DNA from: an uncultured Methanolobus sp. | Lineage (GTDB): Archaea > Halobacteriota > Methanosarcinia > Methanosarcinales > Methanosarcinaceae | Direction: 5' to 3' | DNA length: 64,000 nucleotides | Assembly (NCBI GenBank): GCA_963675495.1 | Contig: OY776215.1 | Coordinates: forward strand, 608,001 to 672,000 | Part shown: in pieces, positions 1-64,000 of the stretch | Layout: the number at the start of each line of letters is the position of its first letter | How positions within the stretch are numbered: the stretch's first letter is position 1 | Notes under the pieces: generated by a model | Told to the model about the DNA's origin: nothing | The model's database searches: none | What the model saw: the letters and a program-made list of their open reading frames with translations, nothing else | Made by a program: the position numbers and the translations under genes

Positions 1-77
1 CGCTGCTTCGCGCGGGCGATAACACTACCTATGGCTATCTCCTCATTGAATGCGGGAATTACAGCTACTGTCGTCAT
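1..77 (-). CDS. 5' end of a family 2 glycosyltransferase (runs off the window start)
   Basis: Not in the ORF track. The minus strand reads MTTVAVIPAFNEEIAIGSVIARAKQ, the canonical GT2 N-terminus (IPAFNEE), with a GGTGG RBS-like element upstream. Confidence 0.85.
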   Translation of the reverse strand, partial: MTTVAVIPAFNEEIAIGSVIARAKQ

Positions 78-419
78 TGATCCAACCACCACTTTCCTTT
101 GTGCTGCGCAACCCCCGGCATTTGAAAATGCATTCGGGCGCAGACATCAATGTATATATGAGTTACATTTATCCAATATACTGCTTAAAGATTGCTTATT
201 GGATATAAAACTTTCCAAGTCATCATGTGAATTGTTTTATAAGTGATATAAAATATAACTAGTCGCATATATTTAGCAATTGTTCGCTTGTGTGCGAATG
301 TTTAACAGTGTGAAAATGAGAAACATCGGAAGTACACCATACTAACAGATCAATTAATTAAAAAGACTGCGCTATGGATCAACCTATAAAAGGAAAAAAA
401 GTCTCAGCCTGCTTATCCC

Positions 420-602
420 TTATACTGGGACCTGACGCTGAGGTACAGGGAAATCAGTGAGAGCGTGAATATTATTGTCAAATGAATTGGATCTTGCAGC
501 CAGGACACGGTATTTGCCACAGTAGGTGCCGCCGCCGTTCTCAGTGCAGGTCATGGATGTAGAACTTGCGTGCTCGCACTTGTCATAGTATTTGCATTTC
601 AT
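420..602 (-). CDS. Small Cys-rich hypothetical protein (60 aa)
   Basis: MKCKYYDKCEHASSTSMTCTENGGGTYCGKYR with 4 Cys. A GAGG RBS precedes the ATG at 602; the longer ORF-track start runs into the repeat motif and is unlikely. Confidence 0.6.
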   Translation of the reverse strand: MKCKYYDKCEHASSTSMTCTENGGGTYCGKYRVLAARSNSFDNNIHALTDFPVPQRQVPV

Positions 603-777
603 TTTTGTTCCTCTATATAGCCACATTATTAGTAATATGTTATATAGTTTTTTATTTATAAATTTAGATTGTGGAACAAGTGATCTTCGAGGAATTATAG
701 GATACATCTTAGGGTATTTGTGTGCATTGGTAAGATTTTTGGAAAAATGAAGGTGGTGTGGATACTTAGATGCAATA

Positions 778-806
778 CAACCATCCGCCGCATGCGGCAC
801 GGTCCA
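778..806 (+). repeat. Cassette-boundary hairpin motif copy 1
   Basis: CAACCATCCGCCGCATGCGGCACGGTCCA. Confidence 0.85.
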
Positions 807-877
807 TTGTCACTGATATAGAAAGACATATGCAGGAGCAACGCAAAGTGAAGAATCAGAATGATAAAATCCTGAGT

Positions 878-1164
878 TTAACAACGGTTAAATCTTTGCC
901 TTAATTTATCGTAAATCGAAGATCTATAATCTACAGCATAAAAAATAATATTGTGCATGACATCAATATCAAACACTATTCTGTATTTCCCCACCCTATA
1001 CCTATAATATTCGAAACACTGCAATTGCTTGGTATTAGCTGTAAAAGGATCAATTAAATTATGCACTCTATTGAACGAACGATCTTTTTGACATCAGCAG
1101 GATGCTTCTTACGAATTGCTTTTAAATCTTTCTTAATTAAAAACATTCGTAAAGATACCTTCAT
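878..1164 (-). pseudogene. RelE/ParE-family toxin, frameshifted near 1064-1070
   Basis: MKVSLRMFLIKKDLKAIRKKHPADVKKIVRSIE in one frame continues in another frame as HNLIDPFTANTKQLQCFEYYRYRVGKYRIVFDID (RelE motif YRxRVGxYRIVF). Lies directly downstream of an antitoxin. Confidence 0.75.
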
Positions 1165-1167
1165 ACC

Positions 1168-1347
1168 TCATTCTAATCCAAATTCATCTTTGAGCTCTTT
1201 AAGAGTACAAACATTGCCTTCTTTAAGATCTCTTTTTGCTTCCTCGATGCGTTTAATAGTCTTTGAGCTCAAAGGCATAGAGTCAACATCAGTAATTGTA
1301 GAACAAGATCTTTTCGTTTTAGAACATGGATGAGTATTTAGAACCAT
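1168..1347 (-). CDS. Archaeal RelB-like antitoxin (59 aa)
   Basis: Not in the ORF track. Reads MVLNTHP...PLSSKTIKRIEEAKRDLKEGNVCTLKELKDEFGLE, a typical archaeal antitoxin C-terminus. Its stop is 3 nt before the toxin ATG. Confidence 0.7.
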   Translation of the reverse strand: MVLNTHPCSKTKRSCSTITDVDSMPLSSKTIKRIEEAKRDLKEGNVCTLKELKDEFGLE

Positions 1348-1488
1348 TTATATACAATATCTCATGCACACTTAAATAAGTAGTACCAAAAATGGCTCTT
1401 TAGAAATCTCCAATATTCGAACTTCTCAGCGGTTCGTATTTTAAGAAGGTAGCAAATTTATCTTTCCGACCTGCTAATTTAAGCTTTA

Positions 1489-1577
1489 TTGTCGTAACAA
1501 TTATTGTTTAAACAATAATACGTAACATCTACCAGAATAGATTTACGACGTAGCTATGAACTATCAGGAATACAACG
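1489..1577 (+). repeat. 89-bp non-coding duplicated segment, copy A (contains a 20-bp perfect palindrome)
   Basis: Ungapped match to 4066-4154 with 7 mismatches. ATTATTGTTTAAACAATAAT at 1500-1519. Confidence 0.9.
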
Positions 1578-1607
1578 CAACCACCCCGCAAAAGGCGGCA
1601 CATTCCG
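1578..1607 (+). repeat. Cassette-boundary hairpin motif copy 2
   Basis: CAACCACCCCGCAAAAGGCGGCACATTCCG. Confidence 0.75.
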
Positions 1608-1689
1608 ACACCATAAAAGAACAGGACAAAACCGATATCCCATCAAAAATAGACCCACAAAAACATTTCCAGCTCCAAATACAAAAGAA

Positions 1690-1953
1690 TCAATATATTA
1701 CATCATGGTGATCATAATCAAGTATCATGATTGCTTTTTTATCCGCATCTATTTCATAGATCAGCACAAATGAAGAGTCAATATGTACCCTCCTTGCACC
1801 GTGCAGATCACCACGTAATGGTTTATAGTGATACGGATTCAAGATTATCTGTTGAACTTTCTTGCTGATAATATTCATCTGCTTAGGATTCTTTTTAGCA
1901 AGCTTCATGAATTTCTTATCAGCAAGCTCGGATACAACAACGCAATACTCCAT
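1690..1953 (-). CDS. RelE/YafQ/StbE-family mRNA interferase toxin
   Basis: 87 aa with NPYHYKPLRGDLHGARRVHIDSSFVLIYEID...HHDVIY; downstream of a small antitoxin. Confidence 0.85.
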   Translation of the reverse strand: MEYCVVVSELADKKFMKLAKKNPKQMNIISKKVQQIILNPYHYKPLRGDLHGARRVHIDSSFVLIYEIDADKKAIMILDYDHHDVIY

Positions 1954-1958
1954 TATGT

Positions 1959-2186
1959 TTACCCGTAGCGTTCAGAAAAATCACTTACATGGACAAATTT
2001 ACCCTTCCTGATATTGTCAAGTTTTTCCAGGTATTCCTGACTTGCTTCCGGTTCCCTGGATATTACACTCTCCATGAACATCTGTATCTGTTTGCTCATG
2101 CTCATACCATGTGATTTACACAGGGCAGAGAACTCCTTATATGTATCTTCATCCACATTGAAAGTCTTTAATACCATTGAGATCAC
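1959..2186 (-). CDS. Antitoxin (ribbon-helix-helix-like N-terminus)
   Basis: LKTFNVDEDTYKEFSALCKSHGMSMSKQIQMFM fits an RHH pattern. Ends 5 nt before the toxin start. Confidence 0.75.
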   Translation of the reverse strand: MISMVLKTFNVDEDTYKEFSALCKSHGMSMSKQIQMFMESVISREPEASQEYLEKLDNIRKGKFVHVSDFSERYG

Positions 2187-2191
2187 ACCAA

Positions 2192-2268
2192 TTATTTAAT
2201 ATTTAATAATCTTATTTAATGTTTAATAACATTATTTAATCATATTTAATCATATTTAATCATATTTA
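2192..2268. repeat. AT-rich short tandem repeats (TTTAAT units, CATATTTAAT x~3) upstream of the TA operon
   Basis: attatttaat atttaataat cttatttaat gtttaataac attatttaat catatttaat catatttaat catattta. Confidence 0.7.
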
Positions 2269-2359
2269 CCCCCATACATATCAAGTTTTTTCAATTGATC
2301 AAAATGATATAGATCATTTAAACTTTGTAGAAAGATTCTACTTTAAATAAGCTGCAATA

Positions 2360-2388
2360 CAACCATCCACTGCAGGCGGCACTATCCA
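2360..2388 (+). repeat. Cassette-boundary hairpin motif copy 3
   Basis: CAACCATCCACTGCAGGCGGCACTATCCA. Confidence 0.85.
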
Positions 2389-2499
2389 CAATTACTGCAA
2401 AAAAGAAGATATATAGCCTGCTGATCAAAGAACGATCTCCAGCATTATCAGCGTATTTTCCATAACACATAAATAGTACGGAATTAAATCATAATTATT

Positions 2500-3930
2500 A
2501 TGTTCCGTAATTTCATTAATCGTGTCCATGAACTGGAATTCCTTAACAGGGAATATAGTTCAAAAGATCTTTCTTTCACCGTCATCTACGGACGCAGGCG
2601 AGTAGGCAAAACAGAACTTATCCAGCAGTTTGTGAAAGACAAGCCCCATATCTTCTTTCTGGCGGACATGAGAGGCACACGATCCAATACCCTCAGATTC
2701 AGGAAAAAAGCTTCAGGCTTATTCGATGATATAGAACCTGCAGCAGAGGCATTTGATGATGTGTTCGAATACATAAGTAAAAAATGGAAAAGTTCCAAAA
2801 AGCTTGTCATAGTTATCGATGAGTTCTCCTATCTGGCACAGACCGATAGATCCATACCGTCAGTATTCCAGCTTATCGTTGATGAGATACTCAAAGGAGG
2901 ACATTTCCATCTGATACTCTGTGGCTCATCCATTTCCATGATGGAAAAAACAACTCTTTCCCATTCAAGTCCTCTTTATGGAAGGAGGACAGGACAGATC
3001 AAGGTCATGCCACTGAGTTTACGCCACATGACTGGTTTTTCCCCGGAATCAACACCAGAAGAGCTTTTAAAAATATATGGTGCAACTGGAGGAATTCCTT
3101 TCTACCTCAGATTCTTTGATCCTGGAAATGATCTTTATGAGAACATAGGACAACACATATTTTCCAAAGATGCAGTATTATATGCCGAAGGCGAGTTCCT
3201 TCTTCGCGAAGAATTGAGAGAGCCGGCAACTTACATGAACATCCTTTATTCCATCTCCAAAGGTAGCACAAAAGCAGGAGAGATCGCTGCTGGCGCTTTC
3301 ATTGAAACAAAGGATCTATCATACTATACAGATACTTTGATGAGGCTTGGCTTTATCAGGAAAGAGCACCCTGTTGCAGAAAAAACATCTACCCGTAAAA
3401 CGATCTACGTTATAGATGACCCTTTTCTGCGCTTCTGGTTCAGATATGTACTGATACATAGAGATTCCATAGAAGCAGGTGATAATTCGCATGCCATCCA
3501 GGACCTGGATAAGAGCTACGACCGTTACCTGGGGGAAACGTTCGAACAGGTATCCAAAGAGATCCTTACATACCTCAATTTACAGGATAAACTCCCTTTC
3601 AGGTTCAGATCCATAGGCAGACAATGGGGAAAGATACCTAATATACCAAAAGGTAAAAATGACTATGAAATTGACCTGGTGGCCCTTGATCAGGATTCAA
3701 AGAACATACTCTTCTGTGAATGCAAATGGCAGAAGCAGAAGGTCAATACAGATGTCTACTTCAACCTGAGAGAGAAAGCGTGTCATGTAAAGTGGTTCCC
3801 CGAGAGAAAAGAACACTTTGCACTTATCAGCAGATCGGGTTTCACAAAAAAGATGCATGAAATAGCAAAGCAGGAGAATGTTCTGTTACTTACCCTGCAT
3901 GATTATTTGTCCAGATCTTCTGCTGAATAA
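2500..3930 (+). CDS. Archaeal AAA ATPase (ATPase_2) with wHTH and DUF234 PD-(D/E)XK nuclease-like domain
   Basis: FINRVHEL, Walker A YGRRRVGKT, Walker B IVIDEF, LCGSS, PLYGRRT, DPFLRFWFRY, and EIDLV...FCECKW. Confidence 0.9.
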   Translation: MFRNFINRVHELEFLNREYSSKDLSFTVIYGRRRVGKTELIQQFVKDKPHIFFLADMRGTRSNTLRFRKKASGLFDDIEPAAEAFDDVFEYISKKWKSSKKLVIVIDEFSYLAQTDRSIPSVFQLIVDEILKGGHFHLILCGSSISMMEKTTLSHSSPLYGRRTGQIKVMPLSLRHMTGFSPESTPEELLKIYGATGGIPFYLRFFDPGNDLYENIGQHIFSKDAVLYAEGEFLLREELREPATYMNILYSISKGSTKAGEIAAGAFIETKDLSYYTDTLMRLGFIRKEHPVAEKTSTRKTIYVIDDPFLRFWFRYVLIHRDSIEAGDNSHAIQDLDKSYDRYLGETFEQVSKEILTYLNLQDKLPFRFRSIGRQWGKIPNIPKGKNDYEIDLVALDQDSKNILFCECKWQKQKVNTDVYFNLREKACHVKWFPERKEHFALISRSGFTKKMHEIAKQENVLLLTLHDYLSRSSAE

Positions 3931-3941
3931 GTTCAAGAATA

Positions 3942-3965
3942 CAACCTCACTGCAAAGGCAACACA
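3942..3965 (+). repeat. Cassette-boundary motif copy 4 (degenerate)
   Basis: (AATA)CAACCTCACTGCAAAGGCAACACA, 11 nt after the ATPase stop. The hairpin is eroded. Confidence 0.5.
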
Positions 3966-4009
3966 TAAAAATAATATTGTGCATTACGACTAAAAGGCGT
4001 AAGGGTAGA

Positions 4010-4044
4010 GAAAGCCCACGCACTTTAGTCATGGGAGCAGTCAC
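4010..4044 (+). mobile_element. IS200/IS605-family right-end remnant (no transposase or TnpB)
   Basis: GAAAGCCCACGCACTTTAGTCATGGGAGCAGTCAC resembles the typical AAGCCCACGACTTTAGTCGTGGG...TCAC subterminal hairpin and terminal TCAC. Confidence 0.65.
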
Positions 4045-4065
4045 AACCTATCAATTCATGCGTTG

Positions 4066-4154
4066 TTGTCATAACAATTATTGTTTAAACAATAATAAGT
4101 AACATCTACCAGAATAGATTTACGATGTATCAATGAACTATCAGGAATACAATA
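4066..4154 (+). repeat. 89-bp non-coding duplicated segment, copy B
   Basis: 82/89 identical to 1489-1577; palindrome at 4077-4096. Confidence 0.9.
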
Positions 4155-4183
4155 CAACCATCCGCCGAAGGCGGCACGGTTCA
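4155..4183 (+). repeat. Cassette-boundary hairpin motif copy 5 (best stem: CCGCC-GAA-GGCGG, outer AACC/GGTT)
   Basis: CAACCATCCGCCGAAGGCGGCACGGTTCA. Confidence 0.9.
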
Positions 4184-4265
4184 CAATTACTGAAAAAAGA
4201 TGAGTTATAGCCTGCTGATCAAAAAATATATATATATAAAAAATAAAAAAAATAATCAAAGGAAC

Positions 4266-4862
4266 TCAAAACATTATCTTTGCCTTTATCTGAGCTAATT
4301 CATGTTCTATTGTTGAGATCCTCTCGTCAAGATGAGACCTGAAATCATCCCTGTTCAACCGAACCTCGGATGCTATTTCTGTTCTGTTTTGGTCAATCTT
4401 TTCACCAACCACATCGATCTTATCACCCAATCCATCGATCTTCCCACTTACGACTTCGACTTTACTGCCAACCGAATCAACCCCATCACCGACCCTGTCG
4501 ATCTTCTGCCCGAGATTCGAGTTCATTTCACGCATATACCTCACAGCTGCATCCATTCGCTCATAAGTTGCTGTGGTCAGATCCTCGTCTCTGACTATCT
4601 CAAATGTACCATACTCGCCAGTTGCTTTTGTGTAGACTACATCGATATTCGTTACACGTATAGGATATTGAGTGATGTTGACTTTTTCAAGTAACTCCCT
4701 GATGCTGCCCTCTGTACCCTCACAGACAACTTGCACCGTGCCATCATCGAGATTTTTGACATATCCATTAAGAGCCAGATCAAAAGCTATTTCGTCAATG
4801 AAATCCCTGAAACCTGCTTTCTGAACTCTGCCATGTATTATGACCTCTGCACGCTTCTTCAT
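4266..4862 (-). CDS. Acylphosphatase domain fused to a C-terminal heptad-repeat coiled coil
   Basis: HGRVQKAGFR and GYVKNLDDGTVQVVCEG acylphosphatase motifs, then KIDRVGD/GVDSVGS/KVEVVSG/KIDGLGD/KIDVVGE heptads. Probable start MKKRAEV at 4862. Confidence 0.8.
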   Translation of the reverse strand: MKKRAEVIIHGRVQKAGFRDFIDEIAFDLALNGYVKNLDDGTVQVVCEGTEGSIRELLEKVNITQYPIRVTNIDVVYTKATGEYGTFEIVRDEDLTTATYERMDAAVRYMREMNSNLGQKIDRVGDGVDSVGSKVEVVSGKIDGLGDKIDVVGEKIDQNRTEIASEVRLNRDDFRSHLDERISTIEHELAQIKAKIMF

Positions 4863-4942
4863 AAGAGTTGATTTTTCCTGAAGCAATATAAACGTTATTA
4901 TCATATCTCATTAACAAGCCAGAAATAATCACAGAACTTAAA

Positions 4943-4971
4943 CAACCACCCGCCGCAGGCTGCACACACCA
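4943..4971 (+). repeat. Cassette-boundary hairpin motif copy 6
   Basis: CAACCACCCGCCGCAGGCTGCACACACCA. Confidence 0.8.
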
Positions 4972-5015
4972 TCACCAAAAATGTAAAAAGAAAATCCGGA
5001 GAATAGTCTTTGCCC

Positions 5016-6314
5016 TCATTCAAGCAACCATTTCCACACAGGCCTAACACTTATTTTCCTGCCATCCATTTCAAGCGCTTCCTCCGTATCTTCCGTGAGT
5101 ATGAGACCTTCTTTCAGCCCGTACTTATCCATAGCTTCCAGAAGTCCTGCTATCTCTCTTTTTTCATTTGACCATTCCATCCTCTGAGTAACCTGTATTG
5201 CTTTTATGATATGTCCCTTCTCCATCAATATGAAATCACACTCATTCTTATCCACGTGGTAATAGATATCATGCCCCCTGTTTTTCAATTCAAGGAATAC
5301 AATGTTCTCAAGTGTTTTGCCTGTATCCTTTGAGAATTTGAAGGCAAGAACGTTCATCAGTCCTGTATCTATGATATAGGCCTTCTTCTTTGAATATATC
5401 TGCTTTTTAAGAGAGTAATCAAAAACATTGATCGTAAAGATCAGATAAGAGTTCTCCAGATGATCTATGTAATTTTTCACTGTTGTCTGGCTGCCAATTC
5501 CTAGGACGTTCTTTAACCTGTTATAGCTTATCTCAGTTCCGGGATTAGTTATCAGATAATACGCAAGGGATCTTATTGCAGTCTCGTCCTTAATACCATA
5601 TCTTGCGATAATATCCCTGTACAGGATGTTATCATAGAGGTTCCTGATTATGTCCTTATTTCCGTATTTATAATACTCTGGAATGCCGCCATTTTCAAGA
5701 TACTGACTGAATTCTTTTTTGATCCTTGCTCTCTCCTCTGTCAGATAAAACTCCTTTTCAGTTTCTATGCCTTTTGAACCCATCAGCTCTTTGAATGAGA
5801 AAGGATAGAGTTCAAGTTTCACATGTCTTCCGGTAAGCTTTGTCCCCAGCTCCCTGCTCATCAAAGAAGAATTTGAGCCGGTGATGTAGAATTTGAAACC
5901 CCGGTCATACATCCGCCGTATGAATGCTTCCCAGTTGGGTATGTTCTGTATCTCATCAAAGAAAAAGACCTTGCTCTCTTTTGATGTTTCCAGAAATGAT
6001 TCATACAGGGCATTGAAATCGCCTACTTTGAAGTCAAGCAACCTTTCATCTTCAAAATTCATGTAATATATGTTATCTTCCGGATAGTATCTTTTTTTTA
6101 TCTGTTTTAAAAGGGTGCTTTTACCCGCACGTCGCAGACCAGTGATAACCACTATATGAGGAATTTGGGAGTAACTTTCTATTTCTTCAAGCTTCTGGCG
6201 CTTTATTGTCGGCACCTCCATTTCAAACTCCTGCTTTTGCTCTGCTATAAGCTCCTTTATCTGCATAATATCCATAAATTGCATTCTGTGATGAATGCAT
6301 ATATATATTTCCAT
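5016..6314 (-). CDS. AAA_14 ATPase with DUF4143 domain
   Basis: GLRRAGKST, FFFDEIQN, ITGSNS, LTGR, GGIPEY, KKAYIIDTGL, LENIVFLEL, ECDFI. The true start may be a downstream Met (~6269). Confidence 0.9.
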   Translation of the reverse strand: MEIYICIHHRMQFMDIMQIKELIAEQKQEFEMEVPTIKRQKLEEIESYSQIPHIVVITGLRRAGKSTLLKQIKKRYYPEDNIYYMNFEDERLLDFKVGDFNALYESFLETSKESKVFFFDEIQNIPNWEAFIRRMYDRGFKFYITGSNSSLMSRELGTKLTGRHVKLELYPFSFKELMGSKGIETEKEFYLTEERARIKKEFSQYLENGGIPEYYKYGNKDIIRNLYDNILYRDIIARYGIKDETAIRSLAYYLITNPGTEISYNRLKNVLGIGSQTTVKNYIDHLENSYLIFTINVFDYSLKKQIYSKKKAYIIDTGLMNVLAFKFSKDTGKTLENIVFLELKNRGHDIYYHVDKNECDFILMEKGHIIKAIQVTQRMEWSNEKREIAGLLEAMDKYGLKEGLILTEDTEEALEMDGRKISVRPVWKWLLE

Positions 6315-6393
6315 TTAAAATGGAGATTATTACTCACAAATTGTCATTGATAATGGAGATTATAGCAATGATATCTCCATTTAAAATAGAGAC
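6307..6393. promoter_or_regulatory. Three imperfect palindromic boxes (TCTCCATTTAAAATGGAGA-like) at 33-bp period
   Basis: ATGGAGAT starts at 6320 and 6353, ATAGAGAC at 6386. The boxes overlap the 5' region of the ATPase gene. Confidence 0.55.
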
Positions 6394-6444
6394 ATTGCAC
6401 TCCAAAGTACATTATACGAAAAGTCTATGAACGCATATCGACCA

Positions 6445-6474
6445 AAACCATCCCGCTGCAGGCGGCACAGTCCA
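6445..6474 (+). repeat. Cassette-boundary hairpin motif copy 7
   Basis: AAACCATCCCGCTGCAGGCGGCACAGTCCA. Confidence 0.85.
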
Positions 6475-6577
6475 TCAATACTGTTGTAACAAGAATGTAT
6501 AGATATTCTCTAGGCAATGTTGCAAAGAAAAAAGAACATAAACACATGTGATCAGTTATGATCTTTATTGCATCCAT

Positions 6578-7858
6578 TCACTCAAGCAGCCATTTCCACA
6601 CAGGCCTCACGAAGATCTTCCTTCCATCCCTTTCGATCATATCTTCAGTATCCTTTGTAAGTATGAGACCTTCCTCCAGATCATAGGTCTGCATTGCTTC
6701 ACGTAAACCTTCGACCTCACGTTTTTTGTTGTCCAGGTTCAGCTCCTTTGTCACCTGAATAGCATTGGTTATTTTATTATCTGCTTTTATCAGAAAATCG
6801 CACTCATATGTACCTTTATGGTAGTAAACTTCGTTCTGTCTTCTTATAAGCTCTATAAAGATCAGGTTTTCAAGCAGTCTGCCGTAGTTCTCTGAGAACT
6901 TGAAAGACACTGCATTTATCATACCAGTATCAAGGCAGTATATCTTCTTTGGATTTGCAAGTTGTTTCCTGAGAGAATAATCAAATTTTTTGATGGAATA
7001 TAATAAGTATGAGTCTTCTGCGTAGCTCAGGTACTCTTTTACCGTATCTGCAGATATTTCCAAGACATTTGCTATGCTGTTGTAAGAAAAAGGCTTGCCA
7101 ACATTTGAAATAATGAAGTATAGCAAGTTTATTACATCCCTGTTATTCCTCAGTTTATGTGGAAAGATTATGTCTTTCAGGTATATGGTCTCATAATAAT
7201 TTTTTAAAAGCTCTTCTTTGATGTCATTGTCCCCTTCAAGAGAGATCCGGGGGAAAGAACCATGCTTGAGATATTCCTCGAACTCCAGTTTTTTCTCACC
7301 GGATGTCAGCCTTTTGAGTCCTTTGAAATCCAGATATTCTTTAAAGGTTAGTGGAAAGACCGTTACTGCAAGGTATCTTCCTGAAAGACGTGTGATGGTC
7401 TTCTTTTTAAGTAGGGATGATGTGGAACCCGTCAATACAAATTTCAGGCGCTTGTCAGTATCGTATAATATTTTCAGTGTCTGCGTCCAGTACCTGAAGT
7501 TCTGGACCTCATCAAGAAAAATGTAGTATCTTTCTTTTTTCGTTGCCGCGATATGATCTTCAATGATACCCGAAAGAAGAACGGCACTCTCTGACCTGCT
7601 CTGGAACACCGGTTCATCAAGGTTTATGTAAAGTACCGACATGGCCTCGTTTTCAGGCAGTTCAAGACTGCTGATAAGCTGGTATATGAGAGTTGACTTG
7701 CCCGTCCTTCTTGCACCAAGTATTAGCAGTATCTCTTCCGTACCCATATATTTGGCTAAACGTGGATAATAATGAAGACGAGGTATACTCGTACTGTAAC
7801 TTTTTCCGAACCACCCCGGATTCTGCTTTTCCAGCACTTCTTCGATCAGTTGTTCCAT
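6578..7858 (-). CDS. AAA_14 ATPase with DUF4143 domain (paralog of 5016-6314)
   Basis: GARRTGKST, IFLDEVQN, LTGSTS, LSGR, KKIYCLDTG, LENLIFIEL, ECDFL; shares the C-terminus DGRKIxVRPVWKWLLE. Confidence 0.9.
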   Translation of the reverse strand: MEQLIEEVLEKQNPGWFGKSYSTSIPRLHYYPRLAKYMGTEEILLILGARRTGKSTLIYQLISSLELPENEAMSVLYINLDEPVFQSRSESAVLLSGIIEDHIAATKKERYYIFLDEVQNFRYWTQTLKILYDTDKRLKFVLTGSTSSLLKKKTITRLSGRYLAVTVFPLTFKEYLDFKGLKRLTSGEKKLEFEEYLKHGSFPRISLEGDNDIKEELLKNYYETIYLKDIIFPHKLRNNRDVINLLYFIISNVGKPFSYNSIANVLEISADTVKEYLSYAEDSYLLYSIKKFDYSLRKQLANPKKIYCLDTGMINAVSFKFSENYGRLLENLIFIELIRRQNEVYYHKGTYECDFLIKADNKITNAIQVTKELNLDNKKREVEGLREAMQTYDLEEGLILTKDTEDMIERDGRKIFVRPVWKWLLE

Positions 7859-7895
7859 AATGACTTATTTGTTTTTCAAGTTAAATAAAATTACC

Positions 7896-7944
7896 GATTA
7901 TAATCTATGATTTACAGCAGAAATTCAGATTATAATCGATGATT
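7896..7944. promoter_or_regulatory. Two GATTATAATC palindromic boxes 32 bp apart upstream of the ATPase
   Basis: GATTATAATCTATGATT at 7896 and GATTATAATCGATGATT at 7928. Confidence 0.5.
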
Positions 7945-7989
7945 GTGTGATATATATACTTCAATCACAAACTTCCATATAAAAAATAA

Positions 7990-8016
7990 TAACTCCGCCG
8001 CGGGCGGCACAGTCCA
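7990..8016 (+). repeat. Cassette-boundary hairpin motif copy 8
   Basis: TAACTCCGCCGCGGGCGGCACAGTCCA. Confidence 0.8.
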
Positions 8017-8084
8017 TCCATTATACATAAAAACAATTATACTGACAAATTACAGATCAAAAAAAAAAGCCCAAAACTAACCTT

Positions 8085-8669
8085 TCACTCCAAAGGCTCA
8101 TAACTAAAACCAAAACCAAGGTCCTTCAGAGCCAGAAGTGCCATGAACATCACACAGAAGATGAAGAACACCGACACGAAACAGGCGAAATTATAGTAGA
8201 AGAAGTCCACGCCTGAGAGTCTGACGTTCATAACGGCAAAGATGCTAAGTGGTTCATTATAGAACGGATACAGGTAAGTAAGGCCACCATCAGCGATGTC
8301 ATCCAGAAGCAGATGGGACAGGAAAGCTGCCTCTGCGAATATCCCCAGGGATGAGGCTTTTGATGTGTTCCTGTATAATACGTATCCAAGCATAAATGCA
8401 AGTATGAATGCCACCAGACCAAAAAGAAGTGAATGTGTAGGAACCGGACCTATCAGTGTATGACTCAGGTTGCCGTGGAGTACATAGTTCCACACCGCAG
8501 GCACGTCCGGGAACACCGAACCCACACTGCCGACAACAAACAATAAGCTCAGGTGTTTTACATCCTTAAAGCTCATCTCCTTGCGAAAGCCACTTCCTGC
8601 AATTGCAAAGATCCCTACAAGGGAAATGCAGAATATGAAGAACGCAAAGTGGAACGCTGGATATGGCAT
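8085..8669 (-). CDS. Membrane metal-dependent hydrolase (YdjM/DUF457-like), type B
   Basis: N-terminal H, GSVFPD, THSLLF, SHLLLDD, YLYPF; several TM segments. Confidence 0.75.
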   Translation of the reverse strand: MPYPAFHFAFFIFCISLVGIFAIAGSGFRKEMSFKDVKHLSLLFVVGSVGSVFPDVPAVWNYVLHGNLSHTLIGPVPTHSLLFGLVAFILAFMLGYVLYRNTSKASSLGIFAEAAFLSHLLLDDIADGGLTYLYPFYNEPLSIFAVMNVRLSGVDFFYYNFACFVSVFFIFCVMFMALLALKDLGFGFSYEPLE

Positions 8670-8764
8670 ATACTAGTATACAAATCAAATATATATAAAT
8701 ATGATGTTAACACCGACATCTTATGAAAAACAATAAATCACCCCATCCACAATACTAACAGCAA

Positions 8765-9289
8765 ATGTTCATCTTCGGCCACATAGGCATAACCCTTGGA
8801 ATACTCACTCTCCTAAAACAGCATCCTGCACTCTCAAAGATGCCCACGTCCCTCTATGTGGTCGCCTTTGGCGCCATGCTACCCGACCTTATAGACAAAA
8901 CCCTTGGAGAGGTCATCTTCGCAAACTCCATAGGCAACGGAAGGATCTACGGACACACGCTGCTCTTCTGCCTGCTGTTACTCCTTACCGCAATTCACCT
9001 TTACAAGAAAAAAGAAGACAAACGTCTGCTCATCATCCCTGCTGCCAGCTTCCTGCATCTTATGGAAGACCGGCTCTGGATGACACCACAGACACTTTTC
9101 TGGCCACTGATGGGATGGCAGTTCCCTGACGGTTACTACTCAACAGGTATACTGGACTATTTCCTGGGGATCTTCAGGAATGCATACACACCTGCACTAA
9201 GTTATGTCTTTGTTTCTGAGATCATAGGCATAAGCATACTATGTATTGCAGGAATCGCTCACTTTAAAAAATCAAAAATAACACACTAA
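8765..9289 (+). CDS. Membrane metal-dependent hydrolase (YdjM-like), type A
   Basis: FGHIG, GAMLPDLIDK, GRIYGHTL, HLMED, LFWP. Confidence 0.8.
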   Translation: MFIFGHIGITLGILTLLKQHPALSKMPTSLYVVAFGAMLPDLIDKTLGEVIFANSIGNGRIYGHTLLFCLLLLLTAIHLYKKKEDKRLLIIPAASFLHLMEDRLWMTPQTLFWPLMGWQFPDGYYSTGILDYFLGIFRNAYTPALSYVFVSEIIGISILCIAGIAHFKKSKITH

Positions 9290-9586
9290 TATGATCCCCA
9301 TCCATAGTGTACCTGATAATACAAGGAAGCAGGAAGCATATATCTCAATTCAGCACATACACATTTCCAGACTTATCCAAACCGGTTACATGCATAGACT
9401 AAATAAAATTAAGAAGATAACAGAAAGATTTATACTATCGCATATGATAATATAAACAAAATATATTATGTTGCACATAAATATTCCAGAAACAATGTTC
9501 ATCCTGAAGCGCGACCCCGGAACAAAAAAGTTATAATTGCATAAAAATCTGCTTATGAACATATCACTGACCCACCGGCAGGAAAA

Positions 9587-12500
9587 ATGAAGACGAGGAT
9601 CGAAGAGAACATCAAGCTCAAAAAACTTGTTACATACTCAGAGGAACTCTTCCAAAGCCCCGCTGACACAATAGACTATCAAAGAATAACCGATGGGATA
9701 CTTGACCTGTCCGAAGCAAAATATGCGGTTTTCAATCTGTTTGAAGAAAAAACAAATTCCTTTTTTACAAAAGCTGTTTCAGGCCCACTTAACGATGTCA
9801 AAAGAATCTATTCGATGATGGGATTCAACCCTGAAGACAAGGGATGGAAAAGGAATCCTCATCTTGCAAAAAAAATTCAAAACCGCAATATCACCCGTTT
9901 TTCTGCTTTTCATGAACTGACCGGAGAACAGATTCCGAAAAAGACCGCAATACTTATGGAAAGAACCTTCGGTGCAGGAGAGACAATTGTAGCAAATATA
10001 TTCAAAGACAATATCAATCTGGGTTATTTCATATTGGTGATGGCTTGCGGAAAACTACTGACCAATGAAGACCTCATCGAAGTCTACACCCGGCAGGTAG
10101 GCCTCTTACTGGACCGGAAAAAAGTAGAAGAAGAGCTTCAATTTCAGTTCAGGTTCCAGAAGATGGTCTCTGAGATATCGGCTTGTTTTGTAAGTGTACC
10201 TGATAAAGAACTGGATAGTATAGTTGATGAGGCACTTAAGAAATGTGCCGTACTGTTTGAAGTCGATCGGGCCCACATATTTCTTTTTTCAGAAAATAGA
10301 ACAAAGATAAGCATTACCAATGAATGGTGCACACAGGGAATAGAATCCCATATAGACAATGTACAGGATCTACGCCTCAACGATTTCCCATGTTTTGAAG
10401 AGATCATAAGAAAGAACGGATACTTGCATGTACCGGATCTTGACAAACTCCCCCCTGAAGCAGATACTGAAAAGGACGTGCTCAAAACACATTCAATTCG
10501 ATCACTTCTGGACATACCCCTTACAAAAGATGGAAAAATTGTCGGCATCATGGGATTTGATGCTACCAGTAACAGGCATGAGTGGAGTGAAGAACAAATA
10601 TCACTTCTAAAAGTGGTAGCCGGGATAATAGCCAGTGCATTTGAAAAGAAATATGAAACTGAAGAATTGATCAATCGGGAGATGCAACTCAATAACGCCC
10701 AGAGGATCGGACACACAGGAAGCTGGGAGTTTGACCTGAACTCAGGAATGGTTCATGCCTCGCAGGAAGCTCACAGAATATATGGACTGGAAAACAGATA
10801 CCTAACCGTAAGGGAAGTGCAAAGCGTCGTACTTCCTCAATACCGTTCAATGCTTGACAAAGCACTTTCCCGACTCGTTGAGGAAAATCATCCATATAAC
10901 GTAGAGTTCAGTATCAAAAAACCAAACTCCGGTGTTGTTCGTCATATACACTCCGTGGCTGAGTATCATGCTGATAAAAATGTAGTGACCGGGACTCTCC
11001 ATGACATCACCGAGCGTAAGGAAGCAGAAGACAGGCTTGCTGAAGAGGAAGTCTGGAAGCACGTACTGATAGAGAATTCCATGGATGGGATCGTAGTACT
11101 CGATAAGACCGGCAAGGTCTACGAAGCTAACCAGCGCTTTGCAGACATGCTGGGTTATTCGCTGGAAGAGGTCAGAAAATTGTCACTATGGGATTGGGAT
11201 GCACAATTTACGCAGGAACAACTACTTCATATGGTCAAAAATGTGCATAAAGCCGAAGATTATTTTGAGGCATTGCACAAGCGTAATGATGGAACGGTAT
11301 TCTATGTTGAGATAAGTGCCATCAGCGCCATGTGTGGCGAACAGGAACTTGTCTTTTGCATGTGCAGGGATATCTCTGACAGGAAACTTTCTGAAGAAAA
11401 ACTGAAGAACAGGACACAAACACTGGACCTGGCACTGGAAGCAACCTGTGCCGGAATATGGGACCTTGACCTGACAACCGGCAACATACAATTGGAAGGG
11501 CTGGAGAGCTGGGAAATGATCACCGGATATACCATGAGTGACTTCCCTGATTTCAACCTTGAAATGTGGGCCGAAATGATACATAGAGATGATATAAGAT
11601 ATGTCACTCAAAAGTTACAGGATACAATTTCCGGTAAAGAACAACGCTATATAGCAGAGTACAGGATGCAACACAAAGAAGGTCACTGGGTCTGGGTTCG
11701 TGCTCATGGCAGGGTTGCAAGGTACGATAGTGCAGGCAATCCCCTCAACATGTACGGAACACATATCAGCATCAATGAAAGTAAGGTGGCTGAAGAAAAA
11801 GCGAAAGCTGCCAGCAGGGCAAAGTCAGAGTTCCTTGCCAATATGAGCCATGAGATACGCACCCCATTAAATGGTATCATTGGTTTTTCCGACCTGCTGA
11901 TGCACTCAGAACTCAAAGAGCAGCAATTGCAGCACATGCAAACGATACACACATCTGCCAATTCATTGCTTGACCTGATCAATGATGTACTGGACATTTC
12001 CAAGATAGAAGCCGGTAAACTGGAATTGGATACGGAAACTATCGACGTGATAGAACTGTGCGAACATATAACAGATATGCTAAAATACAGGGTCCATGAA
12101 AAAGGTCTTGAACTATTATTGAACATCTCACCACAAATACCACGTTATGTTGTGGCTGACCGCTTGAGATTGAGACAGGTGCTGGTAAATCTTTTAGGAA
12201 ATGCCATAAAGTTCACCGAGACCGGGGAAATTGAACTTAAGATTGAAGCTACTGGCAACGATCCAGGTAAGATGGAATTCACATTTTCCGTAAGAGATAC
12301 CGGAATTGGGATCGCAGAGGACAAACTGCCAAGGATATTCGATTCATTCTCACAGGCAGATGGATCGATCACCCGAAAATATGGAGGGACAGGACTTGGT
12401 CTTAGTATCTCTAATGAACTGCTGGAGAAAATGAACTCCAGACTCGAACTTCAAAGCAAAGAAGGGCAAGGAAGCAACTTCTATTTTACTGTATGCCTTC

Positions 12501-13717
12501 CTGCAGAACAGAACGAAAATGTTGCTATTGATGTTCCGGAAAACATCAAAAATGTTCTTATTGTAGATGATAACAGCAACAATTGCCTCATCTTACGGGA
12601 CATGCTTCAGGCAAGAGGACTCAAAGCTGATATTACAACCAGTGGCATAGAAGCAATTGGCATTCTTCGTGATGATAGTGATCACGACCTCATCATTGTC
12701 GATAAGAATATGCCTTCAATGGATGGAGAAGAAATGGTTCGCATCATACATGAGGAGAACAAGCTTTTCCATAATAATACTCCTGTGATCCTGCTAAACG
12801 ATTCTACGGACATTGCCCCAATACATGGTCAACAGGGCATAGGTGCCGGTATAATCAAACCTGTCAGGATGGAAGAGCTTTTCGAAACGATATACCACAT
12901 AGATTCTGCAAAAGGACCGCAAATTAATAACATCATACCCGAAAAAGCTGTTGTATTCATTGCTCCTGATAGCCACCACTATAGTATACTAATTGCTGAG
13001 GACAATGAAACAAATATGCTCCTTGCATCAACCATTATTTCCAATCTTTTACCTAAAGCAACGTTACTGCAGGCAAAGGACGGAAAGGAAGCAGTCCGGA
13101 TGTTCAGGGATAAAATTCCGGACCTTATCTTTATGGATATACAGATGCCCGAAGTAAGCGGGCATGATGCCACATTGATGATAAGGGACCTTGAGAAAGG
13201 AAACGGAGAACATACACCTATCATTGCCCTGACTGCCGGCGTTCTCAAGGGCGAAAAAGAGCGATGTCTTGAAGCGGGAATGGATGACTACATCACCAAG
13301 CCGATAGTAACGGACACCATAAGACACATTTTAAATAGATGGCTGCCTGAATGTGAAACCTCAAAAACTACGGAAAAATGTTCTGAAACAACAGAACCCC
13401 TTCATTTTGACAGGGAACACCTAATGAACAACTTAGGTGGCAGTAAAGAATTGTATGAAAGCCTTATCTCCGCTGCAATAATGTCTTTTACCCGTGATCT
13501 TGAAGACATCATGAGTTCTTTTTCAGAAAATGACATGGACAATATAAAGAGTGTCACACACCGCACAAAAGGTACTGCCCTTAATATTGGTTTCAACGGT
13601 CTGGCAAACCTATCTGCCAATATCGAACAGGCAGTGGACACCGATCATGCAGATATTCCCGTATTACTTGAAAAGATGAGAAGTGACATAGAGTATCTAA
13701 GAGATTACCTGGACTGA
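9587..13717 (+). CDS. Hybrid sensor histidine kinase (GAF, 3 PAS, HisKA, HATPase, 2 REC, Hpt)
   Basis: FLANMSHEIRTPLNGIIG, NLLGNAIKFT, DTGIGI, GGTGLGL, REC VDKNMP and FMDIQMP, Hpt HRTKG. Confidence 0.95.
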   Translation: MKTRIEENIKLKKLVTYSEELFQSPADTIDYQRITDGILDLSEAKYAVFNLFEEKTNSFFTKAVSGPLNDVKRIYSMMGFNPEDKGWKRNPHLAKKIQNRNITRFSAFHELTGEQIPKKTAILMERTFGAGETIVANIFKDNINLGYFILVMACGKLLTNEDLIEVYTRQVGLLLDRKKVEEELQFQFRFQKMVSEISACFVSVPDKELDSIVDEALKKCAVLFEVDRAHIFLFSENRTKISITNEWCTQGIESHIDNVQDLRLNDFPCFEEIIRKNGYLHVPDLDKLPPEADTEKDVLKTHSIRSLLDIPLTKDGKIVGIMGFDATSNRHEWSEEQISLLKVVAGIIASAFEKKYETEELINREMQLNNAQRIGHTGSWEFDLNSGMVHASQEAHRIYGLENRYLTVREVQSVVLPQYRSMLDKALSRLVEENHPYNVEFSIKKPNSGVVRHIHSVAEYHADKNVVTGTLHDITERKEAEDRLAEEEVWKHVLIENSMDGIVVLDKTGKVYEANQRFADMLGYSLEEVRKLSLWDWDAQFTQEQLLHMVKNVHKAEDYFEALHKRNDGTVFYVEISAISAMCGEQELVFCMCRDISDRKLSEEKLKNRTQTLDLALEATCAGIWDLDLTTGNIQLEGLESWEMITGYTMSDFPDFNLEMWAEMIHRDDIRYVTQKLQDTISGKEQRYIAEYRMQHKEGHWVWVRAHGRVARYDSAGNPLNMYGTHISINESKVAEEKAKAASRAKSEFLANMSHEIRTPLNGIIGFSDLLMHSELKEQQLQHMQTIHTSANSLLDLINDVLDISKIEAGKLELDTETIDVIELCEHITDMLKYRVHEKGLELLLNISPQIPRYVVADRLRLRQVLVNLLGNAIKFTETGEIELKIEATGNDPGKMEFTFSVRDTGIGIAEDKLPRIFDSFSQADGSITRKYGGTGLGLSISNELLEKMNSRLELQSKEGQGSNFYFTVCLPAEQNENVAIDVPENIKNVLIVDDNSNNCLILRDMLQARGLKADITTSGIEAIGILRDDSDHDLIIVDKNMPSMDGEEMVRIIHEENKLFHNNTPVILLNDSTDIAPIHGQQGIGAGIIKPVRMEELFETIYHIDSAKGPQINNIIPEKAVVFIAPDSHHYSILIAEDNETNMLLASTIISNLLPKATLLQAKDGKEAVRMFRDKIPDLIFMDIQMPEVSGHDATLMIRDLEKGNGEHTPIIALTAGVLKGEKERCLEAGMDDYITKPIVTDTIRHILNRWLPECETSKTTEKCSETTEPLHFDREHLMNNLGGSKELYESLISAAIMSFTRDLEDIMSSFSENDMDNIKSVTHRTKGTALNIGFNGLANLSANIEQAVDTDHADIPVLLEKMRSDIEYLRDYLD

Positions 13718-13805
13718 TCAATAGCCAGGAAACTGGTAGCATGCAGTACGATGTTTTTATTGGCATATCAGCGGGAATTAAAGGAGAAAGTAAAATAGAA
13801 TGATC

Positions 13806-14318
13806 TTACTTCTTCCTGAAGCTATTTATTATCACGAGAACGATGACAATAAAACCGACAAATTCAAAATTTAAAAAGTTGGAAAAATCCAAAGAAAATG
13901 ACCCACTTAACATTGTAAGCAAATAATCAACCCCACCTCCATAGGATGGATCATAGGGAAAATGCCATCCAAATAACGGCCAGTAAAAAGTATCTGGTTC
14001 TGTCCACATCTGGTCTTCAAGCAGGTGGCAGAATGAAGCTACGGATATCATGGCGAACCTGGGATCCTCCCTGCTTTTATAAAAATAGTATCCGATCAAA
14101 AGCAGAAGAATTGCAAAAATAAGTGTATGTGCAATGATCCTTCCGTTTGCGATAGACTCTGCAAAAAGTACCCTTCCAATAGGTTTGTCGATAATATCCG
14201 GCAACAGCGATCCAAAAGCAATATAACGAAGGTCTATACGGGACCTGATATCGGGCATAAGAAAGCCGAGCATTAAAAAGATTCCCAGCGTAATACCGAT
14301 ATGACCGAATATGAGCAT
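13806..14318 (-). CDS. Membrane metal-dependent hydrolase (YdjM-like), type A
   Basis: MLIFGHIGITLG, GSLLPDIIDKP, GRIIAHTL, HLLED; close paralog of 8765-9289. Confidence 0.8.
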   Translation of the reverse strand: MLIFGHIGITLGIFLMLGFLMPDIRSRIDLRYIAFGSLLPDIIDKPIGRVLFAESIANGRIIAHTLIFAILLLLIGYYFYKSREDPRFAMISVASFCHLLEDQMWTEPDTFYWPLFGWHFPYDPSYGGGVDYLLTMLSGSFSLDFSNFLNFEFVGFIVIVLVIINSFRKK

Positions 14319-14504
14319 ATTACATCATAGGTTTTTAGTACTATATGTATTTATTATAGGATGAACTATAGAAACTGGGGAAATATGCTTAACAAATTTA
14401 TATTCAAAGACTTAAATGAATTATGGATTTTGTTCTAAATTACGAATTTAGAAATATGAAAGGGTGGAAATAAACTTCTATTTTGAATTAGACAGGCAAT
14501 TAAA

Positions 14505-15026
14505 ATGATATCTAATAGAGATAAGGTAACTTATGGGGAAATTGCAGGACACTACCATAGTAATAAGTTCTTGTTTGGAATTAAATATACCAAGAACTGG
14601 ATTCTAGAACAGCTTGCATCGATCTGCCCAATCCCTTCCTGGAGGGTTAAAATGCATAAAATGCGGGGAGTGAATATCGCAAAGAACGTATACGTCGGCT
14701 ACAATGTACTTTTCGACAGGCTTCACCCGGAACTGATCACGATCGAGGAGTATGCTGAGATTGGTGATCAATGTATACTATCCGCCCACTCAAGAGGCAG
14801 TCTGACCACAAGAGATGCATATCCAAGAACAATGGCTCCCATCAAAATAGGACGTGGTGTTTGTGTGAACCCGGGGTGTATAATAACCCAGGGAGTTGAG
14901 ATCGGAGAAAATTCCATAATAGGGACCGGATCTGTAGTTAGTCGTGACATATCTCCAAATAGCCTTGCTTTAGGCTACCCGGCCCGGGTTGTCAAAAAAC
15001 TGGACCTTGGAGATAATTCGAAATAA
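14505..15026 (+). CDS. Hexapeptide-repeat (left-handed beta-helix) acyltransferase
   Basis: IKIGRGVCVNPGCIITQGVEIGENSIIGTGSVV...GYPARVVK. Confidence 0.85.
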   Translation: MISNRDKVTYGEIAGHYHSNKFLFGIKYTKNWILEQLASICPIPSWRVKMHKMRGVNIAKNVYVGYNVLFDRLHPELITIEEYAEIGDQCILSAHSRGSLTTRDAYPRTMAPIKIGRGVCVNPGCIITQGVEIGENSIIGTGSVVSRDISPNSLALGYPARVVKKLDLGDNSK

Positions 15027-15119
15027 GAAAAAAAGGTATTATGTCTTTTTCAACTGATCAATAGGAAGAAGCTCAAAATGCATCCATTCAGTGCTTTTAT
15101 CCTACACTGCGATATTGTA

Positions 15120-16253
15120 TCATTTCTTAATTCTGGCTACGATCCTTACAAGAAGTGATCTTTTAAGTTCTACAGCGTCGTTTGGACACAGTTCACGACA
15201 GCAATAACACTGGATACATTTTTCTTCGTTTATCCTGAAAACACCATCATGTTCCTCAATGGCATTCACAGAGCAGTTCAAAACACATGCTCTGCAAAGC
15301 GTGCAGACCGAGGTGTTAATGAAGGGTTTTACCGTAAAACTCCTTCTAAGTGCCCGTCGAAGGAACGGTGGCAAAGCTGCAGTTATTCCGCCTGACGGTC
15401 TTTTGAAATCAATCTTCACGTCCTCCAGTTCCATTCCTACAAGTTCCGGGTGAGCAGTTCCAAATCCCCTTGCAAGTGCCGCTTTGTTAGTGGGGATCTG
15501 CAACGGATCAAAACCTATGAGCTCTGATGCTACCACATCCAATGCAACACAGTCGTAACTTGCCATTATCACGCCTGAAGATATCGGAGTGCCGGCTGAG
15601 GGACCATCACCTTCCATCCCAATCACACCGTCCATGACTGCAAGATGTGGTTTGATGAAAGAGTATATATCCACAACTGCCTCTCCGAAAAGATCACGGT
15701 CTTCCAGAAAATGAGCCGCTTTGCGGTCTTTTCTCGGTATGGCACCGAAAAAGTTTTTCACCGCTCCGGTGTAAAGCGTCAGCTCATGGGTCTTGAGCTT
15801 TGGGAGTGAGATGATAATGTCAGCATCAAGTACTGCTTTTGCTATGTGCAGACGTGAAAATTGTTTCCCATTGGGAACATCGACCTCTACAAAACCTGAT
15901 GTTTCAAAATTGATCAGTTCTGCACCGAAATTTGAAGCAGCCTCTTCAATACCAGATACCCGGAGTGCTTCTGCAGTGGCTGTGGAATCGGGTCTTGTTA
16001 TCCCCGACCCATCCCCTACTACCGGGACGCCACCAGCCTCTGTGACCAGTTCACACATAGCAGCCACAACTGCCGGATGGGTCGTTACAGCATCGTCCGG
16101 ACCACGAATGGCAAGTACGTTGGGCTTGAGAAGTACACGGTCACCGGGTGATATGATCTTATCAAGACCACCGATCAGTTCGAGTGATCCGGCGATCGCG
16201 TCTTTCACTTTTGAATAATCACCGCATTGCACAATGGAGACTTTGTTGTTCAT
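15120..16253 (-). CDS. DUF362 domain protein with C-terminal 2x[4Fe-4S] ferredoxin domain
   Basis: VLLKPN, TTHP, LPKLKTH, TGAVKNFFG, GMEGDGP, then CTLCRACVLNC and CIQCYCCRELCP. Probable start MNNKV. Confidence 0.85.
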   Translation of the reverse strand: MNNKVSIVQCGDYSKVKDAIAGSLELIGGLDKIISPGDRVLLKPNVLAIRGPDDAVTTHPAVVAAMCELVTEAGGVPVVGDGSGITRPDSTATAEALRVSGIEEAASNFGAELINFETSGFVEVDVPNGKQFSRLHIAKAVLDADIIISLPKLKTHELTLYTGAVKNFFGAIPRKDRKAAHFLEDRDLFGEAVVDIYSFIKPHLAVMDGVIGMEGDGPSAGTPISSGVIMASYDCVALDVVASELIGFDPLQIPTNKAALARGFGTAHPELVGMELEDVKIDFKRPSGGITAALPPFLRRALRRSFTVKPFINTSVCTLCRACVLNCSVNAIEEHDGVFRINEEKCIQCYCCRELCPNDAVELKRSLLVRIVARIKK

Positions 16254-16290
16254 GAACACACCTGTTTTATAGCAAAATCGAAATTCCAAA

Positions 16291-17031
16291 TCAAAAACTC
16301 TGACAGCCATCAACCGTAATGACCCCGCCGCTTACGTAAGCTCCAAGGTCCGAACTCAAAAACAATACAACTTTTGCGACATCTTCCGGTGTACCAATCC
16401 TGCCAAGAGCGATATTGGACAGCATTTTTTCCCTGACCTGGGGTTTGATACCCTTTATCAGGTCGGTCTCAATAAGACCTGGAGCAACAGCGTTGACCGT
16501 TATCCCATATCTACCCAGTTCCTTTGCTACTGACCTGGTAAATCCAACAACTGCAGCTTTGCTTGCAGAATAGACGGCCTGGCCTTCATTGCCACTTAGA
16601 CCAATTGTCGAGGATATATTTACGATCCTTCCTGATCTTTGCTTTCTCATTATATTGGATGCATACCTCGTACACAGAAAAGCTCCTTTGAGGTTGACAT
16701 CGATAGTATGGTCGAAAAGTTCTGTACTGGTAAGTGCCAGAAGACTATTTCGCATTATTCCGGCATTGTTCACAAGCACATCGATCCTTGAGTGCTTTTC
16801 TTTGATAGAGCTGAACATATCCCTCACTTCATTTTCGCAAGACACGTCAGCCTTGATCATGGAAGCGGACAGCTCATTTTCATGTATCATGTCCACCAGC
16901 TCAGCTGCACTTTTTTCGTTTTGATGGTAGTTGACGATCACATGTGCATGGTTCTCCGCAGCAAGCAAGGCTATAGCTTTCCCGATACCCCGACTTGCTC
17001 CCGTAACCAGTACAACTTTGTCAGAAAGCAT
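16291..17031 (-). CDS. fabG: 3-oxoacyl-ACP reductase-like short-chain dehydrogenase
   Basis: TGASRGIG, VNNAGI, YSASK, VNAVAPG. Confidence 0.85.
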   Translation of the reverse strand: MLSDKVVLVTGASRGIGKAIALLAAENHAHVIVNYHQNEKSAAELVDMIHENELSASMIKADVSCENEVRDMFSSIKEKHSRIDVLVNNAGIMRNSLLALTSTELFDHTIDVNLKGAFLCTRYASNIMRKQRSGRIVNISSTIGLSGNEGQAVYSASKAAVVGFTRSVAKELGRYGITVNAVAPGLIETDLIKGIKPQVREKMLSNIALGRIGTPEDVAKVVLFLSSDLGAYVSGGVITVDGCQSF

Positions 17032-17045
17032 TTATGTGCAATACC

Positions 17046-18014
17046 TCAACTATCAAGATAACAGGTAGGCGGAGGTGACCTTATGTACTCAGTACTGCTT
17101 TTGATACCATCGATATGCTTCTGGGCTCTCAGGATGGTCTCTCGTGGCAGCTGGGTATTCTCTTCAATAACCTCAAGAGCTAACTGGTGTTCCTGGCCGT
17201 ACAGTAGCTGGTCCATTACCTGAATTGGCATGCGCCAGTAAAAGTCCTGATCAGAAGTATAGTGACTCCACGTATCCGCGCTTGGTGGCCTCTGGATGAT
17301 CGCATCATTGACGTTAAGGAATTTCGCCAGGGCATAGACCCGGGTCTTGTAGCAATCCGCCAGTGGCTCAATATCCACCCCACCATCCCCATATTTAACG
17401 AACTGACCCAGAACGAGTTCTGTCTTATTGGTTGTTCCACCAACTATGTAGTTCATTTTTTCAGCGTACATGTACTGAACAAGCATTCTGGACCGCTGTT
17501 TAACACCCTGTAGTCCGATCAATTCCAGATAATCACTTGCCTTCAACCTATGCTGTGCAACAGTATCACCGTCTTTTACCAGTTTTAAATAAGGAACGTT
17601 AACCGAACCCGTACTTAAGAAATCAGGCAGTACGAGTGATGTCTTGTGTATCCCGGGATCATATTCCGGGCATGTTCTCTTTATGATCCGGTCCTTCTTG
17701 CCATATATGTCAAGTGATTCCAATATCGGGGAGATAGGAACCTCTTCATATTGCACATCCAGGCTTTCACACATCTCTGCCCCAAGAGGTGTACTGGATG
17801 GTGCAGATTCCTTTTCAGGAAGAAGAAGGGCGTAAACATTCTCCTTTCCCAGTTCCTGTACGGCAAGCGTCAGGAGGACGGCGGAATCAACGCCTCCTGA
17901 AACGCCTATGACCATTCCTTTCTTCTTAAAGGTCGTAATTTGATCTTTGATAAAGAACCTGATCTTGCTGGCAATCATTTCAGTGTCTTTGTTCAGTTCA
18001 TCTATTATTTGCAT
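17046..18014 (-). CDS. NH3-dependent NAD synthetase-like PP-loop amide ligase
   Basis: SGGVDS, KQRSRM, GTTNKTE, FVKYGDGGVD, PPSADTW; has an insertion relative to housekeeping NadE. Confidence 0.8.
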   Translation of the reverse strand: MQIIDELNKDTEMIASKIRFFIKDQITTFKKKGMVIGVSGGVDSAVLLTLAVQELGKENVYALLLPEKESAPSSTPLGAEMCESLDVQYEEVPISPILESLDIYGKKDRIIKRTCPEYDPGIHKTSLVLPDFLSTGSVNVPYLKLVKDGDTVAQHRLKASDYLELIGLQGVKQRSRMLVQYMYAEKMNYIVGGTTNKTELVLGQFVKYGDGGVDIEPLADCYKTRVYALAKFLNVNDAIIQRPPSADTWSHYTSDQDFYWRMPIQVMDQLLYGQEHQLALEVIEENTQLPRETILRAQKHIDGIKSSTEYIRSPPPTCYLDS

Positions 18015-18094
18015 TCTATCCTTCCCTACAATGATTAAACTGTTCTAAGCTATTGTTTTAAAGTTCTCATCTGTTGAATGTCTGAATTTGCGGT

Positions 18095-19105
18095 TTACTC
18101 TATGTTTATATGAAGTTTCTTTGCAGCCTCCTTAATCAAAGGCTGGCATAGCTCCTGATCAAGTTTTTTCCGGCCGGCTTCCCTTGACATATCCCCGCTT
18201 CTGACAATTCCCGCTATGTCAAAAGCATAGGGATGTATTCCATATTTTTTCATATGATTGTAGCAGGCAAACGAATTCAATGTGCAATTAGTCGAATTGC
18301 TATCATTTATATCCGGAGGATTCCAGCCGATCTCCACCAGCTTTTCCAGGATCTTCTCCTCATCATAATCCCACAGACACAATGGGTGTAGAATTTTTGG
18401 AATGTTTTTGCCCATGTTTTCAATGACGTCCTTTTTTATCAAAAACAGTTCATCACTATCATCGACACCTATATTTTCAAGCTGTTTTTCAAAAAGGCTC
18501 CTTGATAATTTTATAAAATTACCCGATAAGTTGATGATGGGATTTGGGGACTGCCCGGATGTGAAAGCAAACATGATGAAAGGGGTTTTACGAACAATCG
18601 CCTGTTCTATCAATTTCTGTTTGATGATGCTGATACAAGTATTGCATATGTCACTTGCCCTGTATTTGGCTAACCTGGGAAATGCATCATAGGAATTGGC
18701 AGCCTTACGGAATATATCATACAGCACCTCATCTTCCATACCCAGTTTGAAATAGTCACATCCTGTGATCTCGCACATCTTTATGGCATTTGCGATTGCA
18801 TTCTCAGATATGAACCCATTATCGAACTGGACAGCCAGTACTTTAAGGAAAGGATAATCCTGTTTCAGCTTATAGAGCGTGTATGAAGAGTCTTTACCTC
18901 CTGAAAGTGCAAAGATCACATCATATTCTTCCCTGCCCTTATACTCCTCAAAGAGTTTTTCCATCCGGGACAGGTATTCGCTCTTTTCCTGTGAAGAAAC
19001 TGGTCTATAGGTCTCACAGAAATGGCAAAGGCCACTATTTTCATTGATCGTTATGCCTGGAATATCCGAATCCAGAATGCATTTTTCACATGCTACTTTT
19101 GACAT
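18095..19105 (-). CDS. N-acetyl-sugar amidotransferase-like PP-loop protein (WbpG-like)
   Basis: CEKC...CHFC, ALSGGKDS, FDNGF, CNTC, STNC. Confidence 0.75.
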   Translation of the reverse strand: MSKVACEKCILDSDIPGITINENSGLCHFCETYRPVSSQEKSEYLSRMEKLFEEYKGREEYDVIFALSGGKDSSYTLYKLKQDYPFLKVLAVQFDNGFISENAIANAIKMCEITGCDYFKLGMEDEVLYDIFRKAANSYDAFPRLAKYRASDICNTCISIIKQKLIEQAIVRKTPFIMFAFTSGQSPNPIINLSGNFIKLSRSLFEKQLENIGVDDSDELFLIKKDVIENMGKNIPKILHPLCLWDYDEEKILEKLVEIGWNPPDINDSNSTNCTLNSFACYNHMKKYGIHPYAFDIAGIVRSGDMSREAGRKKLDQELCQPLIKEAAKKLHINIE

Positions 19106-20573
19106 TTTGATACTCCATTATAATAGTTCGATTGCATATTTTCCCATTTTCGCTAAGTGGAAGATGATCGATAAAAACCACTTCCTGTGGATACAGGTAC
19201 CCAGGCAGATTCTTTCTGCAGAATGAGAACAGGACATCGGCATCTGTGCATTGTTCAGATATCACCATAAGAGAAATGGCATTCCCCAGAAGCTCGTGGA
19301 AAACCGGAACGACAAAAACTTTTGCAACTTCATTGTTGTCCTCTATATATTTCTCAACTTCCCGTGGATTGACACGATGATCGCCTATTTTTATAATATC
19401 GTCCTTACGGCCCAGCAACCTGAAATAACCATTGGATAACTTCTTCACAAGGTCTCCGGTGTGCATCCAGCCGTTGATGATCTTATTTCTGGAGGCAATC
19501 TCATCATCCAGATAACCCATCATTATGTTATCACCCCTGGCAACCAGTTCACCTTCCACATTCGGTCCCAGAGGCATATTATCTGCACCTACCACGTCCA
19601 GTGTAACACCAGGAATAGCTTTGCCTATTGTATGAACAAAATCATCCACATCTTCAAATGGCAGGTATGCCAGTCTTGCTGTGGCTTCGGTCTGACCATA
19701 CATTGGTACTATCTCAATACCATTATTCAAATCTTTTAAATTTTTAACAATGAACCCATCCATTGCCCCACCTGCCGACGCAGCGAGCCTGATATTTTTG
19801 AATGCCGTTTTGAACCTGTCGGGATATTGGAGGAGTATGCGATAGGTACTGGGAACCCCATAGAATATGGATACTCCGGATTCCAGCAAATTGAATGTCG
19901 AGCCTATAAAATTCATGTTCCCTATCTTTACAGAGCCTCCGGCCATCAGGTGAGAATCGATTATGGAATTGCCATAAGCATGATGCGGGGATATGACCAG
20001 TGCTGCTTTATCATTGGGTGTTATCCCTAGTACCTCTACTATAGACTCTGCATTTGCAATCAGGTTCCTGTCACTCAGCATGACCCCTTTTGGAGTACCC
20101 GTTGTGCCAGAAGTGTAGAGCACAAGAGCCAGCTGCGGATCATTGTTCTCATCTACGATACTTGCTCGCAGGGTCTTCATAGAAGTATCATTTGAAACAA
20201 CTATTACTGTTCCAAAACGATCAAAAAAATCCTCCCCAAACCTGGAATACTGCATTTCAGTTGCAATTATATTATTGACATGAGCGGTATCGAGAATTCG
20301 CTCCAGGCTGGACATCGGCAATTCGATCGGCAGGGGGATTGCGATGTCGTCCGACCTGTATACTGCCATGAGCATCTTTATGTATTGAATACCGGATTCT
20401 GCCAGTATTGCGAACCTGCAGTTCCCATGGTCCATCATAGATGAAGCAATTGTGCTTATGTCCCTGTCAAGACAAGCATAAGAGACAGTTTTTTCACCTT
20501 CTTCCAGAGCAATCCGGTAAGGGTATTCCTTTGCATGCCTTGTTATGAAAGAATCAATTTTCATGACCATCAT
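19086..20573 (-). CDS. AMP-dependent acyl ligase (adenylate-forming)
   Basis: YTSGTTGTPKG, MYGQTE, HTGD, GRKDDIIK, NGK. Confidence 0.9.
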   Translation of the reverse strand: MMVMKIDSFITRHAKEYPYRIALEEGEKTVSYACLDRDISTIASSMMDHGNCRFAILAESGIQYIKMLMAVYRSDDIAIPLPIELPMSSLERILDTAHVNNIIATEMQYSRFGEDFFDRFGTVIVVSNDTSMKTLRASIVDENNDPQLALVLYTSGTTGTPKGVMLSDRNLIANAESIVEVLGITPNDKAALVISPHHAYGNSIIDSHLMAGGSVKIGNMNFIGSTFNLLESGVSIFYGVPSTYRILLQYPDRFKTAFKNIRLAASAGGAMDGFIVKNLKDLNNGIEIVPMYGQTEATARLAYLPFEDVDDFVHTIGKAIPGVTLDVVGADNMPLGPNVEGELVARGDNIMMGYLDDEIASRNKIINGWMHTGDLVKKLSNGYFRLLGRKDDIIKIGDHRVNPREVEKYIEDNNEVAKVFVVPVFHELLGNAISLMVISEQCTDADVLFSFCRKNLPGYLYPQEVVFIDHLPLSENGKICNRTIIMEYQNVKSSM

Positions 20574-20814
20574 TTGTCATTTTGACTATCATATTCGTGA
20601 TTCCCTGCAATGAATCCAAATTCTCCGGGGTCAACATGTCCTCCGGGATTTCTATTGAATAATTCTCACAGATAAAATCCAGGAGTTCCAGCAGACCGAT
20701 AGAATCCATGATCCCGTTCTGTGTGAGAGAATCCGTATCATTTAACTGAGTATTGTTGTCCATAAAAGATTGGACTTTCAGATAGTCAAGTATATCATTT
20801 TTAATTTGTTGCAT
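20554..20814 (-). CDS. Acyl carrier protein
   Basis: 86 aa, acidic, GIMDSIGLLEL phosphopantetheinylation motif, LTPENLDSL; GGTGG RBS. Confidence 0.9.
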   Translation of the reverse strand: MQQIKNDILDYLKVQSFMDNNTQLNDTDSLTQNGIMDSIGLLELLDFICENYSIEIPEDMLTPENLDSLQGITNMIVKMTNDGHEN

Positions 20815-21000
20815 GTGCTATTACCACCACTTTTTTAGTACCACTTCTCTTCCAAATCAACCTGTAAGCACTATAGGCTGATTTGCTCCCATATACACGA
20901 CGTTTTAATGATATATAAAAATTATTGAATGTCTTTATGAACCCAGGGTCTTTGTAATTATAGTCAAATATCATGTGTATCAGACTGATTTCTTTAACAT

Positions 21001-21729
21001 TCACCTGATATCCCCCTCATTATTCAATTCATTCTTGATCTGATTCTTTTTACCGCAGGCAATTTTCTCAAGGCGACATATATTGATCCTATGCTGACTG
21101 GAACCATTAATAATAGCAAGAATGTATTTGTTGTTTATGAGATAACTTGAATGGCATATACTGTCAAGGTCTAATTCCTTATTGAGAGCAGAAAAAAGAC
21201 TCTTATTTGAAAACTTACAATATGCTTCTTTAAGGGCCCATATAGTTAGATTGTCGAGCTCTTTTGAACATTTGTCATCATCTGAATTTTTTGTCTGCAG
21301 GTATTTTGAAACACTTTTAAGACAGAGAGACCTTTTCACCTCAATATCGATACCGATCTCTATCTTTGAGATTGCCAGAACAACTGTATTTTCAGTATAC
21401 GAGATGCAAAGGTTTAAGTCATCATGATCACGCACATGGAGCCTGCCGTATTTATCCTTATACAGAGATATGTCGGATAGGGATCTTCCATTTAGAAGAC
21501 TACACAGAATATATTTGAGAACCATTCTGGAAATGATATATCTTTTTTTGAAATATTCGGTTTTTAGACCTTCCAGATGTTCCTTTTCGCTGTTATCCAG
21601 ATGATCTTCATCCAATGAGCTATAGTCATCCAGATCGATCAGAAAGATAAGAACATCATTCTGCTCCCACAGGAAAGGTATGTGCTCCGGAGAACTAGTG
21701 GATGGTATCTCTAAATTTATAATTCCCAT
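21001..21729 (-). CDS. 4'-phosphopantetheinyl transferase (Sfp-type)
   Basis: YGR, CISYT, IGIDIE and WALKEAYCK motifs. Confidence 0.85.
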   Translation of the reverse strand: MGIINLEIPSTSSPEHIPFLWEQNDVLIFLIDLDDYSSLDEDHLDNSEKEHLEGLKTEYFKKRYIISRMVLKYILCSLLNGRSLSDISLYKDKYGRLHVRDHDDLNLCISYTENTVVLAISKIEIGIDIEVKRSLCLKSVSKYLQTKNSDDDKCSKELDNLTIWALKEAYCKFSNKSLFSALNKELDLDSICHSSYLINNKYILAIINGSSQHRINICRLEKIACGKKNQIKNELNNEGDIR

Positions 21730-22122
21730 GCAAACTCCCTATATCTATTACAATGAACTGCATATTAAGAAGTAGTGCCCAGAATTGGAAAATATGGGAA
21801 CAATCGAGTCCAGCATTATAATACTGAAACCGATGCGTATTATGATGATGATAATATAAAATATGCAGATTTTACAGGGATATTATTATATGCAATAACT
21901 TTTCTATAGAAGTTGCGAAGATTATGGTCATGGGTGGTATTGACTATGGGGTGGCTTCAAATTAATTTATTTGTGCTTAAAGATATTTATAGCTATAATT
22001 GGTGCTTTGGTAAATTCAAGAAACGTGCTGATGAAAACATGGAAAAAGAATCAGGCTTGGTGGGTTCACACTGTTTAGATGAAGTCGACCATTACACGTA
22101 TAATTATGTGGGAGCGAAATAA

Positions 22123-23811
22123 ATGGTACTGAACCTTGAGAATCATGATTTCACACTCAATAAATTTAGTCAATTATGCGAAGTAATAGTCCAAAACTAT
22201 CCAACCATAACAGTAGCAGAGTATCTGGAAAAACAGTGCCCAAACAAATTCGTTATAATGCGTCATGATATTGACAGGATGCCTGGAAACGCATTGAAGA
22301 CCGCAAAGATCGAGCAGGAATTAGGTATAAGGTCAACATACTATTTCCGATCGAACAAAAATGTATTTCGCCCGAAGATAATCAAGCAAATTGAAGATAT
22401 GGGCCATGAAATTGGTTACCATTATGAAACATTAAGTGAAGCAAACGGAGACTATGAAAAAGCTATCGAAATATTCCGATCTACCCTGGATGAATTCAGA
22501 AAGATAAGTGATGTTAAAACGATCTGTATGCACGGAAAACCTCTGTCAAAATACGATAACCGTGATATATGGAATGTCTACGATTTCAGGGATTATGATA
22601 TAATCGGGGAAGCTTATTTATCTTTAGATAAAGGGCTTGATTACCTCTCAGATACCGGAAGAAATTGGGGTTCCGGAAACAACCTGAGAGATTTTATACC
22701 AGGTAAAAAAGAAAAAGATCTTGCTGATAAAACTGATGATATCATTGAAGTGATCAAGAGTAACAAGATCGATCATTTGTATATTCTAACACATCCGGAA
22801 AGATGGTCTTCAAATATTGCTGAGTGGAGCTTGTATTATTCAGTTGATCATACAGTTAATCTTGGGAAAAAAATGTTGATGATGTTAAATAGGAAGGATA
22901 AGCAGATGCCACAAGAGAAAAACAGTAGTTTATCAGTTACAGTTGACATTGAAGACTGGTATCATATCCCTTCTGTTTGTGGGTCTACTTTTTCAGTATA
23001 TAAAGATGTTAACGAATTTTTTGAGAACTGGAAAGACAGGTATGATTATTTGACAGAGCCAACAGGAAGAGTGCTGGATCTTCTTGATGAATTTAATATA
23101 ACTGCCACATTCTTTGTTGTTGCAGATGTTGCAGAAAATTACCCGGGATTAATTGAATCAATTGTTGAAAGGGGTCACGAGATCGCATGTCATGGTTCAC
23201 ACCATACATGCAAGATAAATTTAAAAACAAAACAACCTCTTATGAGTATTGAAGAATTTGAAACTGATGCCTTAGAAGCAAAACAGATCCTTGAGAAAAT
23301 ATCAGGACAAGAGGTAATTGGGTACAGAGCACCAAACGCAGCAGTTACAGGAGAGATGCTGAACTCACTTGAAAGACTTGGATATAAGTACGATTCTTCG
23401 GTCTCTGTGAATTCACTGTACAATAAAACAGATTCTTCCCTACAAGGAGTCTCATCCATACCATATTATCCAGCTTCTGGAAGCTTGGAACCCACTGAAA
23501 AGAGAGATTTTGTTGAGTTTCCGTGGGCCTATTATGATACAGGTATTAAAATTCCTTCATCGGGTGGACCAATGTTGAGATTTTTGGGAGCAAATGTCAT
23601 TTTGAAAGGACTAAAACAGAGTTTGGACAGGGGACATACCATATTTTATTTTCACTCCATTGATATTTCTAATGAAGATTTTCCGCGTATAGGCAAAGGT
23701 AGACCTATGTACTGGTCTATAAAAGGAAATGTGGTTGAAAAAAAGATCAGACATGTGTTGAAAAATTTAAAACATGTAGAAAAAGTTCCATTGAGAGACC
23801 TGGTGCAATGA
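22123..23811 (+). CDS. Two-domain polysaccharide deacetylase-like fusion (N-half paralogous to the next gene; C-half NodB/DUF3473-like)
   Basis: N-half MRHDID, GHEIGYHYE, CMHG, LTHPERW; C-half TVDIEDWY, ATFFVV, HEIACHG, GYRAP, YDSS. Confidence 0.8.
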   Translation: MVLNLENHDFTLNKFSQLCEVIVQNYPTITVAEYLEKQCPNKFVIMRHDIDRMPGNALKTAKIEQELGIRSTYYFRSNKNVFRPKIIKQIEDMGHEIGYHYETLSEANGDYEKAIEIFRSTLDEFRKISDVKTICMHGKPLSKYDNRDIWNVYDFRDYDIIGEAYLSLDKGLDYLSDTGRNWGSGNNLRDFIPGKKEKDLADKTDDIIEVIKSNKIDHLYILTHPERWSSNIAEWSLYYSVDHTVNLGKKMLMMLNRKDKQMPQEKNSSLSVTVDIEDWYHIPSVCGSTFSVYKDVNEFFENWKDRYDYLTEPTGRVLDLLDEFNITATFFVVADVAENYPGLIESIVERGHEIACHGSHHTCKINLKTKQPLMSIEEFETDALEAKQILEKISGQEVIGYRAPNAAVTGEMLNSLERLGYKYDSSVSVNSLYNKTDSSLQGVSSIPYYPASGSLEPTEKRDFVEFPWAYYDTGIKIPSSGGPMLRFLGANVILKGLKQSLDRGHTIFYFHSIDISNEDFPRIGKGRPMYWSIKGNVVEKKIRHVLKNLKHVEKVPLRDLVQ

Positions 23812-23929
23812 TCAATATGGAATTTGATATCAAACAATTGAAGCCTAAAGATGAAAAGAACCGGGGTGACTTTGTCATGGAAAATGACATTGCTTTTCAC
23901 AAATGTTTTTTAAGAGGGTGGGATTTATA

Positions 23930-24706
23930 ATGTTGAATTTTCACGACCTTGATTTCACACATGAAAAATTCTCTCAACTCTGTTCTACAGTAGCAAACAA
24001 CTATACCACCATTACCATGGATCAGTATCTCAACCCGGATAATGAGCTTCCAGAACGTTTTATCCTGATGCGCCATGATGTGGATGGATGGGCAAAGAAC
24101 GCATTAAAAACTGCGCACATAGAAAAGAAACTTGGGATACAGGCAACTTATTATTTCAGAATGAACAAAAATTCTTTTGTTCCTGCCATCATAAAAGAAA
24201 TCGAGGATATGGGGCATGAGATTGGTTACCACTACGAGACTTTGAGCACTGCAAAAGGGGACTACGAAAAAGCTATCGAATTATTCAAGAATAATGTGAA
24301 TGAATTCAAAGATATCTGCAGCCTCAAAACGATTTGTATGCATGGAGCCTCGCTATCAAAACATGACAACCGAGATCTCTGGAACGTCTATGATTTCAAA
24401 GATTTTGGAGTTCTTGGAGAAGCATATCTATCTGTTGGAGAAGAACTAAACTATTTCACTGATACTGGAAGAGGATGGAACTCAAAGAACAATCTAAGAG
24501 ATTTTATTCCTGGCAAAAAAGAAAGGATATTTGCTGATACAACGGATAATCTTATTAAATTGATAGAGAGCGGAGAAATTAATAACTTTTATATTTCACT
24601 TCATCCGGACCGATGGACACCAAATGCTTTTAGATGGGGGTTGTTCTGGTTACAGGATCTTGCATTTAACTCGGGGAAGAAGGTTTTGAGGGGGATACGG
24701 AAATGA
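23930..24706 (+). CDS. Polysaccharide deacetylase-like hypothetical protein
   Basis: MRHDVD, ATYYFR, GHEIGYHYE, CMHG, LHPDRW. Probable ATG at 23930. Confidence 0.7.
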   Translation: MLNFHDLDFTHEKFSQLCSTVANNYTTITMDQYLNPDNELPERFILMRHDVDGWAKNALKTAHIEKKLGIQATYYFRMNKNSFVPAIIKEIEDMGHEIGYHYETLSTAKGDYEKAIELFKNNVNEFKDICSLKTICMHGASLSKHDNRDLWNVYDFKDFGVLGEAYLSVGEELNYFTDTGRGWNSKNNLRDFIPGKKERIFADTTDNLIKLIESGEINNFYISLHPDRWTPNAFRWGLFWLQDLAFNSGKKVLRGIRK

Positions 24707-25380
24707 AATTAATTGACAAGATCATCAACAAGCTCATTTTGATGCGGAGTTTCAAATATTACTCAGAAGACAAATATCTAATAAAAAAAGCATTGGAGTA
24801 TCCTTTAAACAAAAATCCAAAAGTTCTGGATGTTGGTTGTGGAATTGGGCATCATTCATTCCTGTTCGAAAAATATGGAGCAAGCGTAATTGCTTTTGAT
24901 TGTGATCAAAATGTAATTAAAAAAGCAAACGAAAAAAAGAAAGAACTCAACTCAAATGTAGAATTTTTGATTGCTGATGGAAGATTTCCGGAAAAATACT
25001 TTGCTGAAAAATTTGATATTATTTTTATGGCTGGTTTCTCAATATTTGGAACTGAGCTGAACAAAGAAATAATGAAAAAATATCTATCGCTGTTTAGTGC
25101 AGAAGGTAGACTGGTTTTTGTACATAATTCTAATCTAACGGGGACTGTTAGACAGACAAATTGGAGAAATCATACGATTGAAGAGTTAAAATCTTTTTTT
25201 GAAAGTTCCGGATACAACATCCAAAATATTTATTTTTATGATCGACATGTTATTGTTAAAATATTGCGCCACTTTGCCATTACAAACTTTTCAACAAAAC
25301 TTCACATTTTAATATCTCAAATAACACAATTGCCTTGTTCTTTGGTTTTTGTTGTAAGGAAAAGTGAATATGACAGTTAA
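24703..25380 (+). CDS. Class I SAM-dependent methyltransferase
   Basis: VLDVGCGIG, FDIIF; ATGA overlap with the upstream gene. Confidence 0.85.
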   Translation: MKLIDKIINKLILMRSFKYYSEDKYLIKKALEYPLNKNPKVLDVGCGIGHHSFLFEKYGASVIAFDCDQNVIKKANEKKKELNSNVEFLIADGRFPEKYFAEKFDIIFMAGFSIFGTELNKEIMKKYLSLFSAEGRLVFVHNSNLTGTVRQTNWRNHTIEELKSFFESSGYNIQNIYFYDRHVIVKILRHFAITNFSTKLHILISQITQLPCSLVFVVRKSEYDS

Positions 25381-25413
25381 TGCTTGTACAAAAACTTTAG
25401 TGCTGGTGATAAA

Positions 25414-26448
25414 ATGAGAATACTTTTTAACGTAGGTCATCCGGGTCAAATTCATTTATTTAAGAATGTAATCCGAATTCTGGAGAAACATGGCCATGAT
25501 TGTAAGATAACAGCAGTTGACAAAGAAGTATCTATTGCCTTATTGGATGCTTATGGATTCGAATATGAAATTGTTGGAAGCGCAAAACCGTCTCTTTTTT
25601 CAAAAGCTACAGAATTATTAAAAATTGAATACAAACTGTACAGGATATCAAGGTCATTCAAACCTGATATCCTGGTAGGTGGAGTAGGTAATGCATATCT
25701 TGCTCATTTAGGCAAGGTTATCGGTAAACCTTCTATAATATTCGATGATACTGAGCATGCAAAAATAGAACGTCTGCTGACAGACCCCTTTGCAACTGTG
25801 ATTTGCACGCCTTCCAGTTTCCAAAAAGATCTGGGACGAAAGCAAGTTCGATACAACGGATATCATGAACTTGCATACATCCACCCTAATTATTTCGCAC
25901 CAAATCCTGAAGTTCTAAATGAACTTGGGTTAAAAGAAAATGATATTTTTATAATTTTACGTTTCGTCTCGTGGGATGCAGATCATGATTTTGGCCATCA
26001 TGGAATACAGAACAAAATTGAATACGTAAAAGAGCTTGAAAAATATGGAAGAGTGCTAATTACCTCTGAAGGCAAATTAGATGGTATGCTGGAGAAGTAT
26101 CGTATAAAGGCATCGCCAGAGAAACTACATGATTTATTATCTTATGCTACACTATATGTGGGAGATGGTGCAACAACAGCTGTTGAAGGTGCAGTTTTGG
26201 GCACTCCTTCGATTTATGTCTCATCGCTTGCCGGGACAATGGGTAATTTCATTGAACTCGAAGAAAAATATAGACTGCTATTCAATTATGAAGATTGCGA
26301 TGAAGCTTTGAATAAAGCGGTTGAACTTGTCCAGACTTCAAATATCAAAAACGAATGGAAAAAGAAAAGAGATCAATTATTTAAAGAAAAAATTGATGTG
26401 ACTGCATTCATGGTGAAATTCGTAGAAGAATATCATAACCATTTCTAA
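25414..26448 (+). CDS. DUF354 family protein (GT-B-like)
   Basis: HPGQIHLFK, FDDTEHA, YNGYHELAYIHP, ILRFVSW, EGAVLGTP. Confidence 0.8.
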   Translation: MRILFNVGHPGQIHLFKNVIRILEKHGHDCKITAVDKEVSIALLDAYGFEYEIVGSAKPSLFSKATELLKIEYKLYRISRSFKPDILVGGVGNAYLAHLGKVIGKPSIIFDDTEHAKIERLLTDPFATVICTPSSFQKDLGRKQVRYNGYHELAYIHPNYFAPNPEVLNELGLKENDIFIILRFVSWDADHDFGHHGIQNKIEYVKELEKYGRVLITSEGKLDGMLEKYRIKASPEKLHDLLSYATLYVGDGATTAVEGAVLGTPSIYVSSLAGTMGNFIELEEKYRLLFNYEDCDEALNKAVELVQTSNIKNEWKKKRDQLFKEKIDVTAFMVKFVEEYHNHF

Positions 26449-26484
26449 GTATGAGCTCGAAAGCGAGGGAAAGTAAGTGATTTT

Positions 26485-27540
26485 ATGTATGAGAGTTTAA
26501 AGGATAACACAGAAATGTGGGATTTGTTCACCGCAAAAGAAGAGTACTTTCCAAGACAATTGGATAATCATAGACGATGTACTTATGCTTATAGTAATTC
26601 CAAGGATGTTTTAGAACCTAGGGTTTCAAAATTCCTAACTCAAACTGGTTTAGATGTTGAATACCCAAATAATACAAATTTTGCTGTTTGTTTAACGCAC
26701 GATATAGATGATATTTATCCTCCTTTACAACATACTCTTTTAGCCTCTGCATATTGTTTAAAAAATTTACATTTCAATGAATTGAATAAGCAAATGTTTT
26801 GGAAATTTAAAGGCAAAAAAATATCTCCCTATATAAACTTCAAGCAAATTATAGAATTAGAAGATAAATACGATGCTAAATCGTCTTTTTATTTTATTGC
26901 AGCAAAAGAAGACGTTAAGCGATTTAGATATAATATTGAAGACATCAAAAATGAATTAAGATTCATTGCTAATAGTGGATGGGAAGTTGGCTTACATGGA
27001 GGATACTATTCATATGACAATTTTGATGAGATTGTGAAAGAGAAAAATAGATTAGAGGCTGTCCTAGGCCAAGAGATTATCGGATTTAGGAATCATTATC
27101 TCAGGTTTAAGGTTCCTGATTCATGGGATTTGCTATCAAAAGCTGGCTTTAAGTATGATACTACATTTGGATATAGTGATATGGTTGGTTTTAGAAATGG
27201 AATGTGTCATCCATTTAAACCATATAATCTGAATGAAAACAAAGAAATCGATATTTTAGAAATTCCTTTAGTTGTAATGGATGTTGCACTTTTTGATGTT
27301 GCTACCTCTTTTGATGATGCCTGGAAATATACTAAAAATCTAATCGATGTTGTCGAAAAACACAAAGGAATTATAACTATTTTGTGGCACAACAATGTAT
27401 TCAATTGCCCATTTAGAGTAACTTGGAGTAAATTATACGAAAAAATCCTGAAATACTGCTATGAAAAAAATGCTTGGATGACAAGTGGAAAAGAAATATG
27501 GAGGTGGTGGTGCCATGAAAACAGAACTCTTAGTTACTGA
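26485..27540 (+). CDS. Polysaccharide deacetylase family protein
   Basis: CLTHDID, EVGLHG, GFRNHYLRF, YDTTFG, ILWH. Confidence 0.85.
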   Translation: MYESLKDNTEMWDLFTAKEEYFPRQLDNHRRCTYAYSNSKDVLEPRVSKFLTQTGLDVEYPNNTNFAVCLTHDIDDIYPPLQHTLLASAYCLKNLHFNELNKQMFWKFKGKKISPYINFKQIIELEDKYDAKSSFYFIAAKEDVKRFRYNIEDIKNELRFIANSGWEVGLHGGYYSYDNFDEIVKEKNRLEAVLGQEIIGFRNHYLRFKVPDSWDLLSKAGFKYDTTFGYSDMVGFRNGMCHPFKPYNLNENKEIDILEIPLVVMDVALFDVATSFDDAWKYTKNLIDVVEKHKGIITILWHNNVFNCPFRVTWSKLYEKILKYCYEKNAWMTSGKEIWRWWCHENRTLSY

Positions 27541-27945
27541 TGGCTCAGATATAAATAACCATTCAATTATTACAACCTTTGAAAAAAACAAGTTTTATTA
27601 TTATATTATGAACAAGATTCTAAAACAGAACAAAATTATTAACCATGATAAAAATCCCCTGTTAACAAAACAATCGAACATTTTGTGAATATATATATAA
27701 AAATGTTAATACCTATCCTTATGCTAGTTCAATAAAAATTAAAACCGTTGTATCTTATTCGAACTATCGCTCTGGATATACATCGGAGGATTCACATTAT
27801 TCTTTGCCTATTATTGGTTTTAATCGATTGATCTTTTGAATAGTGTTGTATGTATTAACTTATTTGTGTATAACTCTACAGAAAAATGATAGAATTATTA
27901 TTTATAATATTAGTTACACGAAATACTTTGGAGTGTGGTGCATAA

Positions 27946-28824
27946 ATGAATAACTTAATAATAGTAACTCCGGCAAAAAATGAAGGTGATAACCTCTCAG
28001 AAGTTGCATCAGCTGTAATCAAACAGACAATGAAACCAACGTTGTGGATAATAGTTGACGATGGCAGCACAGATGAAACACCAGATATCATCAAAAGTTT
28101 TGAGACTAAACATAACTGGATAAAAAGTATAAAGTTGAATCCAACAGATCGAGATATCACCTTTCACTATTCACATGTTTGCAAAATGGGTTTTGATTAT
28201 GCTACTAAATACTGTGATTTGAATGCTATTGACTATAGATATATCTTATTACTTGATGCAGATACAATATTAGAAAGGCAGTATGTAGAAAAACTTACAA
28301 ATGAATTTAAAAAAAATACAAAACTTGGCATCGCAAGTGGGGGTATTTATTATAATATAAATGGAAAACTAAAATGGCTTAAAAGTAGTGAGACTTTACC
28401 TGCGGGTACTGGGAGAATGTGGTTGAAAGAATGTTTTATGGAAACGGGTGGATATATTGTTGAACCATCTCCAGATTCGATATCCAATGTTAAAGCGGTG
28501 TTACGCGGTTGGGAAATTAAAAAATTTAAACACATCGTTGCAGTCCAAAAAAGAGTAACCAGTAGTGCAGAAGGATTCTGGAATGGTTACAAAGCGAACG
28601 GATTTATGTATTATTATTTAAATAGCCATCCATTATTGGTTCTTTTAAACACTATTTATTATACTACCAAAAAACCATATTATATTGGTATAGCATTTTT
28701 TTATGGATATCTGAGTTCAATTTTGAAAAGAAAAACAAAAATAGATGATGAGGAAATTAAAAATTATTATTGGAATGAAAAATTTAAAAGTATAATAAAA
28801 GAAATTAAAAATATTCGAATATAA
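27946..28824 (+). CDS. Glycosyltransferase family 2
   Basis: VTPAKNE, IVDDGSTD, LLDAD. Confidence 0.9.
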   Translation: MNNLIIVTPAKNEGDNLSEVASAVIKQTMKPTLWIIVDDGSTDETPDIIKSFETKHNWIKSIKLNPTDRDITFHYSHVCKMGFDYATKYCDLNAIDYRYILLLDADTILERQYVEKLTNEFKKNTKLGIASGGIYYNINGKLKWLKSSETLPAGTGRMWLKECFMETGGYIVEPSPDSISNVKAVLRGWEIKKFKHIVAVQKRVTSSAEGFWNGYKANGFMYYYLNSHPLLVLLNTIYYTTKKPYYIGIAFFYGYLSSILKRKTKIDDEEIKNYYWNEKFKSIIKEIKNIRI

Positions 28825-28841
28825 AGATGTGAGGGATTTAT

Positions 28842-30089
28842 TTGAAAATACTGATGCTAGACATACTTAAGCCATTAACATCCGCAGATGGTTCTTTAAT
28901 TCATAGATATGAACTACTAAGCAATTTAGCTAAATCAAATCATGAAATTCATACCTTTGTTATGAACAATTTTAATTATTCAATACCTGATATAAAATGT
29001 TACCACATATCATCTACTAATATTTTTACAACATTTTTAAATTATATAAGTACTCTAACATATGTATTTATATTTAAAAAATACGATATAATAAGCACAA
29101 GAAATTCAAATTTTGTTTTATTCTTTGGTTTGTTTTTTAAAAAAATAAAAAATAGCCACTTAATTTATGAATTAAATGGTATTCCTGAAGATGAACATCA
29201 AATCACAAGAAATTATTCGATGAAAAATGGAACCGAAATAACAGAAATTAATCCATTTACCAAATATATAAGTGGTATATTTCGGTACATTCTAACAAAA
29301 TACCAGCTCACCCAATCTAAGATCAGATGTTTAATATTTGAAAATGCAATGAGATATTCTACTAAAATAATCGCCGTTACTCCAGGTATCAAAGAATTCA
29401 TACATAATAATTATGGAGTTAATAATGAAAAAATTGTTGTAATTAATAACGGTGCAAACACGGATTTATTTAGACCAATGAATCAAAAAGAAAGCAAAAT
29501 TAACTTGAAATTACAAGTATCAAAAAATTATGTATGCTTTGTAGGGAATTTTGCTCCGTGGCAAGGTGTTGAATACCTTATACAGGCTGCTACATTTGTC
29601 TTAATAGAATGTCCAAATGCACGTTTTTTGATCGTAGGGGATGGTGATATGAAAGAAGACTGGATGAAACTTACTCATAATCTAGGATTAATTGACAAAT
29701 TTATCTTTACTGGCAAAGTACCATATGAATTAATTAATTTATATATTAATACTAGTGATGTTTGTGTCGCTCCTTTCGTGGTGGCTAGAAATGCCAAAAT
29801 AGGATTATCTCCGTTGAAAATTTATGAATACTTGTCATGTGGTAAGCCTGTTGTAGCAAGCAATATACCCGGTGTAAGTGATTTACTTCAACATTCAGGT
29901 GGAGGAATTGTTGTGACGCCTGAAAGTCCCATAGATATTGCAGCGGCAATCATTCAATTGATTCGAAGTGAAAGTCTTAAGATGCAAATGGGTTCAAATG
30001 GTCGTGAATATGTCATGAAGAATCATAGCTGGGCTAGCTCTACAAAGAAAGTATTAGATGTTTATGAAAATGTTATTGCTGACTATTAG
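28842..30089 (+). CDS. Glycosyltransferase family 4
   Basis: FVGNFAPWQGV, IVGDG, SPLKIYEYLSCGKPVVAS. Confidence 0.9.
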   Translation: MKILMLDILKPLTSADGSLIHRYELLSNLAKSNHEIHTFVMNNFNYSIPDIKCYHISSTNIFTTFLNYISTLTYVFIFKKYDIISTRNSNFVLFFGLFFKKIKNSHLIYELNGIPEDEHQITRNYSMKNGTEITEINPFTKYISGIFRYILTKYQLTQSKIRCLIFENAMRYSTKIIAVTPGIKEFIHNNYGVNNEKIVVINNGANTDLFRPMNQKESKINLKLQVSKNYVCFVGNFAPWQGVEYLIQAATFVLIECPNARFLIVGDGDMKEDWMKLTHNLGLIDKFIFTGKVPYELINLYINTSDVCVAPFVVARNAKIGLSPLKIYEYLSCGKPVVASNIPGVSDLLQHSGGGIVVTPESPIDIAAAIIQLIRSESLKMQMGSNGREYVMKNHSWASSTKKVLDVYENVIADY

Positions 30090-30184
30090 CCTATTTAAAG
30101 CAAACTTTTAAGAATAGAACCCCATAACTTGAACGTATAGTTTAGCAATGTATGATTTATCTTAAATTGTTGGATTGAATACTT

Positions 30185-32113
30185 ATGAATAAAAAAGTTA
30201 ATAATATATTAAATAAAAATTATATTTACAGAAATTTTGATGTCATCATTGGAGTTGCGTCATTGATTTTTGGTGCATCAATTGTTTATGTATCTATTGG
30301 TCTAAGGGAAATATATCAAGAAGACCTCGGCACAATTGTGGTATTGTCATCATTATTTTATTTATATTTTAAAAAAAATATTATTAAAAAACGTACAATC
30401 TCTATACATATTAGCAATACTATAAAAATATGTAATAATATATTATTTGCAATTTCAATTTTAGTTAGTATGTGGATTGTCTGGAACTCTTTGTATTATC
30501 GTCCTGCTACTTTTTTTATATTCATTACCATAGCTGCTGCATCTATCATATTTGAAATATTTTACACAGAAAATGCAAAAAAACATTATTTTATTTTAAT
30601 TAAAATCCTCGTTTTAAGTCTAATAGTACGTGCAAGTTTATATTACGAATTTTCTGGAATATATGGTGTTGATCCCTGGATACACAATGAATTAATAAAA
30701 GCTACAATTGCCACTGGACATGTAGTTAAGGGTACACATTTTCGTTCAAATTCGTACTATGAATTTCCAATATATCATATCGCTTGTGCAATAGTACACA
30801 TAGTATCTTCATTAAACATATACAATGGAATATTCCTTTCTATGGGGTTTATTGCAAGCATGTCGAGTATATTCGTGTTTTTCATTGGTACAAAAATTGC
30901 AGATTCAAGGGTCGGTTTACTTTCGGCATTGGTTCTAAATCTTAGTGAATATAGTATTCTATGGGGTATTAATATAATGCCAATGTCACTTGGATTTTTC
31001 TTTGTATCAATCATTATGTATATTATTCTATGCAAAAATGGACTGAATTATAAATACTTAATGATGATTTTATCTTATTCCTTGATATTAACACATACAA
31101 TTGCAACAATTATAATGTATCTTATTATTACTGTTACTGTTGCAGTCAACAATTTATATAGTCGTATAGAAAATACCAAAGCAAAAAATCAAATGATAGT
31201 ATCTATAGGATTCCTAACCCTTTTTAGTGTTGTGATGATTCAAATGTGGATGAAGACGTCCCCTATTGAATCTAGATCTTTTTTTGAGACGATAATGAGA
31301 GGATTGATTTATTCAATATCTAATGATGCTGAACTGGTGGTTCATCGACCAACAAATATAGCTGAAATTGACACCCCTTATATCAATACAGTTCTTTCTC
31401 ATTTGGGATATTATCTGCTATTGGGATTAGGTTTAATAGGATCATTAATTTGGTTGAATATTAAAAACCGTGATTTGCATAAAATAACATTAGTTTCAAT
31501 TGTACTGATGTTCATTATTTGTATATATTCTTTTATTATAGTTTCATTAAATAACATATTACCGGATCGTTGGTTTTCATTTATGTATATTCCACTTTTA
31601 GTTATTGGCATGCAAGGATTAATAAACATGACAAATATATTTCGAAAAGATACTTCCCGTGTCCTCTCAATAGTATTTGTGATTATTACAATAATATTTA
31701 TGATGACGACAAATTCATTGGTAAATCCTGATAATCCCCTCTATCCACAAGAATCTGCCATTAGACTAGGATATACTCAATCAGAACTTGCTGCAGTGGT
31801 CAGCATATCTCAAATGCAAGTTAGACCTATTACAGATTTATATTATGCACTAATATTTCCTTATGTAATAGGAGATGAAAATTATGATAATATGAGTTTA
31901 AGTAAGTCTCAAATTATTGTAATTCGAAATTATAATCTTCATAACCCATCACATAATGATGAATACCGAGCTTCTTTGCACTATGGTAGGAGTTATTACG
32001 ATTATGAACAGTATGGACATATACGTATTTCAGATTACTTATCTGAGATTGGAATTGATAAAAAGCCATTGATATACAATAATGGTAATGTAAACGCCTA
32101 CTCTATTATGTGA
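30185..32113 (+). CDS. Multi-pass membrane protein (GT-C/Wzy-like, polysaccharide polymerase candidate)
   Basis: Many hydrophobic segments, GVDPWIH, YYEFPIYH, LILTH, PDRW; position within the glycosyltransferase cluster. Confidence 0.55.
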   Translation: MNKKVNNILNKNYIYRNFDVIIGVASLIFGASIVYVSIGLREIYQEDLGTIVVLSSLFYLYFKKNIIKKRTISIHISNTIKICNNILFAISILVSMWIVWNSLYYRPATFFIFITIAAASIIFEIFYTENAKKHYFILIKILVLSLIVRASLYYEFSGIYGVDPWIHNELIKATIATGHVVKGTHFRSNSYYEFPIYHIACAIVHIVSSLNIYNGIFLSMGFIASMSSIFVFFIGTKIADSRVGLLSALVLNLSEYSILWGINIMPMSLGFFFVSIIMYIILCKNGLNYKYLMMILSYSLILTHTIATIIMYLIITVTVAVNNLYSRIENTKAKNQMIVSIGFLTLFSVVMIQMWMKTSPIESRSFFETIMRGLIYSISNDAELVVHRPTNIAEIDTPYINTVLSHLGYYLLLGLGLIGSLIWLNIKNRDLHKITLVSIVLMFIICIYSFIIVSLNNILPDRWFSFMYIPLLVIGMQGLINMTNIFRKDTSRVLSIVFVIITIIFMMTTNSLVNPDNPLYPQESAIRLGYTQSELAAVVSISQMQVRPITDLYYALIFPYVIGDENYDNMSLSKSQIIVIRNYNLHNPSHNDEYRASLHYGRSYYDYEQYGHIRISDYLSEIGIDKKPLIYNNGNVNAYSIM

Positions 32114-32609
32114 TTTGAAGGTATGAAAAATAGTCAAAGGGAAGAGCTGCACACATTTTATGAGTTAAGGACTAACGTTGAAAGGAAAAATTCAAACGAT
32201 GTAGTTTATTTCAATCGTTCTAAAACACCACAATAGAAGTGTTATGAGAAGTTGTTTATCTCAATAAGCAATACTACTGCATTATATACCCCGCGATATT
32301 TAGAAACTAGCCAATTCAAGGATAGAAAGAAAGTTTTTAACGAAAAAAAGTGATACTTAGAGCTTATAGAGATTATAAATGATCAATATTTAAGTCTCAA
32401 CTGATTTAATGAGATTAAATTTGAATAAAGTAACTAGGAGAAGACTTATCAAGGAATTAATGCATAAATATGCGAAGTTGGGAAACTACTTGATTATTTC
32501 AAATTTAATTATTAAAAAATTAGTGAGTAAGTATATCCTTAATTACATGAATGTTGTAGAGGATGATTAAGCAATACTAGGTTTACGTTGGAAGATATGA
32601 GTTGAAAAT

Positions 32610-33776
32610 ATGAGAATATGTTTACTTGCAGATGGTAAAAGTATACACACTATGCGATGGGTTAACTATTTTTTAGATGTAGGGCATGAAGTACATTTAA
32701 TATCCATAGATGATACCCCTCTTTGCAAAACGGTTGAAAACCTAAATTTTCACTCACTTAAAGGATTAGCTACTCATAAGATTTGGTTTTTTGTCCCTAT
32801 TATAAGGTGGATGATTTTTTCAATTAAAGTCAAAAAAATAATATCCAAAATAAACCCAGATATTCTTCACGCACATTATCTTGCAGATTATGGAATTATT
32901 GGTGCACTAACAGGGTTTCATCCTTTTATTGTATCAATATGGGGAAGCGATGTTTTAGTTGCTCCAATAAATTCTAAAGCAATTAAAATGATGGAATCGC
33001 ATGCATTAAAAAAATCGGATTTAATAATGACAATACCCGAATTTATGAAAGATTATCTAGGTAGCAAATTTAACGTTAATAAAGATAAAGTTGTAAGGCT
33101 TGCTTGGGGAATTGACTTAGACATATACTCAAAGAAATACGAGGAAAATGTCCATTCATTGAAAAGGCAACTTAAAATAAAAAAGAACTCGTCGATAATT
33201 ATTAGTAACCGGTCTATGGGACCACATTATAACATAGAAAAAATAATAGAAGCAATCCCACAAGTGCTTCAAGTATCTGAAGATGCAATTTTTATATTTG
33301 TAAAAGGCTACGGTTCGTCTGAATATGTGGAAAAAATTAAATCAAAAGTTGAATACTTAGGGATATCCGATAATATAAGGATTATAGAAAAAATCTTGTC
33401 CCCTCAAGAAATGGCAATTCATCTCAACATGGCAGATATGATTATTTCAATACCTAAAACAGACCAATTTTCATCTAGTATACTGGAAGGAATGGCTTGT
33501 GGTGCCGTACCAATTGTTGGAAATTTAAATGTTTACAAACAGTATTTAAAAAATGGAGAGAATGCTTTTTTTGTTAATGCTGATAATCCTATAGATATTT
33601 CCCAGAAAATTATACATTGTATTGAAAAACGTCCGTTAAAAGACATATTTTATAAATTAAATATAAATATTGTTGAAGAAAACGAAAACTGGGCCACTAA
33701 TGCTAACGCAATGATACAAATATACCAACATTTGATAGGTGAAATACAAAATGAGTCAAAACATACCATTATTTGA
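32610..33776 (+). CDS. Glycosyltransferase family 4
   Basis: SIHTMRW, LHAHY, WGSDV, SSILEGMACG. Confidence 0.9.
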   Translation: MRICLLADGKSIHTMRWVNYFLDVGHEVHLISIDDTPLCKTVENLNFHSLKGLATHKIWFFVPIIRWMIFSIKVKKIISKINPDILHAHYLADYGIIGALTGFHPFIVSIWGSDVLVAPINSKAIKMMESHALKKSDLIMTIPEFMKDYLGSKFNVNKDKVVRLAWGIDLDIYSKKYEENVHSLKRQLKIKKNSSIIISNRSMGPHYNIEKIIEAIPQVLQVSEDAIFIFVKGYGSSEYVEKIKSKVEYLGISDNIRIIEKILSPQEMAIHLNMADMIISIPKTDQFSSSILEGMACGAVPIVGNLNVYKQYLKNGENAFFVNADNPIDISQKIIHCIEKRPLKDIFYKLNINIVEENENWATNANAMIQIYQHLIGEIQNESKHTII

Positions 33777-34887
33777 AATTTATTGGGACGATGAAGATAT
33801 AAATAATGTAACAAATGTTATCAAAAGAGGGAGTAGTTGGGCTAATGGAACAGATATCTTAAAATTTGAAGAAGAGATATCTGAATACATTGGAACTAAA
33901 TATGCACTAACGTTCAATTCTGCTACCTCGGCACTACATGCACTTCTTTTAGCCTATGGCATTGGAAAAGGAGATGAAGTAATAGTGCCCTCGTTCACAT
34001 TCATAGCAACAGCAAATGCCCCACAATTTGTCAATGCAAAACCCGTATTTGCAGAAATAGAAGACAGAACTTATGGGTTAGATCCTGAAAATGTCAAAGA
34101 ACAAATAACATCAAAGACAAGGGCAATAATACCAATCCATTACGGTGGTTGCCCTTGTTTAATTAACGAGTTGAAAGAAATTGCTGATGACCATAATTTA
34201 CTACTTTTCGAAGATGCTGCAGAAGCTTTTGGAGCTACCGTAAAGGGTAGGAAAGTTGGAACTTTTGGAGATGCAAGTATTCTTAGTTTTTGTCAAAATA
34301 AAATAATTACAACAGGAGAAGGAGGAGCGGTAGTAACTGATTCAAAAGAAATATACAATAAATTGAAATTAATCAGATCTCATGGAAGATTAGAAACAAA
34401 TGATTTCTTTACTTCCAGTGAAAATATGGACTATGTTAGTTTGGGTTATAATTTTAGAATGCCAACCATGAATGCTGCTTTAGGTTTATCTCAGATTAAA
34501 AAAGTTGATAGTATAATCAATCTGAGACGTGAAAATGCAGCATATATGAATAACAAATTATCAAAAATAAAAGGTGTGAACCTATCAATTCCTCCACATT
34601 ATTATCATCATGTTTACCAACTTTATTCAATAAGGGTAAATGAAGACATAAGGGATAAGTTAATTCAACATCTTTCTAAGAAAGGTATAAGTGCTAAAAT
34701 TTATTTCTCGCCTATTCATCTCACAAGTTTTTACCGCAATAATTATAAACATAATAAAGGAGATTTGCCATTTACAGAAAAAATTTCAAAACAATTTGTG
34801 ACATTGCCTATGTTCCCAGCATTAACAAAAATGGAAATTGATTACATCGCAGAAGAAATTAATAGTTTTTTAGGAGATGAATTATGA
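33751..34887 (+). CDS. DegT/DnrJ/EryC1/StrS sugar aminotransferase
   Basis: NSATSAL, PSFTFIATAN, EDAAEA, SFCQNKIITTGEGG, GYNFRM. Confidence 0.92.
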   Translation: MSQNIPLFEIYWDDEDINNVTNVIKRGSSWANGTDILKFEEEISEYIGTKYALTFNSATSALHALLLAYGIGKGDEVIVPSFTFIATANAPQFVNAKPVFAEIEDRTYGLDPENVKEQITSKTRAIIPIHYGGCPCLINELKEIADDHNLLLFEDAAEAFGATVKGRKVGTFGDASILSFCQNKIITTGEGGAVVTDSKEIYNKLKLIRSHGRLETNDFFTSSENMDYVSLGYNFRMPTMNAALGLSQIKKVDSIINLRRENAAYMNNKLSKIKGVNLSIPPHYYHHVYQLYSIRVNEDIRDKLIQHLSKKGISAKIYFSPIHLTSFYRNNYKHNKGDLPFTEKISKQFVTLPMFPALTKMEIDYIAEEINSFLGDEL

Positions 34888-35879
34888 ATGAAGAACTAAA
34901 TGGAGGAACTGTTTTAGTTACTGGTGGAACAGGATCTATTGGTAGCGAAATCGTCAAACAGCTTTTGGAGTTGAATATTTCTAAAGTTATAATATTTAGT
35001 AGGGATGAAATAAAACATTTTGTAATAAAAAAGAGAATTAATGATAATAGACTTGAAACAATTGTAGGGGACGTTAGGGATTACAGAAGTCTTGAAAGAG
35101 TGTTTCAAGGAAATAGCATCGATATCATTTATCATACAGCTGCAATGAAACATGTAGTTGTTTGCGAAGAGATTCCTATTGAGTGTGTAAGAACAAATGT
35201 TTTAGGCACACAGAATGTTGTGGATTTGGCATTGAAATACAAGGTTCCAAAATTAATAAACGTCAGCACCGATAAATCTGCAAGCCCTGTTAATACTATG
35301 GGTGCTGCAAAGTTTATAGCTGAAAGGATTGTACTAAATGCAAACTACACCTGTGTTCGTTTCGGAAATGTGGCCAATTCGCGAGGTTCTGTAATTCCTG
35401 TATTTATAGATAATATTTTAAACAAAAACAAAATTTGCATTACTTATCCAGAAGTAACACGTTTTATGATTGAAATCCCAGATGCTGTAAGACTTGTAAT
35501 GAAAGCCACTGAATATGCATGCGGCAGAGATATATTTATCTTGAAAATGAAGGCATTCAGGTTAGGGGATTTATTAGATGTTATATTGGATAGAATTGTT
35601 CCAATATTTGAAATATCGAGAGATACCATTAATGTTGAGACAATAGGAATGACTTCTGGAGAAAAAGTCCATGAAGATTTGATAAATTATGTAGAATCTA
35701 ACCAGATATATGAATATAAAGATATGTATGTTGTTTTAAAATATACAAATGATGCTAGTAATTATTCAAATCTCAAAAAGGTTGATATGCAAAATTACTC
35801 ATCAGATAATGTCGAATTGTTTTCAAAAGAAGAACTCGAAGAAATTGTGTTGAAACATGTTGCAAAAGTAAGGAGTTGA
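34884..35879 (+). CDS. UDP-sugar 4,6-dehydratase (PseB/CapD-like)
   Basis: TGGTGSIG, SRDE, AAMKHV, STDKS, RFGNVANSRGSVIP, GEKVHE. Confidence 0.88.
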   Translation: MNEELNGGTVLVTGGTGSIGSEIVKQLLELNISKVIIFSRDEIKHFVIKKRINDNRLETIVGDVRDYRSLERVFQGNSIDIIYHTAAMKHVVVCEEIPIECVRTNVLGTQNVVDLALKYKVPKLINVSTDKSASPVNTMGAAKFIAERIVLNANYTCVRFGNVANSRGSVIPVFIDNILNKNKICITYPEVTRFMIEIPDAVRLVMKATEYACGRDIFILKMKAFRLGDLLDVILDRIVPIFEISRDTINVETIGMTSGEKVHEDLINYVESNQIYEYKDMYVVLKYTNDASNYSNLKKVDMQNYSSDNVELFSKEELEEIVLKHVAKVRS

Positions 35880-35886
35880 AGAGTAA

Positions 35887-36444
35887 ATGAGAGAAGATAT
35901 TTCAGCAAATGATCCTAATCTGAATAAGGATATAATATCCAAATTAAAGAAAGTTGGCCAAAATGTCAAAATATATTCTCTTGCAAAAATCGTAAAACCG
36001 GAAGTAATTGAAGTTTGCAATTATTCGATGATAGATGATTTTACATTTATTTATGGTGGAAATGGCGTGAAAATTGGCAATTATGTTCACATTGCTTCTT
36101 TTGTAAGTGTAATTGGCGGAGGTGAATTAATTCTTGAGGACTATACTGTTTTAGCCTGTGGTTCAAGAATTATAACCGGAACCGATACATATTATGGAGG
36201 GAAAAGGATGTCTTCTATACTACCCGAAAATCAAAGAAATGTAATGAGAGGTAAGGTAATAATAGAGAAAGATGCTTTTATCGGCACCAACGCAGTAGTC
36301 CATCCAAATGTCAAAATCGGTGAAGGGGCAATTATTGGAAGTAATAGCCTTGTATTAAAAGATGTCGAACCATGGAGCATTAACGTTGGCAGTCCTTGTA
36401 AGAAGATTGGAACCAGACCGGTAATCAATGAGAATGAAACATAG
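35887..36444 (+). CDS. Hexapeptide-repeat acyltransferase
   Basis: IEKDAFIGTNAVVHPNVKIGEGAIIGSNSLV...GSP. Confidence 0.85.
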   Translation: MREDISANDPNLNKDIISKLKKVGQNVKIYSLAKIVKPEVIEVCNYSMIDDFTFIYGGNGVKIGNYVHIASFVSVIGGGELILEDYTVLACGSRIITGTDTYYGGKRMSSILPENQRNVMRGKVIIEKDAFIGTNAVVHPNVKIGEGAIIGSNSLVLKDVEPWSINVGSPCKKIGTRPVINENET

Positions 36445-36818
36445 ATGATATATGCATATTCTAAGCTGACATAAAGAAAACATAGGGTGAACTGGTTTCT
36501 ATGCAAATTAAAATATGTTGGAATTATCAAACCTGTAAATTTAAAAGAGACTACAGTAAAACAAAATTATAACACCTTACCTACGTTCAAATAGTTTCTA
36601 TTGACTGTGTAATCCTACTTGGAAAAAAGCCTATTACTTAGCATCGACGACAAAGATGTCTCCAAAAACACCGATGTAGTGACTGAGTATGTGGAAAAGG
36701 ATACTATCAGATATCATTTTAGTAGACATGATTGCTGTGCCAAAATTCAGCTATGAGGCAATCCATACCCGAGTGAGCTACAATGTATACAGCAAAATAA
36801 TTGAGATTGGTATAACAC

Positions 36819-38315
36819 ATGGGTAATATGCAAGAATCAAAGAAGTTTACTTTTGATGTAAGTATAACCTTGTTCGCATCGATGATTAGTTTGCCCCTTG
36901 GTTTTATCACAACATTCATTTTAGGGAGATACCTTGGAGCAGAAGAACTTGGATTGTACAGAATGACCTCCACAGTATTTGGAATATCATTGCTATTTGC
37001 TGAAATTGGGCTTCCTGCAGCGATGATAAAATTTGTGGCTGAGCTAAAAAATGATAAAGACAAACTAAACCAGATAACATCCTCGGGCATAATCACATCT
37101 TTAATTGGAGGTCTTGGGTTCGTTGCTTTGTTTTATTTCTCTTCAAATGCACTTGCAGAATTATTTAATATGCCAAGATTATCTGAATTGTTAAAAATAA
37201 TCTCACTCGTTTTTCCTTTTGCCTTGCTGAATGGTACTTTGTTGGGTTTGTTAAACGGACTCCGGGAAATGAAGACACATGCAATCGGGATGATTATTCA
37301 GAGTATCATAATGGTAGTGATCACGGTAACTCTGATTTACTCTGGTTTTGGAGTTGAAGGAGCCGTAATTGGTATTATATTATCTAAAATAGGCTCATGT
37401 ATTTATTTAATATGGATGTGTAAGCAGTACATAAACATCACATTTGATAAATATGTTCAGTCTACAAAAAAATTGCTGCTTTTTGGAGTACAGTTATTTG
37501 GTGTAAATGCAATAAACATAATAAATTATCATGCAGATACTACTATGATAGGATATTTTCTAACAGCCGGAAGTGTTGGATACTACGGAGTAGCTGCGAT
37601 TTTTAGCCAATTTTTTTGGATAATTCCTCAAGCAGTTCAAAGGATAACTTATCCTGCAACTTCTGAGTTCTTATCTAAGAATAATCATAAGGCACTTCAG
37701 AACATGATCGATAAGAGTATTAAGTATACTTCTTGTACTTTGCTTCTATTTGGATTAGGGGTGGGGTTTTTTGCAAAGGAAATTATCACAGTGACTTTTG
37801 GAGAGGATTTTGTTGTTTCTGTTTTGCCACTTCAGATATTAGCCGTCGGGACTGTGATATATGGCATAAATAGTGCAATTGGGGGGTGTTTATCAGGTGC
37901 TGGTCGACCAGATATTGCCTTCAAAGTTGTCTGTATTAGTGCAATAACAAACATCTTATTAAATTCTGTCCTTATACCTCGCTACGGAATAGCGGGAGCA
38001 GCAGTGGCTACTGCAATCTCTTTAATAGTATCGGCATTCATCGCAACATTCTTTACATTTAAGATAGTAAATATGAAATTTGATTTTAAATGGTTTGGGA
38101 AAATATCCGGAATAACTTTATTGGCTATTCTGACTTTTAAATGGTTTGAGTTTATGAATGTGTATGCATTAAGTACTATAATTTTGTCTTTTTATTTGCT
38201 TGCGATGAATATATTTTTGTTTGCAGATGATGATAAGAAGTTTCTTGGCAATATAATTAAAGATGTCTATTCATTTTTCAATACCCTCATATATTTCAAG
38301 AAATTTAAATTATAA
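36819..38315 (+). CDS. Oligosaccharide flippase (Wzx/MurJ-like)
   Basis: Many TM segments, RYLGAEELGLY, DTTMIGYF, VGYYGVA, LIPRYGIAGAAVAT. Confidence 0.88.
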   Translation: MGNMQESKKFTFDVSITLFASMISLPLGFITTFILGRYLGAEELGLYRMTSTVFGISLLFAEIGLPAAMIKFVAELKNDKDKLNQITSSGIITSLIGGLGFVALFYFSSNALAELFNMPRLSELLKIISLVFPFALLNGTLLGLLNGLREMKTHAIGMIIQSIIMVVITVTLIYSGFGVEGAVIGIILSKIGSCIYLIWMCKQYINITFDKYVQSTKKLLLFGVQLFGVNAINIINYHADTTMIGYFLTAGSVGYYGVAAIFSQFFWIIPQAVQRITYPATSEFLSKNNHKALQNMIDKSIKYTSCTLLLFGLGVGFFAKEIITVTFGEDFVVSVLPLQILAVGTVIYGINSAIGGCLSGAGRPDIAFKVVCISAITNILLNSVLIPRYGIAGAAVATAISLIVSAFIATFFTFKIVNMKFDFKWFGKISGITLLAILTFKWFEFMNVYALSTIILSFYLLAMNIFLFADDDKKFLGNIIKDVYSFFNTLIYFKKFKL

Positions 38316-38634
38316 TCCATGTACGACAGTTTTTACTCCTTTTTTAGGAAAAACATTAATAATGTCTGTAGTTTGTATTTTGAGATGGCTAATAGCCAGC
38401 AACTCTTCAGAGAAATCATGCTTATTCAATGAAAACTCCGTCAAAATGATGATTATCAATATGAACATCATCTTTATGGGATTCCCTTAGTCCCCTCAAA
38501 AAAACATATATCAAAGCAGCTTTACTATTTGGCAGTATCCCTAACATACAAGAACTTTTGGTAAATGCATTCGATATGATGGGTTTGAAGGAATAAAAGA
38601 TAATCCAATAATAGGGACTCCATAGTTTAAAAAA

Positions 38635-38850
38635 ATGACAGAATTCTATAACTACAATGTCTGGTTTGGGGATGAATGCCATTTTCAGCAACAATTATCC
38701 AAGTCTACTACGTGGGTTCCTTCTGAGGATAAGAATCCTGTTGTTCTTCATGCCTCCACATGTCAAAATAAAAGTGTTTTTGGTTCAGTGAACTCAAAAG
38801 AAGAAATATTTGTATGCCAAGTTTCTACTATGTTCAATGCACCATGTTGA
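38635..38850 (+). pseudogene. IS630-family transposase fragment
   Basis: VWFGDECHFQQQ...TWVP...SVFGSV resembles the first DDE_3 catalytic motif; truncated on both sides. Confidence 0.6.
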
Positions 38851-38921
38851 AGTATTGGTAAACCTGTTATGATAAAAAACACCTATAAGATAAAGACGAA
38901 TTCTTTTGTATTTTATGCATT

Positions 38922-39869
38922 TTATGGCTTTGTAGAAATCCTCATTTGTATAATAAGTACAACCTTGACATACATGTCAAGGTTATGTACTAAGAGTTTT
39001 AGTTTGACTTCTTTCACTTGATTCCAATACTTTTTAGCCCTGATCTCTTCACTATATTTTCTTTTCAAAACAGAGAACATCGTTTCAACCAGGTTTCTTT
39101 TATGATACAATTCTTCATCAAATTCCCATACCATTTTTCTGCGATATATCATTAAATCACAGATTTAATGAGAGTTCCTGATTTTTAATCTGGAACATTT
39201 CCCTTTAATTCTCTTCCTCTTCCTTTGTCTCAAAGGAATCATAGCTATCGCTTCTAGTTGTTCTCTTGTTAGCGAATGTATGTCTTCTGAATCATATCCT
39301 TTGTCCATGACATAATACTTAGATCTGCGAGTTTTGTGGCATTGCTTCATTAATTTCATTGCATGTTTTGCATCATGCACAGGCTTACCTGATATCTTGA
39401 AACCAGTAACAATGAACTTTGCAGTATCAATGGAGATACTTGTTTTCAGGAAATATCTTCGTTTCTTTCCTGTTCTCCAGGAATAATAGTAACTACAGTG
39501 TCCACTACTAAACCCACTTGAATCAATAGCAGTGATCTCTATCTACTCTCCGCGTGAATAGAATAGTTTTAGTGTTTGCTGCAATAATCCAGTGAAGTAG
39601 ATAGATTTAATTCTTGTAATGAATTTATGCAGTGTAGTAAAATGTGGAACTTCTTTTAACCCAATTCTTGCTTTAACTTTATCCATCACTTCTACAAGTT
39701 CAACAATATCTCTATAATCTTCATCAAGATACTCTTTCAACAAAACCAATGTCAATAGCTAGTGTAGGGTATATTTCCTTTTAGAATATTTACAACTATA
39801 AATCCCAAGGTGTGAGTTTCCTGATACAGCTAATGCTGTATCAACAAACTTTAAGTACTTATTAGACAA
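38922..39869 (-). pseudogene. IS5-family DDE transposase, interrupted
   Basis: One reading frame from TTG 39869 carrying PHFTTL, TAIDSSG, HDA, MDKGYDS and [13 protein letters not shown]. Interrupted by TAG at 39759-61, TAG at 39543-45 and a 51-bp insertion containing TAA. Confidence 0.88.
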
Positions 39870-39977
39870 AACACAATCATCCCCTATGTGTTTTCTGTAG
39901 CAAGTAATACTCAGGGGATTTATCCTTTTTAAATTATTATGCTAAAATAAAATATGAAGTCGGTTTTCTACAGAGCC
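38926..39977 (-). mobile_element. IS5-family (ISH1-like) insertion sequence with TIRs and 8-bp target duplication
   Basis: TIRs GGCTTTGTAGAAATCC (38926-38941) and revcomp GGCTCTGTAGAAAACC (39962-39977), 14/16 identical. CATTTTAT flanks both sides (38918-38925, 39978-39985). Confidence 0.9.
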
Positions 39978-40455
39978 CATTTTATGCTATTTTATCAAAA
40001 CCATTCCACTAAAGAAGTGTATGTGAATTCTTATGGATAACAAAAAACAGCAACATTAGAATTTTGCAGCAGTAAAGAATATCGAAATCGATATTTACCA
40101 CCCCAGTAATCACATCAGAGTCCTGTTGAGATCATATGAAAGAGCATAAAATAAGAGAATTATTGCATTTTTATGACACGTGTTGATTATATGAAAAATA
40201 TGATTCCTGAACAATTCATGAAATGTTCCTCATAATTTAGCTTCGAAAAAGGCTGGATTAAAAAATTCATTCAAATTGTAAATTATAAATAAAAATACTT
40301 AAAGACAAGGAATCTAACATCTTAATTATATAATTAAGATTTTTTAAATTCAGACAGTATCGCATTTTATTTCAAATACAGATATGTGATTTTTATCTGA
40401 AGGTGGAAATTTTAAGCCGCCAGACGTAGAGAAAAATAAAACGGCACTGACAATA

Positions 40456-40656
40456 TGACCATAATAGTAATTCTTTTGAAAACATAAAGTACAAATCCGC
40501 GAACATGCATCTAGCAAATTAGATAAAATAACATGAATTGTAGTGCTATGGAAAAAATGCAAAATAAATTAGAAATTGCTATTTTTGGGAAGCATTAGAC
40601 GTAATGTGACCATAATATAATTTCTTTGTGACCACAAAGTACAAATCCGTGAGCAT
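40456..40656 (+). repeat. ~50-bp imperfect direct repeat pair upstream of the disaggregatase-like gene
   Basis: TGACCATAATA...AAAGTACAAATCCGCGAACAT (40456-40506) vs TGACCATAATA...AAAGTACAAATCCGTGAGCAT (40607-40656). Confidence 0.7.
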
Positions 40657-40761
40657 TTATTAAGGGAATTAAATAATATTAGTTTATGTATCATGTCGAC
40701 ATAGAAAACGATTAAAAAACACGAATCATCTTTAAATAGCTGTATTTCAAACAGGAGATAT

Positions 40762-43700
40762 ATGATGACTAATTATTTAAGAATATTATTAGCATGCTTA
40801 TTCATTTTTTTACTATTTATACCGATTTCCTTTTGTAGTCAGGCCACGGCTCAAATTGTATATGTTGCCACCGATGATAGTGGTGATTATAAGTGTGATG
40901 GAACTGATGACCATATCGAAATAAATCAAGCACTATCCTATATTGACAGTATGGGTGGAGGTACTGTGTGGCTCAAATCGGGAACTTACACAATAGATAA
41001 TGCTCTAATCATCGGCAGTGATGCAACACTCACGGGTGATTCGGATTCTATTGTAACTATCCCAAATAATGCCGGATGGATGGAAAATCTCCCTCTTATT
41101 AAGTCTCAATCAAATGACAATGTCACTATTTGTGGATTTCAGATAGATGGAAATAGAGATAATCAACCAGAACCGACTGGGTATGGTTGGTATCGTCTAG
41201 TTGAGTTTCAGGAAACAACAAACATAAAAGTCCATGATATGCAGATGAGTGGTTCATCCAGTGATGATATAAAATGCGAATTTTCTTATGTGGACGTGAA
41301 CGCAAAAAATGTAGATATATACGATAACACCATATACCGCTCTGGTCATGACTGCATATATATTTTAAGAATGAACGGCATCTCTGTTTACAACAATAAA
41401 CTGACAACCCGTACAAATTCGGGTGTGCGCCTGTACAATTCTAACCATGCAGACATTTATGATAATTACATAACATCAAATGGTGGTGGAAATGCAGGTA
41501 TCGAAATTCAGAGGTATTCTTCAGTGCCATATGTCACAGATGTTGAAATTTATAACAATGTAATAGACAAGACTAACATTTATGGTATATCGGTTACAGG
41601 GAACGGGGAATACGACATAGACACCGCAAAAGGAGTTAATATACACCACAACATAATAAAAAATGTCGCGACAGACTGGGATAATCCTGCAATTGCAGGA
41701 ATAAATGTGGTTGCATGGAATGGTACCATAATAGAAAATAACGTTATTGATGGATGTTACAGAAACGGCATAATGAGCCACGAGAAATACTCATCCAACC
41801 CCGATCTATGGGTCACATCATTCAGTGGATCTGGCTATACCACATACGTTAGAAACAACATCATAACAGGCATTGTTGCACGTGATGGAGATGGATTCGG
41901 GATTCACAATGATTTATTCGACACCCATACAATCATAGCTGAGAACAATTGTCTTTATGACAATGACATAAGTAATTACAAAGGTAACGGGATAACATAC
42001 AACAACGATATTTATGTTGACCCTTTGTTTGCAGACTCTTCAAACCACGATTATCACCTAAAGAGCACCGCAGGTAGAATATCAGGCAGCGGTTGGGTAT
42101 TTGATACTATATCAAGCCCACTCATCGATTCTGGAAATCCATTATCAGATTGGAGTAATGAACCGGAATCAAATGGTGACAGAATAAATATTGGTGTGTA
42201 TGGCAATACAGCAGAAGCCTCAAAGAGTGTTTCTGATGAAGAAGTCATTCCAACAACCGATTCCACTTCAACACAAAGTTTAGTGTATGATAATCGTTTG
42301 CGTGAATCAACACCTGACGAAACACTTGCTGGAAGCAGCTATATCGACATTGGACATAATGATGGAGAAGAGCGTTTCAGAGATGTCATGAAGTTCGATC
42401 TTAGTGAATATGACACCACAGATATTGTCTCCAGTGCAACCCTTTCACTTGCCTGGTACTATCCTGCAGATACCACAAGGACCTCTGATACAATTGTAGA
42501 AATATATAGAGCAGATGACTGGAACCCAAGTCAGGTAAGCTGGAGCGATAGTGCCTACGGAACCCCGTGGAACAATCCAGGCGGAGACTGGTTCGATAAG
42601 AACAATGTGGCACAGGGAACTACACCTTATGCATCAGTAACGTTCAAAGCCAACGACATACCTGACAACCAATATTATGAGTTTGATGTAACCGAACTTG
42701 TACAGGAGTATGTCAGTGGTAAATACAGCAATACTGGTTTCTTTATCAAAGCTAGGAACGAGAACAACAATTACATAGCGTTCTACAGTTCTGAATGGAA
42801 CGATACTGACCAAAGGCCAAAGCTTACTATAGACCTCACGGAACAGGATGTACAGAGGCCAACTGCTTCTGCAGGTTCCGACCAAACGATTCCCGCTGGA
42901 GAAACAGTGACCTTGGACGGTTCAGGATCCACGGATGATGTGGGTATTGCATCATATAGATGGGACTTTGACGAATCAGATGGCATCCAGCAGGAAGCAG
43001 CAGGGGCAGTTGTCCAACATACCTATGACACTGCAGGAATCTACACTGCAACAATAACAGTAGCAGACATCAGTGGAAACACAGATTCTGAAAATGTCAT
43101 CATAACCGTAATTGATGAAGAAGGCATCCCAACAACGAGTTCCACTTCAACACAAAGTCAAGTATATGATAACAGATTGCGCGAATCAACACCTGACGAA
43201 ACACTTGCTGGAAGCAGCTATATCGACATTGGACACAATGATGGAGAAGAGCGTTTCAGAGATGTCATGAAGTTCGATCTTAGTGCATATGACACCACAG
43301 ATATTGTCTCCAGTGCAACCCTTTCACTTACTTGGTACTATCCTACAGCCACCACAAGAAACTCTGATACGATTGTGGAGATATACAGAGCAGATGACTG
43401 GAACCCAAACCAGGTCAGCTGGAGTAACAGTGCCACAGGAACCCCATGGAACAATCCAGGTGGAGACTGGTTCGATAAGAACAATGTTGCACAGGGAAGC
43501 ACACCTTATGCATCAGTAACGTTCAAAGCAAGTAATCTACCTGATAATCAATACTATGAATTTGATGTAACCGAACTTGTACAGGAGTATGTCAGTGGAA
43601 AATACAGCAATACTGGTTTCTTCATCAAAGCAAGGGACGAGAACAACAACTACATAGCATTCTACAGTTCTGAGTGGAGCGATACTAATCAAAGACCAAA

Positions 43701-45138
43701 GCTTACTGTAGACCTCACGGAACAGGATACACAGATGCCGACCCCATCAGCAGACTACACTTCAACACAAACTCCGGTTTATGATAATAGGCTGCGTGAA
43801 GCATCTGCTGATGCCACACTTGGACAAAATAATTATATAGACATTGGAAATAAAAAGAATTATGGCAGTTACAGGGATGTCATATGGTTTGACCTGAGTG
43901 ACTACAGTGAAACAGATACTATCACCAACGCAGATCTAGAACTATTCTGGTATTATCCTTCTGATTCCACCAGGGATGAAGACACGATCGTAGACATATA
44001 TAGAGCGGATGACTGGGATCCAGACTACGTAAGCTGGAGCAACAGTGAAGCTGGCACACAATGGAACAATGCAGGAGGAGACTGGTTCGATAAGAACAAT
44101 GTTGCCCAGGGAAGCACACCTTATGCATCAATAACTTTCAAAGCAACTGATGTACCTGACAACCAATATTATGAGTTTGATGTCACACAGCTTGTACAGG
44201 AGTTTGTCAACGGTGAATACGGCAATACTGGCTTCTTCCTCAAGGCAAGGGACGAGAACAGTAATTACATAGCATTCTACAGTTCTGACATAAGCGATCC
44301 AGACAAGATGCCAAAGCTAACTATAGATCACACAACAGGACAGAGCTCTGCAAGTGTACCTGAAACACCATTAAACACAGCACCAGTTATTAACTCGATT
44401 AGTGCAAGATCAGTTGATGAAACAGATACACTTACATTTGTGGTCAGTGCTACAGATGCAGATGGTGACGCTTTGACATACTCTGCAACAAGTCTTCCGG
44501 CAGGTGCAAGCTTTAACACGGCTTCAGGTCTATTCTCATGGACACCTTCAAAGGGTGACTCAGGAATTTATACTGTAACCTTTACTGTCACAGATGGTGA
44601 TCTGATTGATAGCACAACAAGCAGAATAACTGTCAATGAGCTGGATTCTGCACCTGTTGTTGAGCAGAATAATGCGCCTTCAATAACACTCTTTGAACCT
44701 TCTGCAAACACTGTGTTTGAGGAGGGTTCAACTGTGAATATAAAAGTGACTGCAAGTGATGCAGATGGCCAAAGTTTAAGCTACATCATCAAGATCAACG
44801 GAGAAACTGTCAGTACTTCAGCAGATTACAGCTGGGTTCTGGATCATTCATCTGCAGGTACATACACCATCAAGGCAGTGGTGAGTGACGGCATAGATGA
44901 TGTTAGTGCAGAGCACACTATAACCATCACAGAGCAAACTACAACCATCACAGATGTGCCAAGATGGGATGTAAATGAAGATGGAATTGTGAATGTTCTT
45001 GACATCACCTTAATAGGACAGAACTACGGCACGACCTACACAGGTGATCTACCTCGCTGGGATGTGAACCAGGATGGTGTTGTGAACATTCTGGATCTTT
45101 CGATTGTGTCAAGTCACATGGGCGAAACAACAAATTAG
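40762..45138 (+). CDS. Disaggregatase-related secreted protein: beta-helix, 3 DNRLRE repeats, PKD, cadherin/Ig-like domains, C-terminal dockerin-like domain
   Basis: Signal peptide, CDGTDDHIEINQAL, beta-helix repeats, YDNRLRE x3, AGSDQT...HTYDTAGIYT, and WDVNEDGIVNVLD/WDVNQDGVVNILD. Confidence 0.88.
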   Translation: MMTNYLRILLACLFIFLLFIPISFCSQATAQIVYVATDDSGDYKCDGTDDHIEINQALSYIDSMGGGTVWLKSGTYTIDNALIIGSDATLTGDSDSIVTIPNNAGWMENLPLIKSQSNDNVTICGFQIDGNRDNQPEPTGYGWYRLVEFQETTNIKVHDMQMSGSSSDDIKCEFSYVDVNAKNVDIYDNTIYRSGHDCIYILRMNGISVYNNKLTTRTNSGVRLYNSNHADIYDNYITSNGGGNAGIEIQRYSSVPYVTDVEIYNNVIDKTNIYGISVTGNGEYDIDTAKGVNIHHNIIKNVATDWDNPAIAGINVVAWNGTIIENNVIDGCYRNGIMSHEKYSSNPDLWVTSFSGSGYTTYVRNNIITGIVARDGDGFGIHNDLFDTHTIIAENNCLYDNDISNYKGNGITYNNDIYVDPLFADSSNHDYHLKSTAGRISGSGWVFDTISSPLIDSGNPLSDWSNEPESNGDRINIGVYGNTAEASKSVSDEEVIPTTDSTSTQSLVYDNRLRESTPDETLAGSSYIDIGHNDGEERFRDVMKFDLSEYDTTDIVSSATLSLAWYYPADTTRTSDTIVEIYRADDWNPSQVSWSDSAYGTPWNNPGGDWFDKNNVAQGTTPYASVTFKANDIPDNQYYEFDVTELVQEYVSGKYSNTGFFIKARNENNNYIAFYSSEWNDTDQRPKLTIDLTEQDVQRPTASAGSDQTIPAGETVTLDGSGSTDDVGIASYRWDFDESDGIQQEAAGAVVQHTYDTAGIYTATITVADISGNTDSENVIITVIDEEGIPTTSSTSTQSQVYDNRLRESTPDETLAGSSYIDIGHNDGEERFRDVMKFDLSAYDTTDIVSSATLSLTWYYPTATTRNSDTIVEIYRADDWNPNQVSWSNSATGTPWNNPGGDWFDKNNVAQGSTPYASVTFKASNLPDNQYYEFDVTELVQEYVSGKYSNTGFFIKARDENNNYIAFYSSEWSDTNQRPKLTVDLTEQDTQMPTPSADYTSTQTPVYDNRLREASADATLGQNNYIDIGNKKNYGSYRDVIWFDLSDYSETDTITNADLELFWYYPSDSTRDEDTIVDIYRADDWDPDYVSWSNSEAGTQWNNAGGDWFDKNNVAQGSTPYASITFKATDVPDNQYYEFDVTQLVQEFVNGEYGNTGFFLKARDENSNYIAFYSSDISDPDKMPKLTIDHTTGQSSASVPETPLNTAPVINSISARSVDETDTLTFVVSATDADGDALTYSATSLPAGASFNTASGLFSWTPSKGDSGIYTVTFTVTDGDLIDSTTSRITVNELDSAPVVEQNNAPSITLFEPSANTVFEEGSTVNIKVTASDADGQSLSYIIKINGETVSTSADYSWVLDHSSAGTYTIKAVVSDGIDDVSAEHTITITEQTTTITDVPRWDVNEDGIVNVLDITLIGQNYGTTYTGDLPRWDVNQDGVVNILDLSIVSSHMGETTN

Positions 45139-45164
45139 GGCGCACATCCTGCGCCTCTTTTTTT
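45139..45164 (+). terminator. Stem-loop plus T-tract terminator
   Basis: GGCGCA-CATCC-TGCGCC followed by a T-run immediately after the stop codon. Confidence 0.7.
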
Positions 45165-45302
45165 ATTTTGATATAATGAACTCGATAATTTATCGAGGAA
45201 TGTCCATAATATAGTAATTGAAATATTAAAGTTGTCAGAGTTATTCTCCATCAAAACACTATCTCGGATAGATTTATATCTTCAACTGTTTTATTTATTA
45301 AC

Positions 45303-45887
45303 ATGCCCTATCCGATTGCACATGTTATGTTCTTTGTACTTTGCATCAGTACAGTTATGGTGTATGCAACTCTTGTAGCCCTCTTGCGCAAAAAACTTTC
45401 GTACAAAAAAAGCATACGTATCTTGATACTACTATTTGTAGGAAGTTTCAGTGCATTATTACCTGACATGATGGCTGTTTACAGTATCCTTGTAAATGGT
45501 ACTGTGGAACACTGTCATATCGGTTCTATCGCAACGCATTCATTACTTTTCAGCTTTTCTGCAATCCTGTTTGGAACGGTTGTGGGATATACAGTATATA
45601 GAAAATTAAACAAGGCTGCTTACATGGGTATTTTTGCTGAATCAGCGTTCCTCTCACACCTATTGCTGGACGACCTTGCCAGGTACGAAATGGACTATTT
45701 TTATCCAATATATAATAAACCAATCAGTATATTCTCGTATGTAGATGTGGAATTTGCACGAGTTAATTTCCTTCATTATCTTTTAGCATGTTATGTGGCA
45801 ATATTTTCGCTGTTCATTGTCATTATGATGGCGTTGTTCGCGTTGAATCATCTGGGTTTTGAGTTCACGTACGATCCCGAAAAGTAA
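45303..45887 (+). CDS. Membrane metal-dependent hydrolase (YdjM-like), type B
   Basis: MPYPIAH, LLPD, THSLLF, SHLLLDD; same length as and colinear with 8085-8669. Confidence 0.75.
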   Translation: MPYPIAHVMFFVLCISTVMVYATLVALLRKKLSYKKSIRILILLFVGSFSALLPDMMAVYSILVNGTVEHCHIGSIATHSLLFSFSAILFGTVVGYTVYRKLNKAAYMGIFAESAFLSHLLLDDLARYEMDYFYPIYNKPISIFSYVDVEFARVNFLHYLLACYVAIFSLFIVIMMALFALNHLGFEFTYDPEK

Positions 45888-46132
45888 TATTTGTCTGAAC
45901 TTGGATTGTGGGTATCAGGCCAATGCCTGGAAAACATTTTTGTTTCTGGAACAAATATTTAGTCATAGGTGAGTGGAGTAACCTAATAATATCTAAAATA
46001 AAAATATCTAAATTAAATTATTTTACTACAAATAAAATTCTGAGTAAAAAAACATATCTGTGACAAATATCTAATTACTTAATAAATAATTAGGGTTTGT
46101 GTTATATTATACGTTGCCACGGGAGGACATAA

Positions 46133-47392
46133 TTGAAAACCAAGTTTTATTTTACAATGGTTTTTGTTTTTCTGACAATGAATATTGCTGCTGCAGCGGA
46201 TTTGCATGTGTATCCAAATAGTACGATTCAAAATGCTATAAGCATCGCTCTTCCTGGTGATACAGTAATTGTTCATAACGGAACGTATAAAGAAAACGTG
46301 AATGTGGACAAAACGTTAGCTATAACATCACATTCCAAAAATCCCACAGACACTATTGTTGAAGCTGCTGATAAGAACAAGCCTGCTTTTTATGTATCTG
46401 CAGATAGCGTGAATATAAATGGTTTTTATATAACAGGCACCTCAGGTTTGAACATACACGGAATACACCTAGTTTCCAGCAATAACAGCACAATAAGCAA
46501 TAACAAAGTAAGTTTTATCGAACATGGAGATGGAATCCATCTTGTTTATTCTAACAACAACATGTTGAGTAATAACACTCTAGATATGAACGGTCTGGAT
46601 GGAATCAGATTATCTCATTCTAAAAATAATATATTGAACAGCAACATGGCATTGGACAATGGTTGGAATGGTTTCTTTTCTGAGGTCGCCAGTGGAAACA
46701 TACTGAGTAATAATGCTGCATCAGGAAATGATCTGGCAGGTATAAATGGTTACATGTCTGAAAAAGACATCTTTGTGCATAATTACCTATCAGAAAATGA
46801 GATTGGAATTTACCTATATAATTCTCAAGACATGATCATAAGCGGTAATAATGCTTCCAGCAATGAGCAAGGGATATACCTGCATGTATGCCCCAATACC
46901 AATTCAGTAGATAGTAACAAAGTATTGAACAATGTTAATGGACTTTTTCTTGTAAAAGTGAGTAAAAGCAAGATAAATGATAACAATGTATCCAGGAATA
47001 ACTATGGCATGTATCTGAGTGAATCAAGTAATAATAACACTATCTATAACAATTATTTCAACAATACAAGAAATATTGAACTTGATATCCACAACAATGG
47101 CAATTTTTGGAATATAACAAAAACACAAGGAACAAACATTATCAATGGACCGTATCTTGGAGGGAACTACTGGGCACAACCAGATGGTAAAGGTTTCAGC
47201 CAGATAAACAAAGATGTTAATGCTGATGGGATTGTAAATTCACCCTACAAAATAACTGAGAACAATGTAGATTACCTACCACTCACAGTAACTGACAAAA
47301 ACTCTCAATCACTCCTTACTGTTCTAATACTGGGCATGATTATGATCATAACTGTATTTTTCCTTAGGAGAACACTTAAAAAATATATATAG
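46133..47392 (+). CDS. Cell-surface parallel beta-helix protein (NosD/CASH-like) with C-terminal TM anchor
   Basis: Signal peptide, TIQNAI...GDTVIVHNGTYKENV, GIxL/SNNN repeats, GPYLGGNYW, DYLPL, TM plus basic tail. Confidence 0.85.
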   Translation: MKTKFYFTMVFVFLTMNIAAAADLHVYPNSTIQNAISIALPGDTVIVHNGTYKENVNVDKTLAITSHSKNPTDTIVEAADKNKPAFYVSADSVNINGFYITGTSGLNIHGIHLVSSNNSTISNNKVSFIEHGDGIHLVYSNNNMLSNNTLDMNGLDGIRLSHSKNNILNSNMALDNGWNGFFSEVASGNILSNNAASGNDLAGINGYMSEKDIFVHNYLSENEIGIYLYNSQDMIISGNNASSNEQGIYLHVCPNTNSVDSNKVLNNVNGLFLVKVSKSKINDNNVSRNNYGMYLSESSNNNTIYNNYFNNTRNIELDIHNNGNFWNITKTQGTNIINGPYLGGNYWAQPDGKGFSQINKDVNADGIVNSPYKITENNVDYLPLTVTDKNSQSLLTVLILGMIMIITVFFLRRTLKKYI

Positions 47393-47594
47393 GAACATTG
47401 TAACCCAGTACGAAACATAAAATATTCAATGGTCCTTTGAAAATGAAATGGAGTAATTCATGTTTGCTTACAACATATGAATTAAATCTCTGACTATGCG
47501 AAGAACAATTATGCTTTTTTTGTAAGCCAGCCTATAATGCCATATTGCAGTTTTATCTTTTCATTTATGCTTACATTCATGATGTTGACAGAGA

Positions 47595-49154
47595 TCAGTA
47601 ACCATTCATTATGCGATTAGACTCCTGCATATCGAACAGCATCGCAAACAGAGTGAACTGTATACCCATGATCAAAAACAATGCATCCATCAAAGGCAGG
47701 TTTGCAGACACGCTCCAGCCCAGCAACAATTTTGCAGCAACTATGTATCCACCCAACAAAACCCCTATTGGAACAAGTACCATCCCAAGTGCATAGAACA
47801 ACACCAGGGGATGGAAGCTCAAGATCATGTATTTCATTTTGAGCCTCCACAAAAATTTTTGGAAGAGCATGATTGAAACTTTACCCATATAGCTTCCATA
47901 TTTAATAGTGGAGCGCTCCTGACCGTAGCGAGCAGGCATGGCTACATCAGCAGTGCGCAGACCAAATGTATTCAATTTCACCAATATATCGTTGCAATAA
48001 CCATAGTAGGTGTAGAGATTTTGCAGGTCTATACTGGAAAGTGCTTTTTTAGATATGGCCGTGTAACCATTCTGGGGGTCCATGATATGCCAATAACCAC
48101 TGGATATCTTAGTTATCATCGTGAGCAAGCCGTTGCCGAATGATCTCCATTTGCTCATACCTACACGATACTCCTCATTAAGAAGACGGTTGCCTTTAGT
48201 ATAATCAGCTTTTCCTTCGATGATAGGCATCAGAAGATTAGGAAGTTGCATCGGATTCATCTGGTTATCACCACCCATAACCACAACTATATCCATGTTC
48301 TCCATCAAAGCCTTTTGATAACCATGCAGAATGGCTGCACCAACTCCCTGATTTACTTCGTGAGTAATAATATTCATTCGATGGTCATCTATAGACTCGA
48401 GTACATCACCTGTGTTATCGGTGCTGCAGTCGTTGGTGACGTATATCCGACTTACATATTCAGGAATACCATTTACTGTAGCTTTGATCAGTTTTTCCTC
48501 GTTGTATGCAGGAACAACAACACCTATACGATATTCCTGAAAAAGGTCAAAGTCATGATTACACAAACGTGACACTTGAAGCATTTTCACATCGAAACCT
48601 GCATTTTTTGCATCCTTAAGAAGAGAAAGTTCAATTGAGCTGCCGTTTTCAGAGAATTGAAGAGATTCAAATGTACTTGATGAAAATGCAGTGAATCCAA
48701 TGCATAAATCTACGAGATCCGTACTCAAGAGAGTATCACCATGTAAAGAATCCTCCAGATGATCATCCACACCTATAATGGATAAAATATCCTGATCTTT
48801 AAACAGCGTATTCCCGGAAACAACATCTGCCTCAAGCCAATATATAGACTCAACAAGCTTTGGTATATCTTCGGGGTTATGATAACCATTTGCATAGAGA
48901 GTAACGATTATCTGAGGATGCAGTTTCCTTGCAGCTTCAAATCCTGACTTTAAGGCTTCGGCCCTTCCTAAATTTCGCTCATGTTTCACAAGCCTTACTC
49001 CAAGACTTTGAGCAATAAAAGCAGTTGCATCTTTGCTGCAGTCATCAACGACAATTATCTCGTCCACATAATATTTGGCTTTTTTTATCACATCATAGAT
49101 GTGTACTTCTTCATTAAAAGCAGGTATAACTGCTACAATAGACATTATTACCAC
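47595..49154 (-). CDS. Tandem GT2-GT2 glycosyltransferase with C-terminal TM helices
   Basis: IPAFNEE...VVDDCSKD, then VPAYNEE...NDCSTD...GDNQM...DPQNGY. Confidence 0.85.
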   Translation of the reverse strand: MVIMSIVAVIPAFNEEVHIYDVIKKAKYYVDEIIVVDDCSKDATAFIAQSLGVRLVKHERNLGRAEALKSGFEAARKLHPQIIVTLYANGYHNPEDIPKLVESIYWLEADVVSGNTLFKDQDILSIIGVDDHLEDSLHGDTLLSTDLVDLCIGFTAFSSSTFESLQFSENGSSIELSLLKDAKNAGFDVKMLQVSRLCNHDFDLFQEYRIGVVVPAYNEEKLIKATVNGIPEYVSRIYVTNDCSTDNTGDVLESIDDHRMNIITHEVNQGVGAAILHGYQKALMENMDIVVVMGGDNQMNPMQLPNLLMPIIEGKADYTKGNRLLNEEYRVGMSKWRSFGNGLLTMITKISSGYWHIMDPQNGYTAISKKALSSIDLQNLYTYYGYCNDILVKLNTFGLRTADVAMPARYGQERSTIKYGSYMGKVSIMLFQKFLWRLKMKYMILSFHPLVLFYALGMVLVPIGVLLGGYIVAAKLLLGWSVSANLPLMDALFLIMGIQFTLFAMLFDMQESNRIMNGY

Positions 49155-49653
49155 CCTAATTTTTTTATTCTAGTGCCACATACATCCTACCTTTGAAAAT
49201 TCAATTTCAGCAATAAGTGTATGCATGCAATGCAAGGATTCTCCCCATTGGAGAAATTGCTTCATATGATTTAACAGTTGCTATACTTAGCTCCAATTTA
49301 CTTTATAAAACATACTAAATATTAGTACACAAGCCATTGGTTTTGCTCATCTATAAATAAATTAAAACTTGGACAAAATTATTAATCCTATAAAGAAATA
49401 GATAAGGAGATGGATACATGAATTGCATGAAATTAAATATCGCACTTATCTTTGCAGCATATATAGCCGATCTATTAGCAATTTGAAGAAGCTTGTTAGT
49501 AATTTATGGTTCTCTTTAAACTAAAATTGAATGCCTATTATTATTAGTAGTAGTATAGATGTGATATGGGAGAACTATGACCTAAATTAATGATCTTAGC
49601 AGTGCAATCACAATAACTGAAGAAATTTATATATACAAAAACTCTTAAATGAC

Positions 49654-50337
49654 GTGCATATGAGTGGGAGCCTCCAAAACAACACGTATATTCACAGAAC
49701 TGCAAACCTTTACGGTTCCAGCAGCATCGGTGATAGCTCGGTAGTCCTTGAAAATGTCATGCTGGGGTATCCACAGCATAGCATCCTGATGGAGATAACA
49801 AAAGCCGGTATTGAAATGGATGACTATGACTTTCCGGGATCAATAATAGGGAACAATGCATTCATAAGAGCCGGAAGCACGATCTTCAGCAATGTCCGGG
49901 CTGGGAATAATTTTAAGACCGGACATAATGCAATGATCAGGGAGAATACCGCAATAGGAGACAATGTGCTCATTGGCACTAATGTTATCATTGACGGTAA
50001 TGTAAGTATAGGGAACAATGTCAGTATCCAGGGAAATGTGTATATTCCCACACATGTGGCCATAGAGGATAATGTATTCATTGGACCTTGTGCCGTGCTT
50101 GCCAATGACAGATACCCCATAAGAGGAGAGTATCACCCTGAAGGACCAGTACTTCGAAAAGGAGCATCAATTGGAGCAAATGCTACCCTCATACCAGGAG
50201 TTGAGATTGGTGAAGGCGCAATGGTGGCTGCCGGAGCACTGGTAACAAAGGATGTACCTGCATGGAAACTGGCAATCGGTTGTCCTGCAAAGATAGTTGA
50301 TCTTCCGGATAAACTGGAAACTATTAATAACATATAA
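49654..50337 (+). CDS. Sugar N-acetyltransferase (WbpD-like, hexapeptide repeat)
   Basis: [37 protein letters not shown]; first gene of a wbpD-E-B-A-like run. Confidence 0.8.
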
Positions 50338-50392
50338 GCCTATAATATAAATATATCCTTATTTTTATACAATTCGGGAGAAAATCTAAATC

Positions 50393-51478
50393 ATGATACC
50401 CATTGCAAAACCACAGCTTGATGATGCAGAGGTCAAGGCAGTAAGCGATGTGCTTCGCTCAGGAATAATAGCTGAAGGACAGCGTGTGGCACAATTTGAG
50501 CAGGAATTCGCTGAATACGCAGGTACGGAATATGCAGTTGCCGTTAATTCTGGTACTGCAGCCCTTCATGCTGCTTTACTTGCCCATGGCATAGGCAAAG
50601 GTGATGAGGTTATCACCAGTTCTTTTAGTTTTATAGCCACTGCAAATTCAATACTTTTCACTGGTGCAAAGCCAGTATTTGCAGATATCGAAGCCGACAC
50701 ATTCAACCTTGACCCTAAGCTTATCAAGGAGAAAATTACCCCTGCAACAAAAGCCATTATGCCTGTGCATCTCTATGGTCAGCCTGCAGATATGGATCTA
50801 ATGACAGATATGGCAGAGGATCATGACCTTATCCTGATAGAGGATGCATGCCAGGCACATGGAGCCACTTACAGTGGCAAAAAAGTTGGTTCTTTTGGTA
50901 CCGGAGCATTCAGTTTCTATCCGACAAAGAACATGACGACCAGCGAAGGTGGTATGATCACCACAAACAAAAAAGATGTGGCAGACAAAGCACGTATGAT
51001 ACGCTCACATGGTTCAAAACAACGGTATCTGCATGAGATACTCGGATACAACCTGCGCATGACAGATATCTCAGCAGCCATTGGACTTACACAGCTCAAA
51101 AAGCTTTCAGAATATACATCTAAAAGGCAACACAATGCAAAATTGTTCACTGAAAACCTCAGGGACATCAACGAAATACAATGTCCTACGATCAGGGAAA
51201 GGTGCAATCATGTCTTTCACCAATATACCATTAGAACCAAGAACCGTGACTCTTTAGCAGAGCATCTTAAGAACAAAGGCATTGGAACAGGCATTTACTA
51301 TCCAATACCCATCCATAAGCAGCCATATTACAAAGATCTCGGATACAGTGACAATCTGCTGGTGACAGAAAAAGCTTCCAGGGAAGTGCTCTCCTTGCCA
51401 GTACATCCAGGAGTTACGGATGAGGACATCACCACCATAAGCAATACTATCAGAGACTGGAATGATTCAAAATGTTGA
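50393..51478 (+). CDS. DegT-family aminotransferase (WbpE-like)
   Basis: NSGTAALH, EDACQAHGA, SFYPTKNMTTSEGG, GYNLRM. Confidence 0.92.
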   Translation: MIPIAKPQLDDAEVKAVSDVLRSGIIAEGQRVAQFEQEFAEYAGTEYAVAVNSGTAALHAALLAHGIGKGDEVITSSFSFIATANSILFTGAKPVFADIEADTFNLDPKLIKEKITPATKAIMPVHLYGQPADMDLMTDMAEDHDLILIEDACQAHGATYSGKKVGSFGTGAFSFYPTKNMTTSEGGMITTNKKDVADKARMIRSHGSKQRYLHEILGYNLRMTDISAAIGLTQLKKLSEYTSKRQHNAKLFTENLRDINEIQCPTIRERCNHVFHQYTIRTKNRDSLAEHLKNKGIGTGIYYPIPIHKQPYYKDLGYSDNLLVTEKASREVLSLPVHPGVTDEDITTISNTIRDWNDSKC

Positions 51479-52410
51479 AAGTTGGAGTTATCGGCGCCGG
51501 AGCCATGGGAAAGAACCACATACGCATCTACAGTGAAATGTCAGGTGTGGAACTTGCAGGCATCTCAGACATTGACAGGGAACTTGTGGATGGACTTGCA
51601 AAGCAGTATCATACAAAGGCTTTTACAGATTACAAAGAACTTCTTGCTGAAGGACTTGATGCCGTAAGCATTGTGGTCCCTACAAAAATGCACAGGCAAG
51701 TGGCCATAGATGCTATCGATGCCGGTGCACACGTACTGGTAGAAAAACCAATTGCTGACAGCGTTGAGAATGCACGAGCCATAATTGAAGCTGCTAAAAA
51801 CAACGATCGTCTTCTGATGGTGGGACATATCGAGAGGTTCAACCCCGCTGTCATCAAATTAAAAGAAATAATAGATTCAGGCCTGCTTGGTAAGATCGTC
51901 TCGATATCCACAACAAGGGTCGGCCCTTATAATCCCAGAATAAGAGATGTAGGAGTCATACTGGATATCGGTGTGCATGATATTGATGTCATTTCCTACC
52001 TCTACGGTACACATGTCAACCAGGTATATGCTGTAGCTGGTGCAGACATCCATTCCTTTGAAGACCATGCCACCATCCACATGCGCCTAAACCACGCGTT
52101 TTCCGGTCTTGTAGAAGTGAACTGGTTGACCCCGCACAAAGTCAGAAAGCTTACAGCCGTGGGTGTAGGTGGCGTTGCTTACCTGGACTACATCGACCAG
52201 ACAGTGGAACTGCATGATAGCGGATGGGTAAGGAAAGCAAAGATAGAGTTTAAAGAGCCCCTTAAAAATGAACTTGAATACTTCATCGATTGCATTAACA
52301 AAGGAAAGCAACCTGAACCTTGCGGAATGGACGGCAAGCACGCCCTAAGAGTAAGCCTGGCTGCTATCAGTTCCTACAAAGAAGAAAAATTAATAGAAAT
52401 AAATGAGTGA
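51472..52410 (+). CDS. Gfo/Idh/MocA oxidoreductase (WbpB-like UDP-GlcNAc(A) 3-dehydrogenase)
   Basis: GAGAMG, VEKPIA, GHIERFNP, DIGVHDID. Confidence 0.88.
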   Translation: MLKVGVIGAGAMGKNHIRIYSEMSGVELAGISDIDRELVDGLAKQYHTKAFTDYKELLAEGLDAVSIVVPTKMHRQVAIDAIDAGAHVLVEKPIADSVENARAIIEAAKNNDRLLMVGHIERFNPAVIKLKEIIDSGLLGKIVSISTTRVGPYNPRIRDVGVILDIGVHDIDVISYLYGTHVNQVYAVAGADIHSFEDHATIHMRLNHAFSGLVEVNWLTPHKVRKLTAVGVGGVAYLDYIDQTVELHDSGWVRKAKIEFKEPLKNELEYFIDCINKGKQPEPCGMDGKHALRVSLAAISSYKEEKLIEINE

Positions 52411-53849
52411 TCATCATGAGTCAAAAACTTGAGAATATACTGGAAGAAAAAGGCCCTATCAAAACCATTGGTGTCATTGGCATGGGATATGTGGGCATCC
52501 CTGCTGCTGCCCTGTTCGCAGATTCTGATAAATTCGATAAGGTATTGGGATTCCAGAGAGATTCAGCCTCATCAGGATATAAGATTGAGATGCTAAACAG
52601 TGGTGAAAGTCCCCTCAAAGGAGAAGAACCCGGCCTTGAGGAATTACTAAAAAAAGTAGTTGAAGCAGGAAAGTTCGAATGTACACCGGATTTTTCAAGA
52701 ATATCCGAAGTGGATGCAATTACTCTGGCCATACAGACACCCTTTGCAGATTCAAAAGCACTAGAACCTGATTTTGGAGCCCTTAAAGAAGGAATCCGCA
52801 ATGTAGGTAGATATCTGCGACCAGGTATGCTCGTGGTACTCGAATCCACCATCACACCCGGAACTACAGAAACCATGGCAAAGGACATACTGGAAAAGGA
52901 ATCCGGTCTTAAAGCAGGCGAAGATTTCGCATTGGCCCATGCGCCGGAGAGGGTAATGGTAGGAAGACTTCTTCGCAATATTCAGGAACATGACCGTATT
53001 GTAGGAGGTATTGACCAGCCAAGCACCGATAGGGCAGTGCAACTTTACAGTCCCGTACTTACAAAGGGCAAGGTCATACCCATGAGTGCTACTGCGGCCG
53101 AGGTAACAAAAACTGCAGAGAACACTTTCAGGGACCTGCAAATAGCAGCAGCAAACCAACTTGCACTGTACTGTGAGACCATGGGCATCAACGTCTATGA
53201 TGTCAGAGCGGGAATTGATAGCCTCAAAGGAGAAGGCATCACCAGAGCCATACTCTGGCCAGGTGCAGGTGTTGGCGGTCATTGTCTTACAAAGGACACA
53301 TACCATCTTGAACGTGGTGTCAAAATGGGAAGTGAAGCCCTTGACTATCCGCAGGATGCGGAATCGATCTATGTACTTGCGCGCAGGGTCAACGACTTCA
53401 TGCCTGTCCATATGTACAATCTGACAGTTGCTGCTCTTAAAAGACTTGATAAGGACATCAAAGGTTCAAAGATCGCTATGTTAGGCTGGGCTTTTATCAA
53501 CGACTCAGATGATGCGCGTAACCCACCTTCAGAACCTTACAGGGATATGGTCATTGAAGCAGGTGCTGAACTGCTCGTCCATGACCCCCATGTCTTGAAC
53601 TATCCAGATGTTGAGATACATAAGGATATAAAAGAGGTAATTTCAGGTTCTGATGCAGTAGTGATCTTCACCGGCCACAAAGAATACTTTAATCTGAAGC
53701 CTGATGACATAAAGAAAATGACAGGTATGGAAAATACTGTAATTATAGATGGTAGGAATGTAATAGATCCTGATCTATTTATCAATTCAGGCTTTGTGTA
53801 CAAGGGTATAGGCCGAGGCGACAAGAATGGTCACGAGATCATAAGCTAA
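52407..53849 (+). CDS. Nucleotide-sugar dehydrogenase (WbpA/WecC-like)
   Basis: GMGYVG, ESTITPGTT, HAPERV, KTAENTFRD, PGAGVGGHCL, DGRN. An alternative ATG lies at 52416. Confidence 0.9.
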   Translation: MIIMSQKLENILEEKGPIKTIGVIGMGYVGIPAAALFADSDKFDKVLGFQRDSASSGYKIEMLNSGESPLKGEEPGLEELLKKVVEAGKFECTPDFSRISEVDAITLAIQTPFADSKALEPDFGALKEGIRNVGRYLRPGMLVVLESTITPGTTETMAKDILEKESGLKAGEDFALAHAPERVMVGRLLRNIQEHDRIVGGIDQPSTDRAVQLYSPVLTKGKVIPMSATAAEVTKTAENTFRDLQIAAANQLALYCETMGINVYDVRAGIDSLKGEGITRAILWPGAGVGGHCLTKDTYHLERGVKMGSEALDYPQDAESIYVLARRVNDFMPVHMYNLTVAALKRLDKDIKGSKIAMLGWAFINDSDDARNPPSEPYRDMVIEAGAELLVHDPHVLNYPDVEIHKDIKEVISGSDAVVIFTGHKEYFNLKPDDIKKMTGMENTVIIDGRNVIDPDLFINSGFVYKGIGRGDKNGHEIIS

Positions 53850-53877
53850 AAAAATAAAAAATGAAGCAAAACCAGGT

Positions 53878-54507
53878 TTATTCCTGGTCCTTATTACTCT
53901 TTTTTCGTTGCATGCTTATAAGTACCAATATAACGAAGATTACCTGTGCAATTGTCACCCCTATCCCGTCAGCCAACAGATCATGCAAACTGGATGTACG
54001 GCCTGGCACAAATGATTGGTGAAATTCGTCTGTAATTCCATAGATCACACCAAGTAGCACCGCGAAGATGGCTGCATATTTCCGCAATATGGTGTTTTCA
54101 GAGTTTCGGAACGTAAGATGCAATAGTATACCAAGACCAAAATACAGGACCATATGGGCTAGTTTATCGACATTTTCATACGCATACTTCGCAATGTCGA
54201 TCAAAAAAACCAAATCCATATCTTTGGCTATCTCCGCAAACTCATACAAAATTGGCATATTGAATACCGCGGAAGGAACACTTATGTCAGACTGGGAAGA
54301 TAAATAAAATATGAATCCTGCATATAGTATTGTAATTATAATGAAAACGTTCTTCCTGATCTTACTGTAATCAGATGAAACTATGTAGGAAGCAAGATTG
54401 AGCAGCGACTGCAAAACATAGAGAACATGAAGAGCTAAATAAGCAACATGCCTGTTTTTCATTGGATTACACATAAAATATTGCCTGTTTTTCATAGGAT
54501 TACGCAA
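53878..54507 (-). CDS. VanZ family membrane protein (start uncertain)
   Basis: IFYLSSQ, DKLAHMVLYFGLG, DEFHQSFVPGRTSSLHDLLADGIG. Confidence 0.8.
   Translation of the reverse strand: MRNPMKNRQYFMCNPMKNRHVAYLALHVLYVLQSLLNLASYIVSSDYSKIRKNVFIIITILYAGFIFYLSSQSDISVPSAVFNMPILYEFAEIAKDMDLVFLIDIAKYAYENVDKLAHMVLYFGLGILLHLTFRNSENTILRKYAAIFAVLLGVIYGITDEFHQSFVPGRTSSLHDLLADGIGVTIAQVIFVILVLISMQRKKSNKDQE
54449..54506. repeat. Direct repeat pair at 33-bp period
   Basis: TGCCTGTTTTTCATTGGATTACACA (54449) and TGCCTGTTTTTCATAGGATTACGCA (54482). Confidence 0.8.
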
Positions 54508-54544
54508 TTATCTTGCTTGTTAGATGATTGCAAGGTTAAAATAT

Positions 54545-55456
54545 TTATCTGCTAGTTAGGCCTATTACCTCTTCAAGGCCTTTGTAAAGCTCTACAACTG
54601 GCTTAAAGCCTATTCCCTTTGACTTTGATATATCGGAATAACTGTCCTTTATATCGCCTGGCATCGTATCTCTGAATTCGATATCCATGTCCTGGCCAAA
54701 TATATCCAGAATCATTTGTGCAAGTTCATTGATGCTCGTGACTTTGCCTGTACCTACGTTATAAACCTCACCGTTGTTCCCTTTACCATTAACCAGCAGC
54801 TGGATCATATTAACAACATCATGAGCTGAAACAAAATCCCTTGTCTGTGTACCGTCCCCAAAGACAATAGGAGGAAGATTGTCCCTTACGCGACTTATGA
54901 ATTTGGATATGACTCCAGAATAGGGGTTTGAGGGATCCTGCCTGGGGCTGTATATATTAAATGGTCTGATACAAACCGATGGCAGACCATAAGCCTTATT
55001 GTACATACAACAATACCTTTCACCGCAGAACTTGCTAGCTCCATACGGTGACATGGGGTTTTGAGGGTGTTTCTCATCAATAGGAAGATATTCAGGATTT
55101 CCATAAACAGCTGCTGAACTTATATAAATGAATCTTTCAATGTTACCGGCACGTGCACCTTCAAGCAGGTTGAGAGTTCCAAATACATTATTATCAGCAT
55201 CATATAGGGGATCATCCATAGACTTTGCCACGCTTATCTGGGCTGCTGTATGAATAATGACATCATGCTTGCTAGCCAATTCTTTTGCTGCAGGTGATCT
55301 GATATCTTCTTTTATAAAATCTACATTGTCAGGAAGTAAAGGTGTTTTTCCTGTTGAAAGGTTATCAAGAACCGTAAGCTCATAATCATCTTGCATCAGA
55401 TCCACAATATAACTTCCAACCTGGCCAATACCACCAGTAACAAGAACTTTTTTCAT
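54545..55456 (-). CDS. NAD-dependent UDP-sugar 4-epimerase (GalE-like)
   Basis: TGGIGQVG, SSAAVYG, SPYGASK, FNIYSPRQ, GDGTQTRDF. Confidence 0.9.
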   Translation of the reverse strand: MKKVLVTGGIGQVGSYIVDLMQDDYELTVLDNLSTGKTPLLPDNVDFIKEDIRSPAAKELASKHDVIIHTAAQISVAKSMDDPLYDADNNVFGTLNLLEGARAGNIERFIYISSAAVYGNPEYLPIDEKHPQNPMSPYGASKFCGERYCCMYNKAYGLPSVCIRPFNIYSPRQDPSNPYSGVISKFISRVRDNLPPIVFGDGTQTRDFVSAHDVVNMIQLLVNGKGNNGEVYNVGTGKVTSINELAQMILDIFGQDMDIEFRDTMPGDIKDSYSDISKSKGIGFKPVVELYKGLEEVIGLTSR

Positions 55457-55579
55457 GAATCTATGACTGTAAACTAAATATATTAAATTACCCTACACAA
55501 AAATAACAATTTATTGATAAAAAAAGAGATTCCCAGGTCCTGTATGAAAAATATTCGAACCTGGAAGACAACTTAGAAC

Positions 55580-55720
55580 CTAGGCCAAACCCTCGGAAAC
55601 ACTTTCAAAAGTAGCACGCTCCATACAATGAAGGGTGCAGAACATTTCTTCACGAGCAAAGCTCTCATAAACATATATAGGACTACCACACATTGCGCAT
55701 TCTTTCTCTACTAATTTCAT
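55580..55720 (-). CDS. Small zinc-finger/TRASH-like protein (46 aa)
   Basis: Not in the ORF track. MKLVEKECAMCGSPIYVYESFAREEMFCTLHCMERATFESVSEGLA has CxxC...FCxxxC; strong AGGTGG RBS. Confidence 0.7.
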   Translation of the reverse strand: MKLVEKECAMCGSPIYVYESFAREEMFCTLHCMERATFESVSEGLA

Positions 55721-56057
55721 TGTACCACCTAAAATGCCTGACATAAGTAACACGTTGTGTACACATCAAAGCATTAGCTATCTATAACGACAATAACCCA
55801 ATTGTCATATTAAACTAGGAGGATACTACTATATAAATTTATGTCTGATGCTAAAAGTGATACTCATAATGATGAATTGAAAATAGCAACAATAAATCAG
55901 AAATATGAAATAAAAAAGGAGCTTGAATCTGGTATTGTATTTGAAAGAAATTAATACAATTTATATCCTGACAGCATTAAATACATATACAATTAAAATA
56001 TAGAGCAAATAGATTTTAAAAAAGAATCATATTCATATAAAACAGAGGATTTTAACT

Positions 56058-57038
56058 ATGCTGGATCTTGAATCACCATCAACACTAGTGGCCTTGGTCC
56101 TTGCAAGTAATTTTCTGGCGCCATTTCTAGCAACTTTTATTTCAATGCCATATTTCATTAAAAAGCTAACTGAAAGAGGTTTCATTGTCAGGGATTATTA
56201 CAAAAAAGAAATGACAATGATCCCGGATAGAGGTGGCATTGCCATTCTTCTTGTTGCCATGGTATGTTTTTCATTGAACACGCTGTTTTTCAAATTCTCT
56301 ACGACAAATTATGTTGCCCTCATAGTAATAGCCATGTTCGGGTTATTTGGAATATTGGATGATATGATAGATATTGGAAGAGTGACCAAACTTCTTCTTA
56401 TGTATTATTGCTCCTACCCATTGATACAGTATGCAACACATACTGCATTTACACTACCTAATGTTGGAAACATTGAACTTGGTATCCTGTACTTGCAATT
56501 TATCGTACCGACCTATGTTTTGGTGGCATCCAATCTTGTGAACATGCATTCTGGTTATAACGGTTTGGCCTCTGGGCTTTCCGTAATCGTGCTTTTATCA
56601 CTCATTATCAAATCAGTATTATTGGGAGATGTTGACCATATCATTGCAATTGTAAGCATAACAGGAGCAACTCTTGGTTACTACATGTATGATAAATATC
56701 CATCACAGATATTTTGGGGCAATGTGGGTTCACTTACCATAGGAGCTGCGATAGGAACCATCATAGTATTACAGGGATTCATCATAAGTGGTTTTATTAT
56801 GCTAATACCCCATACGGTGAACTTCCTTATGTATGCTTACTGGAGAGCAATGAAATTCCCTGAAGCAAAGTTTGGAAAGGAAAGAGAGGATGGAACTCTC
56901 GAAGTACCAAATCCACTTACTCTGAAATGGGTATTACCTTACTATCTCAGAATCACAGAAAAGCATGCCACATGGGCAATGTATGCCTTAACGGGCTTAT
57001 TCTGCTTGATGGGGATCTTTTTGCCGGGAAGAATATGA
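56058..57038 (+). CDS. MraY/AglH-like polyprenyl-phosphate HexNAc-1-phosphate transferase
   Basis: PDRGGIAI, GILDD, SNLVNMHSGYNGL, IFWGNVGS; multi-TM. Confidence 0.85.
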   Translation: MLDLESPSTLVALVLASNFLAPFLATFISMPYFIKKLTERGFIVRDYYKKEMTMIPDRGGIAILLVAMVCFSLNTLFFKFSTTNYVALIVIAMFGLFGILDDMIDIGRVTKLLLMYYCSYPLIQYATHTAFTLPNVGNIELGILYLQFIVPTYVLVASNLVNMHSGYNGLASGLSVIVLLSLIIKSVLLGDVDHIIAIVSITGATLGYYMYDKYPSQIFWGNVGSLTIGAAIGTIIVLQGFIISGFIMLIPHTVNFLMYAYWRAMKFPEAKFGKEREDGTLEVPNPLTLKWVLPYYLRITEKHATWAMYALTGLFCLMGIFLPGRI

Positions 57039-57067
57039 ATAATTGTTTTCCCAAACAAACCTTGTGA

Positions 57068-57766
57068 TCATAACATAAAACCATCTATTCCGGTTACGTA
57101 TTTAGAGTTTTTAGTAATCCTATAAGGAAAAATATCCGTTATTGAGCTTGCAAAAGCTTCGTGTTCTGAAGAATACTTGATCTCTACCACTACAGAATTA
57201 TCTTCAGTATGCTTCTCTAAAAAAGAATTACCGTTTTTCCTTAATTTGTAATATTGCAGATCAAAATCGATTGTTACCCTGAATTTACGATCGGACGACA
57301 AGAAATATTTGCGATTATAATGATTAAGGAGAGAAAAATTCATCTGACAAAGATATTCTTTCAGATTATCCGGTATATCTGAGCGCAGAAAAATCTCTTG
57401 TTGTTCTTTTAGTGAAAAATTGGAATCAAGAATAAAAGATTTAAGAGGAAATATCTTTTTACAGCTGACAAGATTTTTTTTGATCTTTAATTCAAGAACT
57501 GGTTTTTCTATTTTACCTAAAATATCCCCGTACCATCTGACCCTTACCTTTAAGCGATTACTCAATCCGTCAACATTATCAAAATAATGTTGCATTGAAG
57601 GAGTATCAAAATAAATATTATTCACAGAACGTAAAGGATATACCTCTGTGAACATAGCAGGATGACATTTTATAATAGATTCTACCTCATACCTGCTCAA
57701 ACCAGTGATCAACGATTTCTTTTCATACCGATACTCATCTGAAGCCAAAAGATCCTCAATTAACAC
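57068..57766 (-). CDS. VTC/polyphosphate polymerase domain protein (CYTH-like)
   Basis: RYEKK, VNNIYFDT, RLKVRVRWY, LELKIK, YNRKY, RVTID, VVEIKY, SKY. Confidence 0.85.
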   Translation of the reverse strand: MLIEDLLASDEYRYEKKSLITGLSRYEVESIIKCHPAMFTEVYPLRSVNNIYFDTPSMQHYFDNVDGLSNRLKVRVRWYGDILGKIEKPVLELKIKKNLVSCKKIFPLKSFILDSNFSLKEQQEIFLRSDIPDNLKEYLCQMNFSLLNHYNRKYFLSSDRKFRVTIDFDLQYYKLRKNGNSFLEKHTEDNSVVVEIKYSSEHEAFASSITDIFPYRITKNSKYVTGIDGFML

Positions 57767-58856
57767 TCTTACCCCTCTTAAACAAATAAACTATCAGCAA
57801 GATTCCAAACATAAACCCAAAGGAAACGAAAACACCATATTTGAACCCTCCGCTTGAAATAATGGCTTTGAACTTATTGTATTTTACATGTTGAACAGTA
57901 GAATAATGATTTTCCCAGTATTCAACATCATATGTGGTTACATCTTCTTCTATATCCATATTTGTCAGAGATGTTGCTTTGAATTCTACATCCCCATCAC
58001 CTTTCACAAAGGCCTTGATAACAGCGTCACTACGTATATCACCCATAGCAGCTGAAATATAGGTTATATTCTCATGTTCCCTGTCCTCATGATAGAATAT
58101 GGGTAAGGAGTACCATTCAAATTTTTGGATTCCAGTATCTCCTGCAAGCATATATACATTCTTTACTTCTGAAAGACTTATAATTGCAGGCATAATGGTA
58201 TCTTTGAAATTTTCATCATAAGCAACATCTGTATTTTTGTATTCATCAAGAATACTGAGATCATCATTGTTCTTACTCCATAGAGTCTTGTGCATCATGA
58301 TGAAAACATTATCAATTTCCGGAGAATCCATTGTTTCATTTATAGAATTCATAAGGAAATCATATTGATCACCTGTTATTTCGCCCCATGTGAAATTACC
58401 ACTGTTCAATGCTATGTACTTATCAGAACCATAGGTGAATTCATAATAACGAGGAATTCCAAAATAATCATCATAAGACTCGTCTATTTGGTCGTGGTTT
58501 CCAATTACATTTACCAGAGGTTTTGTAACGTCTGTTGCTATAGAGGCCTGGAAATTCTCAATAAGGTGGGGATCTGTCCTTATGTAGTTATCACCAAGTA
58601 GTACCATAAAAGATGCATTGTCCTCGTTGAACATGTCAATGTTCGTTAAAAATGAACTGGCAGGATATGAAGAAAGAGATCCCGGTGAGCCATAGGGATG
58701 CCCGACAAAAAGGAACGAATAGTTTTGCGGACCTTCCGGCAAATAAAGGGGAACATCATTAATAGTATCATTAAAATATGCTGCTGAAGCTGTTGGACTT
58801 AAACAACATGCAATCAGCAAGAATAGTATCAATACACTTGAATATTTAGTTTTCAT
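57756..58856 (-). CDS. Secreted, membrane-anchored calcineurin-like metallophosphoesterase
   Basis: Signal peptide, VGHPY, LLGD, IGNHD, MMH, AGD; C-terminal TM. Probable start MKTKY. Confidence 0.7.
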   Translation of the reverse strand: MKTKYSSVLILFLLIACCLSPTASAAYFNDTINDVPLYLPEGPQNYSFLFVGHPYGSPGSLSSYPASSFLTNIDMFNEDNASFMVLLGDNYIRTDPHLIENFQASIATDVTKPLVNVIGNHDQIDESYDDYFGIPRYYEFTYGSDKYIALNSGNFTWGEITGDQYDFLMNSINETMDSPEIDNVFIMMHKTLWSKNNDDLSILDEYKNTDVAYDENFKDTIMPAIISLSEVKNVYMLAGDTGIQKFEWYSLPIFYHEDREHENITYISAAMGDIRSDAVIKAFVKGDGDVEFKATSLTNMDIEEDVTTYDVEYWENHYSTVQHVKYNKFKAIISSGGFKYGVFVSFGFMFGILLIVYLFKRGKSVN

Positions 58857-61506
58857 TGTACAACCCCTCATAAACATTTAAACTGTCTCCGTTTATTATT
58901 TTTGAATTCAATATCAGACTTGATCCGCTCTCGACAATATAAGGGATCCTTGTGTCTTCAATGAGAGTAAATTTGGCGTTTATAGCCCCTGGCCCAAATT
59001 CAGATTTTTTCTGAAAAGCAGTGAGCCCTACATCAGAAGAAGAAACGAGTGTGTTATCTATATAAACTGTTGAGAGGTCCTTGCTTGCTACGCCAACCGA
59101 GCTGTTCCTTATTTTGACGTAGTCAACCATCAAATTACTATTTTCTCCCCCACTGATACCTTTATCGCCTGCACCATCAACAATGCAGTCATGGATATAA
59201 ACGTCAGAACCTGAAAAATCCATAGCATCGTTCCCACAAGATATAAATGATGTGTGATGAATTTCACCAATCCCAAAATCATCATCAAGAGCATCGGACA
59301 AAGTATCCCGGAATGCAGAATTACTTATTACATATGGTGATCTGACAAGGTCCAGCATGTCATCTCCATAAGTATTGTTTGAAAAAATACACTCGTTAAT
59401 TTCAACTTCAGAATTGTAGAATGTTACAGCGCCACTTAATTGCCATGCGTTATACCTCGGTGCCGATAAATTACTGAAAATGACTCGATCTAATACAGAT
59501 TTTGATTCGGCATTCATGACAGCGAGACCAAAACCTGTAAGATCTGATGATGTGATGGTCACAGGATAATCTTCAGAGCCACAGAATTGTAAAGGAGAAT
59601 ATGAAATTATACTGGAATTGTTTTTCAGATCTAATACAGTAGGTTCATCACCATTGATTACAAATGTGAATCCTTCTGGTATTATAAGACTATCATTGAG
59701 TTCCCAGATGCCATTCTTTAGAATAATTCGTTTTCCTGATTCGTCAACATAAATAAAATCAAATGTATCGGCATTGGGACTTCTTCTAATAAAATCATTT
59801 TCAATGAAGTTATCAGAAACATGACTCCATGGATAGATCGATTCATTTCGTTTTACACTTTGTCCCAAAATACTGTACTCTAACACAAGCTCAGAAAGGA
59901 CATCATCAGACCATACAAGACCCTCGGGGAGGAAAAATTCGATATTTTCATATTTGACAACATCATTTGACTTTTTTCCTTCCAGAATTACTTCAGATGA
60001 TGGATACAGGACCATGTCCCCATATTTGACACCGTATACTTCCAGAGGAAATGCATGTGTGTTACCCAGTTCTAATGTAAATTTATTCGATGTGTTTGAA
60101 TAATAATGTGCATTCAGACATTTTACCGGATTCAATACATTCCGTATATATTCCTGATTATCAAAAAACACATTCGTTGAAAAATAGTAATAAGGATAAT
60201 CTTTATGGATTATAGATAAATTAGACTTTAACTCATCATCCAGATCAGTAAATATTTCTTCAAGGTAGGACTCATTTGAAACCCTTTCAAGTTCTGACAC
60301 ATACTTTTCAAAGAATACAGGATCTGTATAGATCATACTTTGATACGGTTCATTAAATTCACCAAGATTTGACATACCAAATAACCCATAATTACTTATT
60401 CTCTCACCTGAGTCACTGTCAAAACCTATCGGTTCTAGGCGAGAAGTTATTGGATTATAATAAAATCTTTGATTATGCCACCAGTTACCATGGGTCGCAC
60501 CCATCAGATCAGAAAGTGCCATAAAAGTTGCAAGTTTATCTACGTCAAAAACTTCACTTGTGCTCAAATTTCCTTCCCGGAATGACTCTAAAAGATCTTT
60601 TGCCTGGATGAATTGCCGGTATTTATCTGGATCTTCGATAACGCTGCTTGTCTGGAAAGTGTCAATATCACTTGAAAAATAACTTTCCACAAGATCATCT
60701 ATACCTTGAGTACGGCCAATCCAGAGATAGTCTTCATTGAAACTGATGATGGGACCTTCCCTGTAATATTCATTCTCTATTAACCGTTTATCAAAGTGCT
60801 CTTCCAGAGCGTATATGCCATTATTTTTTCCATTTACAACAACAGAAACGAAATAGTAACGTGGAGATATAATAGATTCCCTACCCAGTACTTCCTGATA
60901 TAGCCACTCATTCAGGAAAACACGAGTATTGGGGTTTTGAATTGAAAAAACTTTCATACCTAAAATGGTGTTGTCATCTTTAAGCTTAACTCGAAATGAC
61001 CATTTATCGCCCACAAGATGATCGACCCAGTCACCTTTCAATCTTATTTTCGCCTTTACCTCATAATCATTGAAACGTATAGTGGCTGGAACATAATCGT
61101 CATCATCTGTTATTAATATGCCCTGTTCAAGGGCTACTTCACGATTGTAGGCAAGTTTTTGAAAATCATTGTTTTTGATATCTATTGATATTGTTTCGGC
61201 ATTCGAGGATAAAGATGAGAAATAATTGACCGGAATTTGCACATTTTCATTAACAAGTCCTTTAGCCAAGAGCCTGGCATCATCGGGAGTCAAACCCATC
61301 TTTTCTATTGTCGATTTATATAATTTACTTGCACTGGGAGAAGGATTATCAAGTGTTCCAAGATACCCGGCTAAGACCATTCCTGAAAAAAAACTAATTA
61401 ATATGAATAAGGACAAAATAAGTACATAACTACTTTTTTTCTTCAACAGAACTAAAATACTCTGTCGTAAAACAGAGATTTTAGAATCTGGTTCTTTTAT
61501 TTTCAT
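58846..61506 (-). CDS. CotH-kinase family protein with C-terminal beta-helix
   Basis: N-terminal TM, KIRLKGDWVDH, KWSFRVK, GIYALEE, WHNQRFYYNP...LEPIGFD; DAMDFSGS/GDKGISGGE/GVASKD beta-helix repeats. Confidence 0.8.
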   Translation of the reverse strand: MKIKEPDSKISVLRQSILVLLKKKSSYVLILSLFILISFFSGMVLAGYLGTLDNPSPSASKLYKSTIEKMGLTPDDARLLAKGLVNENVQIPVNYFSSLSSNAETISIDIKNNDFQKLAYNREVALEQGILITDDDDYVPATIRFNDYEVKAKIRLKGDWVDHLVGDKWSFRVKLKDDNTILGMKVFSIQNPNTRVFLNEWLYQEVLGRESIISPRYYFVSVVVNGKNNGIYALEEHFDKRLIENEYYREGPIISFNEDYLWIGRTQGIDDLVESYFSSDIDTFQTSSVIEDPDKYRQFIQAKDLLESFREGNLSTSEVFDVDKLATFMALSDLMGATHGNWWHNQRFYYNPITSRLEPIGFDSDSGERISNYGLFGMSNLGEFNEPYQSMIYTDPVFFEKYVSELERVSNESYLEEIFTDLDDELKSNLSIIHKDYPYYYFSTNVFFDNQEYIRNVLNPVKCLNAHYYSNTSNKFTLELGNTHAFPLEVYGVKYGDMVLYPSSEVILEGKKSNDVVKYENIEFFLPEGLVWSDDVLSELVLEYSILGQSVKRNESIYPWSHVSDNFIENDFIRRSPNADTFDFIYVDESGKRIILKNGIWELNDSLIIPEGFTFVINGDEPTVLDLKNNSSIISYSPLQFCGSEDYPVTITSSDLTGFGLAVMNAESKSVLDRVIFSNLSAPRYNAWQLSGAVTFYNSEVEINECIFSNNTYGDDMLDLVRSPYVISNSAFRDTLSDALDDDFGIGEIHHTSFISCGNDAMDFSGSDVYIHDCIVDGAGDKGISGGENSNLMVDYVKIRNSSVGVASKDLSTVYIDNTLVSSSDVGLTAFQKKSEFGPGAINAKFTLIEDTRIPYIVESGSSLILNSKIINGDSLNVYEGLYNEN

Positions 61507-61508
61507 TC

Positions 61509-62198
61509 TTAGATGATCCCCTTATTATCCAGGAAATGAACCCTAATTGACGCAGATATCTGTTTCATGTCGTTTTTAAGAGTAATTAGATCCTCTATTT
61601 TGTCTACATTTACATTGAATGTTGCTTCAAATATCTCATTGGATTCATCAAACCTTTTCAATTCAGCCGATGAACAATGTTCTAATATGACATTCTTAAC
61701 CATCGATAGCATATGGCTATCAGGTTTATAATCCGAAATGGTAAGGTGGAAATTTTGTTCAAGGATATTCTTTTTGGTAGCTTTTGATTTAATAATGATT
61801 ATAGCGATAATAAATAGAATCGTAATCGTAGTAATTAGTAGCTGGTCTGCACCAAGACCCAATCCCACTGCAATTACCAGGAATAAAAAGGCTAGCTCTT
61901 CAGGCTCTTTTATTGCAGTCCTAAAACGCACGATCGACAGGGCACCGACCAATCCTAATGAGAGAGCTAAAGAAGATTTTACTACTGTGATAATGAACAT
62001 TGTTGTCATTGCAATGAGCATAAAATTCTTAGCAAATGCCCTTCTGTTAGAAAGAGAAGTCCCGTAACGAATATATGCCTGGCTTAAAATAAATGCCAAA
62101 ATACCTGCCAGAAGAAGGTTGAATAAAAACCCATAAACCGGCACCTGATAACTTTGTGTTGATAAAAACTCATCAAAAGTAAGCGAACTGGTATCCAT
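61509..62198 (-). CDS. DUF4956 membrane protein
   Basis: VKSSLALSLGLVGALSIVRFRTAIKEP signature. Confidence 0.88.
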   Translation of the reverse strand: MDTSSLTFDEFLSTQSYQVPVYGFLFNLLLAGILAFILSQAYIRYGTSLSNRRAFAKNFMLIAMTTMFIITVVKSSLALSLGLVGALSIVRFRTAIKEPEELAFLFLVIAVGLGLGADQLLITTITILFIIAIIIIKSKATKKNILEQNFHLTISDYKPDSHMLSMVKNVILEHCSSAELKRFDESNEIFEATFNVNVDKIEDLITLKNDMKQISASIRVHFLDNKGII

Positions 62199-62528
62199 AA
62201 TTCTACCCCTTTAAATACAGTATATCGGAAGAAAATGAACACATAAAATTCATTTTTCCATTTTTCATTTTAATATCTCCAATAAGCACTATACGTTTAA
62301 TACTTAAATTTATTGGTAAATATTCATATAAACTCATTTTCCAGAAATTCTTTGATACTATTCACAAGACGGTCACGTAAATTATAGACCAAAGCTCGTA
62401 CCAGGTTTTAATATATTTAATTTAAATTATAAATACATATCCTTAAAAATAGTAATATACGTGTAATTTTTAATTAAGCCACATAAATAATAAATATAAT
62501 GCACACTTTAACAGTTCAGGGTATTTCC

Positions 62529-63176
62529 ATGAAAAAAAGAAACGTTCTTGCGATAGGTGCTCATCCAGATGACATTGAAATTGGATGTGGAGGAACAATA
62601 GCTAAGCACGTCATGAATAATGATAATATAATTATTCTTATTATGACTGATCCATTTTTCACAAACCATGATGGCACGATACTAAGAACAACAGAAGGTG
62701 GCAAGCAAGAAAGCATTGCAGGTGCTGAAATACTTGGTGCAAAGTTGATTCATCTTGATTTTGAGACGAAGAATGTGCCATACTCTTCAGAATCAATAGA
62801 AGCAATAAACAAGATCATAGACGATAATTCCATTGACACGATCTATACTCATTGGTACCATGATACACATCAGGATCATAAAAGGACTACACAGGCAACC
62901 ATGTCAGCAGCAAGATATGTTCCCAATCTATTGATGTATGAACCCGAGTATCCAGCAGGCCGGTCTCATGTCGGTTTCAGAAACCAGTATTATATAGATA
63001 TAACTGATACACTTGAAAAAAAAATGGAAGCTCTAAAACAGCATGAAAGTCAAGTTTCTAAATATGGAGACCATTTCCTGGATGCAGTTCAGGCAAGGGC
63101 ACAGCATAGAGGTTATGAGATAGGTGCTAAATATGCTGAGTGTTTTGAAATTGTCCGTATAAAAGGCGAAATATGA
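62529..63176 (+). CDS. PIG-L/LmbE family deacetylase
   Basis: AIGAHPDDIEIGCGG, DTHQDH, HESQ. Confidence 0.9.
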   Translation: MKKRNVLAIGAHPDDIEIGCGGTIAKHVMNNDNIIILIMTDPFFTNHDGTILRTTEGGKQESIAGAEILGAKLIHLDFETKNVPYSSESIEAINKIIDDNSIDTIYTHWYHDTHQDHKRTTQATMSAARYVPNLLMYEPEYPAGRSHVGFRNQYYIDITDTLEKKMEALKQHESQVSKYGDHFLDAVQARAQHRGYEIGAKYAECFEIVRIKGEI

Positions 63177-63440
63177 GTGATATACTATATTTATCTTTTT
63201 ATGTAATGATGGTTAGCAGTCTTCAATATTGTCAAATATATTATGAATAAGATAAAAGATGATCATATGGACTATTTTGACAATAAAAATCATTCACAAT
63301 GTTTGTGTTGATTTGTTTTTCCAATTGCCTGTGTCAGGGATTGGATATTTACCTCATTTCAACAAATATGATAAACAACATTTATATAAAAATATGGACA
63401 AATAGATTTAGAGAAATAACCTATTAATTGCCCAAAAAAG

Positions 63441-64000
63441 ATGAAACCAAACCCAAATTTGATACCCAGATTTAATATTGATTACAATGTAAAAGATCTA
63501 GTGGATTCTCTACTAAAATTGAAAGATCCTGTTGCATCTGATTGTATGAATTTAATATTCCCGGATTCAAACGTCATTTTTACAAATAGTGGTAGAACGT
63601 CACTGTATTTAATATTGAAATGTTTGAATTTACCACCCGAGTCAAATGTTGGCATTCCACTATACTCTTGTCCGAGTACTTTTGATTCCATTATTCACGC
63701 AGGACATGTCCCTGTTTTTTTAGATATAGATATCAATAATTTGACTCTTGATGTCAATGACCTGAATAATAAGATCAACAATTTAGATGCTATAGTGGTC
63801 ATTCATACATTCGGCAGACCTGCTGATATGACTAACATTATGAAAATAGCAGTCAATATTCCTGTTATAGAAGACTGCGCACATGCACTTTTGAGTAAAC
63901 ATGGGGATTCTTTACTTGGTACAATTGGTATTGCGGGATATTTTAGTTTCAGGTCTGGTAAATACCTATCAGCTGGAGAAGGCGGCATGATCCTCACTTC
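63441..64000 (+). CDS. DegT-family aminotransferase (partial, runs off the window end)
   Basis: Not in the ORF track. The open frame from ATG 63441 contains NSGRTSL, PLYSC, VIHTFG, VIEDCAHAL and FSFRSGKYLSAGEGG. Confidence 0.85.
   Translation, partial: MKPNPNLIPRFNIDYNVKDLVDSLLKLKDPVASDCMNLIFPDSNVIFTNSGRTSLYLILKCLNLPPESNVGIPLYSCPSTFDSIIHAGHVPVFLDIDINNLTLDVNDLNNKINNLDAIVVIHTFGRPADMTNIMKIAVNIPVIEDCAHALLSKHGDSLLGTIGIAGYFSFRSGKYLSAGEGGMILT

Follow-up and report, generated by a model that had tools for sequence, protein, structure and literature searches.

Arrays of a short hairpin repeat in the genome of an uncultured Methanolobus sp. (G000) look like a new, integron-like stockpiling of accessory genes. 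The window analyzed, a 64,000-nt stretch of this genome, holds eight copies of the repeat (Table 1), and our preferred reading, to which we assign a probability of roughly 0.55, is that they are junction or crossover sites for the Campbell-type gain and loss of integrase-less modules. The core of the repeat stands once, and in one direction, between successive self-contained modules (toxin-antitoxin (TA) pairs, "archaeal ATPase" genes, and an acylphosphatase). We propose that circular or flanked modules enter and leave at this core in the Campbell manner, with the exchange at TCC(A) or immediately 3' of it, some 9-10 nt past the hairpin, and that the hairpin-bearing part remains with the module on its 5' side.

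A preliminary description of this DNA had reported eight intergenic copies in a single orientation and proposed that a model of the motif be built and scanned. Sequence reading and repeat finding place all eight where they had been described, on the + strand and between open reading frames (ORFs), with the last at 7988-8016. A covariance model trained on 21 copies and used for a whole-genome search recovers 8/8 of them (E 6.9e-11 to 1.5e-4) and, as described, no further copy in window positions 1-64000. The strict pattern written in that description matches two of the eight copies at ≤3 mismatches (0 expected in 100 shuffles) and misses the rest, so most copies deviate from its consensus.

Table 1. 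Repeat copies, modules, and flanking genes of the array (window coordinates)
Feature	Position	Strand	Description
Left flank	420..605	-	conserved 61-aa Cys-containing (small-Cys) ORF, no Pfam family, transcribed away from array
Motif copy 1	778..806	+	E 6.3e-10; first array site, adjoins promoter side of small-Cys gene
Module 1	807..1577	-	weak ParE-like ORF 878-1066 and small upstream ORF
Motif copy 2	1578..1606	+	E 2.0e-7
Module 2	1607..2359	-	ParE toxin 1690-1953, RelB-like antitoxin 1959-2186 (Pfam)
Motif copy 3	2360..2388	+	E 2.6e-9; left stem arm degenerate
Module 3	2389..3941	+	ATPase_2-DUF234 "archaeal ATPase" gene 2500-3930 (Pfam)
Motif copy 4	3942..3970	+	E 1.5e-4; degenerate, hairpin lost
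Gene-less module	3971..4154	.	decayed module 1 copy, operator region kept
Motif copy 5	4155..4183	+	E 6.9e-11; top match to model
Module 5	4184..4942	-	acylphosphatase, coiled-coil tail of 21-nt repeats, 4266-4904
Motif copy 6	4943..4971	+	travels with acylphosphatase module to its left
Module 6	4972..6444	-	AAA_14-DUF4143 ATPase 5016-6314; three operator-like palindromes at 6305-6395
Motif copy 7	6445..6473	+	travels with AAA_14 module to its left; G008/G035 homology stops right after ...CAGTCCA
Module 7	6474..7987	-	AAA_14-DUF4143 ATPase 6578-7858 (Pfam)
Motif copy 8	7988..8016	+	E 1.4e-5; last array site, about 70 nt from YdjM stop codon
Right flank	8085..8669	-	conserved YdjM-family membrane protein gene

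The core consensus, drawn from 116 distinct copies, is about 30 nt long (AACCA-YM-CGCC-GMA-GGCGG-CAC-NT-TCC) and contains a hairpin with a 5-bp stem and a 3-nt GNA loop. The GNA loop claimed earlier holds for most copies, with G at loop position 1 in 101/115 and A at position 3 in 113/115. Conservation across the genus is 1.5-1.9 bits per position over the 30 nt, and the information profile falls steeply past TCC. No compensatory stem change occurs among the 116 distinct copies, which weakens the proposal that the hairpin acts as a folded single-stranded substrate. Rfam covariance models gave no relevant match at E≤1 in window positions 1-10000 and four loci with MITE or solo copies.

Each interval had been described as holding one unit. 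Pfam analysis confirms the ParE/RelB pair, the ATPase_2-DUF234 gene, the acylphosphatase with its coiled coil, and the two AAA_14-DUF4143 genes; the exception is unit 1, whose assignment as a TA pair depends on a weak ParE-like match (E 2.8e-4, below the cut-off) and a small partner ORF with no Pfam match. A palindrome (ATTATTGTTTAAACAATAAT) lies at 1500-1519 in the promoter/operator region of this module. The unit described as gene-less does lack a gene and is here refined to a decayed copy of unit 1 (118 nt at 87% and 21 nt at 95% by repeat finding). Homologs of module 2 occur in nine other genomes at 80-87% DNA identity, and the module 3 gene is the sole annotated gene of the array running in the motif direction. 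The flanks are as described: GT2 genes and the small-Cys ORF on the left, YdjM on the right. Four of the five AAA_14-type ATPase genes and three of the five small MNT genes in G000 are neighbors of motif copies; by these counts the motif is associated with selfish genes.

The whole-genome search returned 22 matches at E≤1: the eight of the window array, eight in a second array (genome positions 582,549-588,783, - strand), and six elsewhere. The second array lies 20 kb upstream as a mirror of the first; both face away from a surface-polysaccharide biosynthesis island, the - strand array ending beside argG and the + strand array beside YdjM. Direction is uniform in each (8/8 copies on the same strand, 16/16 together), and no GC-skew switch was found between them. 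Every array in G000 opens and closes with the motif, so N modules have N+1 sites. The copies are also alike within arrays (ATACGCC in 7/8 copies of array A2 vs 0/8 of array A1), a homogeneity that gene conversion fits as well as site-specific capture.

The repeat is present in 31/35 congeners and in 0/25 other genomes, with about 2-40 copies in most Methanolobus genomes. Gene content between the small-Cys and YdjM genes, which the preliminary description had singled out for comparison across strains, ranges from empty to many modules with changed order. Across 15 loci of this genus-wide hotspot the flanks are conserved and the content is variable; two loci (G019 and G025) are empty and motif-free, and the remaining 13 hold 1 to about 9 motif copies or modules, all but one of the copies in the same direction relative to the small-Cys gene. 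G026, G006, G033, and G009 share an orthologous first motif after that gene; its left flank is conserved among them, and its right flank varies. G035 has the same diverging pair of arrays (seven copies on the - strand and nine on the +, about 21 kb apart), and in one metagenome contig eight copies, all in one direction, lie between genes for an epimerase and PheRS-beta.

It seems quite improbable that the repeat has a regulatory or insulating role and that selection for this role, not use in recombination, maintains it where modules meet. Here a hairpin with a T-rich tail, read on the strand of most module genes, or else a protein that binds the GC-rich palindrome, would end transcription or in some other way isolate each self-regulated module and the core genes nearby. 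Several features are in keeping with this: GGTTGTATT or GGTTGTTTAAG comes after the hairpin on the - strand, 3/8 window sites are flagged as terminator-like on that strand (nine sites in the region vs 4.8 ± 2.2 in shuffles), copies lie 43-105 nt past stop codons (for example, those of fibrillarin and modules 6 and 7), and the modules have operator-like palindromes of their own. In 29/41 gene-bearing intervals the motif and the largest ORF lie on opposite strands (homologous cassettes recur, so the counts are not independent), but the gene runs the other way in 12/41, and 5/8 window sites have no terminator-like flag. A terminator needs no 30 nt conserved genus-wide to this degree, and archaeal termination is known to depend on oligo-T rather than hairpins. 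Inheritance, moreover, couples the motif to the module that has its promoter side next to it and not to the gene to be terminated, and insulation leaves both the N+1 anatomy and the empty, motif-free hotspots unexplained.

Genome-wide scatter, as of a plain REP or terminator, had been named in advance as refuting the proposed cassette array. Copies are not scattered in G000 (16/22 lie in the two arrays), but relatives show such dispersal throughout the genome, with at least 97 copies in each of G006 and G009, 69 in G012, and 38 in G032. In G006, the 20 copies examined belong to an IS5-type miniature element (MITE) of about 330 nt with terminal inverted repeats (TIRs; GGCTCTGTAGAAATCC), which holds the same core of about 50 nt at a fixed position and orientation between the TIRs. 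It is conceivable, if unlikely, that the repeat is a small selfish element (a solo TIR-less MITE relative, REP-like) that inserts into, or lingers in, permissive intergenic stretches among dispensable genes. The arrays would then be a by-product of local tolerance for such repeats, which would offer recombination at most accidental homology. The roughly 100-fold dispersal of this core in G006 and G009 inside the TIR-bearing MITE favors such an origin, as do a MITE-type TIR within 85-175 nt of three of the six non-array copies in G000, a motif-to-gene arrangement that is not fixed, and a stem kept as sequence without covariation, as for recently related copies. Array copies of G000 and five other genomes, however, lack TIRs: none was found at ≤3 mismatches at L001, L002, and the arrays of G008, G010, G012, G033, and G035, nor anywhere in window positions 1-9000. 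Array copies were accordingly rejected as MITEs, the TIR feature applying to the dispersed G006 copies. Independent insertions would not give the single direction kept by all array copies in G000 and by all but one at 13 other hotspot loci, and no GC-skew switch separates the diverging G000 arrays. The orthologous first site is shared across species and is distinct from the MITE, which in G006 is a separate insertion 45 nt away from it; the low copy number in most genomes and the lack of a Y1 transposase in G000 and G009 also argue against a selfish repeat.

A third locus, 3' of the fibrillarin gene, bears both on this reading and on that of a junction site. In 10/17 genomes the motif stands behind a conserved 3' untranslated region, followed by an AAA_14 gene (four genomes) or another gene (six), and divergence starts after TTCCAT, as a junction site would have it. 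The AAA_14 gene occurs there without the motif in 3/17 genomes, including the motif-free G020 (89% identity), which counts against a junction site. The presence of a block of about 95 nt (motif and spacer) does not depend on that of the gene, as would suit a selfish repeat. Next to the insertion in G000, part of the fibrillarin 3' end is duplicated, which points to homologous, flank-driven rather than motif-driven integration at this locus.

The junction-site reading of the arrays also draws on homology breakpoints. Several genome comparisons show homology changing over at the motif, directly behind ...GGCGGCAC-NT-TCC(A). G008 has module 6 at 91% identity with other neighbors on both sides, and the homology of G000, G008, and G035 stops within about 3 nt past GGCGGCACAGTCCA. 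In G001 (about 90% identity), module 1 homology gives way at the motif to that of the YdjM flank. In metagenome contigs from close relatives, placed with a likeness threshold of 90%, the acylphosphatase module is joined to window position 6453, inside motif 7, and extra DNA stands between 6427 and 6449; these junctions lend weak support to recombination at the motif. Breakpoints unrelated to the motif had been named as evidence against mobilization, and some edges do lie elsewhere: a 20-kb deletion in G001 has an edge at window position 1233, and a replacement in one metagenome contig has an edge at 4863/6274. A homology break at the repeat edge is expected for any repeat in unrelated DNA and alone is no proof of crossover; we infer that recombination takes place at the motif. 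Motif and module genes are separable, as at the fibrillarin locus, and some modules move without the motif. With respect to the motif, HicBA faces opposite ways in G000 and G026, and an AAA_14 gene at 82% DNA identity lies on a Methanomethylovorans plasmid without it. The earlier proposal of a recombination-site array that moves cassettes is supported in part: it gains from the arrays of module junctions, the variable hotspot, and the switches at the motif, and loses from the off-motif breaks, the MITE-dispersed core, the AAA_14 gene that stands at the fibrillarin locus with or without the motif, the stem without covariation, and the missing link to Y1 genes.

No recombinase is encoded beside the arrays, as the preliminary description stated for this stretch, at any end examined (both G000 arrays, G035, and contig L122). 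Tyrosine recombinase matches (PF00589) number six in G000, none of them closer than 85 kb to the arrays, and none adjoins the arrays of G035; no IntI was identified. The suggested co-occurrence with RAYT/TnpA was not borne out, since Y1 HUH genes do not track the motif and are lacking in G000, G009, G032, G035, and G026. PF01797 is absent from G000 and from the motif-rich G009, and 6/14 control genomes gave matches; the IS91/Y2 and RCR Rep families (PF04986, PF01446, and PF02407) had no match in G000 and none in the 14 control genomes either. A trans-acting recombinase is a matter of pure inference. Crossover by a dedicated trans-encoded enzyme is possible but doubtful, and crossover by host homologous recombination between repeats of about 50 nt is slightly less likely still.

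The repeat is not attC, REP/RAYT, or dif. Sites of the attC type are about 57-141 nt long with paired R''-L''/L'-R' boxes (RYYYAAC/GTTRRRY), and IntI lies next to attI but is not required for integrase-less cassette clusters (CALINs). The Methanolobus arrays resemble integrons and CALINs in that sites of one direction separate cassettes of a single unit each (0.2-1.5 kb), TA systems abound in the content, some cassettes hold no gene, N cassettes come with N+1 sites, the sites of one host lineage are homogeneous, and the content varies among related genomes; like CALINs, they have no integrase in cis. These likenesses would suit a canonical integron remnant whose attC sites had been missed, which is nonetheless extremely improbable. 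Conservation extends over a unit of 30-50 nt, with a 30-nt core, a 5-bp stem, and a GNA triloop, and neither the boxes nor an R''/L''-L'/R' architecture was seen by eye in the 116-copy consensus, in agreement with the earlier judgment. The module genes are mostly antisense to the site, with promoters and operators of their own, and the hairpin end borders the gene on its promoter side; the two arrays face away from the polysaccharide island; no integrase is adjacent; and empty hotspots carry no site, whereas an integron has attI. A report of integrons and CALINs from Archaea counts TA systems among the most frequent annotated functions of their cassettes; its main text does not mention Methanosarcinales or Methanolobus (PMC9668308).

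Other systems share single features. The dif/pdif arrays of IMEX elements also consist of recombinase-less modules, including TA systems, bounded by short conserved sites, and tandem build-up at a chromosomal site is possible there through the host Xer enzyme in trans. A dif site has two inverted arms of about 11 bp and a 6-bp spacer (PMC2958812); read as 11-6-11, the Methanolobus core has 5/11 symmetric arm positions by consensus count. Its sites also keep one direction (pdif alternates) and occupy several loci (dif is single and terminus-linked) with no GC-skew turn nearby. REP/BIME repeats with RAYT, and PATEs derived from IS200/IS605, are likewise short GC-rich hairpin repeats in intergenic DNA, and a hairpin with about 10 nt to the boundary is reminiscent of the right end of IS608-type elements. 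REP/RAYT was rejected (22 copies in G000, 16 of them in two arrays rather than hundreds dispersed, and no Y1 HUH gene), as was an IS200/IS605 element or PATE (one hairpin per junction, no left/right-end pair, and no Y1_Tnp in G000); unlike BIMEs, the arrays have no inverted hairpin pairs. The IS5-family MITE shares the core of about 50 nt, and the array copies differ by lacking TIRs. In the Neisseria dRS3/RS intergenic mosaic and minimal mobile elements, short repeats also punctuate variable segments between conserved genes, and exchange is plausibly by homologous recombination; those elements differ in sequence and domain of life, and the Methanolobus intervals are complete gene modules of uniform direction.

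More tentatively, and with considerable doubt, the arrays could be a capture system independent of bacterial integrons, in which an unrecognized trans-encoded enzyme acts on a 30-nt hairpin att site to move integrase-less TA and defense modules. The two arrays would then be paired platforms that look outward, away from the surface-glycan island; cleavage on the 3' side of the stem, at a distance of about 9-10 nt, would correspond to an HUH- or relaxase-like geometry; and an IS5-type MITE would have picked up one site and spread it in some genomes.

On a conservative reading, Methanolobus has three conserved hotspots (the argG side, the YdjM side, and 3' of fibrillarin) for the turnover of TA and "archaeal ATPase" modules, adjoining a variable surface-polysaccharide island; the genus-specific 30-nt marker tags these hotspots and makes such islands easy to locate. 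Should the core prove to be a genuine recombination site, Archaea would have a second type of cassette platform, one whose site differs from attC; it would open a way to a new recombinase and give genetic tools for methylotrophic methanogens a natural docking site.

Eight copies of a hairpin motif of about 30 nt were read on the plus strand of window positions 1-8700, where they separate seven modules of accessory genes (array A1; see table); comparison with the predicted ORFs places all of them between genes. A covariance model (R1) built from 21 genomic copies recovered all eight (E = 6.9e-11 to 1.5e-4) and found no other copy in the 64-kb window, in agreement with the preliminary description, which had reported eight same-strand intergenic copies and none further. 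The copies are thus real, but the consensus written for them was too strict: only two of the eight matched it at three or fewer mismatches, a level at which none was expected in 100 shuffles. A repeat finder places the window copies in families D1, D3, D6, and D13.

Pfam searches identified in the A1 units a ParE/RelB pair, an ATPase_2-DUF234 gene, an acylphosphatase with a repeat-built tail (module 5), and two AAA_14-DUF4143 genes, the first of which is module 6, with YdjM as the right flank. Most of the units proposed earlier were recovered in this way; the reading of unit 1 as a toxin-antitoxin (TA) pair came down to a sub-threshold ParE-like ORF and a small ORF. A decayed copy of unit 1 makes up the gene-less unit; the two have 118 nt in common at 87% identity, including the palindrome ATTATTGTTTAAACAATAAT, a putative operator of the TA operon. 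Other operator-like repeats lie upstream of the AAA_14 gene and of the RelB/ParE operon, and two adjacent YdjM-family genes follow the last motif (see table).

Coordinates of the motif copies and associated features (G000, the source genome; window, positions in the 64-kb stretch; genome, positions in the G000 contig)
Feature	Coordinates	Strand	Remarks
Array A1, 8 motif copies	window 778, 1578, 2360, 3942, 4155, 4943, 6445, 7988	+	
Array A2, 8 motif copies	genome 582,549-588,783	-	upstream mirror array
Non-array motif copies, 6	genome 1,471,519; 1,948,951; 2,328,563; 2,806,849; 2,857,402; weak one near 2,850,100		
Conserved left flank of hotspot	window 2-298 and 489-661		
Conserved right flank of hotspot	window 8083-9220		
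61-aa Cys-containing ORF (small-Cys gene)	window 420-605		island-side end of A1; no Pfam family
Radical-SAM/SPASM gene	genome 589,086-590,168 (L001 17086-18168)		island-side end of A2
Three AT-rich 20-nt tandem units	window 2191-2260		operator-like, upstream of RelB/ParE operon
Three ATCTCCATTTAAAATGGAGAT-type palindromes	window 6305-6395		operator-like, 33-nt spacing, upstream of AAA_14 gene
Two YdjM-family membrane protein genes	window 8085-8669 and 8765-9289		adjacent, divergent; right flank of A1
Degraded IS5-like element, ~1.05 kb	window 38,926-39,977		terminal inverted repeats GGCTTTGTAGAAATCC / GGTTTTCTACAGAGCC; fragmented transposase ORFs on - strand
Partial fibrillarin 3' end, ~160 nt	G000 L004 7385-7546 (genome ~1,950,385-1,950,546)		downstream of motif and AAA_14 block
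PF00589 matches, 6	genome 248.6, 484.0, 495.3, 498.9, 862.5, 2,353.7 kb		
G035 array, 7 motif copies	617.9-637.4 kb	-	
G035 array, 9 motif copies	659.0-673.8 kb	+	
G008 tandem repeats, ~700 nt	L015 ~1800-2470		small-Cys gene to first motif

The source genome is a single contig of 2.87 Mb, in which fuzzy matching and the covariance model together identified 22 motif copies. Eight form a second array, A2, with a single unit per interval: two HicBA modules, an MNT/HepT module, two more MNT genes, a DUF2683/ParE pair, and an ORF without a family. Its outer end lies 109 nt past argG and its opposite end adjoins a radical-SAM/SPASM gene, beyond which a stretch of about 20 kb carries dTDP-rhamnose and glycosyltransferase genes, a flippase, and a single IS4-like DDE transposase, followed by the small-Cys gene and A1. 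Given this gene order, both arrays are directed outward from the polysaccharide-biosynthesis island, and each has the motif at both of its ends. Replication direction does not explain the opposite orientations, since the cumulative GC skew does not turn near 600 kb and reaches its extremes at about 1.72 and 2.82 Mb. Motif copies adjoin four of the five AAA_14-type genes and three of the five small MNT genes in the genome. The radical-SAM/SPASM gene and the 61-aa Cys-containing ORF look like a putative RiPP maturase/precursor pair split by the ~20-kb island.

A BLAST search of window positions 1-9500 against 36 genomes, with 15 loci fetched and re-mapped, showed conserved flanks around a site whose content differs from genome to genome; the comparison of gene content between the small-Cys and YdjM genes suggested in the preliminary description thus reveals a variable hotspot. 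Two genomes (G019 and G025) have just 88 and about 140 nt from the small-Cys gene to YdjM, and no motif there. G026 has a single interval, with HicBA and an acylphosphatase fragment, bounded by one good and one degenerate motif; G033 has four motif copies, and G008, G035, G012, and G010 have 5 to about 9. All hotspot copies run in one direction relative to the small-Cys gene, with the sole exception of L016 11371-11421, and the same modules recur in altered order and at other loci across genomes (module 6, for example, is 91% identical by BLAST in G008 and G035). argG is present in all 36 genomes, and the order argG-array-island-small-Cys-array-YdjM is seen in G008, G026, G033, and G006. The two-array layout recurs in G035, where an ATPase_2-DUF234 gene at the island-side array end is followed by UDP-glucose dehydrogenase, epimerase, and flippase genes; in a metagenome contig, eight copies that all point one way, with HicBA, MNT, and ParE modules, lie between PheRS-beta and an epimerase gene.

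The closest relative of the source genome, G001 (L020), is without the ~20-kb island, the small-Cys gene, and most modules; window position ~1233, within module 1, is joined there to the equivalent of L001 ~17066, upstream of the radical-SAM gene, and this breakpoint does not fall at a motif. In G008, the small-Cys gene is separated from the first motif by a stretch that includes about 700 nt of tandem repeats with a period of about 110 nt (ATCTGCGTT.ATCTGCG...AACCACAGATGAACAC...), found in that genome only among those inspected.

Homology between genomes tends to change at the motif. Module 6 is alike in G000, G008, and G035 across its upstream operators and the motif, and the sequences diverge within about 3 nt past GGCGGCACAGTCCA; on its other side, the similarity of G000 and G008 begins at the hairpin, with unlike left neighbors. 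In G001, homology passes from module 1 into the motif and exits toward the YdjM flank. The acylphosphatase module is unbroken from start codon to motif in six genomes, its motif copies in G000 and G026 both have an unusual T in the right arm of the stem, and three decayed copies of the module retain the same end. Among 116 distinct motif copies, alignment positions 8-37 (AACCA-YM-CGCC-GMA-GGCGG-CAC-NT-TCC) hold 1.0-1.9 bits of information, which drops to 0.3-0.8 bits directly past TCC. These sequence comparisons fit a hairpin end that would belong to the module 5' of the motif, with exchange placed directly past TCC(A). Homology that ends at the motif is compatible with a crossover there and is not proof of one, because the edges of any repeat between unrelated sequences end homology.

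Contigs (not reads) from two metagenomes, placed at a 90% likeness threshold, add weak evidence. In one contig of 25 kb, about 96% like the window, window positions 6427 and 6449, at the start of motif 7, are separated by about 1.7 kb of other sequence, and the module 6 gene is replaced from 4863 to 6274, with 266 other letters between; in a second, 4863 is joined to 6453, within motif 7. Each event has one edge at a motif, and edge 4863 lies in the start of the acylphosphatase gene and may be a mere alignment failure. A joint from 6330 to 8083 in contig set X6, with only 21 letters on its shorter side, was left out of the evidence, as were the uncovered stretches of sets X5 and X6.

With the covariance model, the motif was found in Methanolobus only. 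Run with stricter filters for more than 40 genomes, the model matched 31 of 35 other genomes of the genus, and it gave no match in 25 genomes that represent further genera of the same family and order. An exact 22-letter pattern, searched in one genome per species, found 40 stretches: 34 in records titled Methanolobus, two in 'Methanosarcinaceae archaeon' MAGs, and four single matches in unrelated taxa that were taken as chance, as were four exact-pattern matches in viral contigs that cover only 21-22 model positions. A phage collection gave no motif match; the one plasmid match, from Methanomethylovorans, was to an AAA_14 gene and lacks the motif. Rfam holds nothing relevant, and literature searches on Methanolobus repeats, MITEs, and TA systems, archaeal integrons, cassettes, and hotspots, and Methanosarcina REP elements, with PMC9668308, PMC12180501, and PMC2958812 among the articles consulted, turned up no description of the repeat; article supplements could list Methanosarcinales CALINs. 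Copy number is zero in G017, G020, G021, and G025, 1-38 in most genomes, and 69 in G012; near the YdjM genes of the motif-free G020 and G021 no other repeat array was found. G006 and G009 each have at least 97 copies, spread across the chromosome on both strands.

Such scattering would suit a small selfish repeat, and a second carrier of the core was indeed identified. Alignment of the 20 best-scoring G006 copies with 300-nt flanks revealed a common element of about 330 nt, a MITE with inverted repeats GGCTCTGTAGAAATCC...GGATTTCTACAGAGCC, in which the core lies 74-91 nt in from the left end and the right half holds a second GAA-triloop hairpin on the opposite strand; 16 of the 20 have a terminal inverted repeat (TIR; three or fewer mismatches) on at least one side. 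The TIRs match those of the IS5-like element in the window (see table), occur 25 times in G000 at three or fewer mismatches, and lie beside three of its six non-array copies. No TIR was found in A1, A2, or the hotspot arrays of G008, G010, G012, G033, and G035. The G006 hotspot holds both a decaying solo core, orthologous in position to the G026 core, and a MITE insertion 45 nt beyond it, which indicates that the MITE and the array sites are separate carriers of one sequence of about 50 nt. A selfish repeat is an unlikely explanation of the arrays, kept alive by the MITE carrier.

The motif is also separable from the genes that it adjoins. The copy at 1,948,951 lies 43 nt past a fibrillarin gene and 82 nt ahead of an AAA_14-DUF4143 gene; at this locus in 17 genomes, the motif and AAA_14 gene occur together in four, the AAA_14 gene without the motif in three (G010, G026, and G020), the motif followed by another gene in six, and neither in four. 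G020 lacks the motif genome-wide, yet its AAA_14 gene here and the G000 gene are 89% identical. To the left of the motif lies the conserved 3' UTR of fibrillarin, and the sequences diverge past TTCCAT. In G000, a partial fibrillarin 3' end is repeated downstream (see table), with like fragments in G008 and G018, probably the footprint of a Campbell-type integration through flanking-gene homology and not through the motif. The HicBA modules of G000 and G026 face opposite ways with respect to the motif and share just about 35 nt ahead of the start codon. On the Methanomethylovorans hollandica plasmid pMETHO01 (L128, 99,643-110,974), the motif-free AAA_14-type gene, whose neighbors are IS elements and a radical-SAM gene of the viperin family, matches window 4321-7215 in two pieces at 82% DNA identity, which indicates that the AAA_14 gene moved recently between genera. 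Of the 47 inter-motif intervals in 10 arrays, 29 have their largest ORF antisense to the motif, 12 have it in the sense direction, and 6 have no ORF; the counts are not independent, as homologous modules recur.

Between A1 and A2 and in their immediate surroundings there is no integrase or resolvase gene, as the preliminary description had stated of the array; the genome has six PF00589 matches (see table) and none to PF00239, the serine recombinase family. Nor was a tyrosine recombinase found near the G035 arrays or in the stretches examined of the G008, G012, G010, and G033 hotspot contigs. The canonical attC/integron is rejected on site anatomy and the lack of an adjacent integrase, in line with the initial view of the array as integron-like but not attC. 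Y1 HUH transposases (Y1_Tnp) are encoded in 20 of 36 genomes and are absent from five that bear the motif, G000, G009 (with its abundant copies), G032, G035, and G026; the co-occurrence with RAYT/TnpA enzymes that the preliminary description put forward as a test is therefore not seen, and REP/RAYT and IS200/IS605 are rejected. Searches with Y2_Tnp, Rep_1, and Viral_Rep profiles were empty, equally so in control genomes, which makes them uninformative. A trans-acting recombinase was not found in these searches and may still act on the arrays.

Stem pairing holds in 89% of cells among the 116 distinct copies, with no compensatory pairs there or in the 21-copy alignment; the missing covariation says nothing for or against folding. 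The computed single-stranded DNA hairpin is modest (-5.5 to -8 kcal/mol, z -0.3 to -3.5). Three of the eight window sites qualify on the minus strand under a simple hairpin-plus-T-run rule; we consider a role of the motif as an insulator or terminator between modules improbable. This role and the selfish repeat both stay alive because motif and genes are separable, because a MITE also carries the core, and because no enzyme was found.

Anatomy and comparative data together make a static, meaningless repeat unlikely, and they exclude assignment of the motif to attC, REP/RAYT, dif, or a plain MITE. Most is explained if the motif is a junction: the uniform direction, the N+1 sites, the hotspots that vary across the genus and lack the motif when empty, the re-assortment of modules, the sharp edge on the 3' side, and the close association with selfish genes. 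Crossover could be carried out by a dedicated enzyme or by homologous recombination between repeats, either of which would fit. We therefore favor, with a probability of roughly 0.55, the view that Methanolobus gains and loses integrase-less modules at a few hotspots, with the motif as the junction or crossover site.

Follow-up and report, generated by a model that had tools for sequence, protein, structure and literature searches.

A 64,000-nucleotide stretch of DNA from an uncultured Methanolobus species (the window) raises the question of whether a short repeat can mark out an integron-like array of exchangeable gene modules in an archaeon, and by what means such modules would be moved. The initial annotation had described eight same-orientation, intergenic copies of a ~29-bp hairpin motif at the left end of the window. 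An nhmmer profile built from the eight sites stated in that annotation detected + strand copies at 770, 1571, 2353, 4148, 4938, 6438 and 7981 (E = 8.5e-9 to 9e-5), and a covariance model recovered the identical seven. At 3942 the sequence has degenerated (nhmmer E = 0.11; missed by the covariance model at E ≤ 1). The region 770–8024 thus holds eight copies, of which seven are clear and that at 3942 is degenerate, all on the + strand and each located between long ORFs (ORF list and Pfam annotation), in agreement with the annotation. Neither nhmmer nor the covariance model found a further copy in the other 56 kb (8025–64000), as had also been stated. The conserved element, at ~45–60 nt, is longer than proposed, and its copies vary by substitutions and 1-nt indels; the literal consensus of the annotation, with up to three mismatches allowed, matches two of the eight sites (expectation of 0 from 100 shuffles). 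A CRISPR array was ruled out, as the intervals are 0.2–1.6 kb long and contain genes and the repeats are not identical (62–100% to the reference copy). The parts of this array, referred to as array B, are as follows (window coordinates).

420–602, minus strand: 60-aa Cys-rich ORF, left anchor of array B (ORF list, sequence)
770–814, plus strand: repeat copy 1 (nhmmer E = 2.2e-8; covariance model 52.5 bits)
815–1569, minus strand: unit 1, two small ORFs, 878–1066 and 1168–1347 (ORF list)
1570–1615, plus strand: repeat copy 2 (nhmmer E = 9e-5; covariance model 42.7 bits)
1616–2351, minus strand: unit 2, ParE-family toxin (1690–1953) and upstream 75-aa ORF (1959–2186) (PF05016, ParE_toxin, E = 5.5e-7)
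2352–2396, plus strand: repeat copy 3, broken stem (nhmmer, covariance model, folding)
2397–3933, plus strand: unit 3, ATPase_2 + DUF234 protein (2500–3930) (PF01637, 2e-26; PF03008, 4.2e-26)
3934–3978, plus strand: repeat copy 4, degenerate (nhmmer E = 0.11 only)
3979–4146, no strand: unit 4, gene-less (repeats D2, D18)
4147–4191, plus strand: repeat copy 5, best copy, 5-bp stem (covariance model 55.2 bits)
4192–4934, minus strand: unit 5, acylphosphatase-domain protein (4266–4904) (PF00708, 2e-19)
4935–4979, plus strand: repeat copy 6, broken stem (nhmmer, covariance model, folding)
4980–6436, minus strand: unit 6, AAA_14 + DUF4143 ATPase (5016–6314) (Pfam, blastn, boundary sequences)
6437–6482, plus strand: repeat copy 7 (nhmmer, covariance model)
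6483–7978, minus strand: unit 7, AAA_14 + DUF4143 ATPase (6578–7858) (Pfam)
7979–8024, plus strand: repeat copy 8, outermost (nhmmer, covariance model)
8085–8669, minus strand: YdjM-family membrane protein, right anchor of the variable interval (PF04307, 2.5e-9)

Array B is flanked by the Cys-rich ORF and a GT2 gene at the left and by the YdjM gene at the right, where ~60 nt separate copy 8 from the conserved ydjM flank. The Cys-rich ORF has no Pfam match; blastn matches to it of 72–77% lie beside arrays in genomes G008, G152, G010, G013 and G009, and in other species it stays adjacent to the first repeat copy. Pfam bears out the unit contents described earlier for the ParE_toxin, ATPase_2 + DUF234, acylphosphatase and AAA_14 + DUF4143 genes. 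The ORFs of unit 1, annotated as a toxin–antitoxin pair, have no Pfam match of their own in the window; a homologous block in G010 (72% identical) matches ParE_toxin (E = 3.8e-6), and unit 1 probably encodes a pair of the RelE/ParE type. At its right end lies a 118-nt repeat in common with unit 4 (repeat D2, 1469–1586 versus 4046–4163, 87%), and a second repeat, D18, relates 941–961 to 3967–3987 (21 nt, 95%). Unit 4 is the decayed remnant of a unit 1 duplicate. The acylphosphatase-domain protein of unit 5 contains a region of 21-nt periodic repeats (repeat D4).

Column counts over 94 distinct copies give the core consensus AACCAYMCGCCGNAGGCGGCACnTTCC, in which a stem of 5 bp closes a loop of 3 nt. 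In most copies the loop is GNA closed by a C-G pair, and hairpins of this type are unusually stable in single-stranded DNA. In the window copies the hairpin is weaker than had been proposed. The full 5-bp stem folds in two of eight copies and a 4-bp stem in three; in two copies no stem forms at the core, and that of the degenerate copy is limited to 3 bp. The minimum free energies range from −1.2 to −6.6 kcal/mol, and z is below −2 in one of the eight copies (copy 5, −6.6 kcal/mol, z = −2.83). No compensatory stem changes occur among the 94 distinct copies, and substitutions break pairs. It is the sequence that is conserved, not the structure.

The genome to which the window belongs (G000) contains 20–21 copies of the repeat, 16 of them within two arrays (nhmmer, covariance model) and only five outside the arrays (covariance model). 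Array A, located 20 kb upstream of the window, comprises eight copies, all on the − strand (8/8), and array B is its mirror image, with 8/8 copies on the + strand. The two arrays border a flexible polysaccharide gene island of 33.5 kb that is inserted between argG and ydjM, one at each edge. They differ in signature, with TACGCC present in seven of the eight array A copies and T(C)CCGC or TCCGCC in array B. Five of the six gene-bearing units of array B lie on the − strand and one on the + strand; gene strands in array A are mixed. The same mirror layout is found in G152 (six − copies and seven + copies, ~24 kb apart), and the proportions of copies in one orientation in the arrays of other species are 9/9 in G008, 6/6 in G152, 4/4 and 5/5 in G010, 4/4 in G013 and 7/8 in G012.

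When species are compared, it is apparent that the argG–ydjM interval is hypervariable. In G004, argG directly adjoins ydjM and the repeat is absent from the interval. In G001, the closest relative, a single copy is present there, with a left flank 88% identical to that of copy 2 and the ydjM flank ~100 nt to the right. Gene content and order, which the initial annotation had suggested comparing across strains, vary between species. The array A modules are ordered 586.9k, 582.6k, 585.7k, 587.8k in G010, the units are ordered 2, 6′, 5, 7 in G012, and module content and order also differ in two metagenomic relatives. The left flank and 5′ half of copy 6 accompany unit 5 in G000, G152 and G009, and the sequence 3′ of its core accompanies unit 6 in G000 and G008. 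One metagenome contig joins window position 4863 to 6453 and therefore lacks unit 6; another has an extra piece of 1.7 kb between 6427 and 6449. In three independent comparisons, all mapped junctions fall inside the core or at its 3′ edge. Because related species join different modules at the repeat, it looks like a point of accessory-gene exchange. These comparisons are between species-level genomes and contigs, with no exchange event directly observed, and a column-by-column test of flank-linked identity switches had just 23 and 7 informative pairs. The unit 6 block (4940–6474) is 90–91.5% identical in G008, G152 and G149 (blastn), and the adjacent anchor gene is only 72–76% identical, which suggests recent horizontal exchange of the block between species. 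The proposal of exchangeable modules at a conserved locus is thus upheld by differing content and order and by junctions at the motif. Modules have no fixed polarity relative to the motif, that of HicBA in G000 and G010 differing from that in G084.

The repeat is not specific to the array. It is the core of a dispersed repeat family present in four of 16 sampled Methanosarcinaceae genera, including Methanolobus. Copy numbers are at least 139 in the congener G006, at least 103 in G009, 14 in G013 and 0 in G020, and many dispersed extragenic copies occur in G006, G009, G071 and G019. A 29–45 nt core is near-invariant across the four genera, with >100 copies per genome in some, and its surroundings vary. 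Scatter among ordinary genes, which the initial annotation had named as evidence against its proposal (a plain REP or terminator), is found in the sister species G006 and not in G000, and weakens that proposal in part; all 30 G006 copies examined sit between ORFs, and their Pfam-annotated neighbours are nearly all ordinary genes. In G006 the core lies inside MITE-like non-coding units of 200–350 nt with inverted GGCTCTGTAGAA ends, and the consensus of 30 units has GGCTCTGTAGAAATCC at its start and the inverse at its end. The 10-mer of the unit ends also brackets single ordinary genes and so may not be a transposon end. One filled site is common to G000 and G001; a clean empty site was not recovered.

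In line with the initial annotation, no recombinase was found in or beside the arrays in the nine genomes or MAG contigs scanned. The recombinase acting in trans that it had postulated could not be tied to the repeat. No PF00589 ORF lies in or beside array A or B. G000 has six PF00589 matches, five of which are listed at 248.6, 484.0, 495.3, 862.5 and 2353.7 kb, and the nearest of those listed is ~87 kb from array A. The suggested co-occurrence check with tyrosine recombinases or RAYT/TnpA gave no relation to repeat copy number. PF00589 counts do not follow it (14 copies and one match in G013; no copies and nine matches in G020), and Y1_Tnp (PF01797), detected in 20 of 36 genus genomes, has no match in G000 or G009, where copies number at least 103 in the latter, and one match in G006, where they number at least 139.

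The most likely explanation is an integron-like architecture with repeat-anchored recombination. The core would be a portable recombination anchor on which the general recombination machinery of the host acts, with no integron-type integrase, a reading to which we assign a probability of about 0.45. The motif is the conserved core, 45–60 nt long, of interspersed repeats specific to a lineage that takes in Methanolobus and a few other Methanosarcinaceae genera, and each array copy sets apart one self-contained toxin–antitoxin or ATPase module. Recombination between direct copies would delete or duplicate a module, recombination of an array copy with incoming DNA of another array would swap modules, and recombination between the inverted arrays A and B would transfer modules across the island, in each case probably driven by short shared homology. 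The clustering and orientation of the copies, the hypervariable locus, the reshuffled modules, the junctions at the repeat and the recent horizontal exchange were counted in favour of this reading, and so were the array-specific signatures, the status of unit 4 as a decayed duplicate, several decayed array copies, and the lack of both compensatory changes and an array-linked recombinase. Against it, 45–60 bp at 85–95% identity is probably short for homologous recombination, and uniform orientation with mirror symmetry is equally expected from a directional site-specific reaction. Junctions at the core or its 3′ edge fit a fixed crossover point as well as they fit homology. The near-invariance of the core amid varying surroundings points to selective constraint on its very sequence, something that homology alone would not require.

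Similar arrangements are known from bacteria. In Neisseria, short repeats (dRS3 repeats, intergenic mosaic elements, minimal mobile elements) bound exchangeable modules between conserved genes, and module exchange probably proceeds via recombination after DNA uptake. Methanolobus differs from the dRS3 case in the domain of life, in the unrelated repeat sequence and in its long uniform arrays of toxin–antitoxin modules, and we know of no natural transformation in this genus. Sedentary chromosomal integrons and CALINs (e.g. the Vibrio cholerae repeats) share with the Methanolobus arrays a tandem arrangement at a conserved chromosomal locus, one short, uniformly oriented repeat between small modules, homogeneous repeats within an array, and richness in toxin–antitoxin genes with content and order varying between relatives. 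Unlike integrons, the arrays have neither IntI nor attI, their modules carry their own promoters and face both ways rather than being co-oriented behind a common promoter, two mirror-image arrays are present and the repeat is dispersed genome-wide in sister species. attC sites are imperfect palindromes of 57–141 nt with R″/L″-L′/R′ boxes (RYYYAAC ... GTTRRRY), whereas the Methanolobus repeat measures 45–60 nt and has no bulged attC stem. By reading, RYYYAAC/GTTRRRY boxes are absent from either strand of the core consensus, and the earlier view that the motif is not attC therefore stands. The archaeal integrons reported by Ghaly et al. use canonical attC and IntI.

It is possible, though somewhat unlikely, that the core instead serves a recombinase or transposase as its site of recognition and crossover. 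The enzyme, whose gene would lie elsewhere in the genome or on a mobile element, would insert and excise modules directionally, by analogy with IntI at attC, and could possibly act on the folded single strand. The MITE-like units of the sister species would be a small mobile element carrying the core site. Such a site would suit the high conservation of the core over hundreds of copies in four genera while the flanks diverge, the strictly uniform orientation within arrays in seven or more genomes, the position of the junctions, the placement of the arrays at a conserved locus whose content varies, the recent horizontal transfer of at least one module, and the C-G-closed GNA loop. It is harder to reconcile with arrays that have no linked recombinase, with Y1_Tnp and PF00589 counts that show no phyletic link, with stems that lack compensatory changes and are missing or reduced to 3 bp in some window copies, with the HicBA polarity, and with the absence of the motif within ~2 kb of 11 of the 20 homologues that the modules have at other loci. 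The pdif modules of Acinetobacter plasmids (XerC/D sites) are alike in that short sites bound accessory or toxin–antitoxin modules and the enzyme is encoded elsewhere; however, pdif sites are 28-bp 11-6-11 sequences alternating around modules, whereas the Methanolobus core is a 5-3-5 palindrome with a 3-nt centre and has one orientation per array. Only tentatively can the core be regarded as the recombination site of a hitherto undescribed system for cassette capture in archaea, analogous to integrons but differing from them in its site and in its enzyme, which would be encoded away from the arrays. Its mirror-image arrays of defence and addiction modules would edge surface-glycan islands, and its site would also reside on small mobile units spread genome-wide in some Methanolobus.

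A doubtful alternative is that the core is a passive remnant, the slowest-decaying portion of a selfish element of the MITE/REP type that accumulated where an accessory region tolerates junk, with arrays formed by tandem duplication and the repeat playing no role in module exchange. The dispersed G006 units speak for it; the five non-array G000 copies match longer stretches of the 352-position G006 unit, a degenerate GGCTCTTTAGAAATC lies ~185 nt upstream in the left flank of copy 2, and array copies are partly decayed, with duplication within the array. However, the array copies match positions 85–168 of the unit or less, its central 50–80 positions, and never its left arm, and the exact TIR word CTGTAG/CTACAG occurs within 260 nt of only two of 16 array copies. 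Random insertion would not yield 8/8 and 8/8 orientation, nor the uniformity in six other genomes. Where modules have been reshuffled, the junctions lie at the core, and nine of the 20 module homologues elsewhere keep a copy within ~2 kb despite a genome density of only ~5–30 copies per 3 Mb. MITEs and cargo-carrying TIR units (mobile insertion cassettes) resemble the sister-species units with their inverted terminal words, but array copies lack such ends, their conserved part is internal, not terminal, and neither a parent IS nor a target-site duplication was identified. With REP, BIME and REPIN elements the repeat shares a short GC-rich palindromic core, a strictly intergenic position, a preference for gene 3′ ends in its dispersed mode and copy numbers from 0 to >100 among close relatives. 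It differs in that the Y1/HUH transposase of RAYT-linked REPs is missing in G000 and G009, copies are not the identical inverted doublets of REPINs, and REPs are not known to form arrays that set gene modules apart. REP palindromes carry a GTAG or CGTC tag at one end, as described in PMC3733652, and these tags are missing beside the Methanolobus palindrome in the consensus columns.

A role in transcripts or chromatin, as a terminator, insulator, RNA-stability hairpin, small-RNA gene or regulator-binding site between selfish modules, is unlikely: it would accord with the always intergenic position, the enrichment at convergent gene ends in G006 (13 of 30 loci, against 3 divergent and 14 tandem) and the conservation of sequence over structure, as for a protein-binding site, but array orientation is uniform though genes face both ways, the repeat is oriented 7:7 relative to the genes in the 14 tandem contexts of G006, the hairpin of the array copies has no T-run after it on either strand (by reading), Rfam contains no match to the repeat, and module reshuffling with coincident junctions would be left unexplained.

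To our knowledge, the assembly and reshuffling of defence and toxin–antitoxin islands in archaea are poorly understood. In Methanolobus, a genus of cultivable methanogens, the joints between exchangeable modules at a conserved hotspot are marked by a short repeat other than attC; some sister species have an empty site and others long arrays, and their repeat copies number between 0 and >100. Therefore, it is open to laboratory testing whether a portable 45-nt repeat is sufficient for cassette exchange or whether a recombinase is yet to be found, and either answer bears on how flexible genomic islands form beside surface-glycan clusters.

A profile made with nhmmer from the eight sites of the initial annotation recovered seven copies of the repeat in the window (E = 8.5e-9 to 9e-5), but the copy at 3942 was weak (E = 0.11), and a covariance model made from 15 copies found the same seven and missed this degenerate one. 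With up to 3 mismatches allowed, the literal consensus proposed at the outset matched two sites (778 and 4155), versus 0 expected in 100 shuffles. Every window copy lies on the + strand between long ORFs, and neither the profile nor the covariance model places a copy in window 8025–64000, both as originally described. The conserved element is longer than the ~29 nt first assigned to it; the consensus of the copies reads roughly A-A-A-C-A-A-n-n-C-AACCA-Y-M-CGCCG-N-A-GGCGGCAC-n-TTCC, followed by a looser CTGCT. The hairpin, previously regarded as stable, is a modest fold, with the full 5-bp stem present in two of the eight window copies and a 4-bp stem in three. The hairpin energies of these copies are -1.2 to -6.6 kcal/mol, and one copy only is more stable than its own shuffles (z = -2.83). 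In a set of 94 distinct copies drawn from many genomes, 0 compensatory changes occur at the five stem pairs, and the stem cells (3 G-U and 41 broken of 470) are no better than shuffled columns. Judging from these alignments, it is the sequence of the repeat that is conserved, and its fold is not demonstrably so.

The contents of the seven intervals between copies (units 1–7) are as first reported, with refinements for units 1 and 4. Unit 1 has no Pfam match in this Methanolobus genome (G000), and its 72%-identical counterpart in a relative (G010) matches ParE_toxin. Unit 4 contains no gene and is a duplicate of unit 1 that has decayed (D2, 118 nt at 87% identity; D18, 21 nt at 95%). Other repeated sequences are also found in this region. 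A perfect 20-nt palindrome, ATTATTGTTTAAACAATAAT, kept in the relative G001, lies ~60 nt upstream of copies 2 and 5 (window 1500–1519 and 4077–4096), the toxin-antitoxin pair of unit 2 has AT-rich 20-nt periodic repeats (TTATTTAAT units) upstream (window 2191–2260), and 21-nt (7-codon) tandem repeats occur within the acylphosphatase-domain gene of unit 5 (window 4384–4506). Three 22-nt repeats with 33-nt spacing upstream of unit 6 (window 6305–6392) and a 24-nt direct/inverted pair upstream of unit 7 (window 7889–7944) could serve the AAA_14-DUF4143 genes as operators or promoter elements. Immediately to the right of two ydjM-type genes is a 1376-aa ORF (window 9587–13717).

The window corresponds to G000:C1:608001-672000. 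The 2.87-Mb single contig of G000 carries 20 copies by the covariance model and 21 by nhmmer (E < 1), of which eight form the array in the window (array B), eight form a second array upstream of it (array A) and five lie outside the arrays.

Array A and the polysaccharide island of G000
G000:C1:582542-588819 (extracted locus L001, 12542-18819), - strand: array A, 8 copies, all -, between argG and the polysaccharide island
G000:C1:588820-608769 (extracted locus L002): polysaccharide island, 20 kb, between the arrays
L002 9532-10959: DDE_Tnp_1 transposase ORF, interrupting the surface-polysaccharide cluster

Array A begins ~105 nt past the argG stop, and its copies set apart modules with HicAB, MNT/HepT, ParE-like and similar pairs. 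It mirrors array B, with the 5′ end of the repeat in each array facing the island between them. The island contains genes for a radical-SAM enzyme, epimerases, rmlABCD-type enzymes, a flippase, six glycosyltransferases and one DDE transposase. Against a genome average of 40.5%, array A has a G+C content of 37.1%, the island 34.7% and array B 38.1%.

The interval between argG and ydjM, the gene to the right of array B, is hypervariable. In G004, ydjM lies within ~230 nt after argG, and there is no repeat. In the closest relative, G001, whose ArgG is 99% identical, the interval is ~6 kb long and has one repeat copy, with the right part of unit 1 on its left (88% identical to window 1233–1601) and the ydjM flank starting ~100 nt to its right; neither the 20-kb island nor units 2–7 occur there. 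An IS605-type TnpB gene of G001 (locus L033, 11133–12497) is inserted between two paralogues of ydjM, close to the single repeat copy but outside it. Copies on the - strand follow argG in G010, G125, G084, G019 and G006, and G010 contains four array-A modules in changed order. Counterparts of array B in G008, G152, G010, G013 and G009 begin beside the small Cys-rich ORF that anchors the array on the left, and those of G012 and G009 extend to ydjM. Their content varies by species and is made up of shared kinds: ParE, HicAB and MNT/HepT pairs, and AAA_14-DUF4143, ATPase_2-DUF234, acylphosphatase, Schlafen/AlbA_2 and PD-(D/E)XK proteins. The order in G012, for example, is units 2, 6′, 5 and 7. 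The mirror layout of G000 recurs in G152, where one group of 6 copies (- strand) and one of 7 (+ strand) lie ~24 kb apart. In a Methanosarcinaceae MAG and a matching metagenome contig, a toxin-antitoxin array with 3–4 copies adjoins an epimerase gene. Orientation within arrays is uniform in 8/8 and 8/8 copies in G000, 9/9 in G008, 6/6 in G152, 4/4 and 5/5 in G010, 4/4 in G013 and 7/8 in G012.

The block from copy 6 through unit 6 to copy 7 (window 4940–6474) shares 91.5% identity with G008, 91% with G152 and 90% with G149, whereas the Cys-rich anchor gene beside the array is only 72–76% identical in G008 and G152, which indicates that the block was exchanged horizontally after the species split. 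At the right end of the block, the unusual 5′ half of copy 7 (GACCAAAACCATCCCGC) is common to all four genomes, and divergence sets in directly past ...ACAGTCCA. On the left side, G000, G152 and G009 have in common the unit 5 flank together with the 5′ half of copy 6, and the sequence common to G000 and G008 is only the portion 3′ of the core, the conserved 45–60 nt part of the repeat. Variant joints are present in two metagenome contigs (contigs only; depths 5 and 43). In one, window 4863 is joined to 6453, so that unit 6 is missing. In the other, 1.7 kb of additional sequence lies between 6427 and 6449, at the 5′ edge of copy 7, and 266 different nucleotides stand where the unit 6 gene would be. 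On the basis of these species and contig boundaries, the joints of the modules appear to be within the core or at its 3′ edge; their column-by-column placing by flank-linked identity drew on few informative pairs (23 and 7). In sequencing run X4 (the same organism in another sample), window 1–10000 is represented by several hundred short contigs, and depth varies ~50-fold between bins; these contigs contain no joints, and they revealed no variant within the species.

The proposal of a mobilized cassette array agrees with the integron-like architecture and with the variable content and order of modules, but two observations count against a strict cassette model. HicBA has equal direction in G000/G010 and in G084, with the neighboring repeat inverted, and where units 2, 3 and 7 have homologues at different loci in other genomes, 9 of 20 have a copy within ~2 kb (one weak) and 11 do not. 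At the sequence level, the element lacks all features of an integron: the attC boxes are absent and there is no IntI, so integron identity was rejected, as the initial annotation had anticipated. Nor is the repeat a RAYT-type REP. Rfam searches of array B, array A and four repeat units of the sister species G006 gave no match beyond one at chance level (E = 0.43).

Genomes with a match to the repeat
Same genus: 21 of 24
Ten genera in five other families of the order: 0 of 16
Family sample, all genera (E <= 0.001): 32 of 121
Genus g1 (family sample): 17 of 19
Genus g13 (family sample): 9 of 10
Genus g20 (family sample): 2 of 13
Genus g26 (family sample): 3 of 11
Twelve other genera of the family (family sample): 0 of 67

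Copy numbers span from 0 (G020, G021, G017 and G141) to at least 103 in G009 and at least 139 in G006, the two highest figures coming from 150 scored candidates. In scans of genome contigs and metagenomes, the named records with full-length core matches are Methanolobus species and Methanosarcinaceae MAGs; the single matches in high-GC bacteria were attributed to chance agreement with the 21-nt pattern. At least one covariance-model match (E <= 0.001) was present in 22 of 45 metagenome loci (32 matches in total), and a search of viral contigs with the core pattern gave 0 exact matches. Literature searches, mostly at the level of abstracts (including PMC3733652 and PMC10969869), found no account of the repeat or of arrays like these in Methanolobus or Methanosarcinaceae.

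In G006, the copies are spread over the entire chromosome on both strands. At all 30 best loci, the core sits within a larger repeated unit of ~200–350 nt, whose consensus starts with GGCTCTGTAGAAATCC and closes with the inverse word. No ORF of at least 70 aa overlaps 25 of these loci, and the other five are overlapped by unscanned ORFs of 70–120 aa. The flanking genes are convergent at 13 loci, tandem at 14 (the repeat runs along the genes in seven and opposite to them in seven) and divergent at 3, and 45 of 60 flanking ORFs have a Pfam match, almost all to ordinary families (e.g. ThiC, thioredoxin, TrpA, SRP54-type GTPase, thymidylate kinase, RNase HII and NrdD). Because the G006 copies are scattered, mostly between ordinary genes, the motif in this species is a genome-wide intergenic repeat, the pattern that the initial annotation had set against its own reading; G000 has only five copies outside the arrays. 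Long parts of the G006 unit are matched in G000 only by these five; array copies match at most central positions 85–168 of the 352-position unit, and only 2 of the 16 array copies have the terminal word CTGTAG/CTACAG within 260 nt. In G000 there are 39 occurrences of the word GGCTCTGTAGAA(A), including six inverted pairs 0.1–2.8 kb apart (e.g. 142178/144936, 1720844/1723102 and 2262059/2262721), and of the four gene-bearing pairs that were scanned, three enclose one ordinary gene each (Tex, MFS transporter and PEMT methyltransferase). Given these occurrences and pairs, the terminal word perhaps does not mark a transposon end; the pairs could represent inverted-repeat units that carry cargo, or else a separate intergenic signal. 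Empty and filled sites for dispersed copies were sought in five relatives, and no clean empty site was found. A second, equally conserved GC-rich core, GGGAAAACGCCGGCTTCGCCGGACCCTTCGGGA, adjoins the motif-bearing module at ~230–270 of the 352-nt unit (G006 loci L003–L032). Its opposite strand can be read as two C-GAA-G mini-hairpins, its order with the motif module is swapped in some G006 copies, and one partial copy is present at G000:C1:1385303-1385439.

In agreement with the earlier description, no recombinase is encoded in or beside the G000 arrays. The trans-acting recombinase then postulated did not emerge either, as none was found linked to arrays or co-varying with copy number. Apart from IS605 tnpA/tnpB, there are no recombinase ORFs in or beside the arrays of G000, G001, G008, G009, G010, G012, G013, G125, G152 and the MAG. 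The IS605 insertions in the scanned arrays carry their own, different end hairpins, and the copy in the G125 array (tnpA and tnpB), rejected as a candidate, interrupts a repeat unit and is not bounded by one. A RAYT/HUH enzyme was likewise rejected (PF01797, Y1/HUH transposase: 0 matches in G000 and G009, 1 in G006). The suggested co-occurrence with tyrosine recombinases was not borne out: PF00589 is found in 36/36 genomes, and the number of matches per genome bears no relation to that of repeats (G013: 14 copies, 1 match; G020: 0 copies, 9 matches). Tyrosine recombinases of 198–223 aa are among the matches listed for 11 genomes with 3 to >100 repeat copies, and none is among those listed for G006, G071, G152, G010, G013 and G125.

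We tentatively favor, with a probability of about 0.45, a reading in which the copies are portable recombination anchors used by the host's general recombination, because there is no linked or co-varying enzyme, several array copies are decayed, sequence signatures are array-specific and internal duplication has occurred. General host recombination at the copies would lead to deletion, duplication, replacement and inversion of modules. A serious rival, less likely as we judge it, is a dedicated, unlinked site-specific enzyme acting at the core, which would fit an almost invariant core in hundreds of copies from four genera, strictly uniform orientation, and the position of every mapped joint in the core or at its 3′ edge. 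A purely passive repeat explains less and is improbable, and a transcript-level element, which also explains less, is very improbable.

Chromosomal integrons and CALINs are among the nearest parallels to the Methanolobus arrays, and besides them the nearest are repeat-bounded exchangeable modules such as those of Neisseria. We place the Methanolobus arrays among the repeat-delimited accessory-gene arrays, an already known kind, and the use of their copies as recombination anchors is put forward as a proposal for the mechanism.

Follow-up and report, generated by a model that had tools for sequence, protein, structure and literature searches.

The window, by which we mean the whole 64,000-nucleotide stretch of the Methanolobus contig that was analysed, contains an array of eight co-directional copies of a short repeat, the motif, between positions 767 and 8036, separating unrelated gene cassettes. 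The array is bordered by two conserved minus-strand genes. The one on the left (420-602) encodes a 60-aa Cys-rich small protein, for which no Pfam or PADLOC family was found, and homologous DNA occupies the same place at nine other Methanolobus loci. The one on the right (8085-8669) encodes a YdjM-family membrane protein (Pfam E 2.5e-9), and its DNA has matches in 29 of the 36 genomes of the genus, counting the present genome, G000.

Motif copy 1 (767-826, plus strand, core 779-800; profile score 52.1 bits, exact pattern match) is followed by a first cassette body on the minus strand (878-1347), made up of a ParE-like fragment (878-1066; ParE_toxin E 2.8e-4, under the curated cut-off) and a 59-aa ORF with no Pfam family (1168-1347). 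Part of this cassette (1137-1341) is 78% identical to positions 14368-14572 of locus L053 in genome G008, and 1233-1601 is 88% identical to G001. A plus-strand box at 1393-1410 shares 15 of 18 bases with the end GGCTCTGTAGAAATCCTG of the terminal inverted repeat of an IS5-like insertion sequence (IS). The cassette closes with an end module (1469-1577, plus strand) that is repeated further along the array and contains a perfect 20-nt palindrome (1500-1519); it is probably the promoter and operator of the gene to its left. The same module adjoins the motif in G001, G008 (twice), G013, G016 and G012, in the last two immediately upstream of a DUF234 gene on the minus strand.

Copy 2 (1568-1623, plus strand, core 1579-1601, 31.6 bits) and copy 3 (2351-2429, plus strand, core 2361-2382, 41.0 bits) enclose a minus-strand cassette body (1624-2350) with a ParE/RelE-type toxin gene (1690-1953; ParE_toxin E 5.5e-7, 30.5 bits for a cut-off of 23) and a RelB-like antitoxin gene (1959-2186; RelB E 5.2e-4, 20.3 bits and thus slightly under the cut-off of 22.4). 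With two adjacent small genes of known families, this unit is predicted from sequence to be a type II toxin-antitoxin (TA) system. Its positions 1657-2223 are 87% identical to 1487-2052 of locus L068 in G012, there too between two motifs and with other neighbours. Copy 3 has a long right arm, ending in TATAGCCTGCTGATCAAA, which it has in common with copy 5 only and which occurs in none of the 35 other genomes of the genus.

Next comes an ATPase_2 + DUF234 ATPase cassette (2500-3930, plus strand; Pfam E 2e-26 and 4.2e-26), which also belongs to the PADLOC candidate family PDC-S27 (E 9.5e-56). Copy 4 (3943-3964, plus strand) is decayed: it reads AACCTCACTGCAAAGGCAACAC, with four substitutions relative to the pattern, and was missed by the profile search. 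It is followed on the plus strand by a 21-nt remnant of the first cassette (3967-3987, 95% identical to 941-961) and by the second copy of the end module (4046-4154, palindrome 4077-4096), which forms the left flank of copy 5 (4145-4223, plus strand, core 4156-4177, 46.1 bits), the other copy with the long right arm. The remaining cassettes, all on the minus strand, encode an acylphosphatase-domain protein (4266-4904, Pfam E 2e-19) and two ATPases with AAA_14 and DUF4143 Pfam domains, 'a' (5016-6314; PADLOC PDC-S01, E 8e-124) and 'b' (6578-7858; PDC-S01, E 8e-115). They are separated by copy 6 (4932-4991, core 4944-4965, 34.1 bits) and copy 7 (6434-6496, core 6446-6468, 44.8 bits), and copy 8 (7977-8036, core 7988-8010, 33.8 bits), the last one, adjoins the right border; all three are on the plus strand.

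The repeat measures 60 to 80 nt. It consists of a 22-nt core, AACCAYCC-GCCG-nnn-GCGGCAC, with a dyad of 4-5 bp (in the form CCGCC-N3-GGCGG, with a 3-nt spacer), a conserved 5' extension, GAATACAAWAC, and a variable right arm. Neighbouring cassettes are separated by one repeat each, and all repeats point the same way. Four matches to the pattern with at most 3 mismatches occur in the window, against 0.01 expected from 100 shuffles, and the profile search recovers seven copies, all on the plus strand, the decayed copy being the eighth. Conservation of the core was measured on 29 copies of genome G006 that had been selected via a different box: mean pairwise identity was 0.92 in the core versus 0.50, 0.58 and 0.42 in adjacent stretches. 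The motif is essentially restricted to Methanolobus, and we found no description of it among the papers listed in literature searches on Methanolobus integrons, genomic islands, TA systems and repeats and on Methanosarcinales miniature elements (MITEs). Searching the whole window against Rfam at gathering thresholds gave no match, a search of four G006 repeat loci at E ≤ 1 returned a chance miRNA match only, and no tRNA or tmRNA gene was found in the window. A coding function was rejected: the ORFs over copies 1, 2 and 5 are in different frames, and copy 2 carries a 1-nt insertion.

A second array of eight copies, all on the minus strand, lies 20-25 kb upstream (genome positions 582530-588770), inverted with respect to that of the window; a HicAB cassette in it has an 80% identical counterpart in the ydjM-side island of G049 and G006. 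The two arrays together account for 15 of the 20 genome-wide profile hits, the other five lying elsewhere. No recombinase gene was found in or beside any island examined, nor any Phage_integrase domain in the scanned island ORFs. Six tyrosine-recombinase matches occur in G000, each more than 100 kb away; neither a resolvase nor a Y1 transposase was found in this genome. A Y1 transposase (PF01797, Y1_Tnp) was rejected as partner of the motif, as its presence is uncorrelated with motif counts: G010 has four matches but no motif copies, G009 has 25 motif copies but no match, and none was found in G000 either.

Copy 5 joins two flanks that lie apart at copies 2 and 3. As the preliminary description had reported, the 89 nt on its left (4066-4154) match the 89 nt left of copy 2 (1489-1577) at 82 positions, ungapped, and the 40 nt on its right (4184-4223) match the right flank of copy 3 (2389-2429) with 37 matches of 40, three mismatches and a single one-base gap, whereas the right flank of copy 2 is unlike them (alignment score -1). 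The runner-up for the left 89-mer on the plus strand of the window reaches only 44/89 ungapped (mean 25.3, sd 4.5), and that for the right 40 nt 23/40, also ungapped and within the window. The left repeat of copies 2 and 5 extends further, to 1469-1586 versus 4046-4163 (118 nt, 87%). From the core starts of copy 2 (1579) and copy 3 (2361), the TA unit measures the 782 bp given earlier, and the proposed geometry stands: copy 5 holds contiguously what copies 2 and 3 hold on either side of this unit. In a three-way alignment, copy 5 tracks copy 2 up to 4149 and copy 3 from 4153 onwards; since the bases in between (4150-4152, CAA) are common to all three, the apparent switch falls 4-6 nt 5' of the 22-nt core, in the conserved left extension of the motif.

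The term 'empty site' had been applied to copy 5, but an allelic empty site it is not: the joint is paralogous. On its left, copy 5 is flanked by the promoter-like end module that belongs to a cassette type occurring twice in the array, and the 21-nt remnant downstream of copy 4 suggests that the unit between copies 4 and 5 is a second, decayed copy of that type, hence a paralogue of the cassette between copies 1 and 2. The joint is found unsplit in the closest relative, G001 (about 88-91% identity). There, the sequence found left of copy 2 leads through a single motif, without any TA unit, to the right border. Of the three copies compared (2, 3 and 5), it is copy 5 whose core and following bases are nearest to this single site.

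The same chromosomal site carries the motif, mostly in co-directional arrays, in ten other Methanolobus genomes. The interval between the Cys-rich gene and ydjM is motif-bearing in G008 (nine copies), G012 (six, plus one reversed), G050 (four), G009, G006, G023, G016, G049 and G001 (one), and G013 has an array of the same cassette types on a contig that stops short of ydjM. The site is empty in G019 and G043 and has no motif there, hence no standing acceptor site. The same cassette types recur in varying order (acylphosphatase, DUF4143-a and -b, DUF234, AlbA_2, HicAB, MNT/HepT and ParE/RelB), and the genomes are mosaics of whole cassettes at a conserved position. The acylphosphatase cassette, for instance, is also present in G009, G050, G049 and G012, with four different right neighbours, and homology stops in the motif; the segment 4940-6474, carrying DUF4143-a, is 91.5% identical to 14660-16193 of L053 in G008, motif to motif. 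Differences of whole cassettes are also seen at copy 7 in two metagenome relatives, on contigs about 97% identical to the window that lack or replace DUF4143-a: in run X6, position 4863 is joined to 6453, and in run X5 about 1.7 kb of extra DNA lies between 6427 and 6449, exactly at copy 7. Cold seeps and sediments were among the habitats represented in these metagenomes. A wider scan of metagenome contigs gave 16 loci, mostly short, which added no integrase and included two loci with the left border and one to three motif copies.

The preliminary description took copy 5 as evidence that exchange happens at or within the motif, and had proposed mapping where homology switches around the copies. 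Among 49 motif copies (1176 pairs), both flanks are homologous in four pairs, the left only in seven and the right only in one, so that 8 of the 12 informative pairs are homologous on one side only. Between genomes, 73 of 172 ends of homology blocks fall within 100 nt of a motif, for a mean of 17.8% and a maximum of 26.7% in 1000 randomisations; many block ends lie inside cassettes. Since neighbours change at the motif across genomes, exchange at or adjoining the motif is supported. Exchange strictly within it was not borne out. On the left side of motifs, conservation of the cassette extends as far as the core, and the first 20-55 nt beyond the core on the right go with neither of the adjoining cassettes; the left 55 nt of the TA unit, for example, are wholly different in G000 and G012, though its body is 87% identical. 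No one fixed crossover position accounts for all cases.

Our preferred reading, to which we give a probability of about 60%, is that copy 5 is one joint in a repeat-delimited array of gene cassettes, which are exchanged by recombination between repeat copies. The 782-bp TA unit would correspond to a cassette together with a single repeat, copies 2 and 3 would be the two halves of a joint that this unit has split, and copy 5 would be the same joint, unsplit, at the second, decayed copy of the left-hand cassette type. Recombination between repeats would lead to gain, loss and re-ordering of cassettes, within a zone that takes in the core, a few bases on its 5' side and about 55 nt on its 3' side. 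The repeat itself would then be the substrate of exchange, and the event may have been an insertion of the TA unit or its deletion after a duplication. Counting against this reading are the islands examined, in and beside which no recombinase gene was found, the motif-free empty sites, the unlinked sequence right of the cores, the block ends inside cassettes, and the dispersed motif copies of relatives. As to what could drive such exchange, two mechanisms are considered. An enzyme encoded in trans, recognising the conserved core and functionally analogous to the integron system, is possible at a little under even odds; unequal homologous crossing-over on the short direct repeats is possible as well, on somewhat longer odds. 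A more specific proposal is rather doubtful: an undescribed system of site-specific cassette capture, acting on a 22-nt site with a hairpin core through a recombinase whose gene lies elsewhere in the genome, would stack TA cassettes and candidate defence cassettes in two arrays, inverted relative to each other, on either side of a glycosylation gene cluster. A candidate for its enzyme is one of the six tyrosine recombinases of G000, a 197-aa protein reduced to the catalytic domain (495283-495876), which is present in 10 of the 36 genomes, including seven with arrays.

Alternatively, the motif could be a mobile element of the REP or MITE kind that was inserted independently into the spacers of a variable gene cluster; the flank matches would then reflect a local 180-bp duplication, and cassette turnover would proceed by homologous replacement via the flanking genes. 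Dispersed copies on both strands in G006 (35 + 36, 71 in all), G009 (14 + 11, 25 in all) and G012 (7 + 12) speak for this, and indicate that the motif can spread by other ways too. In G006 the repeats are mosaics of a box A, the core and a box C, and the motif sits inside a unit of about 190 bp with IS5-like inverted ends. Motif-free empty sites and right arms unlinked to their neighbours also fit, as does the gene context: none of 24 scored contexts lies between divergent genes, as expected for elements tolerated only in 3' spacers. Independent insertions, however, should face either way, and the arrays are near-uniform, with 7/7 (8/8 if the decayed copy 4 is included), 8/8, 9/9, 6/7, 4/4 and 4/4 co-directional copies. 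Paired IS5-like inverted ends such as those of the G006 unit were not found around the array copies of the window, where the lone end-like box is that at 1393-1410. One-sided flank homology and blocks running from motif to motif also speak against this scenario, and exactly one motif per cassette would be left unexplained. We consider it unlikely.

Other traces of IS5-like elements are present in the genome: a scan at up to 3 mismatches gave 25 terminal boxes, that at 1393-1410, too diverged for this limit, not being among them, and a decayed 1052-bp copy of the insertion sequence lies at 38926-39977 of the window. The ends of the 180-bp segment at copy 5 were compared by eye with the IS5-like terminal repeat, and the resemblance was judged too weak. 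A viral attP as source of the motif was rejected too, as the seven viral-contig loci (all with 52-73% G+C) gave only one weak profile hit (9.3 bits) and were attributed to chance; a phage collection gave no match.

A second alternative is that the motif is a regulatory or insulating spacer (for example a transcript 3' end, a terminator or a site bound by a protein), carried along by gene units that are complete in themselves and passive in recombination itself. Most array genes run opposite to the motif direction, and those on the minus strand have a motif 50-110 nt past their stop codon, preceded on that strand by a T-run, as read from the sequence; the cassettes have promoter-like regions of their own, and the avoidance of divergent spacers is compatible with such a role. 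Gene-linked palindromes moreover accompany the DUF4143 genes even onto a plasmid of another genus, NC_019972.1 of Methanomethylovorans hollandica, which carries a gene 83% identical to 6582-7914 (DUF4143-b) and was the sole match in a plasmid collection. No motif was found near this homologue, however, so the motif does not travel with that gene. The DUF234 gene lies on the plus strand, yet the motif copies on either side of it keep the direction of the array, and dispersed copies show no preference relative to flanking genes (9 with both genes on the minus strand, 7 with both on the plus strand), which argues against a strand-specific role in RNA. The hairpin is also weak: single-stranded folds of four copies, on both strands, gave only 4-5 bp, with z-scores that reach -2.25 and -2.5 in copy 5 and lie between -0.3 and +0.7 in copies 1, 3 and 7. 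A passive spacer appears quite improbable.

Two further explanations are very improbable. The array could be a true integron, or a cluster of attC sites lacking an integron integrase (CALIN), with the motif acting as attC for an integron integrase, and its geometry is indeed CALIN-like, with one co-directional site per cassette, TA cassettes and spacings of 788-1795 bp; but the integrase model TIGR02249 scores 39 bits in G000 for a cut-off of 265 and passes in only one of the 36 genomes (G017, on a small contig), which is motif-free, no GTTRRRY box was found in the alignment or consensus of 25 copies, the fold shows no extended imperfect hairpin, and most genes run against the motif. The duplicated flanks could also be an assembly artefact, given that the region is repeat-rich and that metagenome contigs break at copies 1 and 5, but there are 7 differences over the 89 positions of the left flanks, and three mismatches and a gap in the right arms, unlike in collapsed or duplicated reads, comparable structures exist in ten other genomes, 700-8100 is covered with 0 differences by a 58.7-kb X1 contig from which the assembly may itself derive, and contigs of X4, a second sample with the same organism, run along all of 700-8100 with no structural joint. 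Neither X1 nor X4 contigs contained excision products, and contigs cannot reveal rare variants.

The array of repeat-bounded cassettes may be compared with known systems. Archaeal integron cassette arrays and CALINs have been described (Ghaly et al. 2022, PMC9668308), CALINs being defined there by at least two attC sites less than 4 kb apart, a geometry that the present array shares and that by itself gives no integron membership; the name stems Methanosarcin and Halobacteri are absent from the main text of that paper. Compared with chromosomal (sedentary) integron arrays and CALINs, the likenesses are a one-way array with one repeat per cassette, unrelated cassettes with mostly single genes or TA pairs, some cassettes without genes, a fixed site whose content varies among close relatives, and frequently no adjacent integrase. 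The differences lie in the repeat, a 22-nt core with a 4-5 bp dyad and neither R/L boxes nor an extended hairpin, in a genome without IntI, in genes that mostly run against the repeat from promoters of their own, and in empty sites without an attI-like acceptor. attC sites are imperfect inverted repeats of 55-141 nt (R''-L''...L'-R', RYYYAAC/GTTRRRY) that form a long hairpin with extrahelical bases.

In cis-mobilisable elements (CIMEs) and tandem accretion at an att site, modules lie between direct attachment-like repeats, lack an integrase and depend on one in trans. Modules between direct repeats without an integrase of their own are found here too; unlike in CIME accretion, the array has neither a gene target such as a tRNA nor, at its ends, an element with an integrase, the repeats are diverged (about 70-90%) where CIME cores are near-identical, and the modules, at 0.2-1.6 kb, are very small. 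REP/BIME elements, associated with RAYT transposases, and the dRS3/NIME elements of Neisseria are known or proposed hot spots of recombination and rearrangement beside variable genes, and resemble the motif as short dyad-symmetric extragenic repeats with many dispersed copies in some genomes and mosaics with other boxes. The motif differs from REP/RAYT systems by the absence of a GTAG-type 5' tetranucleotide, with no Y1 transposase in G000 or G009, from dispersed REPs by the concentration of most of its G000 copies in two ordered arrays, and from MITEs in that the array copies of the window are not bounded by terminal inverted repeats. The pdif/Xer modules of Acinetobacter plasmids lie between 28-bp sites (11-6-11, spacer 6-8 bp) of alternating direction; they are likewise small modules, often TA pairs, with short bounding sites and varied contexts, whereas the Methanolobus dyad has a 3-nt spacer and its sites are direct repeats.

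Among cassette arrays organised around a dedicated recombination site, only integrons are well understood, and the archaeal examples reported so far are all classical attC/IntI integrons from metagenome-assembled genomes. In Methanolobus, a cultivable genus of methanogens, the same organisation occurs with a different and much shorter repeat and without IntI, and the natural variation between species and metagenome relatives is resolved to single cassettes. As the strain is represented in the sequence data of culture collections and the predicted junctions are known to the base, the question of mechanism is directly testable. If an enzyme recognises the core, the arrays would be a second, independent solution to cassette capture and possibly a tool for methanogen genetics; if exchange is driven by homology, they would provide an example of a REP-like repeat that organises a defence and TA island.

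The motif, aligned over 25 copies, has the consensus GAATACAAWAC-AACCAYCC-GCCG-nnn-GCGGCAC-nkTCCAyCAyCACTGAA. The profile built from this alignment matches the 64-kb window seven times, at 767, 1568, 2351, 4145, 4932, 6434 and 7977, always on the + strand and always within the first 8.1 kb; a decayed eighth copy (copy 4) lies at 3943-3964. The units between these copies are mutually unrelated: a ParE-like fragment plus a 59-aa ORF, a ParE/RelE-RelB pair (the TA unit, between copies 2 and 3), an ATPase_2+DUF234 ATPase (PADLOC candidate PDC-S27), a unit almost without genes, an acylphosphatase-domain protein, and two AAA_14+DUF4143 ATPases (PDC-S01; DUF4143-a between copies 6 and 7, DUF4143-b between copies 7 and 8). 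Its borders are, on the left, the gene of a 60-aa Cys-rich protein and a glycosyltransferase cluster and, on the right, ydjM-family genes. The Cys-rich protein (420-602, - strand) matches no family; in most Methanolobus genomes its gene is conserved as the array's left neighbour, and the genome G008 has it twice (L053, 8531-8716 and about 12014-12193).

Reading frames differ among the motif copies, which rules out a coding sequence. The motif matches no Rfam family, and as single-stranded DNA it folds into nothing more than a 4-5 bp hairpin. Other repeats lie beside particular genes of the array. Three to six tandem ATTATTTAAT-like 10-nt units (2191-2260) lie between the start of the RelB-like gene and copy 3, and are partly kept in the TA cassette of the Methanolobus genome G012. 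Each of the two DUF4143 genes is preceded by gene-linked palindromic or direct repeats (at 6305-6395 and 7889-7944; ATCTCCATTTAAAATGGAGAT-type, and two copies of CGATTATAATCTATGATT), probably operators travelling with these genes; the second set, that of DUF4143-b, is kept upstream of an 83%-identical gene on the Methanomethylovorans hollandica plasmid NC_019972.1, where the gene has no motif and is adjoined by DUF1699 and SEC-C genes.

The preliminary description had claimed that copy 5 joins the left flank of copy 2 to the right flank of copy 3, and all its figures were reproduced. The 89 nt at 4066-4154 align ungapped with 1489-1577 (82/89 identical); the runner-up placement of this 89-mer within the window reaches 44/89, and a repeat finder lengthens the match to 118 nt, with 87% identity. 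The 40 nt 3' of copy 5 (4184-4223) align with 2389-2429 with 37 matches, three mismatches and one 1-base gap, and give no alignment to the right flank of copy 2. The core starts of copies 2 and 3 differ by 782 bp, the length given for the TA unit. In a three-way alignment copy 5 tracks copy 2 up to 4149 and copy 3 from 4153, so that the switch is placed at the CAA of 4150-4152, 4-6 nt 5' of the 22-nt core.

How such a junction arose can be approached from its parts. The left flank of copy 5 is a ~110-nt module holding a perfect 20-nt palindrome. It is found directly left of a motif in seven loci from six genomes and, in G016 and G012, immediately upstream of a minus-strand DUF234 gene, and we infer that it is the promoter/operator end of a cassette. 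The stretch from copy 4 to copy 5 starts with a 21-nt match to the cassette between copies 1 and 2 (3967-3987 versus 941-961, 95%) and finishes in the palindromic module, which gives it the look of a second, decayed version of that cassette. The right arm common to copies 3 and 5 (...TAGCCTGCTGATCA) has no other occurrence in 36 genomes of the genus, and the match therefore represents paralogy specific to the window genome (G000), not a common arm type. Together, these data are compatible with one history, in which a joint of module, motif and long arm would once have been present twice, one of the two being now interrupted by the TA unit together with one motif. The opposite order is equally allowed: the duplication may have come first, followed by deletion of the TA unit through crossing-over between copies 2 and 3.

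Changes of neighbour at the motif are also seen between genomes. Between the Cys-rich gene and ydjM, the motif is present in G008, G012, G050, G009, G006, G023, G016, G049 and G001, and G013 has an array with matching cassette types on a contig ending short of ydjM; G019 and G043 have no motif there, the border genes being direct neighbours. Where a site holds at least two copies, these share one direction (G012 has one further copy reversed). Cassette types recur in changed order. The acylphosphatase cassette is followed on its right by a different neighbour in each of G000, G012, G050 and G049, homology stopping in the motif every time; the stretch 4940-6474 has a 91.5%-identical counterpart in G008 that reaches from one motif to the next, the DNA outside being unrelated; and the TA unit of G012, 87% identical, lies between two motifs with different neighbours. 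In the nearest relative, G001, the right border is preceded by the 59-aa ORF, the IS-end box, the module with the palindrome and a single motif, and the core and following bases of this site are closest to copy 5.

Among the 1176 pairs formed by 49 motif copies, clearly homologous flanks were found in 12, on both sides in 4, on the left only in 7 and on the right only in 1. The homology blocks of 150 bp or more that islands share have 172 ends, of which 27 fall inside a motif (expected 4%, maximum 10%) and, counted differently, 73 at most 100 nt from one (expected 18%, maximum 27%, 1000 randomisations); many ends are located inside genes, the enrichment is understated since motif detection is incomplete in diverged islands, and the genomes compared, all from one genus, are non-independent samples. 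Relatives are present in two metagenome runs (the contig of run X5 is about 97% identical). In one contig 4863 is joined to 6453, as would be expected if cassette DUF4143-a were absent; another has 266 nt in place of 4864-6273 and, at copy 7, ~1.7 kb of additional sequence between 6427 and 6449. In G012, an IS605-type TnpB-only element splits the DUF4143-a cassette (L068, 2920-4120).

Over the whole 2.87-Mb genome the profile has 20 matches at E<=1: seven in the window array, eight in a second array and five elsewhere. The second array (genome 582530-588820; L002, 14530-20000, and L001, 1-820), 19-25 kb upstream of the window, comes after argG and contains HicAB, MNT/HepT and ParE-type cassettes, one HicAB cassette having an 80%-identical counterpart in the ydjM-side island of G049 and G006. 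Since its 8 copies (582530-588770) are all on the - strand and those of the window array all on the + strand, the two arrays are oriented towards each other on either side of a ~19-kb glycosylation gene cluster; G016 likewise has an inverted pair of arrays, around a far smaller centre. The argG-ydjM interval measures 33.6 kb in G000 versus about 6 kb in G001.

The strict core pattern is present in 13 of 24 other genomes sampled from the genus and in none of 16 from other genera of the order; when one genome per prokaryote species was scanned, 32 of the 36 matching stretches were titled Methanolobus. Copies dispersed on both strands are found in G006 (71), G009 (25) and G012 (19), and among 24 dispersed contexts scored none is between divergent genes, nor was a direction preference relative to co-directional genes found. 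In G006, the motif lies inside a ~190-bp unit whose bounding inverted boxes are IS5-like insertion-sequence ends. This genome has 124 copies of a second conserved box (GCCGGCTTCGCCGGACCCTTCGGG), which forms two small hairpins. In 29 of the 30 loci L138-L167 (for example L138:1360-1560) it follows the core at a distance of 137-162 nt on the downstream side. Copies picked by this box, independently of the core, contain the core in 29 of 30 cases, with a mean pairwise identity of 0.92 in the core against 0.50, 0.58 and 0.42 in adjacent stretches, so that either selection or homogenisation maintains the core. On the opposite strand the hairpins of the second box resemble the core hairpin, and the two make up a REPIN-like bipartite element; G000 has five copies of the box, none of them in either array. 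The window itself carries a decayed 1052-bp IS5-like insertion sequence (38926-39977) with a frameshifted transposase, whose terminal inverted repeats (GGCTYTGTAGAAAWCC) are the boxes bounding the MITE-like motif unit of G006; G000 has 25 such boxes.

In organisation the array is like a sedentary integron or CALIN, but the IntI and attC that define these, tested here, are both absent. It also resembles REP/BIME and Neisseria dRS3/NIME mosaics, as well as tandem accretion at att sites, in each case without the defining partners. Archaeal integrons with classical attC/IntI are reported from 75 MAGs of nine phyla, and the main text of that survey does not mention Methanosarcinales (Ghaly et al. 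2022, PMC9668308). Our literature search found no description of the motif in print.

The question arises as to where the exchange takes place, and by what means. Left of a motif, cassette sequence is conserved right to the core, while the 20-55 nt right of it are linked to neither neighbour (those of the TA units of G000 and G012, for instance, are wholly different). The earlier proposal of exchange at or within the motif is partly supported, in that neighbours change there. No single crossover position suits all cases, so that the zone can be narrowed no further than about -6 to +55 nt relative to the core. No recombinase was found in or beside the islands examined. In G000 neither a Y1 transposase nor a resolvase is encoded, the integron-integrase model has no passing match, and the six tyrosine-recombinase matches each lie >100 kb away. 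A 197-aa tyrosine recombinase, the catalytic domain alone, is encoded beside a DUF1699 gene (genome 495283-495876; L137, 12283-12873) in an integrated element whose other genes include an integrase and a primase. Its orthologues are found in 10 of 36 genus genomes, including 7 with arrays; as these genomes are related to one another, the co-occurrence is a lead to a candidate and not evidence.

Two mechanisms are considered. Conservation of the core, strict direction and one site per cassette favour a trans-acting enzyme that would recognise the core. Variable switch points, together with the absence of an acceptor site and of a nearby enzyme, favour unequal homologous crossing-over between direct repeats. 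We keep both open: cassettes may be exchanged at this motif by either.
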